A stretch of DNA of 50,428 nt, from positions 1 through 50,428 of the IMG/VR virus record IMGVR_UViG_3300020044_002789. One strand, given 5' to 3'. Both the position numbers and the translations under genes were made by a program. This DNA comes from a virus. Its lineage: Duplodnaviria; Caudoviricetes. The notes under the pieces are model-generated. The model made no database searches, was not told where the DNA came from, and was given only the letters and a program-made list of their open reading frames with translations. Below, one piece after another: positions 1 through 50,428 of this stretch (position 1 is the first letter of the stretch; each line of letters opens with the position of its first letter).

Positions 1-121
1 TGTTTGTCAAGTCATTTTCGGTAACGATTTCGTTATAAACTTTTTTCGTGTTTTGGCACTTTTCGGGTTCAAAGTGTGGTTTACTTTTCTTGTCACCGAA
101 AGACGGAGACAGAAAGAAGAA
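1..121. repeat. Terminal direct repeat copy 1 (assembly circularisation overlap)
   Basis: Bases 1-121 are identical to 50308-50428. Confidence 0.95.
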
Positions 122-127
122 AAAGAA

Positions 128-292
128 ATGAACACTCTAACCGCCGTAGGAATCGCCTTGTTGGGTGCTTGCATCCTCGCCCTAGTTTCACCGCTTGCAG
201 TCTCGCCGGCTTTCGTTCTCGCCTTTCTTGGCGGTAATGGATTGCTAGCCATCGCCTTGGGTTCACTCGTGGCTTGGATGGAGCGCAACTAA
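128..292 (+). CDS. Small hydrophobic membrane protein
   Basis: ATG at 128, MNTLTAVGIALLGACILALVSP...; two hydrophobic stretches; stop overlaps next start. Confidence 0.6.
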   Translation: MNTLTAVGIALLGACILALVSPLAVSPAFVLAFLGGNGLLAIALGSLVAWMERN

Positions 293-420
293 TGAACACC
301 TGCCAACTTTGCGAAATCGAAACCGAAACCGATTTCATTGACGGAATCGAAACCTGTTTCGATTGCCAGAACCTAACCATTGACCTTGAAGAAATCGAAA
401 CCGAACAGGAAGAAAACTAA
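292..420 (+). CDS. Small acidic CxxC...CxxC protein (42 aa)
   Basis: Hand translation MNTCQLCEIETETDFIDGIETCFDCQNL...; TAATG coupling with upstream gene. Confidence 0.6.
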   Translation: MNTCQLCEIETETDFIDGIETCFDCQNLTIDLEEIETEQEEN

Positions 421-421
421 A

Positions 422-664
422 ATGATTACCCTGAAAGAAGCCCAACTAGCCCTAGCCCGTAGAGAATCGTTTGACGCTGGCAACCTATGGGCAAGAGACA
501 ACTTCGGCAGTTACGAGGTTTACAGTTACGCCCTGCTAATCGCTACTAGCCCAAGCATTGCTTACGCAAGCGCCGAACACTCAGAGGTGTTGGCTCAGGC
601 TTATGGCAGAAGCGTCACCACGAGCAAACACGCCAACATTGTGAAAAAGGCTTGGGGGATTTGA
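422..664 (+). CDS. Hypothetical early phage protein
   Basis: MITLKEAQLALARRESF...YEVYSY...SVTTSKH; packed tightly in operon. Confidence 0.7.
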   Translation: MITLKEAQLALARRESFDAGNLWARDNFGSYEVYSYALLIATSPSIAYASAEHSEVLAQAYGRSVTTSKHANIVKKAWGI

Positions 665-801
665 TGAGAGGCATCGCCCTGATGATTCTAGCCCTAGGCA
701 CAGCGCTACACGCTGGCGACACAGGCGACAGATTCGAGATGATTCTAGCCATCGCCCTTGTGATTCTATCCATCGCAACATTCAAGAAAGAAACGGAGTA
801 A
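664..801 (+). CDS. Small membrane protein (45 aa)
   Basis: MRGIALMILALGTALH...; TGATG coupling. Confidence 0.5.
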   Translation: MRGIALMILALGTALHAGDTGDRFEMILAIALVILSIATFKKETE

Positions 802-915
802 CAAGGTGAAACGCCCAGATTCAAACCGAACAATCCAAGCAAAAGCAAAGACCCTAACCCTAAAACAGAAACGCCAAGAAAAAGCCCTGATTACAGGCAG
901 AAAGAACAACCGCTA

Positions 916-1209
916 ATGACTACTATCAACCTAACGCCAACCAGAGCAGAACACGCCAGAATCACCGCCTACATTATGGCAAGCCACCTAAAGACAAGCA
1001 TCTCAGTTTTCGGGGATTACAGAAACTACACAGAGTTGGAGGAGAACGCCATCTTTGCAACTTGGAACGCCCTCGAACAGATTCACGAGACCTACAAAAT
1101 CGCCGGTATGGATTTCTGGCAGGATTGCCCAAAGGCTCACAAGGCTAACCTAATCGTGGCAACTCACAAGGGAATCCTTGAAGAGTTGACTGCACAAGCC
1201 AACAAGTAA
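916..1209 (+). CDS. Hypothetical protein
   Basis: 97-aa ORF in operon orientation. Confidence 0.65.
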   Translation: MTTINLTPTRAEHARITAYIMASHLKTSISVFGDYRNYTELEENAIFATWNALEQIHETYKIAGMDFWQDCPKAHKANLIVATHKGILEELTAQANK

Positions 1210-1215
1210 CAAACC

Positions 1216-1263
1216 GCCTAGCCCTTGGCAGGGTTCAAATCAGGTTCGATTCCTGACTAGGCA
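1216..1263 (+). ncRNA. Minimal tRNA-like element lacking an anticodon arm
   Basis: GCCTAG/CTAGGC closing stem, CCCT-TGGC-AGGG hairpin, TCAGG-TTCGATT-CCTGA canonical T-arm. Confidence 0.6.
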
Positions 1264-1264
1264 C

Positions 1265-1293
1265 TTGACAAATAAATAAAAAAATGCTAGGAT
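1265..1293 (+). promoter_or_regulatory. SigA-type promoter
   Basis: TTGACA-17 nt-TAGGAT with extended TG. Confidence 0.8.
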
Positions 1294-1381
1294 TCTTTTA
1301 TAAAGAAAAATAGCCCTTGAGTTTGGTCCGATACGCTCAGTTACAGAACGGCTCAAAATCCACCCTGCCCTTTTTATTTTC

Positions 1382-1674
1382 ATAACGATTTGGTAACATC
1401 GCTTGACACCGCGAGCGCTTTCTGCTAGACTTGGTTTGATACCCTTTTTCTGCCGACCTTTTTTTGAGGTTTTTTGAATAGTTTAGCACAGATTCCCCCG
1501 AATGTCAAGCCCTTTTTGGTAACGATTTTGTTATAAAAAAAACTTGACAAAAGCGTTTTTTTATGATAGGCTGGATTTGATACCCAAAAAATCTGCCGGC
1601 TTTTTTTGGGTTTTTTGTCTAGGCTACCACAAATCCCCCAGAATGTCAAGCGGTTTTGATAACGATTTGATAAC
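1382..1674. repeat. Two ~138-bp imperfect tandem units, each with face-to-face promoters, delimited by RTAAC-GATTTn-RTWAY boxes
   Basis: + promoters 1403-1431 (TTGACA-17-TAGACT) and 1544-1572 (TTGACA-17-TAGGCT); - promoters 1480-1508 (TTGACA-17-TAAACT) and 1621-1649 (TTGACA-17-TAGCCT); boxes at 1382, 1519 and 1659. Confidence 0.8.
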
Positions 1675-1893
1675 ATCACCAGCGCCTCGTAGAGACACTT
1701 TCAGGGCTTGCCGTATGTGATTACCCATAGAAGCACCTGAAGCCCTGTATCGGGCGCTAGTGGCTTCCTAGGGCATAGTGCCGATTTATGGCTTGACCAA
1801 AGTTTTTTCGATTTTATCGGCGTGTCGTTTTGACTTTTGCGTGAGAGTATGCAAGACTGTTCCCAACAACAAAGCAACACCACAGAAACAAAA

Positions 1894-1948
1894 GCGACAC
1901 GCCCGAGAATCAAATAGATTTGACAAAGTTTCAAAAGTGTGCTAAGTT
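1894..1948 (+). promoter_or_regulatory. SigA-type promoter with upstream GCGACACGCC box
   Basis: GCGACACGCC 1894-1903; TTGACA 1920-1925, 17 nt, TAAGTT 1943-1948. Confidence 0.8.
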
Positions 1949-1975
1949 TCTATCAACACCGAACAAAGGAAGAAA

Positions 1976-2188
1976 ATGCTAGACCAGAAAAAACTCGTAG
2001 ACATTGTAGACCGGATTTATGTAGTCACCGACATTATCTCGTCTTACGATTCGATGAACACCGACATAATCGAAGCCTACACAAGCCCAGAAGATTTGGC
2101 AGAAACCCTGTATTATGTCAATGACGCAATCCTGAACCTACTAGAGGCAAAGAAAATGATTCTAGCCCTGATGCAGAAAGAAGCCTAA
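1976..2188 (+). CDS. Hypothetical acidic protein
   Basis: ORF with ACAAAGGA RBS downstream of promoter. Confidence 0.7.
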   Translation: MLDQKKLVDIVDRIYVVTDIISSYDSMNTDIIEAYTSPEDLAETLYYVNDAILNLLEAKKMILALMQKEA

Positions 2189-2344
2189 ATGTCAATCAGT
2201 TACCGAAAGACAAGCCAAGGTGCTTGGGAGTTATCCGACATTGTGAACGGATACTTTCTAACCCGACAATATTTCTACTACACCAAGGCAGAGGCAACCG
2301 CCCTGTTCCGCCAAGAAATCAAAAAAGCCCGAAAGGATTCATAG
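2189..2344 (+). CDS. Hypothetical protein (51 aa)
   Basis: Hand translation MSISYRKTSQGAWELSDIVNGYFLTRQYFYYTKAEATALF...; abuts neighbours. Confidence 0.6.
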   Translation: MSISYRKTSQGAWELSDIVNGYFLTRQYFYYTKAEATALFRQEIKKARKDS

Positions 2345-2490
2345 TGCTAGACTGCCAGAAACTAGGCGACAACCATTCTGAAGACAAGGTAGCCTTGTAT
2401 TACGGAAGCGTAACGCCTTACTACCTATGCGGATTCCACGCAAAATACCTCAAGCCCAAAGATTACGAAACCCTAGCGAAAGGCGAATAG
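2344..2490 (+). CDS. Hypothetical protein
   Basis: GTG overlapping upstream TAG; MLDCQKLGDNH... Confidence 0.5.
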   Translation: MLDCQKLGDNHSEDKVALYYGSVTPYYLCGFHAKYLKPKDYETLAKGE

Positions 2491-2670
2491 ATGAAAACCT
2501 TTGTTCCCAACTCTTACCTAAAGGTGCTAAGATTATTTCTTCAAGGTGTTAGCCCTGCTAACATCCGAGAAGCCCACGAGGGATTTATCCCCGAAGAGCA
2601 ACTAACCGATTACCTAGCCGACATTTCAAAACGCTATGCCGATGTTATCAAATGGGAGAAAGAAGACTAA
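2491..2670 (+). CDS. Hypothetical protein (59 aa)
   Basis: MKTFVPNSYLKVLRLFLQG...; TAATG coupling to next gene. Confidence 0.55.
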   Translation: MKTFVPNSYLKVLRLFLQGVSPANIREAHEGFIPEEQLTDYLADISKRYADVIKWEKED

Positions 2671-3008
2671 TGAACCTAGAACAACTAACGGAACACTTGT
2701 ATCACTTGCAGGATGTCACCGCCGAGATTGAACACGATGACCTTGAACGCCTAGCCCGATTCATTGACAACAACTATTCGATTCGAGACTACATCCAACT
2801 CACCGATGAGATTGCCTCAATGATTCGTGATGAGGAAGACGCATATATCGGCACTTACGAAAGTGAAGCGGATTTTGCCCAGACCTATTTTGACGACACC
2901 TGCCAGACCATTCCGGATTGGGTAGTTGTTGATTGGCAAGCGACATTCGATTACTCGCTACAATACGATTTCATTTTTGAATCTGGATATGTTTGGAGAA
3001 ACTGCTAA
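2670..3008 (+). CDS. ardA: ArdA-like antirestriction (DNA mimic) protein
   Basis: Very acidic; DAYIGTYESEADFAQ...IPDWVVVDWQAT...YDFIFESGYVWRN resembles the ArdA C-terminal signature. Confidence 0.7.
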   Translation: MNLEQLTEHLYHLQDVTAEIEHDDLERLARFIDNNYSIRDYIQLTDEIASMIRDEEDAYIGTYESEADFAQTYFDDTCQTIPDWVVVDWQATFDYSLQYDFIFESGYVWRNC

Positions 3009-3127
3009 TGCCCGAATACTTTTGCCCAAACTGCTACAACTACAAAACCCACACCGCTATTAGCGGAGACAAATATTGTTCCTGTTGTGGTGAACCTGAA
3101 CACAAGTTTATTCGCCTAGCCCTCTAA
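3008..3127 (+). CDS. Small Zn-ribbon protein (39 aa)
   Basis: MPEYFCPNC...YCSCCGEP; TAATG coupling. Confidence 0.55.
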   Translation: MPEYFCPNCYNYKTHTAISGDKYCSCCGEPEHKFIRLAL

Positions 3128-3129
3128 AC

Positions 3130-3360
3130 CTTTATACTCTTATAATATTATTATAAATATATAATATTATTATTAGATAGGTATAGAAACCAAGTAATAT
3201 CGCATTGACCTTGTATCAAGTTATCCACAACCAAGGCAAAAAACCTGTGGATAACTGCCAAAGTGTTATGTTATTCTTTTATGTTTTATACAGAATCCCA
3301 TAACACTAAAACATAATAGATAGCGACATAACATAATCCACTGTTACCAAAATGTTATGA
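3130..3360. other. Putative replication origin (oriC-like)
   Basis: Non-coding; AT-only 13-mer TATAATATTATTA at 3141 and 3160; DnaA boxes TTATCCACA 3221-3229 and TGTGGATAA 3246-3254; clustered TGTTAT/ATAACA repeats 3263-3358. Confidence 0.7.
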
Positions 3361-3367
3361 AACTGAC

Positions 3368-3396
3368 TTGACAAACATAAAAGAATGTGCTATGGT
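3368..3396 (+). promoter_or_regulatory. SigA-type promoter
   Basis: TTGACA-17-TATGGT, TGTGC extended -10. Confidence 0.8.
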
Positions 3397-3423
3397 AGTA
3401 TCACAACCAACAAAGGAGAAATA

Positions 3424-3615
3424 ATGATTCTGAACAAAAATGCAGATTACATCGAGATGCCAGAGTTAGCAGAAGAGTTGTTGAAGCGTATTGAAGATTA
3501 CAAAAGGGAGCGAGCCTACAACGAGGGTAACCCGAAATGGCAGGTTTACCTAGACGGAGTTATCTCTGGCTACAAGAGTGTTCTAAGCGCTATCGGATAT
3601 GAGGAGGAAGACTAA
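3424..3615 (+). CDS. Hypothetical protein
   Basis: RBS ACAAAGGAG 3410-3418 favours ATG 3424 (MILNKNADY...). Confidence 0.7.
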   Translation: MILNKNADYIEMPELAEELLKRIEDYKRERAYNEGNPKWQVYLDGVISGYKSVLSAIGYEEED

Positions 3616-3989
3616 TGCCAGAAACATTTACAGTTAGCCGAGAGGTTTCTTACCCAGACCTATGGGAGATGGTATTCGGTTCAGACGGAAGCGGAATGAC
3701 CTATTGGTGTGACAAGATTCGCCAAGCCGATGGTAAAGGGATTGACCTTTACATCAAGCAGGATGGCGAGTTAGTGCCAAACCCACAAGACTTTCGGGTT
3801 CACGATGCAGAAGAAGACAAGTGGCACGATGTCACGCTAGAAGCCCTAGCGGAAGCATTTCGACACGCCGACAGAGAACACTTGACACATTGCGGATACT
3901 ATGCTATAACTGATATTGAACAAGCAGATGCTTGCAACGGAGATACCCTAGTGCAACTAGCGATTTGGAAGGAAGTTATTTATGGATAA
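3615..3989 (+). CDS. Hypothetical acidic protein
   Basis: 124-aa ORF ending DA..GD.LVQLAIWKEVIYG; TAATG coupling. Confidence 0.75.
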   Translation: MPETFTVSREVSYPDLWEMVFGSDGSGMTYWCDKIRQADGKGIDLYIKQDGELVPNPQDFRVHDAEEDKWHDVTLEALAEAFRHADREHLTHCGYYAITDIEQADACNGDTLVQLAIWKEVIYG

Positions 3990-4530
3990 CGCAATCGAGA
4001 TTGACGAGACGACACGAGTTGTTGTAACGCCAGATGAATCCGGATACAGTATTGAGGAATACCTAGGCGATGGCGTGGGTATCCAAACCCTGAGTGTGTC
4101 ACGCTACCTTTACGAGGTTAGCACGAGCGATGAGGTAACCAAGGTTGTCTCAAGGGTAAAGGATTCTATCCACTACCACAGTCACGATGATTACACAGAG
4201 AAGCGAGAGCGAGTTATCGGAGCGTGGCTAACTGCCAAGGGATACTCTTACGAGTTTGTAGGTCTTCAGGGCTACACACAGGGAGATTGGGCTGAGGTTG
4301 TAGTCTATGCCAAGGCAGACGAGATTGAGAGCCTGAAGCCTATTGTGAAAGATGTTCGAGCCTTGTGGCGTGGAGATGTTTACACGCTAACCTTGCAGAA
4401 GTCTAAAGTCTACACCGCCGAAGATGGAGACATCTTGACCGATTGGGAATGGATAGATGCAATCGGAGGAGTTATTCTGCACAATGAGGAGGATGCAGAA
4501 AAATATGCCAGAGAGATTTTCTCACTATAA
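3982..4530 (+). CDS. Hypothetical acidic protein (GYTQGDW motif)
   Basis: 182-aa ORF overlapping upstream stop. Confidence 0.75.
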   Translation: MDNAIEIDETTRVVVTPDESGYSIEEYLGDGVGIQTLSVSRYLYEVSTSDEVTKVVSRVKDSIHYHSHDDYTEKRERVIGAWLTAKGYSYEFVGLQGYTQGDWAEVVVYAKADEIESLKPIVKDVRALWRGDVYTLTLQKSKVYTAEDGDILTDWEWIDAIGGVILHNEEDAEKYAREIFSL

Positions 4531-4531
4531 C

Positions 4532-4560
4532 TTGACAAACAAACAAAAGTGTGCTAGGGT
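4532..4560 (+). promoter_or_regulatory. SigA-type promoter
   Basis: TTGACA-17-TAGGGT, TGTGC extended -10. Confidence 0.8.
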
Positions 4561-4584
4561 AATATCACAAACAAAGGAGATACT

Positions 4585-4785
4585 ATGACAATGACAATCA
4601 AGCAACTAAAGATTCAGGCAGAGCGCCAACTGCTAGAAGACTTGCAAGACATCACTTGGTTCGACAACGATGGCATTTCAATCGGCATAGATTGGATGAC
4701 AAACACTATTGTGGTGGCAGACATCGAACACCCTGATGGCGCAACAATCGAAATCGGCACTTTCTCAGACCTACGAGCAATCTAA
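4585..4785 (+). CDS. Hypothetical protein
   Basis: RBS ACAAAGGAG 4571-4579. Confidence 0.7.
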   Translation: MTMTIKQLKIQAERQLLEDLQDITWFDNDGISIGIDWMTNTIVVADIEHPDGATIEIGTFSDLRAI

Positions 4786-4800
4786 CAAAGGAGACTAACA

Positions 4801-5739
4801 ATGACTACATTTGAAGAGCGTTTCAAACTAGCCACGAAGCAACTCAAGGCTAGCGGTATCAAGGTTTATCGCAATGTTCAAGGATGTTGCAGAAGTTGTA
4901 TCGGTAGCGATAAGTTTGACAATCCAACCGAGCCGATTATCTGGCACTACGGAGGTCAGGGTAGCCGGATTACCCTAGATGGCGATGTTGTCTACGACAA
5001 AGAAAACGGCTATGTTTCGCATATCTATTTCAACCACGACAACCTGAGTGATAGCCACAAGGAGATGCTTGTGAACATCTTCACTCTAAACGGAATCGTG
5101 CTTGATTGGGATAAGTCTAACGCCCAATGTATCTGTGTCAAGCCACAACTTTCTGTGGAACACCGAACAGACGAAGAGCAAGCGCATTTGGTGAACGAGA
5201 TGCTGAACAAGTATTCTATGACCTACGATGAGATGTTTAGTTACCGCAACAGACAGTTGTTCAACTCTCTGTGGTCACTATACATCTCTGCCGATGGTGT
5301 TGTTGAGAGTTGGTTCAAGTCACAACGAGATTCGATTGACGCTGAAGCCAAGCGAGTAGCCGAATACGAGGAGCGAGAGCGAGTAGCCAAGGAGCAGGAA
5401 GCCTTGACCGAACGCTTGCTAGCGGTTGTCAAGCACAATGACATCGAGCGCTTTGCCCTGTGGTTGCGAGTTACTAGGGTTCACTTAGCCGAGAGCGACA
5501 TCGAAAATGCCGGTGTGCTACTCTGTGCCTTGGAAGAGGCTGGATTCGTTGGTGCTTACTCAGACCTAGACGACTTGGCTATCGAACACTATGCCGAAGA
5601 GTTGAAGTCTATCCCGAAGTATTTCAGGGAGAAGATTCGACTTAGCGACATCCGCTATGACCTGATGCAACAGGTCTACACCTATGGCAGAAAAGCCAAT
5701 AGATATTCAGAACCAAACTATGTATGGAAGAGAAAGTAG
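4801..5739 (+). CDS. Multidomain early protein: N-terminal CCxxC domain, C-terminal ArdA-like segment
   Basis: GCCRSC motif; C-terminal FVGAYSDLDDLAIEHYAEELKSIPKYF...IRYDL; RBS ACAAAGGAG 4785-4793. Confidence 0.7.
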   Translation: MTTFEERFKLATKQLKASGIKVYRNVQGCCRSCIGSDKFDNPTEPIIWHYGGQGSRITLDGDVVYDKENGYVSHIYFNHDNLSDSHKEMLVNIFTLNGIVLDWDKSNAQCICVKPQLSVEHRTDEEQAHLVNEMLNKYSMTYDEMFSYRNRQLFNSLWSLYISADGVVESWFKSQRDSIDAEAKRVAEYEERERVAKEQEALTERLLAVVKHNDIERFALWLRVTRVHLAESDIENAGVLLCALEEAGFVGAYSDLDDLAIEHYAEELKSIPKYFREKIRLSDIRYDLMQQVYTYGRKANRYSEPNYVWKRK

Positions 5740-5746
5740 AATGGAC

Positions 5747-5775
5747 TTGACAATGGATGAAATGTATGGTAGTGT
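5747..5775 (+). promoter_or_regulatory. SigA-type promoter
   Basis: TTGACA-17-TAGTGT with TGG extension. Confidence 0.65.
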
Positions 5776-5861
5776 GAATGAGTTGGAGCAACTGATTCTG
5801 GTTCTGGAGAGCCACTTTGAATCAGAAAGCGGATGGAACACCCTAGCGATTGGAGCAAGCA

Positions 5862-6212
5862 ATGACTGAAGTAATGTTTACCAAGGTTGAATCAGAAGCG
5901 CTAAGCGATATGATTTACTATGCAACTCAAAACTGTATGTTCGATGAGGATGTTGCGCTATACAACTCTATCGCTGAGAAGTTGGATAAGGTTGTCAAGG
6001 TTGAGAAGCCAGATGTCAAGAAGTATGTGACTGTCAATATCACGATGGAGTATGAGTTGGATGCCTTGCGGTTTATGGAGGGTGTTCACTTCCCTGAAAC
6101 ACAGTTTATCGAGCGAGCCAAGGATTACTGTGCCGAAGACTTGCGAAGCCTCATCCGAGACGAAGACCTAGGCACTTTTGCAACTATCAACTACGAAGAG
6201 AGGAGCGCATAA
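5862..6212 (+). CDS. Hypothetical protein
   Basis: GGAG RBS favours MTEVMFTK start. Confidence 0.7.
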   Translation: MTEVMFTKVESEALSDMIYYATQNCMFDEDVALYNSIAEKLDKVVKVEKPDVKKYVTVNITMEYELDALRFMEGVHFPETQFIERAKDYCAEDLRSLIRDEDLGTFATINYEERSA

Positions 6213-6472
6213 TGCACAAGACTTTTGATGAGATGGTGGCTCTAGCGTTGTCTATTGACCCACTTGCTGAGGTTCACGAGACCGACACAGACCCAAGTTA
6301 CTACATCATCTACACTTCCTACGAGGTAAAGGCGGACTAATGGTAACATTCCCCGAAGCCTGTGTGTGGTGTGATGCGAAGAATATGGATTGGAACGCTA
6401 GTTTCAATGGCAAAGATATCTGTAATGATTGCGAAGAGGATAACCTTGAAGCACTAGAAAAGGAGCGAGTAA

Positions 6473-6724
6473 ATGAGTAACATTGTTAGACACCACGACC
6501 TTTGGGTTACCGAGGATGGCACTTTCGGTCAGGGAGACATCCTGCTGTTCGACACGCAACATTGGACTGACGAGGACTGGAACGACTTTGATGAAGACGA
6601 GGCTGGAGACCCTTACTCGTTGGCTATCGAGATTACAAACCGGATTGAGCGTGAGCGCTCGCTGGTTGTGATTGAGCAGTTGCAGGATGGTTCAAGCGAT
6701 TTGACTTTTGAAAGCGAGGAGTAG
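6473..6724 (+). CDS. Hypothetical highly acidic protein
   Basis: AAGGAG RBS; D/E-rich. Confidence 0.7.
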   Translation: MSNIVRHHDLWVTEDGTFGQGDILLFDTQHWTDEDWNDFDEDEAGDPYSLAIEITNRIERERSLVVIEQLQDGSSDLTFESEE

Positions 6725-6726
6725 TT

Positions 6727-6984
6727 ATGCAGGGTATTCAGATTGAGAATGTTCCTATCAAGTGGCTTGAAGGCGATGGCAAGTGGCATTGGCACAACAT
6801 CGGTTCGTTTATGACCGAAGAGGCTTACATCGAGTTTGATGCTAGACTGCAAGCAGGAGACCCTGAAATGATTGCTTTGGATGATGGCGTGATTTTCTGG
6901 TCACACCATTACGATGGCGAACGCCTGAGTGACCTAAGCGTGCCAACAGGTTATGCAGACTTCATCGTGAACCTGAACGAATAG
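6727..6984 (+). CDS. Hypothetical protein
   Basis: GAGGAG RBS; 85-aa ORF. Confidence 0.7.
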   Translation: MQGIQIENVPIKWLEGDGKWHWHNIGSFMTEEAYIEFDARLQAGDPEMIALDDGVIFWSHHYDGERLSDLSVPTGYADFIVNLNE

Positions 6985-6986
6985 AT

Positions 6987-7015
6987 TTGACAAACAAAGA
7001 AAAGTGTGCTACGCT
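6987..7015 (+). promoter_or_regulatory. SigA-type promoter
   Basis: TTGACA-17-TACGCT, TGTGC extended -10. Confidence 0.8.
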
Positions 7016-7041
7016 TGTAGCACAAGAGATAAGGAGAGCAA

Positions 7042-7242
7042 ATGCCTAAGTTTACTATCGTGGCAAAGCAAATCAACTATATGCAGATTGAAGTAGAAGC
7101 AGAGGACTTTGAAGATGCACAGGATATTTATTACGACACCGAAGATTTCATTGAGACCGATTTTACTCGTGTATCAAGTGAGTGGAATCTATGGAGTATC
7201 ACAGACGAAAACGGAGTAGAGGAGGAGTATTACTTTGACTAA
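7042..7242 (+). CDS. Small acidic protein with EVEAExxEEA-type motif (DpnD/PcfM-like)
   Basis: MPKFTIVAKQINYMQIEVEAEDFEDA; AAGGAG RBS. Confidence 0.7.
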   Translation: MPKFTIVAKQINYMQIEVEAEDFEDAQDIYYDTEDFIETDFTRVSSEWNLWSITDENGVEEEYYFD

Positions 7243-7420
7243 GTTTACTATTCATCAAAAGGCTAGCATTTACTTTGAGGTAGAAGTAGAAGCCGAAAGC
7301 CTATCGGAAGCCATCCTGCTTGCAGATGAAAGCAGTGAATGGGTTCAGACCGAGGCAATCGAAATGGAAGACGAGTATTGGTATTCAACTGATGGCTACG
7401 AGTGGGAGGAAGTAAAGTAA
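7235..7420 (+). CDS. Paralog of upstream small acidic protein
   Basis: MTKFTIHQKASIYFEVEVEAESLSEA; GAGGAG RBS, TTG start. Confidence 0.7.
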   Translation: MTKFTIHQKASIYFEVEVEAESLSEAILLADESSEWVQTEAIEMEDEYWYSTDGYEWEEVK

Positions 7421-7894
7421 ATGGGACTAGATATGTATTTGGAGGCACGCAAGAGTGTTTCAAACTGGCAGGTTAGCGATGCAAGCGACAAGACTGCTTT
7501 CAATGTTATCATTGAGGCTGTTGGTCTAAGCGTTGAAGACATTGACTCAGACTTCCCTGTCGTTGGTGTTGAGTTGAATGTCGGCTACTGGCGCAAGGCT
7601 AACCAGATTCACCGCTGGTTTGTTGATGAGGTTCAGGATGGCGAAGATGATTGCAGGTCTTACTATGTGAGCCGAGAGCAACTTGAAGACTTGTTTGCCC
7701 TGTGTGATGAAGTATCGGTAATCCACTCGAACGCTGAAGAGTTGTTGCCGGTGGCATCCGGAATGTTCTTTGGTTCGTATGAGTATGACGAATGGTATTT
7801 CGAGCAGGTTGAAGACACGAAAAAAATGTTGCGTAAGATACTTGACAATCCGAAGTTGAGTGGCTATGATTTATATTACAGGTCTAGTTGGTAG
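7421..7894 (+). CDS. Conserved phage protein of unknown function (MGLDMYL...YWRKANQIH family)
   Basis: Recognisable motifs MGLDMYL, YWRKANQIHRWF, VQDGEDDC, FFGSYEYD, YYRSSW. Confidence 0.8.
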   Translation: MGLDMYLEARKSVSNWQVSDASDKTAFNVIIEAVGLSVEDIDSDFPVVGVELNVGYWRKANQIHRWFVDEVQDGEDDCRSYYVSREQLEDLFALCDEVSVIHSNAEELLPVASGMFFGSYEYDEWYFEQVEDTKKMLRKILDNPKLSGYDLYYRSSW

Positions 7895-7907
7895 AGAGGA
7901 GACTACA

Positions 7908-8069
7908 ATGGCTGAATATACTGGAAAACTTATTTTGATTCTCGATTTGTTTGAGGCTGATTCACTAGAGGAGGCTGACGCAATGGTTGACGCTTATGTT
8001 GACGAGATTTCTAATAATCACACGCTAAGTTGGAGTGAAGTTGACTGGAAGTTGGAGGAAGTAGTATAA
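7908..8069 (+). CDS. Small acidic protein (FEADSLEEA motif)
   Basis: GAGGAG RBS before MAEYTGK; promoter TTGACA-17-TATGAT at 7842-7870. Confidence 0.6.
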   Translation: MAEYTGKLILILDLFEADSLEEADAMVDAYVDEISNNHTLSWSEVDWKLEEVV

Positions 8070-8386
8070 TGCTTTATGCTGACCTATACGATTACAATGT
8101 GTGGAGCGATGGTGAGGATGTATCTCTCACCGCCTACGAATGGATGCAACAGGATGGGAAAACTATTATGAATAGCGCAAACTATACATCGCTAAACCTG
8201 AACATCAAAGACCCAGCGAATCGTGATACGATTGCTTGGTTGCTTGAGAACCCTTACTGGGAAGAGGAAGACTGGACTGACCACGATGAATGGATTGACA
8301 TTTCAAAGTGGAAGCGGTCAAACATTCCGCCAAAGGTTGCAGAGTTTCTGGATTCACTAGGCGATTATGTTGAGGTGGTTCAGTAA
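8069..8386 (+). CDS. Hypothetical acidic protein
   Basis: TAATG-coupled ORF. Confidence 0.7.
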   Translation: MLYADLYDYNVWSDGEDVSLTAYEWMQQDGKTIMNSANYTSLNLNIKDPANRDTIAWLLENPYWEEEDWTDHDEWIDISKWKRSNIPPKVAEFLDSLGDYVEVVQ

Positions 8387-8613
8387 TGGATGGCTCAATG
8401 ATGGGTTCTGGCATCTACTCACGAGAGGTTGATTACGATGAGTTTGACTGTGAGAACGAGGATTGCGAAAAGCACAATCAGGCTGGAGAAACCACTACCG
8501 ATGATTACGGAAACTACACTATCGAATGTGGTTTCTGTGGATACACTCATCGTGAGAGCAGTTTGTTTGATGACCGAGATGACCACTTCGCAGATTACGA
8601 CCCGAATAACTAG
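8386..8613 (+). CDS. Small acidic Zn-finger-like protein
   Basis: CENEDC...CGFC; TAATG coupling. Confidence 0.65.
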   Translation: MDGSMMGSGIYSREVDYDEFDCENEDCEKHNQAGETTTDDYGNYTIECGFCGYTHRESSLFDDRDDHFADYDPNN

Positions 8614-8624
8614 AGAGGACACAA

Positions 8625-9131
8625 GTGGCTAGAACAATAAACAATGACGATGCTCTGCTTGATGCTGTTCGTATGGCACGAGTAAGAGAGCGTGAAGCAT
8701 CTCAGATTGCTCGTAGGGAACTACAAGCGATGATTGAGAAGGCAACCAAGAAGGCTCACGCCGAGGTTGTTGCCAGCGTTCGTGCTGCCGTTCTTGGTGG
8801 TCAGTCTGCTCGTCAGATTGGTCTGGCTTACGGCTCAAGTGACCCACACACAATCCGCAAACTGATTGCGGAAGCGACATCAGACATCGCTGGCAACGGA
8901 GATGGAAGCCACCCGGACTGGATGCTAACGAGATTCTCGGATGGCTCATTCCAGATTGAGGTTGTCTCACTTGGTGACACAGGCTTGAGTGGTAGTGCTG
9001 TGTTCAAGATTGACGAAGATGGCGAGAACTTTACCGCCGTTGACGGAGACGCTTGGATTCAGGTGCAGTTATACCGACTAGGATATCGTGATGCGATTAT
9101 GGAAGAATACAGAAAGGCAGAAAATGATTGA
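8625..9131 (+). CDS. Putative HTH DNA-binding protein
   Basis: SARQIGLAYGSSDPHTIRKL helix-turn-helix-like segment. Confidence 0.6.
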   Translation: MARTINNDDALLDAVRMARVREREASQIARRELQAMIEKATKKAHAEVVASVRAAVLGGQSARQIGLAYGSSDPHTIRKLIAEATSDIAGNGDGSHPDWMLTRFSDGSFQIEVVSLGDTGLSGSAVFKIDEDGENFTAVDGDAWIQVQLYRLGYRDAIMEEYRKAEND

Positions 9132-9384
9132 AGACGAGTTTGACCAATACAGTGAGACCGAGGAACAGATTGACTCACTCTCAGAATACTACTCACAGGT
9201 AACTGGCAGGAATATTCTGATGGGCTTTGACAATGACCTTGAGGAAGTCTACATCAACTCAAGCCGAACCAATGGCAACGAATACTTTGAGAGCGTAGAC
9301 GATGCTGAGCGCCGAATCAAGCAGTTGTATTCTGACCTCATCCTAGACGATGAAGACGACTACGATTCTCTGGAGGGTTTTTGA
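9124..9384 (+). CDS. Hypothetical highly acidic protein
   Basis: MIEDEFDQYSETEE...; overlaps neighbours. Confidence 0.65.
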   Translation: MIEDEFDQYSETEEQIDSLSEYYSQVTGRNILMGFDNDLEEVYINSSRTNGNEYFESVDDAERRIKQLYSDLILDDEDDYDSLEGF

Positions 9385-10730
9385 GCCGTTCCAAACTGTC
9401 ACCGCTAATACTTGAACCTCGTCAGGAGGTGGCAGTCAAGAGGATTGTAAGCGAGCCAACTCGTTCGGCTCTGAACGCCTCTCTTATGGGAACAGGTAAA
9501 ACCCTTATGGGAGTTGAGGTGGCTAAGAGAATCAAAGCCAAAGTGGTTTTGATTATTGCACCGCTAAACACTTACTGGGGTTGGTGGGACACCATTCAGC
9601 GACAGAACAACTATGGCGAAACCATTACCAAGATTGACAGCAGTAAGTCTGGTGTCATTGCTTACAATGATTTGCTTAGCGGTCGTGCTGGCTGGTATTT
9701 CATCGGTCGTGAATACTTCCGCACCAAGGAGTGGAGCAAAGCCAAGCCAGATTTGGTTCTGGTTGATGAGTGTCACTTTGCACAGAACAGGGCTAGCAAG
9801 TCATTCAAGGTTCTAAAGACCTTGAACGCTGGTTTCAAGTTGTCAATGTCAGGAACGCCATCAGGCAACAAGTTTGAGGGCTTCTGGGCTGTGACTAGAT
9901 TCCTGTGGAAAGATACTAACATTGTGGATAAGTCTTTCTGGAAGTGGGTTGAGAAGTTTGCGAAGACTGAATACAGCCCATTTGCAGGGGTCGAGATTAC
10001 AGGCGAGCGAGTGCCGGGTGCTTTCGTAAACTCATTGCCTTGCTACATCAGACTTGAGCCGAATCACAATCTTGAGGTTGTTGAGGAGACTAGGTTCGTT
10101 GACCTCGTGCCAGCGCAACGCAAGATTTACGAGAAGTTTGAGCGTGACTTGGTAGTGTGGCTTGAGGAGAACCCGATGGTTGCTGAAGTGCCTATCGCTG
10201 CTCGAATCAGATTGCGACAGATTACTCTTGCTGTGCCGAGCATTGTTGATGAGGAGATTGTCTTTGACGACAACGCTGTGTCAACTAAGTTCAAAGCATT
10301 GCAAGAAATCATTGAAGACAATCCAGACGAACCGATGTTGCTCTTGACAGATTCACAAAAGTATGCTAGTCTAGTTGCAAAGCGACTTGGCGACAAGGCT
10401 TTTGAGTGGTCTGGTAAAGCAAGTCAGCAACAGCGAGAAGTTGCAAAGCAGAAGTTCTTGCGTGGTGAGTTGAAGTATCTTGTTGCCGTTATCCCAGCGA
10501 TTGCTGAGGGTGTTGACGGATTGCAGGATGTTTGCTCAACCATTGTATGGCTATCTCACAGCGACAGTAACCTAATGAACCAGCAGGTTGTTGAGCGTAT
10601 TCGCAGACGAGGACAGAAGAAAGTCGTGAAGATTTACGACATCGTTGCTCGTGACACATATGACGAAGGTCAGATTTCTAACTTGCTGAAACGCCAGTTG
10701 GAGATGAACGCAACTCTTAGAAAGGGGTAA
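9381..10730 (+). CDS. SF2 (SNF2-like) DNA helicase
   Basis: Walker A MGTGKT, DECH box, SGTP motif III, EGVDGLQ and RIRRRGQ C-terminal motifs. Confidence 0.9.
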   Translation: MSRSKLSPLILEPRQEVAVKRIVSEPTRSALNASLMGTGKTLMGVEVAKRIKAKVVLIIAPLNTYWGWWDTIQRQNNYGETITKIDSSKSGVIAYNDLLSGRAGWYFIGREYFRTKEWSKAKPDLVLVDECHFAQNRASKSFKVLKTLNAGFKLSMSGTPSGNKFEGFWAVTRFLWKDTNIVDKSFWKWVEKFAKTEYSPFAGVEITGERVPGAFVNSLPCYIRLEPNHNLEVVEETRFVDLVPAQRKIYEKFERDLVVWLEENPMVAEVPIAARIRLRQITLAVPSIVDEEIVFDDNAVSTKFKALQEIIEDNPDEPMLLLTDSQKYASLVAKRLGDKAFEWSGKASQQQREVAKQKFLRGELKYLVAVIPAIAEGVDGLQDVCSTIVWLSHSDSNLMNQQVVERIRRRGQKKVVKIYDIVARDTYDEGQISNLLKRQLEMNATLRKG

Positions 10731-10732
10731 GT

Positions 10733-10918
10733 ATGGATTGGTTTCTAAACACACTAGGTTTCTTGGCTCTACTATTCTTATTCGGTAGTATCATTATCTC
10801 TGTGGCTGTCCACGCATTTGTCGTTGTCGCACCGCTGTTTGCGAACACGCCTATTCAAAGAGATGACTCTATTTATGTCAAGGTTAGCAGAAAGGCTTAC
10901 GACTATGACGAAGATTGA
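10733..10918 (+). CDS. Small membrane protein
   Basis: Hydrophobic N-terminal half. Confidence 0.55.
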   Translation: MDWFLNTLGFLALLFLFGSIIISVAVHAFVVVAPLFANTPIQRDDSIYVKVSRKAYDYDED

Positions 10919-11144
10919 TTCTGATGGCATCAACAAGTATCTGACTTGGCTGAGAAACATCCAGCTGTATCCACCGCAATATTCCCCGGAGGAGTATGCA
11001 GAATGGATTGAGATGTCAGAGGCTCGTGCTAAAATGACACTCGTAAGAAGCGTCATTGAAAACAAAGACTTGACAGAAAAAGAAATCTGTGCTAAGATAG
11101 TAGAGATTATAAACACAGACTTGGAGGTTGATATTTATGGATGA
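10905..11144 (+). CDS. Hypothetical protein
   Basis: MTKIDSDGINKYL...; contains embedded promoter TTGACA-17-TAAGAT (11070-11098). Confidence 0.6.
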   Translation: MTKIDSDGINKYLTWLRNIQLYPPQYSPEEYAEWIEMSEARAKMTLVRSVIENKDLTEKEICAKIVEIINTDLEVDIYG

Positions 11145-11712
11145 GAAATCAATGAGGGAACGAGAAGAGTTCTTCAATGATGTTGTAGACTTCTTCCCTA
11201 CTGTGGTTGAGAAACCATATGACGAGAAGAAGAATGAGTTCGTTGATGAAGTTGAGCAGAAGCCAAAGCCAAAAAAGCGTAAGGCTAGGCTCAACCCGGA
11301 TGCAACGCCAGTGCTAATCACTGCTGTTACTCTCGTCACCTTGCTAATGATTACTTCGTTCGCGGTGTCATTCAGTGGCATCTACGAAGTATCCGCTTGG
11401 ACTGGTATTCCTCAGTTCATTCAATGGCTACCGGCTGTGTTTATTGACGCTGCTATCCTAGCCTACACTATTTCACTTATTGTTTTCAAGGCTCGTGGGG
11501 AGTCAGTTTGGAGGACTTTACTTGGTTTATCTGGTTTCGCTGCGGTTTCTGTCGTGGCTAACATCTCTCATACTCTTTCTTTCTGGGGGGGTTCTGTTCT
11601 TGATTATCGCGCTTGGGTGGGTGTGCTTATCACCGCTTCTGCTCCTATCGCAGTTCTCCTTGCGAGCGAAGAAATCACTCGTCTCGCGTTTGAACAATCT
11701 GGAGATGAGTAG
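11137..11712 (+). CDS. DUF2637-like integral membrane protein
   Basis: SFAVSFSGIYEVSAW..., PAVFIDAAI, SVVANISH; four TM segments; GGAGG RBS. Confidence 0.7.
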   Translation: MDEKSMREREEFFNDVVDFFPTVVEKPYDEKKNEFVDEVEQKPKPKKRKARLNPDATPVLITAVTLVTLLMITSFAVSFSGIYEVSAWTGIPQFIQWLPAVFIDAAILAYTISLIVFKARGESVWRTLLGLSGFAAVSVVANISHTLSFWGGSVLDYRAWVGVLITASAPIAVLLASEEITRLAFEQSGDE

Positions 11713-11848
11713 ATGAACGATATGATTATTGCTGGTGCAGTAGCACTCTGTGCCACTGTCGGTGTCGTTTACTTGGTGGAATACATCAAGGCTCGCATCC
11801 AAAAGTCAAAGGAGAAATGGGAGGCTGAATACAGGTCTCTCGATTGGT

Positions 11849-11971
11849 ATGACGAAGACTAACAAGTTTGGTTGGTGTATGACTGGACAGCACAGCCTGT
11901 GCAAGAAGGTCATACCCAACTACCAATGTGGTTGTGAATGTCATTTAGAAGAAGGAGACTCAAAATCGTAG
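11849..11971 (+). CDS. Small Cys/His-rich protein
   Basis: MTKTNKFGWCMTGQHSLC...CGCECH. Confidence 0.55.
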   Translation: MTKTNKFGWCMTGQHSLCKKVIPNYQCGCECHLEEGDSKS

Positions 11972-12453
11972 ACTACAAGTTCAAGAAGAAGCCAAGAGGC
12001 ACACACTGCTCAAAGGGTCACGAGTTCACTGAAGAGAACACTTCAATCAGGGCACACGACAACGCACGCATTTGCAGAGAATGTCGAAAGCAATATGCAC
12101 GAGAGAAGTATCAGCAAAACAAACTAAAGAATGGTGGAGTAGCAAGACCGCGAAAAGACAAGTCTGGTTTGATTGAACTTATCGCTGCAATGACTTTACC
12201 GGAAGAAGCCAGCAAGAAGTATCAGATACTGCTTGATGGTCTGGCAAAGACTAGCACACCTTGTGTTGAGAATGGGCCCGAATGGTATACCGATAAGGCA
12301 GCCGAAGTGTCGCTTGACAAAGCAGAAGAACTGTGTTACAATTGCCCCCTCATCAAACAGTGCTACGAATACGCAGTTGCTGCTGACGAAAGTTGGGGTG
12401 TATGGGGCGGAATAAACTTCACAAAAGAGGAGGATGGTTTATTTGAGTTATAG
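11965..12453 (+). CDS. whiB: WhiB-family transcription regulator with N-terminal Zn-binding domain (proposed ATC start; alternative ATG 11938)
   Basis: C...ELCYNCPLIKQCYEYA...WGVWGG WhiB signature; N-terminal THCSKGHEFTEENT...RICREC. Confidence 0.85.
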   Translation: MVDYKFKKKPRGTHCSKGHEFTEENTSIRAHDNARICRECRKQYAREKYQQNKLKNGGVARPRKDKSGLIELIAAMTLPEEASKKYQILLDGLAKTSTPCVENGPEWYTDKAAEVSLDKAEELCYNCPLIKQCYEYAVAADESWGVWGGINFTKEEDGLFEL

Positions 12454-13144
12454 CGATATGGAGGTTGTCAGCCTGACAGCCGGGTTATTCAAGTTGGAAT
12501 CAGAGCGAGACAAGCAACGCAAAGTTGGCGCTTCTCAAATCTCTGACCCTTGCACCAAGCATCTAGCGCACGCACTTATGGGAACGGCACAGCCGGAACA
12601 GAAGTATTGGCTAGGTGGCAAGATTGGAACCGCTGTGCACAGTTTTCTTGAAGACGCAATTGCCAAGACTGGCGATGAGGCTTTCAAGGATGCGATGGTA
12701 GAGCAGAAGATTCAGCTGGGCGAGTTGCTAGACTACGGAATGGTCAACTCTAAGCCAGACTTGGTTCTGCCACACAGCAAGCAGTTGCTAGACTGGAAGA
12801 CCACAACTCGCACCAAGATTAAGAAGTTGCAGAATCTAGTTGCTGGTTTGAAAGACGACAGCGAGAGTATGTATACCCTAAACAAGTATGTGGGTCAGGC
12901 TCAGTTGTATGCTTGGGGCTTGAACAAGTCCGGCACACCGATTGAGCGAGTTACTCTGGTGTTCATCAATCGTGATGGCACTTACGAGAACGACATCTGG
13001 GCTTATGGCTTTGACTACAACGAGCAGTTCGCTGTGCAACTGTGGTCAAGACTTGAATCAATCTGGGAAGAACTACGCAATGGCTCTCACCCCGATTCAT
13101 ACGCCAACAATCCAAACTGCTACAAATGCAACATTGGAATCTGA
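12443..13144 (+). CDS. Cas4-like / PD-(D/E)XK exonuclease
   Basis: GASQISDPC, IGTAVH, PDLV..LLDWKT, QAQLYAWG, C-terminal CYKC; GAGGAGG RBS favours TTG 12443. Confidence 0.85.
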   Translation: MSYSDMEVVSLTAGLFKLESERDKQRKVGASQISDPCTKHLAHALMGTAQPEQKYWLGGKIGTAVHSFLEDAIAKTGDEAFKDAMVEQKIQLGELLDYGMVNSKPDLVLPHSKQLLDWKTTTRTKIKKLQNLVAGLKDDSESMYTLNKYVGQAQLYAWGLNKSGTPIERVTLVFINRDGTYENDIWAYGFDYNEQFAVQLWSRLESIWEELRNGSHPDSYANNPNCYKCNIGI

Positions 13145-13181
13145 CACATCTGACTATAAAATCAAATATGTGTGGTATAAT
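13143..13181 (+). promoter_or_regulatory. Extended -10 promoter with upstream GACAC box
   Basis: GACAC 13143-13147; TGTGG-TATAAT 13171-13181; no consensus -35. Confidence 0.7.
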
Positions 13182-13225
13182 GTTCATCTCACAACAACGC
13201 AACAACAGTTCTAAGGAGGACAATC

Positions 13226-13957
13226 ATCAGTAACACAGAGTTCCCAGAGCTTCCGTTTATGAAGCTAATCCACAAGGCTGAAGCCTTGAACGCGCCAAAG
13301 AGCATCTTGCTTTACGGCGATGCAGGTCGAGGCAAGACTTGGCTAGCAGGTTCAATCTCTGAGGTGGCTGGCTACGAGCCAACTCTCCTCATTGATGTCG
13401 AGGGTGGCGCGTCTGCCATCGCTCGCGACTTCAAGAATGTTGATGTTATCAGCATTACTACCCACGACCAGTTCATGCAGGTAATTGCGTGGCTGCTATC
13501 GGGCAAGGCTAAATACAAGACTGTCATCATTGACACGATTGGTGTAGTCATGGACCGAGCCGAAAAGTTCTTTGGCGAGAAGCCAGAGAACCAGAACAAC
13601 AAGTTCGCCAAGTGGGGCGACTTGAAGAACTGGGCAAACGAAATCTTCCGAGCGATGCACACAGCGCCGTTCGTTAGCATTTTGATTGCTCATGCGCTTG
13701 ACGACAAGGATGAAAGCACTGGTGCAATCAAGACCACTGCAATGCTTCCCGGCTCGTTCAAGAGCACATTGCCATCTATTCCAGACATCGTTGGATATCT
13801 TGGCGTAGAGAACACTGAGGATGGTCCTCAGCGCGTGCTGGTAGTCGGTCAGTCGGAGCGTCTTGTAACCAAGAACCGCTTCAACTTGCCACCAAAGATT
13901 TACCAGCCAACGATGAGTGGCATCATCGAACTAATCAACCAAGGAGGTAACAAATAA
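13226..13957 (+). CDS. AAA_24 / Sak4-like RecA-fold ATPase (proposed ATC start; first ATG 13259)
   Basis: ILLYGDAGRGKT Walker A, LLIDVEGG, TVIIDT, DIVGYL, TKNRF; located between nuclease and SSB-like gene. Confidence 0.85.
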   Translation: MSNTEFPELPFMKLIHKAEALNAPKSILLYGDAGRGKTWLAGSISEVAGYEPTLLIDVEGGASAIARDFKNVDVISITTHDQFMQVIAWLLSGKAKYKTVIIDTIGVVMDRAEKFFGEKPENQNNKFAKWGDLKNWANEIFRAMHTAPFVSILIAHALDDKDESTGAIKTTAMLPGSFKSTLPSIPDIVGYLGVENTEDGPQRVLVVGQSERLVTKNRFNLPPKIYQPTMSGIIELINQGGNK

Positions 13958-14433
13958 TGAGCATTTCGCTTAATTTCACACCAGAAGACCTAGCATCAAC
14001 ATCATCGGGAGACTACTCCGTTGTGCCAGCTGGCTCTTACAACGCAACCATCTTCGATGTGAAGCAGGAAACTGTGAAGTCTGGACCGAACGAGGGTAAG
14101 CCTCGCTTCAACATCCAGTTCCGCATCAGCGATGGACCAAGCGAGAACCGCCGAGTATTTGCTTATGTGGCTCTCTACAAGGCTGGTGACTACTGGAAGA
14201 CCCAAGCGTTCTTCAAGGCGCTAGGTTACGACCTCACCGCTGGAACATTCACTGTTCCATCTCCACAGGAATTGTCAGGCAAGTCAATTGGTTTGCGTGT
14301 CAAGGTGGGGAAAGACCAAGACGGAAATGACCGCAACGAAGTCAGCGGTTTTGACAAGGCAACATCCGTCAATGACCTAATGGCTTCAATTGGTGCGACT
14401 CCGACAACTCCAACTGGGGATGTCTGGGCGTAG
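13957..14433 (+). CDS. DUF669-like single-stranded DNA-binding protein
   Basis: VPAGSYNATIFDV...GKPRFNIQFRI...RRVF...RNEVSGF; AAGGAGG RBS; gene context. Confidence 0.7.
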   Translation: MSISLNFTPEDLASTSSGDYSVVPAGSYNATIFDVKQETVKSGPNEGKPRFNIQFRISDGPSENRRVFAYVALYKAGDYWKTQAFFKALGYDLTAGTFTVPSPQELSGKSIGLRVKVGKDQDGNDRNEVSGFDKATSVNDLMASIGATPTTPTGDVWA

Positions 14434-14444
14434 TCCGAATGGGC

Positions 14445-14472
14445 AATCCTGAGCATGATTTAAAACTGCTCA
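14445..14472 (+). other. Predicted compact H-type RNA pseudoknot
   Basis: AATC/GATT stem 1, TGAGCA/TGCTCA stem 2, A-rich loop TAAAAC. Confidence 0.45.
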
Positions 14473-14475
14473 CAA

Positions 14476-14548
14476 GCCCCCACTGGTGTTACACGCTTTG
14501 CTCTCCTCCTTTGTGCGTGTAGTCTGAGTTCGATTCTCAGCCGGGGCA
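14476..14548 (+). ncRNA. tRNA-like RNA with anti-Shine-Dalgarno loop
   Basis: GCCCC/GGGGC closing stem, T-arm CTGAG-TTCGATT-CTCAG, TACACGC/GCGTGTA stem enclosing TTTGCTCTCCTCCTTTGT; ends 4 nt before tRNA-Thr. Confidence 0.7.
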
Positions 14549-14552
14549 CGAT

Positions 14553-14628
14553 GCCCCCTTAGCTCAGTTGGCAGAGCGCAATACTTGTAATATTGATGTC
14601 ATCGGTTCGATTCCGGTAGGGGGCTCCA
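14553..14628 (+). tRNA. tRNA-Thr(UGU)
   Basis: Full cloverleaf, acceptor GCCCCCT/AGGGGGC, anticodon loop CT-TGT-AA, encoded CCA. Confidence 0.95.
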
Positions 14629-14629
14629 A

Positions 14630-14702
14630 TGGGGCATAGCTCAGATGGCAGAGCGTTCGGCTGTTAACCGAAATGTCGCAGGTTCGAGCCCTGCTGCCCC
14701 AG
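14630..14702 (+). tRNA. tRNA-Asn(GUU)
   Basis: Full cloverleaf, acceptor TGGGGCA/TGCCCCA, anticodon loop CT-GTT-AA, CCA not encoded. Confidence 0.95.
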
Positions 14703-14733
14703 CAATAAAATAACTACTATCAGAGGAGGATAT

Positions 14734-16926
14734 ATGAAGACAGGTGATTTTCTAGATGCAATCTACGCAGATAGCACCGGCTTAGCCACAATTGTAACTC
14801 GTGGAGCTACAGGGGAACTCACCGACCAGCAGTTCTTTGAATACCCACAGCAGAAAGATGCTATGGTTGCTTTGGCGACTCAAAAGGGTAATGAAGATGT
14901 TTACTACTCGCCAATCCTTTTCAATGCGCCTAGACGCATCAAGGAGAACGCGAAGACTGTTCATGTTATCTACGCTGATGCTGACACCTGTGAGCCAGAG
15001 AACTTCCTAGTCGAGCCATCTATCTCTGTGCAGACCTCACCTAACCGCTGGCACTGCTACTGGATGCTAGAGACCGAGGTTGACCCACAGGTCGCTGCTC
15101 TACTATCTAAGAAGATTGCATACGCACACGCGCACCAAGGCTGCGACAAGTCTGGCTGGAACACAACCAAACTACTTCGCACGCCTAACTCAATGAACCG
15201 CAAAGAGGGTGTCAACCACGCAATCACTGCCACCACTAACGGCGTTGTTTACAACATTACCCAGCTAGAAGATGTCTATGGTGATGTTGAAGTTGAGCCT
15301 ATCCGCGAGTTATCACTTGAGCCACTGCCATCAGGCTGGCCTGAGCTAATCAAGACTATGGCTAAGATTCAGTCGAACCCAGAGATTGTTGGTCTCTATA
15401 TGACTGACCCCGGTCCAAGCGCAGACATGTCAAAGCTTCTATGGAAGCTTGAGATTGCCCTGTTCAAGCAGGGGCTGACTGCCGAGGAAGTCTTTGTCGT
15501 GGCTCGTGGCGCTAAGTGCAACAAGTATCACTCACCAAACCGCCCTAAGCGCATGGATGCAGACGGCGACCTTTGGCGCGAGGTTCAGCGTGCAGGTGTG
15601 TCATTTCAGAGTGGCGATGTCGCTCAGATTATTGACCTCACCGATATTGAGCCATCAATCAAGCTAGAGAAGCCAGTCTTCCTAACTGACGGCGAGCGCC
15701 ACATGGTCCAGTCGAACAGTAACTTCATTGACGAATACAAGCAGTGGGCAATGTCTAAGACTGATGGCGCTGTTGCCTATCAGATTGCAAGTGCGTTCAC
15801 GCTGCTATCCTGTGTCTTTTCAGACATTGGCTATGCTGTGCCAAAGTTCGGTAAGATGGGATTGAACCTGTGGTTCATGGTGCTAGGTGAGACCACTCTT
15901 ACTCGTAAGTCAACCAGCCGTAACCTGATGCTTCGCGCTGTTCGCCAGTTTGAGAAGTTCTCAGGATACCAGATTGACATTGGTTCGGATGCAACACCGG
16001 AAGGTCTTACTGCAATCCTATCTGAGCGCGACAAGCAAACAAGCTTGCTGCACAGAGATGAGGTTCAGGGTATGTTCAAGGACTTTATCAACAAGACCTA
16101 CATGGCTTCTGCTGCTGAGCGTTTCACTGAGCTTTACGATGGTCATGTTCCTGTGACCATTCGCTCATCGAAAGGCAAGGCTCAGACTGAGCGTGCCGAG
16201 ACCAACTTTGTAATGTATCTAATGGGTATCACAAGCAAGACTGCTGATGTTCTCACAACTGAATACTTCCGTTCCGGCTTCTTGGCGCGTTTCATTTATG
16301 TCACTGCGCCAACACCGCCTAGAACCAAAGAGTCGGAAGACATTCAGCAAGCTGACGAGTATGAAGTTGTCGTGCGCGATGAGGTTCTTGAGTCAATGAT
16401 TAAGGGGCTCTCTGAGAGTGTGATGTTCTGGCAAAAGCGCGGTGGACCAAGCCCACGCCCAATCAGACTGACTGAGAACGCCTTGAGGCGCTTCAACCAG
16501 TTCAAATGGGAGATGGGTAACTACACCGAGAACCACCCTGAGAAGGACTCAATCGAGCCATCTCGCCAGCGTCTAGCGTTGTCTGTGTGGAAGTGTGCGG
16601 TGCTGCTAGCGATGTATGAGAAGTCAGAAGAAGTGACCGAGCGTCACTTGCTAACGGCAATCTACTACTCTGAGGACTGGTTCTGGAACTTGACTCAGAT
16701 GGCTAATGCAATCTCTGCTTCTGAATGGCAGCGAGATGTAGACAAGCTTGAGACCATGATTATTGATAAGGGTGGTAAGGTGCGATACGAAGAGGCATAC
16801 AAGAAGTTCAACAACAAGCGCAAGCGCGAGTTTGACGAAATGGTGCAAGCACTTTACTCTCAGGCAAGAATACAACAAGTAGTAGAAAATCAGAAAACTT
16901 ATTTGGAGGTGATTACAAATGGATAG
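14734..16926 (+). CDS. Replication protein: RepB-type AEP primase fused to a C-terminal NTPase/helicase-like (DUF3987-like) domain
   Basis: IYADAD, VQTSPNRWHCYW, LLRTPNSMNRK primase motifs; GETTLTRKST degenerate Walker A, TPEGL, HRDE, SGFLARF. Confidence 0.8.
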   Translation: MKTGDFLDAIYADSTGLATIVTRGATGELTDQQFFEYPQQKDAMVALATQKGNEDVYYSPILFNAPRRIKENAKTVHVIYADADTCEPENFLVEPSISVQTSPNRWHCYWMLETEVDPQVAALLSKKIAYAHAHQGCDKSGWNTTKLLRTPNSMNRKEGVNHAITATTNGVVYNITQLEDVYGDVEVEPIRELSLEPLPSGWPELIKTMAKIQSNPEIVGLYMTDPGPSADMSKLLWKLEIALFKQGLTAEEVFVVARGAKCNKYHSPNRPKRMDADGDLWREVQRAGVSFQSGDVAQIIDLTDIEPSIKLEKPVFLTDGERHMVQSNSNFIDEYKQWAMSKTDGAVAYQIASAFTLLSCVFSDIGYAVPKFGKMGLNLWFMVLGETTLTRKSTSRNLMLRAVRQFEKFSGYQIDIGSDATPEGLTAILSERDKQTSLLHRDEVQGMFKDFINKTYMASAAERFTELYDGHVPVTIRSSKGKAQTERAETNFVMYLMGITSKTADVLTTEYFRSGFLARFIYVTAPTPPRTKESEDIQQADEYEVVVRDEVLESMIKGLSESVMFWQKRGGPSPRPIRLTENALRRFNQFKWEMGNYTENHPEKDSIEPSRQRLALSVWKCAVLLAMYEKSEEVTERHLLTAIYYSEDWFWNLTQMANAISASEWQRDVDKLETMIIDKGGKVRYEEAYKKFNNKRKREFDEMVQALYSQARIQQVVENQKTYLEVITNG

Positions 16927-17320
16927 ACGGCGTGACATGTATGTTGCCGAGGCTCTGAACGAGGCTATCTGGATTCGCGACAATGTGGAGAATGTAAGCA
17001 AAGAAACGCTTATGGATGCAGTCAGGAATCTAGGTAAGTATAGAGTGTTCTCAAGTAGGCAGCTATCTGCAATTACAAACGGAACAATCTCGCACACAAC
17101 TATTAGTAGGCTAATTGGAAAGACAAACAGAACTGGAGGTAACTTGAATGTTGGCACTTTGGATATCCTTCGTAACATTCTTTATAGTCGTGCCGATGGT
17201 CGCACTGACTACAAGCTTATACATGATGCTGTGGACATGGGAACTTCACAAGGAATGGTCTCAAAAATCACAGGAGTAAGTCAAAGCGCAATAAGTAAAA
17301 ATATTAGGGAGATTAATTAA
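16919..17320 (+). CDS. HTH DNA-binding protein (two HTH-like segments)
   Basis: FSSRQLSAITNGTISHTTISR and TSQGMVSKITGVSQSAISK. Confidence 0.7.
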   Translation: MDRRRDMYVAEALNEAIWIRDNVENVSKETLMDAVRNLGKYRVFSSRQLSAITNGTISHTTISRLIGKTNRTGGNLNVGTLDILRNILYSRADGRTDYKLIHDAVDMGTSQGMVSKITGVSQSAISKNIREIN

Positions 17321-17538
17321 TGGACTTTCAAGAATGGCTACAATATGGAATAGACAACAACTGGTGTGGTCCAGCTGTGTGCTACACGCACGATGGGCTA
17401 CCAACCTCGATTGCTGAGGATGAAGAGTGGGAAGAAGGCGACCCATGTATTCACATCGCCAGACTCTACGAGTCGAGAGAAGTAAAGCTTCAGGTGGAAG
17501 AGAACCACTCGCCTAGCGTATGGAGAAACATTGGCTGA
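17320..17538 (+). CDS. Conserved hypothetical phage protein
   Basis: WCGPAVCYTHDGLP...GDPCIHIARLY. Confidence 0.7.
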   Translation: MDFQEWLQYGIDNNWCGPAVCYTHDGLPTSIAEDEEWEEGDPCIHIARLYESREVKLQVEENHSPSVWRNIG

Positions 17539-17758
17539 CCTATTTAGACTATCAGCAAAGTTTGACGATGTGAAGCTTGACGAGAAAGCTCTAATGTTTC
17601 ACTACGAAAGAAAAGCCGTTGCCAACGCTAACGATAAGCTAGCTGTGCAATGCTACCAATACATTATGCAGCGAGAGACTATCAAGAGACTTGAGCAGAA
17701 CAAGACACCATACGAGAAGTGGAAGGAGACGCAAGATGACAAGGATACTGGGAATTGA
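17531..17758 (+). CDS. Hypothetical protein
   Basis: GGAG RBS, TTG start. Confidence 0.6.
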   Translation: MADLFRLSAKFDDVKLDEKALMFHYERKAVANANDKLAVQCYQYIMQRETIKRLEQNKTPYEKWKETQDDKDTGN

Positions 17759-18179
17759 CCCCGGTGGCACTACAGGTCTTTGCCTTGTTAGTGTTGATGA
17801 CACCAATGAACCTGAGCTTATTTGGCAAAAGCAAATTCCTAATAGCCTTAAAGGTTTTCTTGATTTTCATTGGGATGAACTACTCGACACAGATTTCGAC
17901 ATGATTGTTTGCGAGAGCTTCACTCTTCGCGAAGGTGTTCATGGCGCAGACCTGTCGCCAGTATATATCATTGGCGCTCTAGAGGCTCTTTATCCAACGA
18001 TGAAGATTATCTACCAAGAGCCAAAGCTCAAGCCACTGTGCGATGACACAAGGCTAAAGAGCATGGGATTTCACACTCCCGGCAGAGGACACGCAAACGA
18101 TGCTGTCCGTCATGTTATGGTATACTTGAGAAATACAAGACATATGCCAACACTAAAGTTAGGATGGGGTAATGAGTAA
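17736..18179 (+). CDS. RuvC-like Holliday junction resolvase
   Basis: ILGIDPGGTTG, IVCESF, HANDAVRH catalytic motifs; AAGGAG RBS. Confidence 0.8.
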   Translation: MTRILGIDPGGTTGLCLVSVDDTNEPELIWQKQIPNSLKGFLDFHWDELLDTDFDMIVCESFTLREGVHGADLSPVYIIGALEALYPTMKIIYQEPKLKPLCDDTRLKSMGFHTPGRGHANDAVRHVMVYLRNTRHMPTLKLGWGNE

Positions 18180-19476
18180 GTGTAAACTATGCGATATGCT
18201 TCCAAATGCAGAACTAGAATCAAGCCTACAAAGTGGGCTGTCGGCTCGCGAAATCGCTGGCAGATTTGACATCGGCAAGACTACAGTAGCAAAGCACCGC
18301 AGCGAAAACCATGTCCCACTACACGCGAAAAGCACAGACGAAACCGCTGAGGTTATCTGGACTGGCGACAAGGGTGAGCTAAAGACTGGCGCACTAGAAA
18401 ACGACATCAATGGCAAGACCCATGATGAGATTCTGCGCGAGTTTGGTCACGACCCAGACAAGGTGGAGATTGCCACTGTGCTATGGGAAAAGCACCGCCA
18501 ATACTGGAGCGTTGACCTAAACAAGATGCTGTGGAAGCACAGCTACTCGTTTGGCCTAGTCAAGAAGAAAGAAAAGGTTGCTGCTGAGTTTATTGACGCA
18601 GTGGAGCTGATGAACTCTATTGAAGCTAAGTCGCGCCCTGTTGTCGCACAGAATGGTGGCACTGAGTCAACATTCTGCTTGGACTGGGCTGACTGGCAGA
18701 TGGCTAAACTTGAGGGTGGTGGCTCAGCAGGTTTGATTGAGCGACTGCAAAACGCTTTTGACGCTGCCGAAGAACGCATTGGCGAGCTTCGGTCTATCGG
18801 TCGAGCAGTTAACGAGTTAGTCATCTTCGGTGGTGGTGACATGGTTGAGGGTTGCGTAATTTACCCGAATCAGAGTTACGAAATTGACGACCACCGCAGA
18901 GGTCAAATCAAGAACACTGTGGCTATGATTATCAAGGGCATCAAGCAGCTTGCACCACACTTTGAAAAGGTGCGAGTAGTTGTTGTTCCGGGCAATCATG
19001 GTGAGCACCGCATCGCTGGCAATCGCACAACCATCGGAGACAACGATGACCTGCTGGTGTTTGAGATGGCGCAGCTCGGCATTGAGTCAGACCCGGCATT
19101 TAGCCATGTGTCTTTTGAGATTGCTGACCGAGAAATCTCTGTGACAACCAAGGTTCAAGGCTGGACCTATGGTCTAACTCATGGTGATGTTTATGGTAAG
19201 ACTGGTGGAACAGGAATCCGTAACAAGGTATTTAACTGGTTCAAAACTATGGCTGGAAACCGACACCCTGTGGGTCAGTCGGATGTGTTGTTAACTCACC
19301 ACTTCCACCACGATGCGATGGAAGATTGGGGTGCTACTTTATGGGTTCAGAATCCAACAATGGATGGTGGAAGTCACTATTTCAAAGAGGCAACAGGGCA
19401 CGACACAAAGCCGGGAATGAACAGCTGGGTAGTCACCGAGCAGGAGCGTTTTCAGGACAAGCAGATTCTTCGCTAG
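18172..19476 (+). CDS. Metallophosphoesterase (Mre11-like) with N-terminal Zn/HTH domain
   Basis: ADWQ, GGGDMVEG, VPGNHG, THGD, HHFHH motifs; N-terminal CKLC plus SAREIAGRFDIGKTTVAKH. Confidence 0.85.
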   Translation: MSKCKLCDMLPNAELESSLQSGLSAREIAGRFDIGKTTVAKHRSENHVPLHAKSTDETAEVIWTGDKGELKTGALENDINGKTHDEILREFGHDPDKVEIATVLWEKHRQYWSVDLNKMLWKHSYSFGLVKKKEKVAAEFIDAVELMNSIEAKSRPVVAQNGGTESTFCLDWADWQMAKLEGGGSAGLIERLQNAFDAAEERIGELRSIGRAVNELVIFGGGDMVEGCVIYPNQSYEIDDHRRGQIKNTVAMIIKGIKQLAPHFEKVRVVVVPGNHGEHRIAGNRTTIGDNDDLLVFEMAQLGIESDPAFSHVSFEIADREISVTTKVQGWTYGLTHGDVYGKTGGTGIRNKVFNWFKTMAGNRHPVGQSDVLLTHHFHHDAMEDWGATLWVQNPTMDGGSHYFKEATGHDTKPGMNSWVVTEQERFQDKQILR

Positions 19477-19508
19477 AGTTATACTTTGACGAAGTTCAAA
19501 TAGATGGC

Positions 19509-19682
19509 ATGGAGGGGGTATTCTTCATCGAATACCTCTGCTCATGCGGTCTACCTGTAGTCAGGCTTGGTGAATCAAACTTTGCCTGTGTCCACTGTGA
19601 CGCTGTGTGCTTTACTGGCAACTGCTACGAGTGCGCTAGATTGAATGAACCTGACGAGGAGGATGATGATGCCGATTTATGA
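19509..19682 (+). CDS. Small Cys-rich protein
   Basis: CSC...CVHCDAVC...CYEC; start uncertain. Confidence 0.5.
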   Translation: MEGVFFIEYLCSCGLPVVRLGESNFACVHCDAVCFTGNCYECARLNEPDEEDDDADL

Positions 19683-19863
19683 TTACAAATGCCCGACTGG
19701 GCACATGAGCGAACTAAAAGTCTCGATACTTGAAGAGACCCCAAAGTCCACTCCCTGCTCAGACTGTGGAGATGTCGCAAAGCGCGTATTCAATACACCT
19801 GTGGTAGAATTTAAGGGAGAAGGATTTTACGCAAATGACAAGAAAAGACCGAAAGGGGAATAA
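19669..19863 (+). CDS. FmdB-family Zn-ribbon protein
   Basis: MPIYDYKCPTGH...CSDCG...FKGEGFYAND. Confidence 0.85.
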   Translation: MPIYDYKCPTGHMSELKVSILEETPKSTPCSDCGDVAKRVFNTPVVEFKGEGFYANDKKRPKGE

Positions 19864-20387
19864 TGCCTTATTACATTACTAATAAACACCCAGACTGCAA
19901 AGGCTGGGCAACAGTAAATGGCGACTACGAAGTAAAGGGTTGCCACGAAACGAAGCAGGGCGCAATTGACCAGATGGTCGCAATCTCACAGGCTGAAGAT
20001 GTAGAGCCGGGTGGCACGCACCCTCGCGACCGCAAGAAGGAATCAATCTTTGCTGAGGCAGCCGACAACACCTACAGCCCACCACAGGGCGTTCAGAACG
20101 CTGCCAAGCGTGCACTGAAGTGGATTAGCGAAGGCAAGGCTGGCAGTGGGTTTACTAGCGTTGGTCGCCGGCGTGCAGCACAGCTGGCTTCTGGCTCTTC
20201 CGTCAGTCGCGACACTGTAGCTCGAATGAAGTCATACTTTGCTCGACACAATGTAGACAAGAAAGCCACTGGATTCAACTCTGGAGAAGAGGGCTACCCA
20301 TCGCCGGGTCGCGTTGCTTGGGATGCTTGGGGTGGCACAGCTGGTCAGGCTTGGGTCAACCGAATCAATCTAGACAGCAAGAAGTAA
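19863..20387 (+). CDS. Conserved phage protein; domains usually seen in head-morphogenesis genes
   Basis: GCHETKQGAIDQMVAI and AKRALKW...VGRRRAAQLA...RMKSYFARH...GRVAWDAWGG motifs. Confidence 0.7.
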   Translation: MPYYITNKHPDCKGWATVNGDYEVKGCHETKQGAIDQMVAISQAEDVEPGGTHPRDRKKESIFAEAADNTYSPPQGVQNAAKRALKWISEGKAGSGFTSVGRRRAAQLASGSSVSRDTVARMKSYFARHNVDKKATGFNSGEEGYPSPGRVAWDAWGGTAGQAWVNRINLDSKK

Positions 20388-21098
20388 ATGGAAAGAATGG
20401 GCGAAGTTAAATTTAGGTCAGACATGACTGTTGAACTTATTGACAGCATGGCAAGTGACCGAGCTGTAGTCGTGGCTGCTCGCGTGTCAACAGGTGCAAA
20501 GATTGGTGATGAACCTGAAAAGGATTCTGGGCTAATCAATTACCTGATGCGCGACAGGCATGGCTCCCCATTTGAGCACAATGCTTTCACATTCTACATC
20601 GAAGCCCCTATCTTCGTATTCCGCGAGTTCATGCGTCACCGCATAGCTTCTTACAACGAAGAGTCAGGCCGATACAAGGAGCTCAAGCCAGTGTTCTACT
20701 ACCCCAATGAGCAGCGAAAGCTAGTGCAAGAGGGCAAGCCGGGAGCTTACACATTCACAGAAGGAGCACCTGAGCAACATGCTCAGATTCAGGATGCGAT
20801 TGTGGACTCGGCAGAGCACTGTTACGCTGAGTATAAGTGGCTGTTGGGCAATGGAATTGCGCGAGAGGTTGCTCGGTCTGTGCTGCCTGTAAACATTTAC
20901 TCAAGCATGTATGTCACCATGAACGCACGCTCGCTAATGAATTTCCTGAGTTTGCGAACCACTCACCAAGACAGCAAAGTTCCATCATTCCCACAGCGTG
21001 AGATTGAGATGGTTGCTGAGAAGATGGAGCAGTTCTTTGCGGAGAAGATGCCAGTAACCTACGAGGCGTTCAATAAGAATGGCAGGGTAGCACCATGA
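20388..21098 (+). CDS. thyX: Flavin-dependent thymidylate synthase
   Basis: HGSPFEH and RHRIASYNEESGRY ThyX signature. Confidence 0.95.
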   Translation: MERMGEVKFRSDMTVELIDSMASDRAVVVAARVSTGAKIGDEPEKDSGLINYLMRDRHGSPFEHNAFTFYIEAPIFVFREFMRHRIASYNEESGRYKELKPVFYYPNEQRKLVQEGKPGAYTFTEGAPEQHAQIQDAIVDSAEHCYAEYKWLLGNGIAREVARSVLPVNIYSSMYVTMNARSLMNFLSLRTTHQDSKVPSFPQREIEMVAEKMEQFFAEKMPVTYEAFNKNGRVAP

Positions 21099-21307
21099 CA
21101 GACTTAGTGAACCACCCACCGCACTACACCTCTGACCCCAGCGGTATTGAGTGCATCCAGATAACGAGGCATCGCAACTTTAACATCGGCAATGCCATCA
21201 AGTATTTGTGGCGTGCAGGTTTAAAAGATGACAAGAAGGAGATAGAAGACTTGCGTAAAGCAATCTTCTACATCCAGAACGAGATTGAAAGGTTGGAAGA
21301 GAAGTGA
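21095..21307 (+). CDS. DUF3310 protein
   Basis: VNHPPHY...IECI...GNAIKYLWRAGLK...EDLRKA. Confidence 0.85.
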   Translation: MTDLVNHPPHYTSDPSGIECIQITRHRNFNIGNAIKYLWRAGLKDDKKEIEDLRKAIFYIQNEIERLEEK

Positions 21308-21564
21308 TACTAGAATATTACTCAGCAACTTGGTGTCAGCCATGCAAGGTATTCGGACCTGTGATGGATGCTTTTGCAGCTGATAATCCAAATGTAGAAT
21401 ACATAAAAGTAAATGTGGATAAAACGCCAGAGAAAGCAATAGCTGATGGCGTTACTGGAGTTCCAACAATCATCCTAAAGGATGGCGAGAAAGAGGTTTA
21501 TAGGCTCACAGGAGCCAAGCCAAGACCATTTCTTGATAAAGAAGTCCAACCACTCATCAAGTAA
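21304..21564 (+). CDS. Thioredoxin
   Basis: SATWCQPCK active site, VPT cis-Pro motif. Confidence 0.9.
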   Translation: MILEYYSATWCQPCKVFGPVMDAFAADNPNVEYIKVNVDKTPEKAIADGVTGVPTIILKDGEKEVYRLTGAKPRPFLDKEVQPLIK

Positions 21565-21567
21565 ATC

Positions 21568-21600
21568 AAAAGCCCCCAGTCACCTCTGCTGGGGGCTTTT
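21568..21600. terminator. Bidirectional intrinsic terminator between the two genome arms
   Basis: AAAAGCCCCCAG...CTGGGGGCTTTT inverted repeat. Confidence 0.9.
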
Positions 21601-21621
21601 GCCTTGTCGGGATATTCCTAC

Positions 21622-21864
21622 CTATGGCAGAAATTCTGTAACCAAGGAAACCACAATAGCAGCAATTGCTATCCACAAAGCTAGTGAGCTAGCCTTGTTC
21701 GCACGCTGAGTCTTTAGCTCCTTGACATCTAACTCAATCTCATTGATGCGCTCATCTTGAGAATCTAATTTCTTTTCCATGCGTTCCTGCGACTCGCGAA
21801 CCGAGCGCATCCCCTCTTCCAAACGGCCTAAAGCTACATACAACTCTGGTGACTGCTCAGACAT
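21622..21864 (-). CDS. Lysis-cassette membrane protein (coiled coil plus C-terminal TM)
   Basis: LGRLEEG coiled coil and hydrophobic C-terminus; downstream of endolysin. Confidence 0.65.
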   Translation of the reverse strand: MSEQSPELYVALGRLEEGMRSVRESQERMEKKLDSQDERINEIELDVKELKTQRANKASSLALWIAIAAIVVSLVTEFLP

Positions 21865-22142
21865 TACTTTTTAGTTTCTTCGATATGCTTTTGAACTGCG
21901 TCTTGAGTTGCCTTTGCAACATCTTTGGTTGTTACGCTTCCGGTCACCGCAATAGCGTAACCCATAGCTCCAACAATTCCAAGCATGAGCGTCACCCAAG
22001 CAATTAGAACACCTGTGAATGGGTTGCCTGTCAAGAGTGCGCCAGAACCGGCAGCTCCACCTAGGATAAAGAGGAAGATGCCGAAGCCACGCCAAGCTAG
22101 AGTGCCAAGAATAGCGAAAATCTGTGTAATGCGTTCACGCAT
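21864..22142 (-). CDS. Putative holin
   Basis: Two TM segments, charged C-terminus, directly after endolysin. Confidence 0.6.
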   Translation of the reverse strand: MRERITQIFAILGTLAWRGFGIFLFILGGAAGSGALLTGNPFTGVLIAWVTLMLGIVGAMGYAIAVTGSVTTKDVAKATQDAVQKHIEETKK

Positions 22143-22187
22143 TTTGTTCCAATCTCGCCCATTGGTCTTTTATTTATTTTATCTTAT

Positions 22188-22793
22188 TTAGGAAATCTTT
22201 GGTGCTGTCTTTGGTGCCGGCTTTGGCTTCACGACTTTTGGCTTTGCAGCCTTTGCGTGAACAGCAACCGGAGCAACTGGAGCATCCTCAGCTGTCGCTG
22301 CCTTTGCCTTCTCTTCAGCCTTGTGAGCCAGTCTGACAGCCTTAATAAACTCAATTGGGTCTGCGTATCCAGAGCCATCTGCTGTCCATTTGTAGGTCTT
22401 TCCAAGCGTGATTTCAAAGTGTAGGTGCTCACCAGTTGAGTCGCCAGTTGTTCCCTGACGGCCTAGAACTGTGTTGTGGGTTACCACATCGCCAACTTTA
22501 ACCTGCAAGCTATCCTTACGCATGTGGGCGTAGGTTGCAACAACCCAAACGCCATTGACATTCGAGCGAACCTGAACATGGTAGCCGAAGCCACCTACCT
22601 CACCATTTGCAAGCTTGCGCTTTGATGGCCCAGCAAAGATTACCTTGCCACGAGTGAATGACTGCACAGGTGCACCAGCTGGACCAACTAGGTCAACGCC
22701 ATTGTGGTGCTTCTTACCACCGCTAGTTGGGTGGATTCTCCAGCCAAATGGCGATGTTACTTTAAACTTATCTAGTGGGAATTCGGCAATCAT
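22188..22793 (-). CDS. Endolysin, M23 peptidase
   Basis: VTSPFGWRIHP, HNGVD, YAHM, GTTGDSTGEHLHFE; Lys/Pro/Ala-rich tail; start MIAEFPL. Confidence 0.9.
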   Translation of the reverse strand: MIAEFPLDKFKVTSPFGWRIHPTSGGKKHHNGVDLVGPAGAPVQSFTRGKVIFAGPSKRKLANGEVGGFGYHVQVRSNVNGVWVVATYAHMRKDSLQVKVGDVVTHNTVLGRQGTTGDSTGEHLHFEITLGKTYKWTADGSGYADPIEFIKAVRLAHKAEEKAKAATAEDAPVAPVAVHAKAAKPKVVKPKPAPKTAPKIS

Positions 22794-22801
22794 TTTAATC
22801 C

Positions 22802-23488
22802 TTATGGAAGCGAGTAGGTATATTTGAAGACAAGAGTTGAACCAGTGGGCCAAGCTGCTGGGTTAGTTCCACCAGATGTGCTTAGGTCGGAGTTCTTTAG
22901 TGGCGAGCCATTCATGTAAAGTAGTCGCACTCTAGTTGTCGAGTGACTCCATACATTTACAGGGTAGGTTGAGCTGTTCTTGAATGAGCCAGCACCAACA
23001 GAAGCGTTTGGTTCAAGCACCGCCCTAGATGTAAGTGGCAGGTTTGCGTAAAGGCTGGTGAACGAAAGCGATGTTCCAGAGACTGTGAGCTTTACCTGAA
23101 CTGTGACTTGGTTGTTTGCAACCATGTATTCAGAGTTGTTGACAGTAAAACCTGCTGAGATTGCGGTGGTTGGACCATCATACATCGTCAGTGAGAAGCC
23201 AGTCCAAGGCTGATACATTAGAACCCAAGATGTGCCGTTATACTGGTAGAAGGCGCTGGTGGCGGTGACATAGGCGGTTGAGCCAATTGCCATTCCAGTT
23301 AGCGCGTTCATAGCTGCAACGCTGGCTACTGTGTATGCGCCATTCTGCTGACTTGCTGTCAGTGGGGCAACATGCGTGCTTAGCGCAGTGTTAACGCTGT
23401 CTGCTAAGGTCGAAAAAGCTGTGTGCAAAGGTGCTACGCTGTCCGAGGCGACAGGGTAGTAGATGCTGTAAGGTGATGTGGTTGCCAT
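22802..23488 (-). CDS. Minor tail protein
   Basis: Position at end of tail module; Ser/Thr-rich beta-type sequence. Confidence 0.65.
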   Translation of the reverse strand: MATTSPYSIYYPVASDSVAPLHTAFSTLADSVNTALSTHVAPLTASQQNGAYTVASVAAMNALTGMAIGSTAYVTATSAFYQYNGTSWVLMYQPWTGFSLTMYDGPTTAISAGFTVNNSEYMVANNQVTVQVKLTVSGTSLSFTSLYANLPLTSRAVLEPNASVGAGSFKNSSTYPVNVWSHSTTRVRLLYMNGSPLKNSDLSTSGGTNPAAWPTGSTLVFKYTYSLP

Positions 23489-23500
23489 AGTCCTATTTTA

Positions 23501-24670
23501 TCATACAACCACAGTCCACACGCCAGCGGTAGAGTCCCACTTTCGCATGAATCCTGTGGCATTGGTGTAGGTTGAAATTGTTGCAGGGGTGGTGTAAGAG
23601 CCGTTTCCGTTTGCGTTAAATGCTAGCACGCGGATGTAATACTGCTCACTCTCATCCAAGCCATTTAGCTCGAATGATGTCATTGTAGATGGAAGTCGCA
23701 CAGAGAAGCTTCCAGAGAAGTCTGAGTTTGGGCTATAGTTGATGATGTAGCCAGTCGGAGTTGCTCCGCCAGATGGCGCTGTCCAAGAAACAAGAACGCC
23801 AATCGGGTTCTGTGGAGTCTGCTGGGCTAGCGTCAGTCCAGTTGGAAGTCCCGGTGGTGAAGTGGAAGCAGGAGTGTATGATGTTGCGGTCGTTACATAG
23901 GCGCTGCTAGTTGTTGAGCTAACAGCGTTTGTAACTTGGTTTCTAGCTCCAACTCTAAACCAGTATGGCGTTCCGTTGGTTAGACCAGTCACTGTGGTGC
24001 TTGTGCCTGAGACCGAGATTAGCGAAGATACGCCAGTTGTGAAAGCCGAGTTAGTGGCATACTGAACATAGTATCCAGTAATTGCAGTTCCACCATTGTC
24101 GGCTGGTGCTGCCCAAGAAACAGACACCTGCGTATCTCCGACTATGACAGCAAGTGACTGTGGGGCGGATGGCACAGTATAGTAGTCAAATGTTCCAACT
24201 AGGCTAGACTCGCTATACAAAAGCGAGTCAGACTGGAATGTGGTAAGTGAGGTTGAAGTTGTTGAATCACCTTCAATGTCAACTGTTGACTGGCTGCTGA
24301 AGTCATACTGAAAGTAAGTTGAGCCAGCGCCAGATGACCAGTAGCCAAAGTAGAGGCTGCTTGTGCTGGTTCTGTTTACTAGGGTGCTCGCATAGAAGGA
24401 CTTGTTGCCAGTTAGCGTGGCGCTTCCAGCTGCCACCGAGAATGGGGCAGTGGCTGCGATAGCAGAAGCAGATGAATTCCAGATACCTAGTGCAACTGTG
24501 CGACTAGCGCCATTACCGCCAATGCCAAGCTGCATCTGATAAATCTGCATGTAGGCGTTTCCATTTGAGGCAAGGTTACTTACTGATGGTAGCGCAACAT
24601 TACACTGCACTTGAGACATTGTGGATAGACCAGAGTTGCTAGTAGCAACAGCATTATTGATTAGCGCCAT
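23501..24670 (-). CDS. Minor tail protein with two fibronectin type III domains
   Basis: PSAPQSL...VSWAAP...ITGYYVQY...TGLTNGTPYWFRVGA, repeated once. Confidence 0.8.
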   Translation of the reverse strand: MALINNAVATSNSGLSTMSQVQCNVALPSVSNLASNGNAYMQIYQMQLGIGGNGASRTVALGIWNSSASAIAATAPFSVAAGSATLTGNKSFYASTLVNRTSTSSLYFGYWSSGAGSTYFQYDFSSQSTVDIEGDSTTSTSLTTFQSDSLLYSESSLVGTFDYYTVPSAPQSLAVIVGDTQVSVSWAAPADNGGTAITGYYVQYATNSAFTTGVSSLISVSGTSTTVTGLTNGTPYWFRVGARNQVTNAVSSTTSSAYVTTATSYTPASTSPPGLPTGLTLAQQTPQNPIGVLVSWTAPSGGATPTGYIINYSPNSDFSGSFSVRLPSTMTSFELNGLDESEQYYIRVLAFNANGNGSYTTPATISTYTNATGFMRKWDSTAGVWTVVV

Positions 24671-24804
24671 TAGTTTGACTCCTGCATTTTCCTCAATAGG
24701 TAAGCGTATTCTGGATTATTTTCATTAGCTTCGACTGAAAGCTTGCTTCCGTCTGGGCGCGTGATAATAATAAAATTGATTCCATTAATGTTTATAGTTT
24801 CCAT
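24670..24804 (-). CDS. Small putative tail-fibre assembly protein (44 aa)
   Basis: Hand translation METININGINFIIITRPDGSKLSVEANENNPEYAYLL...; coupled to both neighbours. Confidence 0.6.
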   Translation of the reverse strand: METININGINFIIITRPDGSKLSVEANENNPEYAYLLRKMQESN

Positions 24805-26801
24805 TATATTTCCGCGTTCAATTCAATCCAGCCATTTGCATCGCCAAACTGCAACCCATAAGGCCTGTGTGCCACATCATTTGCTGCGTGAGTTAACTGG
24901 ATGGTGGCTCTAGTTGAAGTGGCAGCAGTTAGCCCAAGGTTGGTTAGCGCCGTAGTAGCACCTGTTCCATCTACCATCTGAACACCTGTCCAACCGATAG
25001 AGCTTGGAGCGATACGCATTTGTGGACTTATGTTCATGTAAGTGTTTGTGACAGTTGTTCCAGACCCAGCGCCGAATGACACCACAGTGGCTGCTGTGCC
25101 ACCATGACGCTGATAGTAACGCTGACAAAGAACCAGCTCTTCACCAATCGATGATGTGTGCATCTGGAATGGATTTACAGAAGCACCAAGCTCAAGTTGA
25201 GCACCAGCAACATCAAAGTAGTCATTGGTTAGCGCAGTAGCTGTGGTCGGAGTATACTGGAAACCGACTGATACCTGAGTTGCGTTAGCTGGAACGACAC
25301 CTGTTACAGTTAGGCGTTGCCAGTCAGTTGCTAGAGTCTTTGTTACGGATGCAACAGTCACTGAGCCTGTATAACCGCTAGCGACCCTCTGGTCGGTTCC
25401 TGTGCCAGATAGGACACGCATAGCAAAAGCGCCAGCTGTGTCAGCACCTTTGCGAACCCAAGCCGAGAAGGTTACAACTTGACCAGCAAGTGGCACAGAG
25501 TTGACTGTCTCGAAGTTGTTGTAGAAAAGAATGTTCACTGTGGAAGTGTTGCCAGAGTCTCTCTGCACACGGATACCATAGATGTGCTGGCTCGGCCCTG
25601 TGATTCTAGAGCATGTAGCTCCAGCTGCGTAGCCAGTTCTAAATAACTGCCACCTGTCAGCTGTATATCCGTTTGTAGCGCCAGTAGCCGTTACAAGACC
25701 GCTTGTTCCGCGCTGCCAAATATTGAAGTCACCATTAATGATGTGGTTTCTAGTTGAGTAGTCAATCGCTCTGCCTTTGCCGGCTTCTGGATTAATCCAA
25801 ATGTCGTTTGCGCCGGGAGAAGAAGGCGCTGTGGCTGAAACAAAGATATTAGTTCCATTGACAGCTAGGCTACCAGCGGATAACGCAGGTGTCACCAACT
25901 CATCCTGTGACATGAATGAGACATAAGAAGCCGGGTCTCCACCATCAGGGCCTAGGAACACTCCGCCAGAGTTTACTGTGACACCCGAGTAAGTTGGGGC
26001 TGGCCCCATGACCGAGAGCTTGCCCTCGTTAATGCTGTTAGGCTGAGCGATGGTTACATATCCGCCAGCTACATAGGTAGCTGTGGCTGCGCTAGATACC
26101 ACAAACTTCATCGGTGAGCTAACAATGTCAACCGATGTAATCAATAAGTTGTCGCCATTGTAGTCAGCAGGATTGATGCCGGTTACATTTACATACTTAC
26201 CGGGCGTGTAGAGCGCAATGTTGGTTGCGTTATTTTCGATTTGGTAAGTGGCGTTAGTTCCATCGCCAGCTACTGTTACAATGCTCACATTTGAACGCTC
26301 AGCTGCCCCATTGTTCATAAGCGTCACAGCCAGACCATCACCATTGATTTGACCATAGCCATTCATGTTGAATGTTGTGTCAGTGGTGTTGAATTTGCCG
26401 TCTGTGTAATACTCCTGCTGCGTCACAGGGTTGTTACCATACTGACCTGCAATAAGCTCTAGGTTTGGAGTGATGGCAATAGTCTCGCCAGTAATAGGGT
26501 TCAGCTCTTGGCGCTGTAGGTTTCCAACTGCGAGAACGCCATCTACAGAAACTCCAGCTTGAGCTTCAACTGAGCCAGAGAACGACATGGCAGCAGAGGA
26601 AGCTTGCAGCGTTCCATCTTGCAGCTCGGTAAACGAGAAGGTATCCGAGATGCCTCGGTTCTGCTCGTGGTCTGGGTTTGAGCCGTTTGTTATAAGGCTA
26701 GCCAGCTGTGCAACCTGATACTCTAATGCCTGAATCTGCTCATCGGTCGTTCTGACCCAAGGCTGCATGGTTGAGGGAGCATTGCTCTCTGGCTTTATCA
26801 T
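24804..26801 (-). CDS. Tail fibre / receptor-binding protein with carbohydrate-binding-like domain
   Basis: RNHIINGDFNIWQRG...YTADRW...QLELG...ELVLCQRYY fibre motif set. Confidence 0.8.
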   Translation of the reverse strand: MIKPESNAPSTMQPWVRTTDEQIQALEYQVAQLASLITNGSNPDHEQNRGISDTFSFTELQDGTLQASSAAMSFSGSVEAQAGVSVDGVLAVGNLQRQELNPITGETIAITPNLELIAGQYGNNPVTQQEYYTDGKFNTTDTTFNMNGYGQINGDGLAVTLMNNGAAERSNVSIVTVAGDGTNATYQIENNATNIALYTPGKYVNVTGINPADYNGDNLLITSVDIVSSPMKFVVSSAATATYVAGGYVTIAQPNSINEGKLSVMGPAPTYSGVTVNSGGVFLGPDGGDPASYVSFMSQDELVTPALSAGSLAVNGTNIFVSATAPSSPGANDIWINPEAGKGRAIDYSTRNHIINGDFNIWQRGTSGLVTATGATNGYTADRWQLFRTGYAAGATCSRITGPSQHIYGIRVQRDSGNTSTVNILFYNNFETVNSVPLAGQVVTFSAWVRKGADTAGAFAMRVLSGTGTDQRVASGYTGSVTVASVTKTLATDWQRLTVTGVVPANATQVSVGFQYTPTTATALTNDYFDVAGAQLELGASVNPFQMHTSSIGEELVLCQRYYQRHGGTAATVVSFGAGSGTTVTNTYMNISPQMRIAPSSIGWTGVQMVDGTGATTALTNLGLTAATSTRATIQLTHAANDVAHRPYGLQFGDANGWIELNAEI

Positions 26802-28321
26802 GCTGTAGGCTCCATTAGTGGTATGATAGCTAGGTCGCTATACTTCATATAGTTGTCTGGGTAAGTAGAAGGGTCTAGCATCGTGCTGTTAAACTGCGCG
26901 AATGTCTTGCCTGACCACTTAGTGTTGAAGTCAGCGAAAGTTACATACTGCTTAGCCTCAATCGAGATTGAGCCGTAGTCGTAAGACACAGACTCTGCTC
27001 GATACTTTGAGCCAGCGTAACTAAAAATAGCGCCCGGCACAAATCCAAACTCTTGGTTACTTGCTTCTACTATTTTATCAGTAGCAAAACTAAATCGCAC
27101 ATTTGGACCGCAGATTTCTTGGTTGGTGTAATATGCGGTATTGTATAGGTATGAGTCTTTTACTAGGAATGGATTGTTAGAATACTCATTGTCTTCATCG
27201 CCAATAGAGCTACCTGTATTAAAGGAGATTGTCTCCTGCTTTACAAGAGCACCAGTTCCAGTCAAAGCTAGGGCAGGGTAATCATCTCGGAACTCCAAGT
27301 TCCAAGGTGTGTTGAGTCGAATGTTTGGGCCTGTGATTGTTAGCTTTATCTCGTATGGGTTGTCTGTGAGGCTAGCCACAACGCCAGCTCCAAGACCTGT
27401 TGCAGTCGCCTGTGGGACAATATACCCATTCTTGTCTCGGAATACATAGAAGCCGTTTGCCTTTTCGCTTGGCACTGTTCCGATTGAGTATGGCTGAATG
27501 TAGGTAGCATAGCTAGTAAATGGAGTCGTAGTATACTCTGGCTGGTTAACTGATGTAAGCGAGATTTTAGTAGTTAGAATTACTTCCTTCTTCTCGCCAA
27601 ACTCAATACTCTCAGAGCTATCCTTCGGACCATAAGCATATACAATTGCACCAGTGACCCAAGTCGAAGTATTGCGAGTGAACTTTGTAGTCTTAGCTTG
27701 CTCGCCCAGTTCAATGCTAAAGCTCTCGCTGTCAACATTCTCGATAGTCATTGACTTTGTGCCTCGTGGCTTTACATAGAGCACATTGCTCTGGCAATAC
27801 ATCTCAGCGCCGACCGCAACACAAAGGAGCTTTAGCGAGTTCCAAATGTTGTCATTCCAGCCCGGAAAAACAACACTAGCCGAGAAAGATGTGTCAACTG
27901 AATACTGACCGGATGTAAGGCCAGCAGCTGCGAAGTAAGCCTCGAAAGCTTCCTTTAAAGTGCCGTTATGAGCGTTCACCTTTTTGGTTACATTTAGCTT
28001 CTCGAAGATTGAATATACATCTGCGCTGACAGTCTGAGCGTCTAGCGAGATGTTTCCAACGCGACCAATAAAAGCGCCCCTCATCTCATCTGTGAGAGTG
28101 ATTGAATTATCAATCAGCAATAGGCTAGATGGGTGAGTTGTGCCAGATGTCTGCACAGTATTGGATAAGCCGGATACTGTGAGCGCAGGAATCTCGCCAG
28201 CTAGGTTTGCTACTCCAGTTGGAGTCGCGCTCTCGGTTACCGAGTATTCAATAATTACATCAGACTGGTCACCGGATGGAACAAATCTTCCATTTCCGGT
28301 TGTCGTTACTTTTACGCCCAT
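26798..28321 (-). CDS. Minor tail (hub) protein
   Basis: Second gene after tape measure. Confidence 0.7.
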   Translation of the reverse strand: MGVKVTTTGNGRFVPSGDQSDVIIEYSVTESATPTGVANLAGEIPALTVSGLSNTVQTSGTTHPSSLLLIDNSITLTDEMRGAFIGRVGNISLDAQTVSADVYSIFEKLNVTKKVNAHNGTLKEAFEAYFAAAGLTSGQYSVDTSFSASVVFPGWNDNIWNSLKLLCVAVGAEMYCQSNVLYVKPRGTKSMTIENVDSESFSIELGEQAKTTKFTRNTSTWVTGAIVYAYGPKDSSESIEFGEKKEVILTTKISLTSVNQPEYTTTPFTSYATYIQPYSIGTVPSEKANGFYVFRDKNGYIVPQATATGLGAGVVASLTDNPYEIKLTITGPNIRLNTPWNLEFRDDYPALALTGTGALVKQETISFNTGSSIGDEDNEYSNNPFLVKDSYLYNTAYYTNQEICGPNVRFSFATDKIVEASNQEFGFVPGAIFSYAGSKYRAESVSYDYGSISIEAKQYVTFADFNTKWSGKTFAQFNSTMLDPSTYPDNYMKYSDLAIIPLMEPTA

Positions 28322-29208
28322 TATACTACCTCTACGAGAGTTGCACTCATTTCAAAGAATCCGCTGTTAATTGCTGAGGAGATGTAGCTCATTGTCGGTG
28401 CGCCGGCAAACTCAAGCTTCATGGTCCCTCGGCCCGAGATGAATCCGCCAGAAGCAACGCTAGTGCCAGTCGGTAGAATCTGTGCAATCATAGCAACTAA
28501 GTTAGCCGAAGAGCTTGACGCGCTTCCGTTTGCCAAGTAAATGTCCACACGAGAGTAGCTTGAGCCAGCAAATGTTTGGTTGGTTCTTGTCGTTCCACCT
28601 GCAAGCAAGCTGTTTGGGTTTACTGCGGTCTGAGCGACTCCGCTAGTGTTGTATGGAACAACCCTAATTCCAGCAGCGCTAGAAGCAGTGACTCCGGCTG
28701 TCGTAGAGTGCCAGCCAAAGTGCAAAGTGTGGCTTGATGGTATTAGGATTGTGAGCTTTCTGGTGTCAGAGTGTGAGCCCGGCAGGGCATACACAGCTCT
28801 CTTTATTGGGTAAGAGTTGTTGTATGAGTTTGCTGTAAATGTAGGTGTAATTGTCGCAGACAAGCTAGGCCAGTCTGTCTCATCCAGCATAGGTGCAGCC
28901 CAGTGCGGTGGAAGAACATTGCTCGCCATTGAGTATGGGTCTAGCCAGTAAAATGGACCAGCACCATATAGGCCATCGTAGAAGTCCTTGATTGTCTGAA
29001 TGTTCTCAGTAGAATCAGTTCCATTCATCTGACCACTCCAAGACATCGAGAACTCTCGGTGAGTTCGGCTGGAACGGCGCACAGATGAACCGCCATTCAG
29101 GAAGTCAATCTTGCTTGCGTATCCAACTGGACTAGCATCCATTCCCGAGCGTGGGGCTTTCACCCATGCTGCTCGGTTTACATTTCCAAAGTAGGCTGTC
29201 TGTGCCAT
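28321..29208 (-). CDS. Minor tail (distal tail-like) protein
   Basis: First gene after tape measure; GPFYWLDPY motif. Confidence 0.7.
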   Translation of the reverse strand: MAQTAYFGNVNRAAWVKAPRSGMDASPVGYASKIDFLNGGSSVRRSSRTHREFSMSWSGQMNGTDSTENIQTIKDFYDGLYGAGPFYWLDPYSMASNVLPPHWAAPMLDETDWPSLSATITPTFTANSYNNSYPIKRAVYALPGSHSDTRKLTILIPSSHTLHFGWHSTTAGVTASSAAGIRVVPYNTSGVAQTAVNPNSLLAGGTTRTNQTFAGSSYSRVDIYLANGSASSSSANLVAMIAQILPTGTSVASGGFISGRGTMKLEFAGAPTMSYISSAINSGFFEMSATLVEVV

Positions 29209-32200
29209 TAGTTCTTACCTCGTCTTGCTAGCTCTTTGTTTCCGTCATTAGCTGATTCAGCGATAACGCGGTTTGTGGTTCTTAGTGTGATAGGTCGGTT
29301 CATTACTGACTGGAGCAATTCGCGGTCCTTAGATGACAAGTATACCACTTGACCAGAAGAACTTGCAGCAGTTGCACTAGCGCCAGAAGTTGCCATTGGT
29401 AGTCGCTGCTGATTCACTGCGTTCATAAAGTCAACCCCATATGCACGCACAGCAGAGGATTGCATTACGAACTCGCTACGCGATGCCTTGATTAGCTGGT
29501 TGTCTTGCTTGTTGCCACCAAAGCCACCAATCAAACCACCATCTGCATATTGACCACTTGTGATAAGCTTGTCAATAGAGTCAACTTGACCATAGTAGGT
29601 GTTTAGCTGACCAGATGCGAAGGGGGTGTTCATCTTCTTAAGCTTTGCAATCTCACCTTGTAGGCGCTTCTTCTCATCCTGTAGAATCTTTAGGCGTTCT
29701 TCCTTGGTAGGAAGTTTTAGGTCAAGCGTGGCAGTTGCCTTAGCTGCATTAGCCTTAGCAATGAAGTTGTCAAGGGCTTGCTGAGCCGGGTCGGTATTTG
29801 CTCCAACAGTAACATCCTTTGGAACCTTCTTAACCACCTTGATAAAGCCGTCAAAAATGTTTGACTGGTCTTCGATTTCCTTCGAGGACAATCCCATTGC
29901 CTTAAGCTGAGCAACAAAAGCAGCCTTTGACTTACCGACTTCTTTTTTGAGTTCGTCTTGACCTGCGCCACCGGCAGCTAGACCTTGAATATATTCTGCG
30001 TTAGCTCCGATTAGTCCTTGGATGGTTTTGATGTTGTCGCGACCAGCCTGAGTGTTGACATCTAGGCTGCCAGAGGTGATACCGACATTGTAAGCTAGGT
30101 CTTCCTGTGCCTTGACAAGCTCAGCGTCAATGCCAGCAATCTCAGCTGCAATTCGCTCAGCACCTGCTGTATCACCAAACATCTGTGCAAGACCGAGGTC
30201 CATCTGAAGCTGGTCTTTCTCATTCTTCTTTTCGGAAAGAGTTGCCTGAAGCTGGATTACATTGAGTCGAGCCTCTTTAAGCTTACTGTTGATATCAGCC
30301 ATTGTGTCATTCAAAACAATCAAACCATTAGTTCTTGAGAACTTAATGTCAATTGCTTCTTTCAGCACAGCGCCTAGCTCGCTAGCGTAATCAAGGATTG
30401 TCTTGACATTGGTTGCGGTCTTGTTTGTCGCATCGTTTGTGAGTAGCCATTGCTGAAGAAAGAGTTTAGCGTAGCCACCTCCGGTAAGGGCAATCTTTAG
30501 CTGATTACCATACTCAATAGCTGCTTTTCCGCCCTCTGTGGTTTTATCTTGCAAGAGAATCCAGTTATTAATAATTCCATCAAGCTGAGATGGGTCAGTC
30601 GCATTTCTGATATTAGTTGCAAGCTGAGTATAATTTTTTCCAGCAGCAGCATTAGCGATGTATTCAGTCATAACCTCAAAGGCATCGCCAGTGTCGTAGC
30701 CCTGCTCCTCAAGCGCAATCAGTCCACCAGCAATTCGCTCAATACCACCAGCAAAACCAGTTCCAGCAGCTTCAGCAGCCTCTAGGGATGCAACCATAAA
30801 GTTCTGCCAGTTCTGCATATTGGTGCGACCCTCTTCACCAAAGATATCCATACTTCCGCCGGTATCCTTGATGCCTTGTGCAAGCTGCTGGAAAGCGTCA
30901 TAAACTTTTCCAGTGGCGTTGACATTGGCGCTAGCAGCGGTCAGATATTTCTTAAGCTGCTCGCTCAGTCCCTCAACCATGTCAGCAGCAGCATCAGCTG
31001 AGTAACCCTGCTCAATGAGTGTGTTTTTTTGCAGTTCAGCAGCAGCAGCAGCAGCTTTTGCAGCATCCCTCATGCCATCAATAGCTTTAGCGACACCATC
31101 AATCTCTCTCAGGGTGGATACAAATTCACCATCAGTAGCATTTAGGGCATTTGCCATAGCTGTAATTTCAGCTTCTGTTTTATTATACGCCTTACCCCAC
31201 CCTTCAACAGCAGCGGTTACCTTGTCGGCATCTTTTGCATATTCTCCAGTTGGAAGTTCGTATGTTAATGCAATAAGTTCTTCTCGGATTTTACCAAGAT
31301 ATTCAGTTGCGCCACCATCTTTCGCTAAGCCAGCTGCAATAAACTCAGCAATGTTGAATCCAGCAGCCTCCCACTTGGCCTTGTCTCCAGATTGAGTAAA
31401 TTCCTCAAAAAAGTTCTTTTGCTCTTCGCCGTATTTTGTAAGTGCGCTAGAAACAAACGCAGCTGTATTGGCTCCAAGAGCAAGCTCCTGCTCACCTAGA
31501 AGGTCATTACCCTCTTTTACAACCTTGTTTAGCTTAGCCTGAGCGTCAGCATCAATTTGCTTAGCGTCAACAATCTTGCCAGTTGCAACTGTGCTTCGGC
31601 GGATTCCCTCTTCGGTTGCAGCAGCGAACTCGGCAGCAGCAAGCTGCTCCTCCTTCAAGGTAGCAGCTGATACAACGGCTTCATCATACTCAAACCTGAG
31701 TTTACCAATAGCCTTTCCAGTTGCTTCATAAACAGCAGTATCTTTAAGCATGGCTGCGCGAAGTTCTTCAGCTCCACCGCCAGCCTCAATCATCGAGGCC
31801 CCAAGTTTTTGGGATTCTTTTGACGCACTGTTCATCATATCAGCAACCACAGCAATAGCAGTTCCGATTAGAGTTAGAATCATAAGTGCAGGCAGTGCTT
31901 TTTGAACTAGAATCATTGAGCCAGCAAACAACCTTGCACCAACGGCAGCTACCTTAGCAGCTCTATCCACTCCAAGTATGCCAAGGCTAAAGATGTTTAG
32001 CATTGTTCCGGACTTAGCGCCGGTGATTCCAACCTGTTCGGCAACCATTCTAAATGCTTGCATACTGGTTAGCCCCTTCACAGAGGAAACACCAAGGCCA
32101 TTCATTGCTGTTCTCAAGGCTAGCATACCGGCCATTGCTATGAGCATCGTTCCCTTGAAGAGCAAGAAGCCAGCAGCGAGTGCAGCGATAATCGTAAGAA

Positions 32201-34058
32201 CAAGCTTTAGTGGACCGGGCCATGAGTTAAGGAATTTACCGCCAGCGATAACCATGTCCATGAAAGCCTTCATTGGGGCCATCAGGGTGTCACCGAATGA
32301 TGCAGCAAGCTGCTCGACAACATTCTGGAAAATTGTCATCTTTGACTTTAGGTCATCTTGCACCTTTGCGTAGGCATCGCTAGCGTAGGTTGCGAGTAGA
32401 TATTGCTCGTGAGCATCCTGCATTGTAGATGCCAAAACATCTGTGTTGTTAGCTAGACGCTGAATAACATTCAACTCACGAGAGTTAGTAATACCTAGGG
32501 CTGTGATTGCGCCGTTAAGGTCACCAGAAGCTTTTGCGCCGACTAAGAACGATGTAAAGAACTGGCTTGGGTCTTGCTTCCAAAGTGCCTGAGCCTCTTC
32601 CGAGGTCTTACCCATTAATCCTGCAAAGTCAGCGATTCGGGTTCCACCCTCAGAGACAGATGAGTCAATCTCGCGGAACAGACGCACAATAACACCACGA
32701 GCCTCTTCCGGGCGAACCTTGAGTGAGGCTAGAGCACCAGATAGTCCTACTACCTCATCAGCAGCAAAGCCGGCTTGATTAGCAGCAGCCGAAATTGACT
32801 CAGCCATAGTAAGGATTTCGCGGTCGGTAGCAACGGCGTTCACACCAACAAATGTGATAGCAGATGAAAGGTTCTCAAACTTAGAGGCTGGAACATCTAG
32901 GAGCTGGCCTAGGCGACCAAAGGCTTGAGCAACCTCTTCAACGGAAACGCCAGTAATGGCAGAGAACTGCACAACAGTCTGGGTAAATCGGTCTAGCGAG
33001 TCTGCTGCAATGCCCATCTGCGCACCTAGGGTTGCAACCTTTGTGATTTCCTCATAGGAAACAGGTGATGTTGTGGCAATAGCCATGAGAGATTCTTTTA
33101 GCTTGTCTAGCTCTACTCCAGCAACACCAGAGGTTCGCTCTACGCGAGTAAACGCAGATTCAAACTCAGCAGCCTTCATAATTGCAGCGCCAAGCGCTCC
33201 TGCAATTGCAACTCCGGCAGCGGTTAGCTTTGTGCCGATTTCATACATGGCATAGCGTGTTCGGCTTAGTGCCTTAGTGAATTCTTCTCCACTCATGCTG
33301 GCTTTTGCCGAAGCTTTTGCTTGCTTGTCGAACAATAGGCGATAGTCAATTTCGCGCTTGAACTGGGCAATCTTCCAGTCTGCGTTTACCTTAGCTTCTT
33401 TAATGTATGCTTTGCTTAGGTATGCCGAATTCTTTAGCTCTTCAGATGTTCTGGTCTTTAGGCTGTTCCAAGCAAGTCTTCTCTCTGCCCTGTTAGCATC
33501 CCTAGAGATTGCAGCCTTCTCCTTGAGAAGACCAACCCACATCTTCTTGTCTTCTCTAACAAGCTGTCTGCGGAACTTACCTGAGTTCAGGAACTGCTCG
33601 TAATCCCTCTTCTTTAGCTCCTGCTGCCACCACTTCGTGTAGTCTGCTTCAGCTCTCTTACGAGCAGTAATGTCTGTGAGTGGGAGAGCTTTTCTCTCCA
33701 TCTTTTGCACAGGAGACTGCATAAGGTTGGCTTTAAGCCATTCGTCTCTAGCCTTAGTGCTGTCTACAGCACCAAACTGCGCGCGTGTGTTTTCTTTGGA
33801 TGCTCGCTTACGGATGCGCTCAAGACGCTGATACGAGTCGCTTGCATCCTTTTCAGTCTTGATGAGGTTACGGCTCTCTACAACTCTAGCGTTGTTTGAA
33901 GCGTCAATCCTCTTTTTTAGGCTCTTCTGGATAAAGCCATCTACGGCTGCTGAGTGCTTTTGACCATCGTTAGTCATACCCTTCCAGATACCGCCAACGA
34001 CAGCTGCATTAGTTTTAAACTTATCTACAGCGAGCGAGATTTTTGCTCTAATTTCCAA
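29208..34058 (-). CDS. Tape measure protein
   Basis: 1616 aa, Ala-rich helical; AAEFESAFTRVERT TP901-type core; TM segments; follows chaperone pair. Confidence 0.95.
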   Translation of the reverse strand: MEIRAKISLAVDKFKTNAAVVGGIWKGMTNDGQKHSAAVDGFIQKSLKKRIDASNNARVVESRNLIKTEKDASDSYQRLERIRKRASKENTRAQFGAVDSTKARDEWLKANLMQSPVQKMERKALPLTDITARKRAEADYTKWWQQELKKRDYEQFLNSGKFRRQLVREDKKMWVGLLKEKAAISRDANRAERRLAWNSLKTRTSEELKNSAYLSKAYIKEAKVNADWKIAQFKREIDYRLLFDKQAKASAKASMSGEEFTKALSRTRYAMYEIGTKLTAAGVAIAGALGAAIMKAAEFESAFTRVERTSGVAGVELDKLKESLMAIATTSPVSYEEITKVATLGAQMGIAADSLDRFTQTVVQFSAITGVSVEEVAQAFGRLGQLLDVPASKFENLSSAITFVGVNAVATDREILTMAESISAAANQAGFAADEVVGLSGALASLKVRPEEARGVIVRLFREIDSSVSEGGTRIADFAGLMGKTSEEAQALWKQDPSQFFTSFLVGAKASGDLNGAITALGITNSRELNVIQRLANNTDVLASTMQDAHEQYLLATYASDAYAKVQDDLKSKMTIFQNVVEQLAASFGDTLMAPMKAFMDMVIAGGKFLNSWPGPLKLVLTIIAALAAGFLLFKGTMLIAMAGMLALRTAMNGLGVSSVKGLTSMQAFRMVAEQVGITGAKSGTMLNIFSLGILGVDRAAKVAAVGARLFAGSMILVQKALPALMILTLIGTAIAVVADMMNSASKESQKLGASMIEAGGGAEELRAAMLKDTAVYEATGKAIGKLRFEYDEAVVSAATLKEEQLAAAEFAAATEEGIRRSTVATGKIVDAKQIDADAQAKLNKVVKEGNDLLGEQELALGANTAAFVSSALTKYGEEQKNFFEEFTQSGDKAKWEAAGFNIAEFIAAGLAKDGGATEYLGKIREELIALTYELPTGEYAKDADKVTAAVEGWGKAYNKTEAEITAMANALNATDGEFVSTLREIDGVAKAIDGMRDAAKAAAAAAELQKNTLIEQGYSADAAADMVEGLSEQLKKYLTAASANVNATGKVYDAFQQLAQGIKDTGGSMDIFGEEGRTNMQNWQNFMVASLEAAEAAGTGFAGGIERIAGGLIALEEQGYDTGDAFEVMTEYIANAAAGKNYTQLATNIRNATDPSQLDGIINNWILLQDKTTEGGKAAIEYGNQLKIALTGGGYAKLFLQQWLLTNDATNKTATNVKTILDYASELGAVLKEAIDIKFSRTNGLIVLNDTMADINSKLKEARLNVIQLQATLSEKKNEKDQLQMDLGLAQMFGDTAGAERIAAEIAGIDAELVKAQEDLAYNVGITSGSLDVNTQAGRDNIKTIQGLIGANAEYIQGLAAGGAGQDELKKEVGKSKAAFVAQLKAMGLSSKEIEDQSNIFDGFIKVVKKVPKDVTVGANTDPAQQALDNFIAKANAAKATATLDLKLPTKEERLKILQDEKKRLQGEIAKLKKMNTPFASGQLNTYYGQVDSIDKLITSGQYADGGLIGGFGGNKQDNQLIKASRSEFVMQSSAVRAYGVDFMNAVNQQRLPMATSGASATAASSSGQVVYLSSKDRELLQSVMNRPITLRTTNRVIAESANDGNKELARRGKN

Positions 34059-34084
34059 AGTTACACCACCTAAGTCTTTCTCTA

Positions 34085-34510
34085 CTATTCTACCTTATCC
34101 AACAGGTCGCGATAGTATGAAGCCCTTGTAGGCATTGGGGAGTCATCATATGTGTAAGGAACGACATATGGGATTTCTCCAAAGTTTTTCTTTGAAGTTT
34201 CCTTCTTGCTTTGCTTTTCCTGCCACTTCTCAAGTTCTTCCTTGGCGTAGCATTTTGTGATTTTTATTTTGAATCCGACATTGTGGGCATTATCATTCCT
34301 ACAAATCCAAATTGGATTGCCACATTCATTACAGGTTTCTTCCTGTAGCATCTGGTATGCTTCTAACAATAGGAAATCAAAGGTCACCCAAGGGTCGCTA
34401 GGCTGCTCGTGGAACAGCATAGCGACCGGGCGAATACCTGCGGTTATTGCAGCTTTGATAGTCGTCACATACTGACGATTACCTTCCCATGTTAGGACTT
34501 CGGTAAAAAA
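34085..34510 (-). CDS. Tail assembly chaperone, -1 frameshift extension (gpT-like)
   Basis: Open -1 frame from slippery T TTT TTA (34504-34510): FTEVLTWEGNRQYVTTIKAA... Confidence 0.8.
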   Translation of the reverse strand, partial: FFTEVLTWEGNRQYVTTIKAAITAGIRPVAMLFHEQPSDPWVTFDFLLLEAYQMLQEETCNECGNPIWICRNDNAHNVGFKIKITKCYAKEELEKWQEKQSKKETSKKNFGEIPYVVPYTYDDSPMPTRASYYRDLLDKVE

Positions 34511-35088
34511 CCTGCGTCTGTCGCTGCTGAGAAATACGATGTTGCTAGGGTTAGCTTCTGCATGGTTTCAACGAGAACAGACCAAGAGTCAATTGGAATT
34601 GCTCCGCGAATCTCAAGCATGTCTTCTGCTGTGAACTTGCTGGTATCCTCATTGCCTTCCCCGTCTGTGACTCGCACAACATTGGCAGCAACTAGGTGAG
34701 CTAGGTAGTATTTAACCCATTCTGGATTGTTACCATCTTCGTCTGTTTCTGGATAAAGTTCGTCTGCCTTCTTTGTGGCAGCCTCAACCTCAGCCTGTCC
34801 TACGCCACGCATGTGGAAAGTTAGCTTTGAGTCTTTGATTTGTCTGGCAAGGTCCTGAGCGAATTCATTGAGCTGGTCGTATTCTTCGTTCTGACCAAGC
34901 TTGATAAGGTCATTTAGCTCTTTGTTGACTTCTTCCAGTTGCATTGCTGCGTTAGCGTCAAGGTAGACATCTACCGACTTCTCTGGAAATGCACGACCCT
35001 TGATAGCATCGGCCAAGTTGAACTTGCCACGCTTCTGGGCTTCCTCCGCCATATTTACGATGTTGTTGTATGTTGCGTCTTCTGACAT
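34492..35088 (-). CDS. Tail assembly chaperone (gpG-like)
   Basis: Between major tail and tape measure; ends DAGFLPKS over the slippery site. Confidence 0.85.
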   Translation of the reverse strand: MSEDATYNNIVNMAEEAQKRGKFNLADAIKGRAFPEKSVDVYLDANAAMQLEEVNKELNDLIKLGQNEEYDQLNEFAQDLARQIKDSKLTFHMRGVGQAEVEAATKKADELYPETDEDGNNPEWVKYYLAHLVAANVVRVTDGEGNEDTSKFTAEDMLEIRGAIPIDSWSVLVETMQKLTLATSYFSAATDAGFLPKS

Positions 35089-35131
35089 TTTTGCGCCTTT
35101 CTATAGTTTGCCCATTCGTTGTAAAGCTAAA

Positions 35132-35170
35132 GGCAGAGAGGGGTGAATGGGCGCAAAACCCCTCTCTGCC
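35132..35170 (-). promoter_or_regulatory. Strong hairpin after major tail gene, loop complementary to downstream RBS region
   Basis: 13-bp stem GGCAGAGAGGGGT/ACCCCTCTCTGCC; only a weak U-tract. Confidence 0.7.
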
Positions 35171-35181
35171 AGCTTAGTTTG

Positions 35182-36252
35182 TTAAGCTGCTGCGGTTACC
35201 CACACGCCAAGCAAGCCTTGAGGCTGGAACTTGACCATAAACTTAACGCTGTCTTCACCCTCGGTGTCATCCATAACTGCGTCAGCGATGAACTTGAATA
35301 CATTCACCTTGTCAGATTCTGCGATGTCGCCAACTCCGGCTCCGATTCGTGTAACTAGGTAGCCACCAACGCGAGTGCTGGTAGCAGCCTTGAAGGTGTC
35401 GTATGCCTCAGCATATGCACCAGTGGTCTCCGACTTGATTCCTCGGAAGAATGTCAGCGAACCAGCAAACTGCGAGAAGCCCTTCGACTGAGCGTTTGCA
35501 GCATCTGCAATGCCCTTGTCGTCAATCTTGTTCGAGTCTGAAGCTCCGAGCTCGTAGCCATCCCATGCGATTGCATTGGTGAGCTTGACTCCATCATTTA
35601 CGATTGCTGCTGATGGTGTTGCAAGGAAGGTTGCTTCGTTGCTTACATCGGCCTGTGGGACCCAGTAAACAGCAACATTCGCGTTAGACTGCATCTTGGT
35701 TCCAACTGTAGATGCAAGAGCAGGACCAGCGCCAGCTGTGCCTGAACCAACTGCAATGTTAACCTTGACTTCACCAGTGGTCAGGAAGCGAGCACCTAGC
35801 ATAATCATAGCGCCGTCAGCAACAATGTCAACAGGATTGTCGGTGGTTACACCGAAGATGCTGATTAGGTCGCCAGTAGCGAAAGCTGCGTTGTGAGCCT
35901 TGCCAATGCGCTTGATTAGGTAATACTTGGTTCCAGCAGCAACTGTGAATAGGTCGCGGAACTTGTTGTATACCGAGCTTGCGCTCAAGCTTGCATCGCG
36001 GAAGCCGTCTAGCGAAGCCTCGTAGTTGTAAAGGGTTGGGGTTGAAACCTGAGCATTGTCGGTTACTGACAACGAGTTGTCAACATCCGAGTCAGTCATG
36101 TTCAATGTGTAGTTATCTGCAATTGCTTGCGAGATGTTGAAGACCTTTGTTGGGGCAGTCATTTCTGCTAGGGTAGGAGCAGCCCAGTTTGCAAAAGCAT
36201 CTGCGGTAGCTACATAAATACCAACATTAGGTCGAAGGAGCTTTGTAGGCAT
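35182..36252 (-). CDS. Major tail tube protein (internally duplicated)
   Basis: Position before chaperones; two similar halves. Confidence 0.85.
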   Translation of the reverse strand: MPTKLLRPNVGIYVATADAFANWAAPTLAEMTAPTKVFNISQAIADNYTLNMTDSDVDNSLSVTDNAQVSTPTLYNYEASLDGFRDASLSASSVYNKFRDLFTVAAGTKYYLIKRIGKAHNAAFATGDLISIFGVTTDNPVDIVADGAMIMLGARFLTTGEVKVNIAVGSGTAGAGPALASTVGTKMQSNANVAVYWVPQADVSNEATFLATPSAAIVNDGVKLTNAIAWDGYELGASDSNKIDDKGIADAANAQSKGFSQFAGSLTFFRGIKSETTGAYAEAYDTFKAATSTRVGGYLVTRIGAGVGDIAESDKVNVFKFIADAVMDDTEGEDSVKFMVKFQPQGLLGVWVTAAA

Positions 36253-36262
36253 CTTCTATTCC

Positions 36263-36460
36263 TTACTTAGTAGTTTCTGACTTAGCCACTACTGGCTCAG
36301 TCGCTGGAGCTGGCTGCTCCTTGGGTGTTGTTTTTGTATTTGGAGCAGCCTGAACTTCGTCAGTAACCAAGACTAGGTTCTTGCCCAAAACTGGGTGATT
36401 AAGATAGTGTTCCGGAACCTCTAGTTCAACTCCGGTAACAACATTCTTTACATAAGACAT
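36263..36460 (-). CDS. Small hypothetical virion-module protein
   Basis: MSYVKNVVTG...HPVLGKNL; AAGGA RBS. Confidence 0.7.
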   Translation of the reverse strand: MSYVKNVVTGVELEVPEHYLNHPVLGKNLVLVTDEVQAAPNTKTTPKEQPAPATEPVVAKSETTK

Positions 36461-36487
36461 TGTATTCCTTCCATGCTATGTTCTATT

Positions 36488-36907
36488 CTACCATACGCTG
36501 TCAAGTGCGAACTCAAATGTGATTTCGCTTACATAGCGTAATGGCCTTGCGTTTCCATCAATATAAGTGAATGGAGATATTGCTGGGACAAGCTCACCGG
36601 AACCAGTAGTTCTGAACCCAGTTAGCTTTTCCCTCACCAATCCTGCAACCTGACGAGAGGAACGCTGGTTTGGACCGATGCACAGAACAGTGACAGATGA
36701 TTCACCTGCTGCTCCTGCAACACCGGAGATTGGTCTGGCGTTGGTGTCAAGGGTGACACCAGCGTGTTCTACTACAATATAAGGTAGTAAAATGCCATCA
36801 TCGCTAAAGCGAAGTTTTGTTTCTTCTGGAACACCATCGTCATAGACATCCTGTGCAAGCTCCCTGAGCTTGGTTACGATGGCATCCTGAACTTGAATCA
36901 GAGTCAT
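36488..36907 (-). CDS. Tail terminator protein
   Basis: Position and size; LPYIVV motif. Confidence 0.7.
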   Translation of the reverse strand: MTLIQVQDAIVTKLRELAQDVYDDGVPEETKLRFSDDGILLPYIVVEHAGVTLDTNARPISGVAGAAGESSVTVLCIGPNQRSSRQVAGLVREKLTGFRTTGSGELVPAISPFTYIDGNARPLRYVSEITFEFALDSVW

Positions 36908-37512
36908 TTAATTCTATCCATTCTAGATTTTAGAGCCTTAGTAATGTTCTTCTTGAACTGGCTCTGCATGTATCTTGCAGTCTTGGGCACAGCACGCATA
37001 GGAGAAGGGCCTCTTCGAGTTCCGTCTTCTTGGAAGGAGAAGTATCTGTAATACTCACCTGTGCCATCTACCTGCCAACCAACGCCGATTTGCAGGGTGT
37101 CTTTAGTGTTCTTGATTTTACCCTGAACGCTTCTAAGCATACGCTGCGTGTCAATTCTTCCAGCACGCTTGGTTCTATTTGGGGCAGACTTAATAATCTC
37201 TTTGAAGAACTCCTTGCCAGATGCTGCAAGCTCTCTTGAAAGCGACACAACGCTCTCATCAACAGCCTTGTTTAAAACCCTGATTACCTTACTGGAAATA
37301 AGCGTGTTATCCCCGATATCAAAGTTAACCTTCAAAAGCCTACCGGATGAACCAGTGCTTCTAATCTGTGAGTTTATGCGACTCTGCATTGAGTCAAGAG
37401 CTTTACCGACTTCTTTAGCGCCTTGATAGTAGCCAGACTTATCTATTGTAAAAACAATAGCTTTGTTTCCACCAGCTGTAGGTGGTGACTTCTGGTAGCC
37501 GGATTGCGCCAT
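36904..37512 (-). CDS. Neck protein (HK97 gp10-like)
   Basis: GRIDTQRMLRSV...YFSFQEDGT motif; position. Confidence 0.7.
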   Translation of the reverse strand: MAQSGYQKSPPTAGGNKAIVFTIDKSGYYQGAKEVGKALDSMQSRINSQIRSTGSSGRLLKVNFDIGDNTLISSKVIRVLNKAVDESVVSLSRELAASGKEFFKEIIKSAPNRTKRAGRIDTQRMLRSVQGKIKNTKDTLQIGVGWQVDGTGEYYRYFSFQEDGTRRGPSPMRAVPKTARYMQSQFKKNITKALKSRMDRIK

Positions 37513-37513
37513 A

Positions 37514-37997
37514 TTACGCTCCAGTTACATTAGGGTCTAGTTCTACATCCACTCGGCACATCAGCGTGCGCTCCCAAGCGTTCGAGCTGTTTAGCACGCT
37601 TGTAACAACATAAACAAATGCAGACACATTTCCATTTGTTCCATTATCCAAAGCGTTGCCAATGACGCGAACTTGGTAGTTTGGTCTGATGTCTGGAATA
37701 GCGCCATCAGAGCCAGTTACTTCATTTCTACCATTGGAAAGCTGAATTTTTACATTCTGGAATAGGCTAGGGTTGTAGTCATCGCCCTCGTTGCCCGATG
37801 TCATCACAGGTTGGATTCTAGCGTAGCCGGTCCAGACTGGTGGGTTAGTAACAGTCCAAGTGTTAGTAGTCGGGTTGTAAACCTGAGTTGCTGTAGTTGG
37901 TTCGTAGATGTCAACTTTTGAAAGCTCTAGGGCGCGAAGAACTCCCCTGTTGTGCCAAAGCCAACGAGGGTCAACAGAACCGCGAGAGTTTAGAGCC
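37514..37997 (-). CDS. Head-tail stopper/connector (DUF6093-like); start approximate
   Basis: YNPTTNTW...VWTGYARIQP; position after adaptor. Confidence 0.65.
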
Positions 37998-38385
37998 AAG
38001 TGTTTCCCCACTTCACAGCAGGAGGAGCAATAATCAAGGTGTCGTATGAATCTGACAGGTCATCTAAGGCAGCCTCATCCTGAAGGGCTTTGGCCTGAGC
38101 GCGTAGCTCAGCGCCAAGCTTAGCGCCATCGGTCGTGTAATCAGTGGTTCGGATTACCTTATTGATAAGAGCTTCGCTAGTGGCAAGGATGAGCTTGGCT
38201 TGAGCAGCAGCGCGCTTAACATTGTCAGTATAGAGGCTTAGCAAGGCTTGAATCTGAGAATCCGAAAACAGGTATGATGCGTCTGCTGTTGGGTCCTGCA
38301 AGTCGTCTAGCTGCTCGGTGTCAGGAATAAGGAGTCTTACCTGACCTATTGCAGTTGAATAGTTTGGGGGAGTAGTATCTGGCAT
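37990..38385 (-). CDS. Head-to-tail adaptor
   Basis: IGQVRLLIPD...YLFSDSQIQALL...NVKRAAA...TDGAKLGAELRAQA. Confidence 0.8.
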   Translation of the reverse strand: MPDTTPPNYSTAIGQVRLLIPDTEQLDDLQDPTADASYLFSDSQIQALLSLYTDNVKRAAAQAKLILATSEALINKVIRTTDYTTDGAKLGAELRAQAKALQDEAALDDLSDSYDTLIIAPPAVKWGNTWL

Positions 38386-38399
38386 GATTTTATTCTATC

Positions 38400-38525
38400 T
38401 TATCTCTTATTGGTTATGACGATGCCACAAACTCCACAGACGCAAACATCTGCTGGGTTTTCCACTGGAATCTCGTATCCAGCATTTTCGCATCCTGTTG
38501 TTTCGCAAATTAGTGTTACTATCAT
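38400..38525 (-). CDS. Small Cys-rich protein following fibre gene (41 aa)
   Basis: Hand translation [16 protein letters not shown]...CVCGVCG; TAATG coupling. Confidence 0.65.
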   Translation of the reverse strand: MIVTLICETTGCENAGYEIPVENPADVCVCGVCGIVITNKR

Positions 38526-40783
38526 TATCCTGCTGCTGCTCCTGATGTCATTTGAATTGCTTGCCATTGATATGAGTATGTTGCTCCGGTTGCGTCAGAC
38601 ACATTTCTCATTGTAATTGTAAAGCCAGTAGATGAAACGCCCGAGAATGAAACTGTGTGACGAGGCGATGAAGCTGAGCCTGTCATAATAGGTGCAACGC
38701 TAAATCTTCCGACAGGGAATGTAAGCGTAAAGCCCTCAGAGCCATTTACAAGCAAGGCTGTTCCATTGGTAGCTGAGCCGGCTGCCATGCGATAAGGTAT
38801 GCCAGATGAACCCGGTAGCTGAATGTCTGTAATCTGGCTCACAGTGTGAGTATGCGATGTGTTCGCCTTTCCAGAAAGTAAGGAGTTAACTTCAGTTTCG
38901 GTGTAGGCATCCGTAATGCCATAGCCAGCAACTGTGGTTGGATTACTTCCTGCTGTTACTCTACCTTTCAAGTCAACAGTCACAGATTTGTATGTGCCGG
39001 CAGTAACACCGCTGTTGGCTAGAGTTGTTGTAATTGCAGTCGCGCCAGAGCCAGTTACATCACCAGAGAGTGTCACAGTCTGGTTGCCAGTTAGATAGGA
39101 ACCAGCTGGCTGTATGCCAGCCTCAGCCAGAGTATTGTTAACCCAAGCTGTTCCATTCCATTTTAAAAGCTCGCCAGAGGCATTGCTACTAATGGTCACA
39201 TTTGACAGTGAGTCTAGTGTGTGGTTATGGTTTCCAAGCGCGACAGTTGTGCTGGTTGTTCCAGTTGGGATGCGAGCAATCGCAAGTGTTCCAGAAGTGA
39301 CATCACCAGCTGCGTGGGTGTGGCTTGTGTTGGCTTTTCCAGATAGTCCTGTATCAACTTCTGTTTTTGTGTAAGCGTCAGCAATTCCGTAACCAGCTAG
39401 AGTTGTCGCGTCATCCGCCTTGCCATCCAACGCAGACTGCAAGCCTGTAACATTAGCAATTGTATGAGTGTGGCCTACGGCCGATATGCCAGCCTCAGCT
39501 AGAGTCTTGTTCTCCCAGAGGTTGCTGGCAGTTCTTTGAATAACTTCACCAGCAGCAGGAGCACTGATTAGCGCATCGTGAAGCTCGTTAAGTTCAAAAC
39601 CATTCTGTGGCTTAACAAAAATCTCACCATTATTGCTGTTCACGCGAGTAACAATACCAACAAAAACAAGATGAGCAGGGGCAATGGGCTTGCTTACCAA
39701 GCCATAAATAAGATTGCCTGAAGTGCCAAGCCATACTGGGTCGCCAGCGCTCGCAGTTGAAGTGTCAAGCCCAGCCAGTAAGCCTTCTGTAATTACTTTT
39801 ACTTTAGCATTAGTAGAGCCACCAGTTTCAAGTAGACCCAAGGTTTTAGAAGAGGTAGCCTCAGATGCGTTAGACGCTTTAGACACAATCATGTTCGTGC
39901 CATCCGCAGAAGACACATAAACTGCTTGACCTTTGGCAATTGCTTCGCCAAGTTTAACTTCATGCTTTAGCTGGGAAGTCCAGTTAGCGTAGTTGTCAAT
40001 CCATTGAGTATTGTAGTCTGTTCCGTCAACCTTAGCAAGAATCTGTCCAGCAGTTCCACCAGAAGCAATGCCGGGCCCAGCAGGGCCAGTAGCACCAGTG
40101 GCACCAGTAGCTCCAGTAGCACCAGTGTCACCTTGCGGTCCTTGAGGACCTTCAAGCGAAGCAAGCCACTCAGCTTCGGTTCCAGTGAATCCATTTAGCT
40201 GTGCTACCTGATAAGCGGATAGGCCAGTTAGACCTTGGTCTCCCTTGTCGCCCTTTGGTCCGGTTGAACCAGTGTCACCCTTAACTCCTTGGATACCTTG
40301 AGGGCCAGTCTCTCCTTGAATACCCTGAGCGCCCTGTGGTCCAGTTTCACCTTGGATGCCCTGAATACCTTGGATGCCTTGGATACCCTGTTCTCCAGTG
40401 TCGCCTTTTGCGCCAGTGTCGCCTTTCGCGCCAGTGTCACCTTTTAAGCCTTGGATTCCCTGAATACCCTGCTCGCCCTGCGGTCCAGTCTCGCCCTGAA
40501 TACCCTGTGGGCCTTGGTCACCAGTGTCGCCTTTAAGACCCTGCTCACCCTGAATACCTTGGATACCCTGCGGTCCTTGGTCACCCTGTGGGCCTTCTGG
40601 TCCCTGTGGGCCTTCTGGTCCAGTTGGACCCTGTGGACCGGGCGTGCCAGTTCCAGACGAGCTTCCGCCTCCGCCACCTACGCCAATAGGTCGCTTGTCA
40701 AGCTTTTTGATTTCATACTCAACCTTGTCAGTCCATTCTTGCGACTGAGGAGGGAGATTTGTGTCTGGAAAGTAGATTGCCAT
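38525..40783 (-). CDS. Collagen-like fibre protein
   Basis: Long Gly-X-Y tract, [24 protein letters not shown](A) repeats, H-type-lectin-like C-terminus. Confidence 0.85.
40070..40640 (-). repeat. Collagen Gly-X-Y coding repeats
   Basis: Repeated [15 protein letters not shown] codon blocks. Confidence 0.9.
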
Positions 40784-40806
40784 AGTTATACTATTCTACC
40801 ATGAGT

Positions 40807-40882
40807 AAAAGAAAACCCCCCGGAGCAAAAGCTCAACAGGGGGTTTTCACACACAACACACAGTCAGGAGGTAACTATGTGT
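40807..40882 (-). ncRNA. Candidate ~75-nt sRNA: anti-SD hairpin plus intrinsic terminator
   Basis: -10 TATAAT at 40887-40892; 11-bp stem with loop CCUCC (40867-40871); terminator stem GAAAACCCC/GGGGTTTTC and U-tract. Confidence 0.55.
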
Positions 40883-40894
40883 TTCTATTATATC

Positions 40895-42928
40895 TTACTT
40901 TTGATTTTCTACGATTAGTTTGACTTCGCAAGCATCTGTAGTGCAGTAAGCATCGCCAACAGCATCGGCAGCCATCCCAGCGTAAACACCAGAGAAGTCA
41001 ATCTTGAACAGGCTGTCTGCATATTCTTCGTATCGCTCTTTGGTAATCTGCTGGTAAGGCATCTGTGGATACACATGGTTGCCAGATGGCAAGAATGATA
41101 CAGTCTTCAACTGACCATCATACATGTGCAATACAGTTCCAACATCATCCGCTTCCTTCTCTGGGTCGAAAGACACAGTAACAGAAACCGAATTATCTGA
41201 CCAGTAACGCTGTGTAGTAGCTGCTAGGTTCATCTTCTCGAAGATTGACACATCGCGCTCAGCACGCTTTGCACCAGACTTCACAGGGAAGAACACTACC
41301 GAAGTTCCAACCGGGTCTTCAGAGGCTGGCTCTACTGTGTAGTTTGCCATCTTGAATAGCGGAAGCATTGGGTCTGAGTTTCCAAAGCGGATTGCGCGAA
41401 GGAAGTATTCGCCACCCGGAGTCCAGTGAACACCCGGTGATTCTCCAGCTAGGATAGACACAGTTCCTGATGGCTTGACTGTCGTAGTCTTCACAGACTC
41501 GCGAACACCCATCCACTCAGAGTAAGACTTGTCATACGCGCCAACTGCCTCGTAGCCCTTGTCTAGCCATTCACGCAACACAGGCAAGCCCTTGTTGTCA
41601 GCGAAGTTAGCAACACCAGAAACTGAGGTTCCAATACGGCGGTTACGCTGCATGATGGCATTGGTCTCTTCCCAGTGGGTAGGTAGCAATGTTACAGTCT
41701 TAGCGTAGAGGTAAGCGAACTTGAGTGTGCGCTTAAAGTCCTCTAGCGACTCGTGGCGGTTCAAGTAAGTCTCGACCAAGGTGCACATCTCGAACGACTC
41801 CAAAGACTGCTCAGCGCATGGATTATAGCCAACTACGCGCCAGTCCTTGTTGTTTGGAGCGTCAATCAAGCGACCATACTTTCGAGACATATCCATCCAG
41901 ATAACACCCGGCTCACCATTGCGAACAATGCCATCCACGATTGGAGAGAAGTCTGTTCCCACAGAAACCTCAACCGAGTTGTTTGACATCCAAGCCCAGC
42001 CCGGAGTCTCCGCATCGTAAGAGTTACGCTCAGGGAAACGCTCTGCGTTCTTCAAGTTGAGGAAGTCCTCATCGTCAATGCGACCAATGAGAAGCTCAGC
42101 AGAACGGCGAACATTTCCAGAAACCACACAGACACCAATCATGTTACCGATGTCAGCAATGTCTCTGCGAGTCAAAGCCTCGCCAGCGCGACCAATGAAC
42201 AGCTTTCTAATCTGGTTGTGCAACTTGATTAGTGGGTCTGCTCCAGAAGCCGTTCCACCGAATCCCTTAATTGGAGTTCCGTATGGGCGAATCTGGTCGT
42301 AGTCAAAGTCCCAGTTCTTCTGGTCTGGCTTCAAGAACGAATTGATGAGAGCCATCGTGGACTCAGCCCAGCCTTCGCGAGTATCAGGAATGACATACTC
42401 AGATGGCTCTGCTGGCTGGTGAATGGTGAAACCCTTGTCGGCTCCCTTGTCATCAAAACCAACACCAACACCAAGCATCGAAGCTTCCATCAAGAAGCCG
42501 AATGGCTTAGCTGGGTTATTCTTGGTCATCTCGTTGGTCGAGACAAAAGCACAGTTCTGCAACGCTGCTGAGTTCTTTTGCTCGTTTACGATTTTAGTTC
42601 CCATGACCCATAGTCCACGACCCGGAGGGGTCCATTTAAGGGTGAATAGGCGGTCGAACGCTTCCTTGGCTGATGCCTGAGCCTTATTGTCGTTCCAAGG
42701 CAGCCTAGAGGCCTTACAGTGGTCTTTCTGAAGGGAATACATGCCATTGATTACGCGCTCGCAGACTTCAGCCCAAGTCTCCTTGGTTCCATCATCCTTT
42801 TTGCGTGAGTAAGTTCTTAGAAATGTAATCTCTCCCACAGAGTTTCCAGCTACATCTTGGTAGCCGAATGGTGATTCTTTTTTCCGGTATTCGTTAACGA
42901 AATCTTCGGATAATTTGAATGAAAAAAT
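40895..42928 (-). CDS. nrdJ: Class II (B12-dependent) ribonucleotide reductase, monomeric type; proposed ATT start
   Basis: RTYSR, PPGRGLW, LQNC, NVRRSAE, NPCAEQ, TVKPSGT, C-terminal CTTDAC; frame open 30 codons upstream of GTG 42838. Confidence 0.92.
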   Translation of the reverse strand: MFSFKLSEDFVNEYRKKESPFGYQDVAGNSVGEITFLRTYSRKKDDGTKETWAEVCERVINGMYSLQKDHCKASRLPWNDNKAQASAKEAFDRLFTLKWTPPGRGLWVMGTKIVNEQKNSAALQNCAFVSTNEMTKNNPAKPFGFLMEASMLGVGVGFDDKGADKGFTIHQPAEPSEYVIPDTREGWAESTMALINSFLKPDQKNWDFDYDQIRPYGTPIKGFGGTASGADPLIKLHNQIRKLFIGRAGEALTRRDIADIGNMIGVCVVSGNVRRSAELLIGRIDDEDFLNLKNAERFPERNSYDAETPGWAWMSNNSVEVSVGTDFSPIVDGIVRNGEPGVIWMDMSRKYGRLIDAPNNKDWRVVGYNPCAEQSLESFEMCTLVETYLNRHESLEDFKRTLKFAYLYAKTVTLLPTHWEETNAIMQRNRRIGTSVSGVANFADNKGLPVLREWLDKGYEAVGAYDKSYSEWMGVRESVKTTTVKPSGTVSILAGESPGVHWTPGGEYFLRAIRFGNSDPMLPLFKMANYTVEPASEDPVGTSVVFFPVKSGAKRAERDVSIFEKMNLAATTQRYWSDNSVSVTVSFDPEKEADDVGTVLHMYDGQLKTVSFLPSGNHVYPQMPYQQITKERYEEYADSLFKIDFSGVYAGMAADAVGDAYCTTDACEVKLIVENQK

Positions 42929-42992
42929 AGTAAACTCCTCCTTTAAGGTTAGTTGGTTTGGTTTGGTTGGTCTACCATTATAACACTGATTA

Positions 42993-43028
42993 GAAAACCC
43001 CCGGGGAGGTTATCCACCGGGGGCTGAA
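42993..43028 (-). terminator. Intrinsic terminator after NlpC/P60 gene
   Basis: CCCCCGG/CCGGGGG stem followed by TTTT on - strand. Confidence 0.75.
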
Positions 43029-43032
43029 ACTT

Positions 43033-43590
43033 CTAATCTAGTATTCTTGTGTAACTGACTTTAGAGTTTCCGTTCCATTTGGCCCACTCTGAAACTTCAA
43101 CTATTGAAGTCATGTCACCACGCTTTCCGCCAGCGTGAATCATTTTTCCATTACCTATGTAGATACCCACATGGTAAGCGCTTTTTCCTTTACTGTAAGC
43201 AAACGCAACAATGTCTCCGAGCTTTGGTTTTGAAACCATTGTGCCAGAACCTTTTTGGGCTGTGGCACTGTGCACAAGAGTAACATCGAGTTGCTCGTAA
43301 TACCACATAACAAGACCTGAGCAATCCCAGCCTCTTGGAGTCGAGCCTGTTGGAATGTAATGAACATCACCAACCAGCAACCTGAGCTTATTGATATTTT
43401 CTTTTATTGCGTTTTTGTTATATTCCTTCTTGGCATCACTTAGCCAGCTTGAAGCTGTAAAAACTGTGATGTCTTCGCTGGTAAAACTCTGGCTCACTGC
43501 AACCTCTTTATGGGTTAGCGGAATAGCAGCAGCTGGAGTTCCAGCAATTGATATAAACATGGCTAAAGCAGCCGATGTCAACCATTTCAT
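43033..43590 (-). CDS. Secreted NlpC/P60 (C40) cell-wall peptidase
   Basis: Signal peptide; GWDCSGLV, HVGIYIGNGKMIHA catalytic motifs. Confidence 0.9.
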   Translation of the reverse strand: MKWLTSAALAMFISIAGTPAAAIPLTHKEVAVSQSFTSEDITVFTASSWLSDAKKEYNKNAIKENINKLRLLVGDVHYIPTGSTPRGWDCSGLVMWYYEQLDVTLVHSATAQKGSGTMVSKPKLGDIVAFAYSKGKSAYHVGIYIGNGKMIHAGGKRGDMTSIVEVSEWAKWNGNSKVSYTRILD

Positions 43591-43671
43591 TTAGCGACCT
43601 ACCTTTCTATTGGTTAGTTCAGTCGTTTATTGTCTTGGCCCATCTATTCAGTTGTTCGTCTATTATACCAC

Positions 43672-43708
43672 AAAAAACAGAAAACCCCCAACCGAAGTTG
43701 AGGGTCTC
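43672..43708 (-). terminator. Intrinsic terminator after major capsid gene
   Basis: ACCCTCAAC-TTCG-GTTGGGGGT hairpin plus TTTTCTGTTTTTT on - strand. Confidence 0.8.
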
Positions 43709-43723
43709 TGTTTAGAGCTAGGT

Positions 43724-44824
43724 TTAGCTACCTGCACCTGTCGAGGCGATTGTTCCAGCAGGAACAATGAAGCCACCAGTTGCAATGTGGCGAATACGCA
43801 TCTCGAAGTCATCGTTGTCGAATCCACCTTCGCGAGCAGGAACTGCACCGCCACCTAGGTATAGACCCGAGTTCGACTTGACGCGAAGCTCTGGAGCCTC
43901 GTGTCCACGAAGGAAGCCAAGGGCAACAGCAGGGTTTAGCGACTGTCCCGGAACTGGAATCAAGAACCAGTAAGCACCGGCTCCAGAGTTAATCTTTGTA
44001 ATCCAGTCGTTAACAACAATCTCAATCTGCGAACCGATTGGGTTTCCGGTTACTGTCGAGGTAACAACATCGCCAACAGTGGTCTCGGTGCGAACCTGCT
44101 GGATAGCAAGGATACGCTTTGCGGTCATCTCAAGCGAGCGAGGGATAACTAGAGCGAAACGAGTTACTGGGGTGATTAGAGTGCCGTTGAAGGTCTGCTT
44201 GTTAGCAGCTTCGATAGCAGCCTCAAGCGACTCAAGGGTAAGAGCAGCGTTGCCAGATAGTAGGTTCTGGTTGGCCGACTTGAAGTTGGTGGTGTTTAGA
44301 CCGCCAGCAGCAACAAGCTGCTTGGTAACTTCTTCGTCTTCCTTGCCGGCAGCCTTCTGAGCAAGCTCAATAGGTAGACGCTCTAGGAGACCAATCTGAC
44401 CATCGTTGATGATGGCTTCCCAGCTGAAGCGGATACGCTGACCAGCTTTTTTGACAGCCATTGTCTGCTCGGTTACATTGAACCAACCAGCGGTAGGGTA
44501 TTCGTCATACTCACCAACAGTTGGAAGTGAACCATCGCGGAACACATCGCCTTGGTTGTTCTTGCCTTCGTCTTCGTAACGCATTGACTGGAAAGTCACT
44601 GGGCGGAAGTCGTCAACAACTAGGCGAGTAGCGAAGCGGTCCCAGACCTTTGGCTGAACTGCGTAGTTCTCAAGCATGATTTTATTGATGGTTGGAGCCA
44701 ACTGCACAGGTAGGTCGCTAGTTGCGATACCTTCCTGAAGCTTTAGCTTGTCGGTGCGGTCGCCACGAAGAGCGCCTTCGAGAAGCTTAGCAGCTTCTAC
44801 CTGACGAGTAGTAATGTTTTCCAT
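43724..44824 (-). CDS. Major capsid protein
   Basis: EGIATSDLP, VVDDFRP, FSWEAIIND, GFLRGHEAPEL, GGFDNDDFEMRIRH; Mu gpT-like actinophage type. Confidence 0.9.
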   Translation of the reverse strand: MENITTRQVEAAKLLEGALRGDRTDKLKLQEGIATSDLPVQLAPTINKIMLENYAVQPKVWDRFATRLVVDDFRPVTFQSMRYEDEGKNNQGDVFRDGSLPTVGEYDEYPTAGWFNVTEQTMAVKKAGQRIRFSWEAIINDGQIGLLERLPIELAQKAAGKEDEEVTKQLVAAGGLNTTNFKSANQNLLSGNAALTLESLEAAIEAANKQTFNGTLITPVTRFALVIPRSLEMTAKRILAIQQVRTETTVGDVVTSTVTGNPIGSQIEIVVNDWITKINSGAGAYWFLIPVPGQSLNPAVALGFLRGHEAPELRVKSNSGLYLGGGAVPAREGGFDNDDFEMRIRHIATGGFIVPAGTIASTGAGS

Positions 44825-44837
44825 GATTTACCTAACC

Positions 44838-45182
44838 TTACGCAGCAGCCGGAACTAGACGAACATAAATGTCGCCAGCGGTCGTGCCTGACTTAGCGGT
44901 CACAGCGTGACCGATGAACTTGTTGCTCGTGGCAGTAACATTGATAACGCCACCCGATGTAACATACATCGCAGCGCCAACAGTTACAGCTACCGAAGTA
45001 GTGAGCTTGAATACGCCGTTTAGCTTTAGAGTGGCGTAGTAGTTGCCATCCTCACCAAGAACTGCGTCATTTTGTGCGACACCGATGATTTGACCAACCT
45101 GAACCAAGTCGCCTGAGTTAACAGTGCTGGCTACAGGAAGGACAAGCTCGTTGCCAATTGTGTAAATCTCATTAAGAGCCAT
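44838..45182 (-). CDS. Capsid decoration protein (DUF2190-like)
   Basis: VNSGDLVQVGQIIGVA...GVFKL; between protease and capsid. Confidence 0.8.
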   Translation of the reverse strand: MALNEIYTIGNELVLPVASTVNSGDLVQVGQIIGVAQNDAVLGEDGNYYATLKLNGVFKLTTSVAVTVGAAMYVTSGGVINVTATSNKFIGHAVTAKSGTTAGDIYVRLVPAAA

Positions 45183-45197
45183 TTACTTTTCCTTCTA

Positions 45198-46178
45198 CTA
45201 TTTGCCCGAGATGCGGTTCACAACAGCTGCGAACTCATCTTCTAGGCTTGACTTGGTTGCCTCGTGGATAACACCAGTGGTGTCAGCTACAGTGGCGATG
45301 GCAACGGACTCGCTGATTTCGGCAACATATGCCTTCTCATCAGCAATAAGCTCGTCAACCGACTTTGTGTTGGCTTCTGACTTAAGAGCCTCGACTACGC
45401 GAGTGAGGGCCTTGGTCGGTAGACCAGATTCGTTGAACTTCACTGCCATGTCAACTGGGTTAACAGCTTCGACTACCTCTTCGATAGTTTCAACTTCGTC
45501 AACCTCGGCTGGCTTAGCTGCCTCTGCAAGAATCGAAACCGACTCTACAACTGGCGTGATTGCCTCAACGAAGGCAGTTTTGAGGTCAGCAATAGCTGCG
45601 TCAAACTCTTCCTTAGTAATGGACATTCCATTTCCTTCCGATACGGATTCTGTAACCGGAGTGGTTTCAGCATCTTTTCTAGTATAGCTTTCTAGGAGGT
45701 TCAAAAACTTTCCTCCTGCGCCAGCTACAGTAACGACATCTACGCTAGTCAAAGGGTCTTCGACCAGCGATTCGATGATTGGACCCTCTCGGCCCTCTGC
45801 CTCTCCAACCTTGGCTTCGCCAAGAGCGTGAATTGACAAACCTACATCCTCATACATTTCTTTAATGATTGGTGCATAGTGGGAGTAGAATTCAATGTCA
45901 GCGACAAGGCCATTTTCTGTGAACACAGAGTCAGATGTTAGCTTGCCAGCAAGCTGGTGAACATCGCGCTCTGGTCTTTCTGATGACTCGCTGAGTGATG
46001 GGTGATTCATAAAAACTTTTGTTCCGGCCTTGAAAACTTTAGGACCGAAGCTCTTTAGCATTTCTGCGCCGTAATAACCTGACGAACCCCAGCCAGCTTC
46101 AATAATCTTAACGCGCCACTTGTTGCCGGATTTAACCGGAGCAGCTAGTGCAGCGTTCTCGTTTAGCGTTATAGCCAT
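45198..46178 (-). CDS. Capsid maturation protease / scaffold fusion
   Basis: IIEAGWGSSGYY, FMNHP, VGLSI, SVDVVTVAGAGG; acidic helical C-terminus. Confidence 0.85.
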   Translation of the reverse strand: MAITLNENAALAAPVKSGNKWRVKIIEAGWGSSGYYGAEMLKSFGPKVFKAGTKVFMNHPSLSESSERPERDVHQLAGKLTSDSVFTENGLVADIEFYSHYAPIIKEMYEDVGLSIHALGEAKVGEAEGREGPIIESLVEDPLTSVDVVTVAGAGGKFLNLLESYTRKDAETTPVTESVSEGNGMSITKEEFDAAIADLKTAFVEAITPVVESVSILAEAAKPAEVDEVETIEEVVEAVNPVDMAVKFNESGLPTKALTRVVEALKSEANTKSVDELIADEKAYVAEISESVAIATVADTTGVIHEATKSSLEDEFAAVVNRISGK

Positions 46179-46222
46179 AAAATCTCCAATAGGTGTTTAC
46201 TATGTATTATTATAGCATACAA

Positions 46223-47656
46223 CTACGCAACAGGAGCATTATCTCCGGGGCGCAAATCGTTTGCATTATCCTGCATCGAGCCAGCTACTCCAGAATTACC
46301 TTGAGATGGCACAATAGAGCTGTCATTGTTCGATGAAGTGTCGTTGCTAGACATTCCATCGCTAGGTGGCTCGTTGTGCAGCTTGGCAATATCGAGGGTC
46401 TCGATAACCGCGTTGCGGTATTCGTCATCCCAGATAGCGTTCGATTCCTTGGCGAGTGCAAGTGCTTGCATCATGCGCTGGCTTGGCTCGGTTTCAATCT
46501 TAGGCCAGTTGATTTCAAGGGCATCCATGTTAGCGCCAATGAACTTCATAACTCTGCGGTAGAACAAGGTCCAGACCTGCTGGCGAGCTTCCATAGCCTT
46601 CACAGTTGGAACATCCAGAGTCTGTGCGGTTCCGTAAGCGCCAGATGTTCCCGGGTCAGATAGCAATGCCACAACTGACACTTCAAGTGCCGATGCAACC
46701 ATCGAGCCAAGTGCGCGACCATCGTTTAGGTTCACAGCGTTGGCGCGAGGCATTGAGCTGAGTTCCATGTCGTTCGACATCACAGCAGTAGAGCCGGCGT
46801 TGGTTGGGGTGGCGATAGTTGCAGCAGCAGATGTCGCTCCAGCTTTCGTCTTGGTCTTTAGCTGCCAAGCAAACATCGAGAGAGCCTTCAGCATACGCGA
46901 GCCATCTTTGAGATACTCGTTGTAAGCGTGTGCCCAAGGTAGAGCTGGGAAAGCGTCAGGCACACCCCAGATTTGACCTGCTCGGCGGTTCACCTTAGAA
47001 GCAAGCATACGATACTTAGCGTCAACAGGCTGGTTCTGGATGGTGGCAGCAAAGCGACCACCCATAGGCTCGTAGGTGTCAGCTGGATACCAGCGGTTCA
47101 TCTGCACAGCTTTAGGAGCAGTAGAGTTTAGCTCCTGCTCGTAGCGAGTCCAGCTTCTGCGGTAGTAGCGGATAATCTCTTGGTTGTCTGGGTCGGTGAC
47201 AACGCCAGTAATCTCATTGAATGGGATTCGCTGGAACTTCTTGGTCGAAACCTCGCCAAGAATAAAGAACTGACCATCGGTAAAGTGGCTGCGCTCATTG
47301 ATTGCCTGTGCCTCAGCTGAGAATAGAACATCTTGGTTCTGCTCGTCAGACATGATTCTGCGGATGCGCGGAGGCTGCTCGCTGAATGAAACGCCCTTAC
47401 CAAAGATGTAGCTTGAGCGAAGACCGCAACCACGCTTTAGAAGTGGGTTGGCTTCAGAGTTCTCGCGGATAACTCCAGCAGCACGCTGAAGCTCTTCAAG
47501 CTTGAAAGCGTCTACCAGCTCAACCTGCCCATAGAGAGTCCAGCCTTTATCTTCGAAAGCCAGCATAGCTTGAGCCATCGAAGCGTAGCTTTCGCGAAGT
47601 AGCTCATTTTCGTTTGCAATCGCTCCAAATTGCTCTGAAAGTTGGGTGAAATCCAT
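46223..47656 (-). CDS. Portal protein
   Basis: Between terminase and protease; NPLLKRG, DGQFF, WGVPD motifs. Confidence 0.85.
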   Translation of the reverse strand: MDFTQLSEQFGAIANENELLRESYASMAQAMLAFEDKGWTLYGQVELVDAFKLEELQRAAGVIRENSEANPLLKRGCGLRSSYIFGKGVSFSEQPPRIRRIMSDEQNQDVLFSAEAQAINERSHFTDGQFFILGEVSTKKFQRIPFNEITGVVTDPDNQEIIRYYRRSWTRYEQELNSTAPKAVQMNRWYPADTYEPMGGRFAATIQNQPVDAKYRMLASKVNRRAGQIWGVPDAFPALPWAHAYNEYLKDGSRMLKALSMFAWQLKTKTKAGATSAAATIATPTNAGSTAVMSNDMELSSMPRANAVNLNDGRALGSMVASALEVSVVALLSDPGTSGAYGTAQTLDVPTVKAMEARQQVWTLFYRRVMKFIGANMDALEINWPKIETEPSQRMMQALALAKESNAIWDDEYRNAVIETLDIAKLHNEPPSDGMSSNDTSSNNDSSIVPSQGNSGVAGSMQDNANDLRPGDNAPVA

Positions 47657-47689
47657 CAAAAAGTCCTTAAAAGTCGGTGTAAGACTATT

Positions 47690-49195
47690 CTACCATACCC
47701 AGCTACTATAAAAGGGGAACTGCTCGTCAAGTGGATTCGTGTCCCAAGTCACAACATCGCCCGGTTTCTTATCGCCAAACTTAGAGTTAACGATGTGCTC
47801 CAAGTTTGCAGCAGCGTAAACCAAAGCATCCAAATGGTCAGGGGATTTAACACCGCGTGAACGCATGTCATCCTTCGATTCAATCTGGATTGCACCCTTA
47901 GCAGAGAACTTATACTGAATCATCATAATCTCATCCAGCAGTGTCTTGTCGTCTGGGTCTAGGTCAATGCTGCCATCGAGCATCTTCTCGCGCAGGAAGT
48001 CAAAGTTGTAAGCACGAGCGTTTAGCCAGCGCGTGTTGTCTGGGCTAGCAGCAGAGCCTAGCATCGAGATGACAGTATAAGAGTTGTTTGCGATATTCAC
48101 AATAAGGTCAACTACCGGGCCACCAAGACCCGATGCGTCAACGCGCACTTCTTTAACGCCATGCTCAATCGCAAGCCTGTGCACTCGGTTAGCCGATTCG
48201 ATTGCGGTAGCCTTAGTCCAGCTGTCGAGCTTTCGGCAGCGACCACCGCGATTGATGTAAACCACAGAGTCATCCTCACCGAAACGCGCAAGGTCAACGC
48301 CCAGCACAGCAGGGATATCCATATCATCGTCAACCTCAGCATCAATTGACCTGTCAATTGCAGACTGCGAGAAGAAGGTGTTGTCAGCCTCGTCTGGGAA
48401 CTCAGCGAGAATCTTAGACTTGTATCGAGCAGACTCTTCGCCCCACGAAATCTTCTGGCGCTCCACCCACTCGCGCTGGATAAGCAAAGGCTTCAGCTCT
48501 TCAGGGATTGCCTCGCCGGTAAAGTTAGGCGTGTCAAACGCCGAAATCTTAATCTTGTGCCAAGTCGGGTCTTCGCGGAAAATCTTGTGGAACGGAGTTC
48601 CGCGCGAGTCAGGGTTTCCAATCGCCAGAACGCGAGCACCCTCTGTGTTGGTAACAGCTTCGGTAGCGGTATAGAGGTCTTCCGGAATACCACCAGCCTC
48701 ATCCAGAACAACTAGAACATATCGGCGGTGGATACCTTGGAAGGCAGAAACGATATCTTTGTCAGCAGGTCTACGACCCCAAGCCATAACTGTTCCGTCA
48801 TCGAGCTTCCACTCCTGAGCTTGGGTAATGTAACCCGGCAGCTTTACGCCATGCTCGGCAGCTAGGCGGAAGTTGTCTTGGATTTCCTTGAACAGAACTC
48901 GCGCAATCTGGATATAAGTAGGCGCAGAACAAATCACAGCAACATCGCGTGAATCGTGAACCGCAACCCACCAAACAGCAATAATGCCAGCAAGACCACT
49001 CTTGCCGGCTCCGTTACATGATACAACCGCTGTGTGGGAGTTCTCAACCACAGACCGGGCAATCTCCTCCTGCTTACTCCACAGGGTCTTGCCTAGAACC
49101 TCTTTAGCCCACAGCTTAATGTCGGTAAGGTATTCTTCCTTCTTAGACCGCGAGCGCAAATCTGCAATCACCGCGTCTAATACATTGTCAATCAA
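47690..49195 (-). CDS. terL: Terminase large subunit
   Basis: SCNGAGKS Walker A, VVLDEAGG Walker B, AIGNP, LGVDLARFGEDDSV, KSPDHLDA nuclease motifs. Confidence 0.95.
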   Translation of the reverse strand: MIDNVLDAVIADLRSRSKKEEYLTDIKLWAKEVLGKTLWSKQEEIARSVVENSHTAVVSCNGAGKSGLAGIIAVWWVAVHDSRDVAVICSAPTYIQIARVLFKEIQDNFRLAAEHGVKLPGYITQAQEWKLDDGTVMAWGRRPADKDIVSAFQGIHRRYVLVVLDEAGGIPEDLYTATEAVTNTEGARVLAIGNPDSRGTPFHKIFREDPTWHKIKISAFDTPNFTGEAIPEELKPLLIQREWVERQKISWGEESARYKSKILAEFPDEADNTFFSQSAIDRSIDAEVDDDMDIPAVLGVDLARFGEDDSVVYINRGGRCRKLDSWTKATAIESANRVHRLAIEHGVKEVRVDASGLGGPVVDLIVNIANNSYTVISMLGSAASPDNTRWLNARAYNFDFLREKMLDGSIDLDPDDKTLLDEIMMIQYKFSAKGAIQIESKDDMRSRGVKSPDHLDALVYAAANLEHIVNSKFGDKKPGDVVTWDTNPLDEQFPFYSSWVW

Positions 49196-49692
49196 TTCTC
49201 TCGCTCCGCCATAATCTCGCCCTTAGCGTGCAGCAAACCTTCGGCAACTAGCTCTTCAAGCTCGCCTCGGCTAATCTGTGGGTAACGCTCAGCCAGCTCG
49301 TTCTTTGCAAACGACAAAGCAGAGTCCATCGCACGCAGTAGCACGCCCTGCTGGAACTCGGTAAGTTTAATCAGGTTCTCATCCAGCTCCTGCTGCTGGC
49401 TATCTAGGCGCTTGCCGATAGTCTCAAGGGTCTTCAGCAATAGTCGCTGGGTGTCAAGGTCGCCGGTCTTCATGGCGTTGTCGGTCAGAACTTCCTTGAG
49501 CTGGTTCAGCTCGGCAAGGAGTAGTTGGCGTTGCTCGTGCTCGGTCCAAATGTTGCGCGAGGCTAGCAGTTGCTTCACATGCACAACGGCCTGAGCTGCC
49601 GGAATACCAGTCAAACGCTCAAGCTCAACACCTGACTTACCGCCAGCTGCTGCTTTAATTAGAACATCATCGAGAAGAGCAATGCCACCCAT
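49192..49692 (-). CDS. Putative terminase small subunit
   Basis: Directly upstream of terL; N-terminal HTH-like segment, helical. Confidence 0.6.
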   Translation of the reverse strand: MGGIALLDDVLIKAAAGGKSGVELERLTGIPAAQAVVHVKQLLASRNIWTEHEQRQLLLAELNQLKEVLTDNAMKTGDLDTQRLLLKTLETIGKRLDSQQQELDENLIKLTEFQQGVLLRAMDSALSFAKNELAERYPQISRGELEELVAEGLLHAKGEIMAEREN

Positions 49693-49904
49693 TAGAGACC
49701 CTTATTCCAGACCAGCTTCTGTGCCTCGAACTGGATGCGAGCATCGGTCAGCTTATCCTCAAGCTTCTCTACCTTGTCGGCTAGCTCGTTGTGGCGGATG
49801 ATTAGCTCTTGGATGACCTGCTGCATCTCGTAAAGCATTTCCTGAGTTTCGTCTTCTTCTACTGTGTCAGTAGTGTCTTCGATTGGGTCATTGATTCCAC
49901 GCAT
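49692..49904 (-). CDS. Hypothetical coiled-coil protein
   Basis: AAGGAG RBS; TAATG coupling. Confidence 0.65.
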   Translation of the reverse strand: MRGINDPIEDTTDTVEEDETQEMLYEMQQVIQELIIRHNELADKVEKLEDKLTDARIQFEAQKLVWNKGL

Positions 49905-49959
49905 GTTGGCTCCTTGAAAGTTTTAAAAAATTACCGCGAAAAATTTTTGGGAAGGCGTT

Positions 49960-50190
49960 TTAGAGGTCGCCTAATTCCATCCGATATGTTTGAATAGCCT
50001 CGTCAATGATGTCCCACGCTTCGTAGTCGCCAGCCATCTCGAAGTAAACCATCTCACAGTCCTCGGTGGTTACATCGCAGAAAGTGGCTACCCAGACATC
50101 GGCATCGCTGTCGTCTTGGGCAGGGTCGTGCAAGTCTAGGTGGATGGAGTAGTTACCATACCCGGAGAGATTAACAATAAGTTCTGACAT
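49960..50190 (-). CDS. Hypothetical acidic protein, probably leaderless
   Basis: TGTGG-TAAGAT lies 6 nt upstream of ATG. Confidence 0.65.
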   Translation of the reverse strand: MSELIVNLSGYGNYSIHLDLHDPAQDDSDADVWVATFCDVTTEDCEMVYFEMAGDYEAWDIIDEAIQTYRMELGDL

Positions 50191-50288
50191 GCGACTATCT
50201 TACCACATTGTTTTATGGTAAGTTACGCAAATAATTCCGAAAGTGAGGCGGAGTTCGTGTGGGTGTGCCGCGTGACAAAAATAAAACT

Positions 50289-50317
50289 ATCTTACCATAA
50301 AATGATTTGTTTGTCAA
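50289..50317 (-). promoter_or_regulatory. SigA-type promoter facing the late arm
   Basis: TTGACA-17-TAAGAT with TGG extension on - strand. Confidence 0.8.
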
Positions 50318-50428
50318 GTCATTTTCGGTAACGATTTCGTTATAAACTTTTTTCGTGTTTTGGCACTTTTCGGGTTCAAAGTGTGGTTTACTTTTCTTGT
50401 CACCGAAAGACGGAGACAGAAAGAAGAA
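50308..50428. repeat. Terminal direct repeat copy 2
   Basis: Identical to 1-121. Confidence 0.95.

Follow-up and report, generated by a model that had tools for sequence, protein, structure and literature searches.

Probable AUC and AUU start codons behind strong ribosome-binding sites on three replication-related genes of a freshwater actinobacterial phage

Near-cognate starts in described systems and probable ones in the phage

IF3 has been reported to repress initiation at non-canonical start codons, and infC, whose product is itself the discriminator, begins with such a codon, AUU in Escherichia coli, AUA in Staphylococcus aureus and ATC in Streptomyces. The phage genes described here would share with infC an AUH start that is poorly recognised by the initiator tRNA, and the actinobacterial infC codon, ATC, is also the codon of two of them. 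infC is a host gene within a feedback loop, whereas the phage genes would be passengers only. In S. aureus, infC, cvfC1 (AUU) and ccpN (AUA) were described with extended Shine-Dalgarno (SD) sequences and reduced initiation; cvfC1 and ccpN are regulators whose conserved starts of this type stand behind long, well-spaced SDs and initiate below the level of AUG. The phage sites are comparable, with SDs of 6-8 nt at a spacing of 6-8 nt. However, cvfC1 and ccpN were mapped by retapamulin Ribo-seq and reporters, whereas the phage sites are predicted from comparative sequence, and in a virus.

Streptomyces sigR is described as an actinobacterial regulator whose non-canonical start gene finders annotate wrongly and IF3 represses. 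It differs from the phage genes in that its codon is GTC rather than AUY (AUC or AUU), and in that it sets a sigma/anti-sigma stoichiometry, with no known partner ratio for the phage genes. AUU starts were also reported for Enterococcus faecalis ebpA, where the ATT lies upstream of the annotated ATG, and for E. coli pcnB. According to these reports, the rare start was predicted from an SD and an open frame, the annotated downstream ATG was unused, and the effect was attenuation. ebpA and pcnB are single host genes, whereas in the phage several genes are concerned and ATG and AUY have switched repeatedly among relatives.

We analysed a complete phage genome of 50.4 kb (the window, i.e. the whole stretch of 50,428 nt). 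Most likely, it represents a freshwater actinobacterial phage that uses AUC or AUU as the start codon of three replication-related genes, each behind a strong ribosome-binding site. With a probability of roughly 0.8, the whiB-like regulator gene (AUC 11965), the AAA_24/Sak4-like ATPase gene (AUC 13226) and the class II ribonucleotide reductase (RNR) gene (AUU 42928) have near-cognate starts 6-8 nt past a strong SD. The mechanism is of an already known kind, a near-cognate AUY start with a strong SD, here in a phage. In the literature searched, with few subscription journals and no supplements, no report of AUC or AUU starts in phage genes was found; a paper on phage SPP1 proved irrelevant, its sole mention of AUC and AUU being in a table of codon usage. 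An actinobacterial host is indicated by the WhiB domain and by the relatedness to actinophages, at a rank broader than genus. None of the cultured phages was close, the best being Curtobacterium phage Yappy (39.6% for the ATPase), and a scan of genome contigs with the RNR gave one match, a short MAG contig.

Start sites of the three genes

The AUY reading rests on three kinds of evidence: an ATG at the AUY codon in relatives, conserved and synonymously varying residues behind it, and canonical alternatives that are absent or would cut into a domain. We scanned for matches of at least 5 nt to the anti-SD complement 3-12 nt upstream of each codon. One match was found upstream of each ATC, and none upstream of ATG 11938 or ATG 13259. 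The sequence-only reading had placed AAGGAG at 11952-57, AAGGAGG at 13213-19, in-frame ATC codons at 11965 and 13226 and SD-less ATGs at 11938 and 13259, and all of these lie where it put them. An SD-like hexamer followed by an in-frame AUY also occurs inside long genes, e.g. at 9516 and 33524 (minus strand), and the motif by itself is not beyond chance; the two ATC sites are significant because they lie at the 5' end of an open frame and have homologue evidence.

The features of the whiB-like locus are as follows.

11849 or 11879 to 11971, plus strand: small Cys-rich ORF (11879-11971, 30 codons from ATG 11879, or 40 from ATG 11849)
11938-11940, plus strand: in-frame ATG without SD, the start in public gene calls, 9 codons upstream of the ATC
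11952-11957, plus strand: Shine-Dalgarno AAGGAG of the whiB-like gene, 7 nt before ATC 11965
11965-12453, plus strand: whiB-like gene from its putative ATC start, 162 codons and stop, with a Cys/His domain at the N-terminus and a WhiB domain at the C-terminus

The WhiB domain matched Pfam PF02467 with a score over the gathering threshold (E=4.5e-12), and the translation contains C-x(24)-C-x2-C-x5-C followed by GVWGG, as expected of WhiB-like (Wbl) proteins, which have four Cys and a G[VI]WGG turn. ATG 11938 is probably not the start of this gene. It directly follows a TGA and falls within the stretch of the small upstream ORF that encodes CECH, and in the relatives L056/57 the matching ATG runs straight into TAA. 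The public gene call from this ATG is 171 aa, against 162 aa from the ATC; a cluster mate of the product has 162 aa and begins MVDYKF. At the proposed start position, nine contigs carry ATC and eight carry ATG, and six of the ATC contigs (four distinct contexts) have no ATG, GTG or TTG from the preceding in-frame stop up to the conserved N-terminus. The tree requires at least three ATG/ATC switches, and ATC persists over branches of more than 1 substitution per site. The idea that ATC is invariable at this codon, to the exclusion of ATT and ATA, was refuted by a metagenome scan, which gave ATT in L142 and L144. An in-frame GTG three codons upstream of the AUY in L010/L051, L142 and L144 abuts the SD and is a possible start.

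Next downstream of interest is the ATPase locus, with these features.

13213-13219, plus strand: Shine-Dalgarno AAGGAGG (TAAGGAGG from 13212) serving the ATPase gene
13226-13957, plus strand: AAA_24 (Sak4-like) ATPase gene from its putative ATC start 6 nt after the SD, 243 codons and stop
13259-13261, plus strand: internal in-frame ATG without SD, the start in public gene calls (232 aa), 11 codons downstream of the ATC

The product matched Pfam PF13479 over profile positions 2-195 of 195 (E=9.2e-27) and has a visible Walker A motif, GDAGRGKT, as expected of an AAA_24/Sak4-like protein; cultured actinophage homologues are annotated RecA-like or Sak4-like, and some cluster mates have 245-246 aa. 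From ATC 13226 the frame reads (M)SNTEFPELPF before ATG 13259, which is probably an internal Met codon. A tandem ATC lies at 13223, 3 nt from the SD. We compared 45 of 48 loci, L040, L042 and L044 having been left out as they are without the 5' end. In 39 of the 45, the codon aligned to 13259 is preceded, at a distance of 10-25 codons, by an ATG that stands 4-9 nt after an SD (GGAGG), and these loci encode an (E/D)FPE-type N-terminal motif. The aligned codon itself is GCT, GCA, CTA or CAA, and thus no start, in 33 of 45. Six loci, as well as the window, have ATC after the SD with no canonical start upstream. These ATC rows form one clade (SH-aLRT 94, in a tree of 22 chosen rows), within which the only codon differences in EFPELPF are synonymous (GAG/GAA, CTT/CTA/CTG, CCG/CCA) and indels come in multiples of 3. 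The clade is shallow (~9% nucleotide divergence), so the selection evidence for the extension rests on about four substitutions and two indels.

The SDs of ATG-bearing and ATC-bearing relatives are equally strong and thus give no sign of compensatory SD evolution. Strengthening of the SD in ATC lineages was rejected: L001 has ATG and L004/5/6/10 have ATC after identical AGGAGGAAACT, and L001 and L004 share both SD and spacer. The proposal of the sequence-only reading that the whiB-like and ATPase genes begin at ATC rather than at the first ATG is thus well supported by the homologues, as relatives of both genes carry ATG at the same codon, the N-termini are conserved and several relatives are without a canonical alternative.

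The RNR gene, a third case in the same genome that had been overlooked, has the following features.

42937-42943, minus strand: Shine-Dalgarno AAGGAGG serving the RNR gene, 8 nt upstream of the ATT
40895-42928, minus strand: class II (B12-dependent) ribonucleotide reductase gene from its putative start ATT 42928, 677 codons and stop

The RNR was assigned to class II from matches to RNR_Alpha (PF17975, E=8.3e-31), to the insertion domain of class II enzymes (PF21995, E=2.1e-14) and to a class II enzyme of solved structure (PDB 1L1L, E=5.5e-99). Positions 1-101 of the RNR_Alpha profile align to residues 6-111, and residue 25 of 1L1L is aligned to residue 30. Between the stop at 43012-43010 and GTG 42838 the frame contains no ATG, GTG or TTG. 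The GTG is without an SD, and a start there would cut about 25-30 residues off the conserved RNR_Alpha domain. Among relatives, the ATT is kept in L060 and L067, and L061 has ATG at the same codon.

Taken by gene, a near-cognate codon occupies the position of the orthologues' canonical start in the ATPase, whiB-like and RNR genes, and each has an SD at functional spacing: AAGGAG + 7 nt (whiB), (T)AAGGAGG + 6 nt (ATPase) and AAGGAGG + 8 nt (RNR). A conserved N-terminus with no compatible canonical in-frame start was found in the window for the ATPase and RNR genes, and for whiB only in the six related contigs. A DUF3987 gene has ATT in L032/L034, whereas 27 of the 28 distinct contexts show ATG, TTG or GTG. 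ATG/AUY switches recur in four genes (whiB, ATPase, RNR and DUF3987), independently from genome to genome: L006 combines whiB ATG with ATPase ATC, and L012/13 show the reverse. The genes with AUY are early or replication genes throughout, with no structural gene among them.

Alternative readings of the start sites

The alternative that survives best accepts the AUY starts as real and denies them regulatory meaning, a near-perfect SD being sufficient and drift between ATG and AUY nearly neutral. This is possible, though we hold it unlikely on balance. It agrees with the mutually independent switches in four genes, with the use of either ATC or ATT at whiB and with SDs equally strong behind ATG and ATC. 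However, whiB has kept ATC over its long branches even though one base change would restore ATG; AUY output was reported to be 1-2% of AUG in E. coli and strongly reduced in S. aureus; and the restriction to early and replication genes would not be expected of drift.

Dual starts, with a long ATPase form from AUC 13226 and a short one from AUG 13259, and with whiB begun at both AUG 11938 and AUC 11965, appear doubtful. Both codons of each pair are in frame in the window, and the Met at 13259 is conserved in the near clade, including the ATG-starting L001, L007 and L012/13. On the other hand, the ATGs are without SDs, and the internal position holds no start codon in most ATPase loci. An RNA structure that joins the SD to ATG 13259 or masks the starts was rejected, with fold z-scores of -1.39 (at the ATPase SD and ATG 13259), -0.34 and +0.97; a CUUCC near 13259, a potential SD partner, is not conserved among relatives.

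It is improbable that the canonical codons ATG 11938, ATG 13259 and GTG 42838 are the real starts and the SD-AUY pairs mere coincidence or relics of a lost ATG. All three codons are in frame, public gene calls take the two ATGs, and the 13259 Met also occurs in relatives despite their upstream ATG. None of the three has an SD, though, and GTG 42838 would remove ~25 residues of RNR_Alpha. In addition, the ATPase extension keeps its motif through synonymous changes, and whiB has no canonical alternative in six contigs, besides the abortive ATG of L056/57. For the window genome, an alternative or additional start at ATG 11938 (whiB) or ATG 13259 (ATPase) retains a small probability.

Expression of whiB as a fusion with the small upstream ORF, through a -1 frameshift and without AUC initiation, is very improbable. 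The whiB frame is indeed -1 relative to the small ORF and overlaps it, but 11958-11971 contains no X XXY YYZ slippery heptamer, and the partner is not conserved: the upstream ORF is another gene in L054, stops before the start in L051-53 and is absent in L012/13, while the whiB N-terminus is unchanged. A sequencing or assembly error from ATG to ATC or ATT, favoured only by the rarity of such starts, is refuted by the same bases in other runs and studies, in several independent IMG/VR contigs, in different samples and in diverged sequences. X3 record 10 covers 11889-12232 and differs from the window only at 12117 and 12126, and X2 record 8 covers 13159-13308 with no differences (X2 and X4 are labelled RNA-Seq and are probably DNA). 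No RNA run was listed as containing the region.

Possible mechanism, regulation and genomic context

At the near-cognate starts, pairing with the initiator tRNA would be limited to the first two bases of AUY, and the 30S subunit would be kept in place for long enough to initiate by the long SD/anti-SD helix. The expected product would be a Met-starting protein, made at a rate below that of AUG. For whiB, the TAG stop of the small ORF overlaps the start in ATCGTAG, so translational coupling is possible, and termination-reinitiation from the small ORF may add to AUC initiation.

An AUY codon with a strong SD probably means lower initiation and sensitivity to IF3, properties established in E. coli, S. 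aureus and Streptomyces that may not hold in the host of this phage. From the literature we infer that IF3 gating of the phage genes is plausible; the data agree just as well with simple attenuation of output or with tolerated drift. Very tentatively, this freshwater actinophage group may place AUC or AUU behind near-perfect SDs on early genes, in which case their translation would track host IF3 activity, rising together with infC when initiation fidelity is low, e.g. under stress or at an altered IF3:ribosome ratio on infection. If true, the virus would read the initiation-fidelity state of its host as a timing or dosage signal. The early genes concerned are those of the WhiB-like regulator, the recombination ATPase and the RNR, with a primase-like gene in some relatives. 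More generally, the weak starts on a regulator and on DNA-metabolism genes, together with the deep retention at whiB, point to selection on dosage or to IF3-linked control in infection.

Three AUY starts were found among ~77 open frames, some of them probably spurious. In E. coli, a preprint names only infC and pcnB as confirmed AUY-type starts, and the frequency in the phage is far above that of E. coli. With AUC or AUU on three genes, standard gene finders give a wrong start. Those restricted to ATG, GTG and TTG would misplace the N-termini of the ATPase (232 aa rather than 243) and of the whiB product (171 rather than 162), and relatives without a canonical alternative would be more severely truncated or missed.

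An initiator-like tRNA for AUC was rejected, as the only tRNAs in the window are tRNA-Thr(UGU) and tRNA-Asn(GUU), and no phage-encoded translation factor came up when the translations of 52 window ORFs were scanned against Pfam. Two promoter-like elements were read by eye.

13173-13181, plus strand: extended -10 element TGGTATAAT upstream of the ATPase gene
42977-42985, minus strand: extended -10 element TGTTATAAT upstream of the RNR gene, preceded by a GC-rich hairpin and T-run

Scans for -35/-10 promoters and terminators called neither of these elements nor the hairpin. All 45 ATPase loci have an element resembling an extended -10, with TATAAT or a sequence close to it, at the corresponding place.

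Genome organization and candidate start sites

The record is a complete virus genome (50,428 bp, 47.7% G+C) with direct terminal repeats, and the sequencing runs containing it were mostly freshwater metagenomes. Two features point towards actinobacteria as hosts: the WhiB domain, and the nearest cultured relatives, which are phages of Curtobacterium, Arthrobacter, Gordonia and Mycobacterium sharing at most 40% identity across most of a protein. Pfam scans of ORFs revealed a replication module encoding SNF2 helicase, WhiB-like protein, PD-(D/E)XK nuclease, AAA_24 ATPase, DUF669, DUF3987 primase/helicase-like protein, ThyX and thioredoxin, and the minus strand carried siphovirus-type structural genes, an NlpC/P60 gene and a class II ribonucleotide reductase (RNR).

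~3.4 to 21.5 kb, plus strand: replication module
11849/11879-11971, plus strand: small Cys/His-rich ORF (…GWCMTGQHSLCKKVIPNYQCGCECH…) just upstream of whiB, its stop overlapping the whiB start
14553-14703, plus strand: adjacent tRNA-Thr(UGU) and tRNA-Asn(GUU), between the DUF669 and DUF3987 genes
42930-43030 and 43600-43700, minus strand: hairpin/TGnTATAAT leaders of RNR and NlpC/P60

Many structural genes (minus strand, 22-50 kb) lacked a Shine-Dalgarno (SD) match of at least 5 nt, whereas replication-module genes often had matches of 6-9 nt; the two modules may differ in SD use. Directly upstream of the tape measure gene, two overlapping ORFs (35088-34085, minus strand), the second of which (34567-34085) had no canonical start for 33 codons, showed a layout typical of a tail assembly chaperone -1 frameshift pair.

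Probable ATC starts of the ATPase and whiB-like genes

The sequence-only reading had proposed ATC starts for two genes. In whiB, AAGGAG (11952-57) was followed after 7 nt by the in-frame ATC 11965, and the rival ATG 11938 had no SD and was directly preceded by TGA. In the ATPase gene, AAGGAGG (13213-19) was followed after 6 nt by ATC 13226, itself preceded by a tandem ATC at 13223, and the first ATG of the frame (13259) had no SD. SD-like hexamers followed by in-frame AUC or AUU (AUY) were also found by chance within long genes, so the motif alone proves nothing and the test must be comparative. Both ATC sites were reproduced in contigs from other studies, contrary to an assembly or sequencing artefact.

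Among 48 related viral loci found for the ATPase, 45 included the 5' end. Relative to the codon aligned to 13259, 39 of these carried an ATG 10-25 codons further upstream, at a distance of 4-9 nt from the preceding AGGAGG-type SD. Most of the 39 encoded a conserved N-terminal FPE-type motif there, ending in F (FPEL in near relatives; FPEP/FPAP or bare PxP in some). The codon aligned to 13259 cannot be a start in 33/45 loci, because it is GCT, GCA, CTA or CAA there. In six loci (L002-L006, L010), as in the window, the SD was followed by ATC, with no canonical start (ATG, GTG or TTG) further upstream, and the ATG of L001 occupied the same position as the ATC of L004/5/6/10, after an identical AGGAGGAAACT. 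A tree of 22 chosen rows, built from the gene portion downstream of the start region, placed the ATC-bearing rows in a single clade (SH-aLRT 94; depth about 0.12 substitutions per site) for which one change accounts. Within it, the seven EFPELPF codons differed at synonymous third positions only, and the variable part of the N-terminus differed by whole codons. ATC-bearing versions were recorded as 232 aa, and cluster mates at ≥90% identity included 245-246 aa proteins starting M..TTTEFPELPF-MKLIHK. In L010 (2527-3199), the frame ended 31 codons after the internal Met, and the tblastn match spanned the full 232-residue query but took 673 nt, against 696 nt in relatives; a frameshift or assembly error in this contig is likely.

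The whiB-like search over 59 loci gave 53 matches, one of them partial. ATC GTA GAY TAY AAR occurred in 15 loci (9 contigs), ATG at the ATC codon in 10 (8 contigs), and 27 were members of a more distant subfamily whose longer N-terminus starts at ATG or GTG. In six ATC contigs with four upstream contexts, the stretch from the last in-frame stop to the conserved IVDYKFKKKPRG(T/S)HC contained no ATG, GTG or TTG. ATG 11938 was a by-product of CECH codons in the small upstream Cys-rich ORF, and the matching ATG in L056/57 ran straight into TAA. The tree required at least three ATG/ATC switches, with ATC-bearing members >1 substitution per site apart. A metagenome scan gave nine loci (2 ATC, 2 ATT, 1 ATG, 4 of the distant subfamily), and the two ATT loci refuted an invariant ATC. 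These two and L010/L051 had a GTG three codons upstream, abutting the SD.

A frameshift fusion producing WhiB failed as an explanation, with no slippery site and a partner ORF that was not conserved. Since the upstream-ORF stop overlaps the start (ATCGTAG) in the window, L049/50, L054 and L056/57, reinitiation may contribute there; in L012/13 no ORF ended at the start, and TAAGGAGG plus 4 nt preceded the ATC. The small upstream ORF, whose Cys/His pattern was conserved in L056/57, had no match in the Pfam scan and probably encodes a small zinc-binding protein. A near-consensus promoter-like site (12314-12342, plus strand; TTGACA, 17 nt, TACAAT with TG; 11/12 matches) lay within the 3' portion of whiB and preceded the nuclease gene by ~90 nt. 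The nuclease start was ambiguous (12428-12445, plus strand): ATG 12434 abutted AGGAGG (spacing 0), and TTG 12443 lay 9 nt after the SD.

Probable AUY starts of the RNR gene and, in relatives, the DUF3987 gene

A blind census of SD-linked starts in the window identified a third case. On the minus strand, AAGGAGG (42943-42937) was followed after 8 nt by ATT 42928 of the RNR gene, and the frame had no canonical codon before GTG 42838. Counted from this ATT, the Pfam RNR_Alpha profile started at residue 6, and residue 30 aligned to residue 25 of PDB 1L1L. Among 80 relatives kept of 588 found, L060 and L067 had an identical SD, spacer and ATT, L061 had ATG at this codon, and most others started 1-3 codons further upstream; L067 shared 82% protein identity and had a different leader. 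Reading the leader by eye showed an extended -10 element and a T-run hairpin upstream of the SD. RNR and NlpC/P60 each lay behind their own GC-rich hairpin with T-run and TGnTATAAT inside the structural module, and look like self-contained inserted cassettes.

The DUF3987 gene starts at ATG 14734 in the window. Over 28 distinct contexts, its starts were ATG (23), TTG (3), GTG (1) and ATT (1; L032/L034), the last without a canonical alternative for 44 codons. The start-codon state of each gene varied independently between genomes.

Probable initiation at AUY codons

The relatives' ATG codons and the absent canonical alternatives support the ATC starts of whiB and the ATPase, and we consider the AUY reading well supported, at a probability of roughly 0.8. 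The observation is confirmed, and the arrangement recurs in another gene of the window, the third, and, among relatives, in a fourth. Its consequences for annotation are concrete. No report of AUC/AUU starts in phage genes was found in the literature searched, of which journal coverage was partial.

The mechanism is of an already known kind. On the best reading, by analogy, initiator tRNA would initiate on AUC or AUU with the support of a long SD helix. Initiation has been mapped at such starts in S. aureus infC, cvfC1 and ccpN, and this arrangement was shown for E. faecalis ebpA, whereas the phage sites are read from sequence comparison; in E. coli, AUC/AUU-type codons give 1-2% of the AUG yield, with a product beginning with Met. 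The tRNA search revealed no initiator-like tRNA in the window, Pfam scans of ORF translations no translation factor, and RNA folding around the starts nothing significant.

The sequence-only reading further supposed that the phage may gate both genes on IF3 or initiation status. An excess of IF3 suppresses non-canonical starts as well as reinitiation at sites lacking an SD, the Streptomyces infC start is ATC, and the sigR GTC start is repressed by IF3; the idea is therefore a reasonable hypothesis for an actinobacterial phage. Plain dosage reduction by AUY starts and near-neutral ATG/AUY toggling each fit as well as IF3 gating.

Tandem AUY codons were seen twice, as ATC ATC in the window ATPase (13223-13228, plus strand) and as ATT ATT in L032/L034 DUF3987, and in both the distance from the SD was 3 nt for the first codon and 6 nt for the second. 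The doubling may be accidental or may serve to raise initiation.
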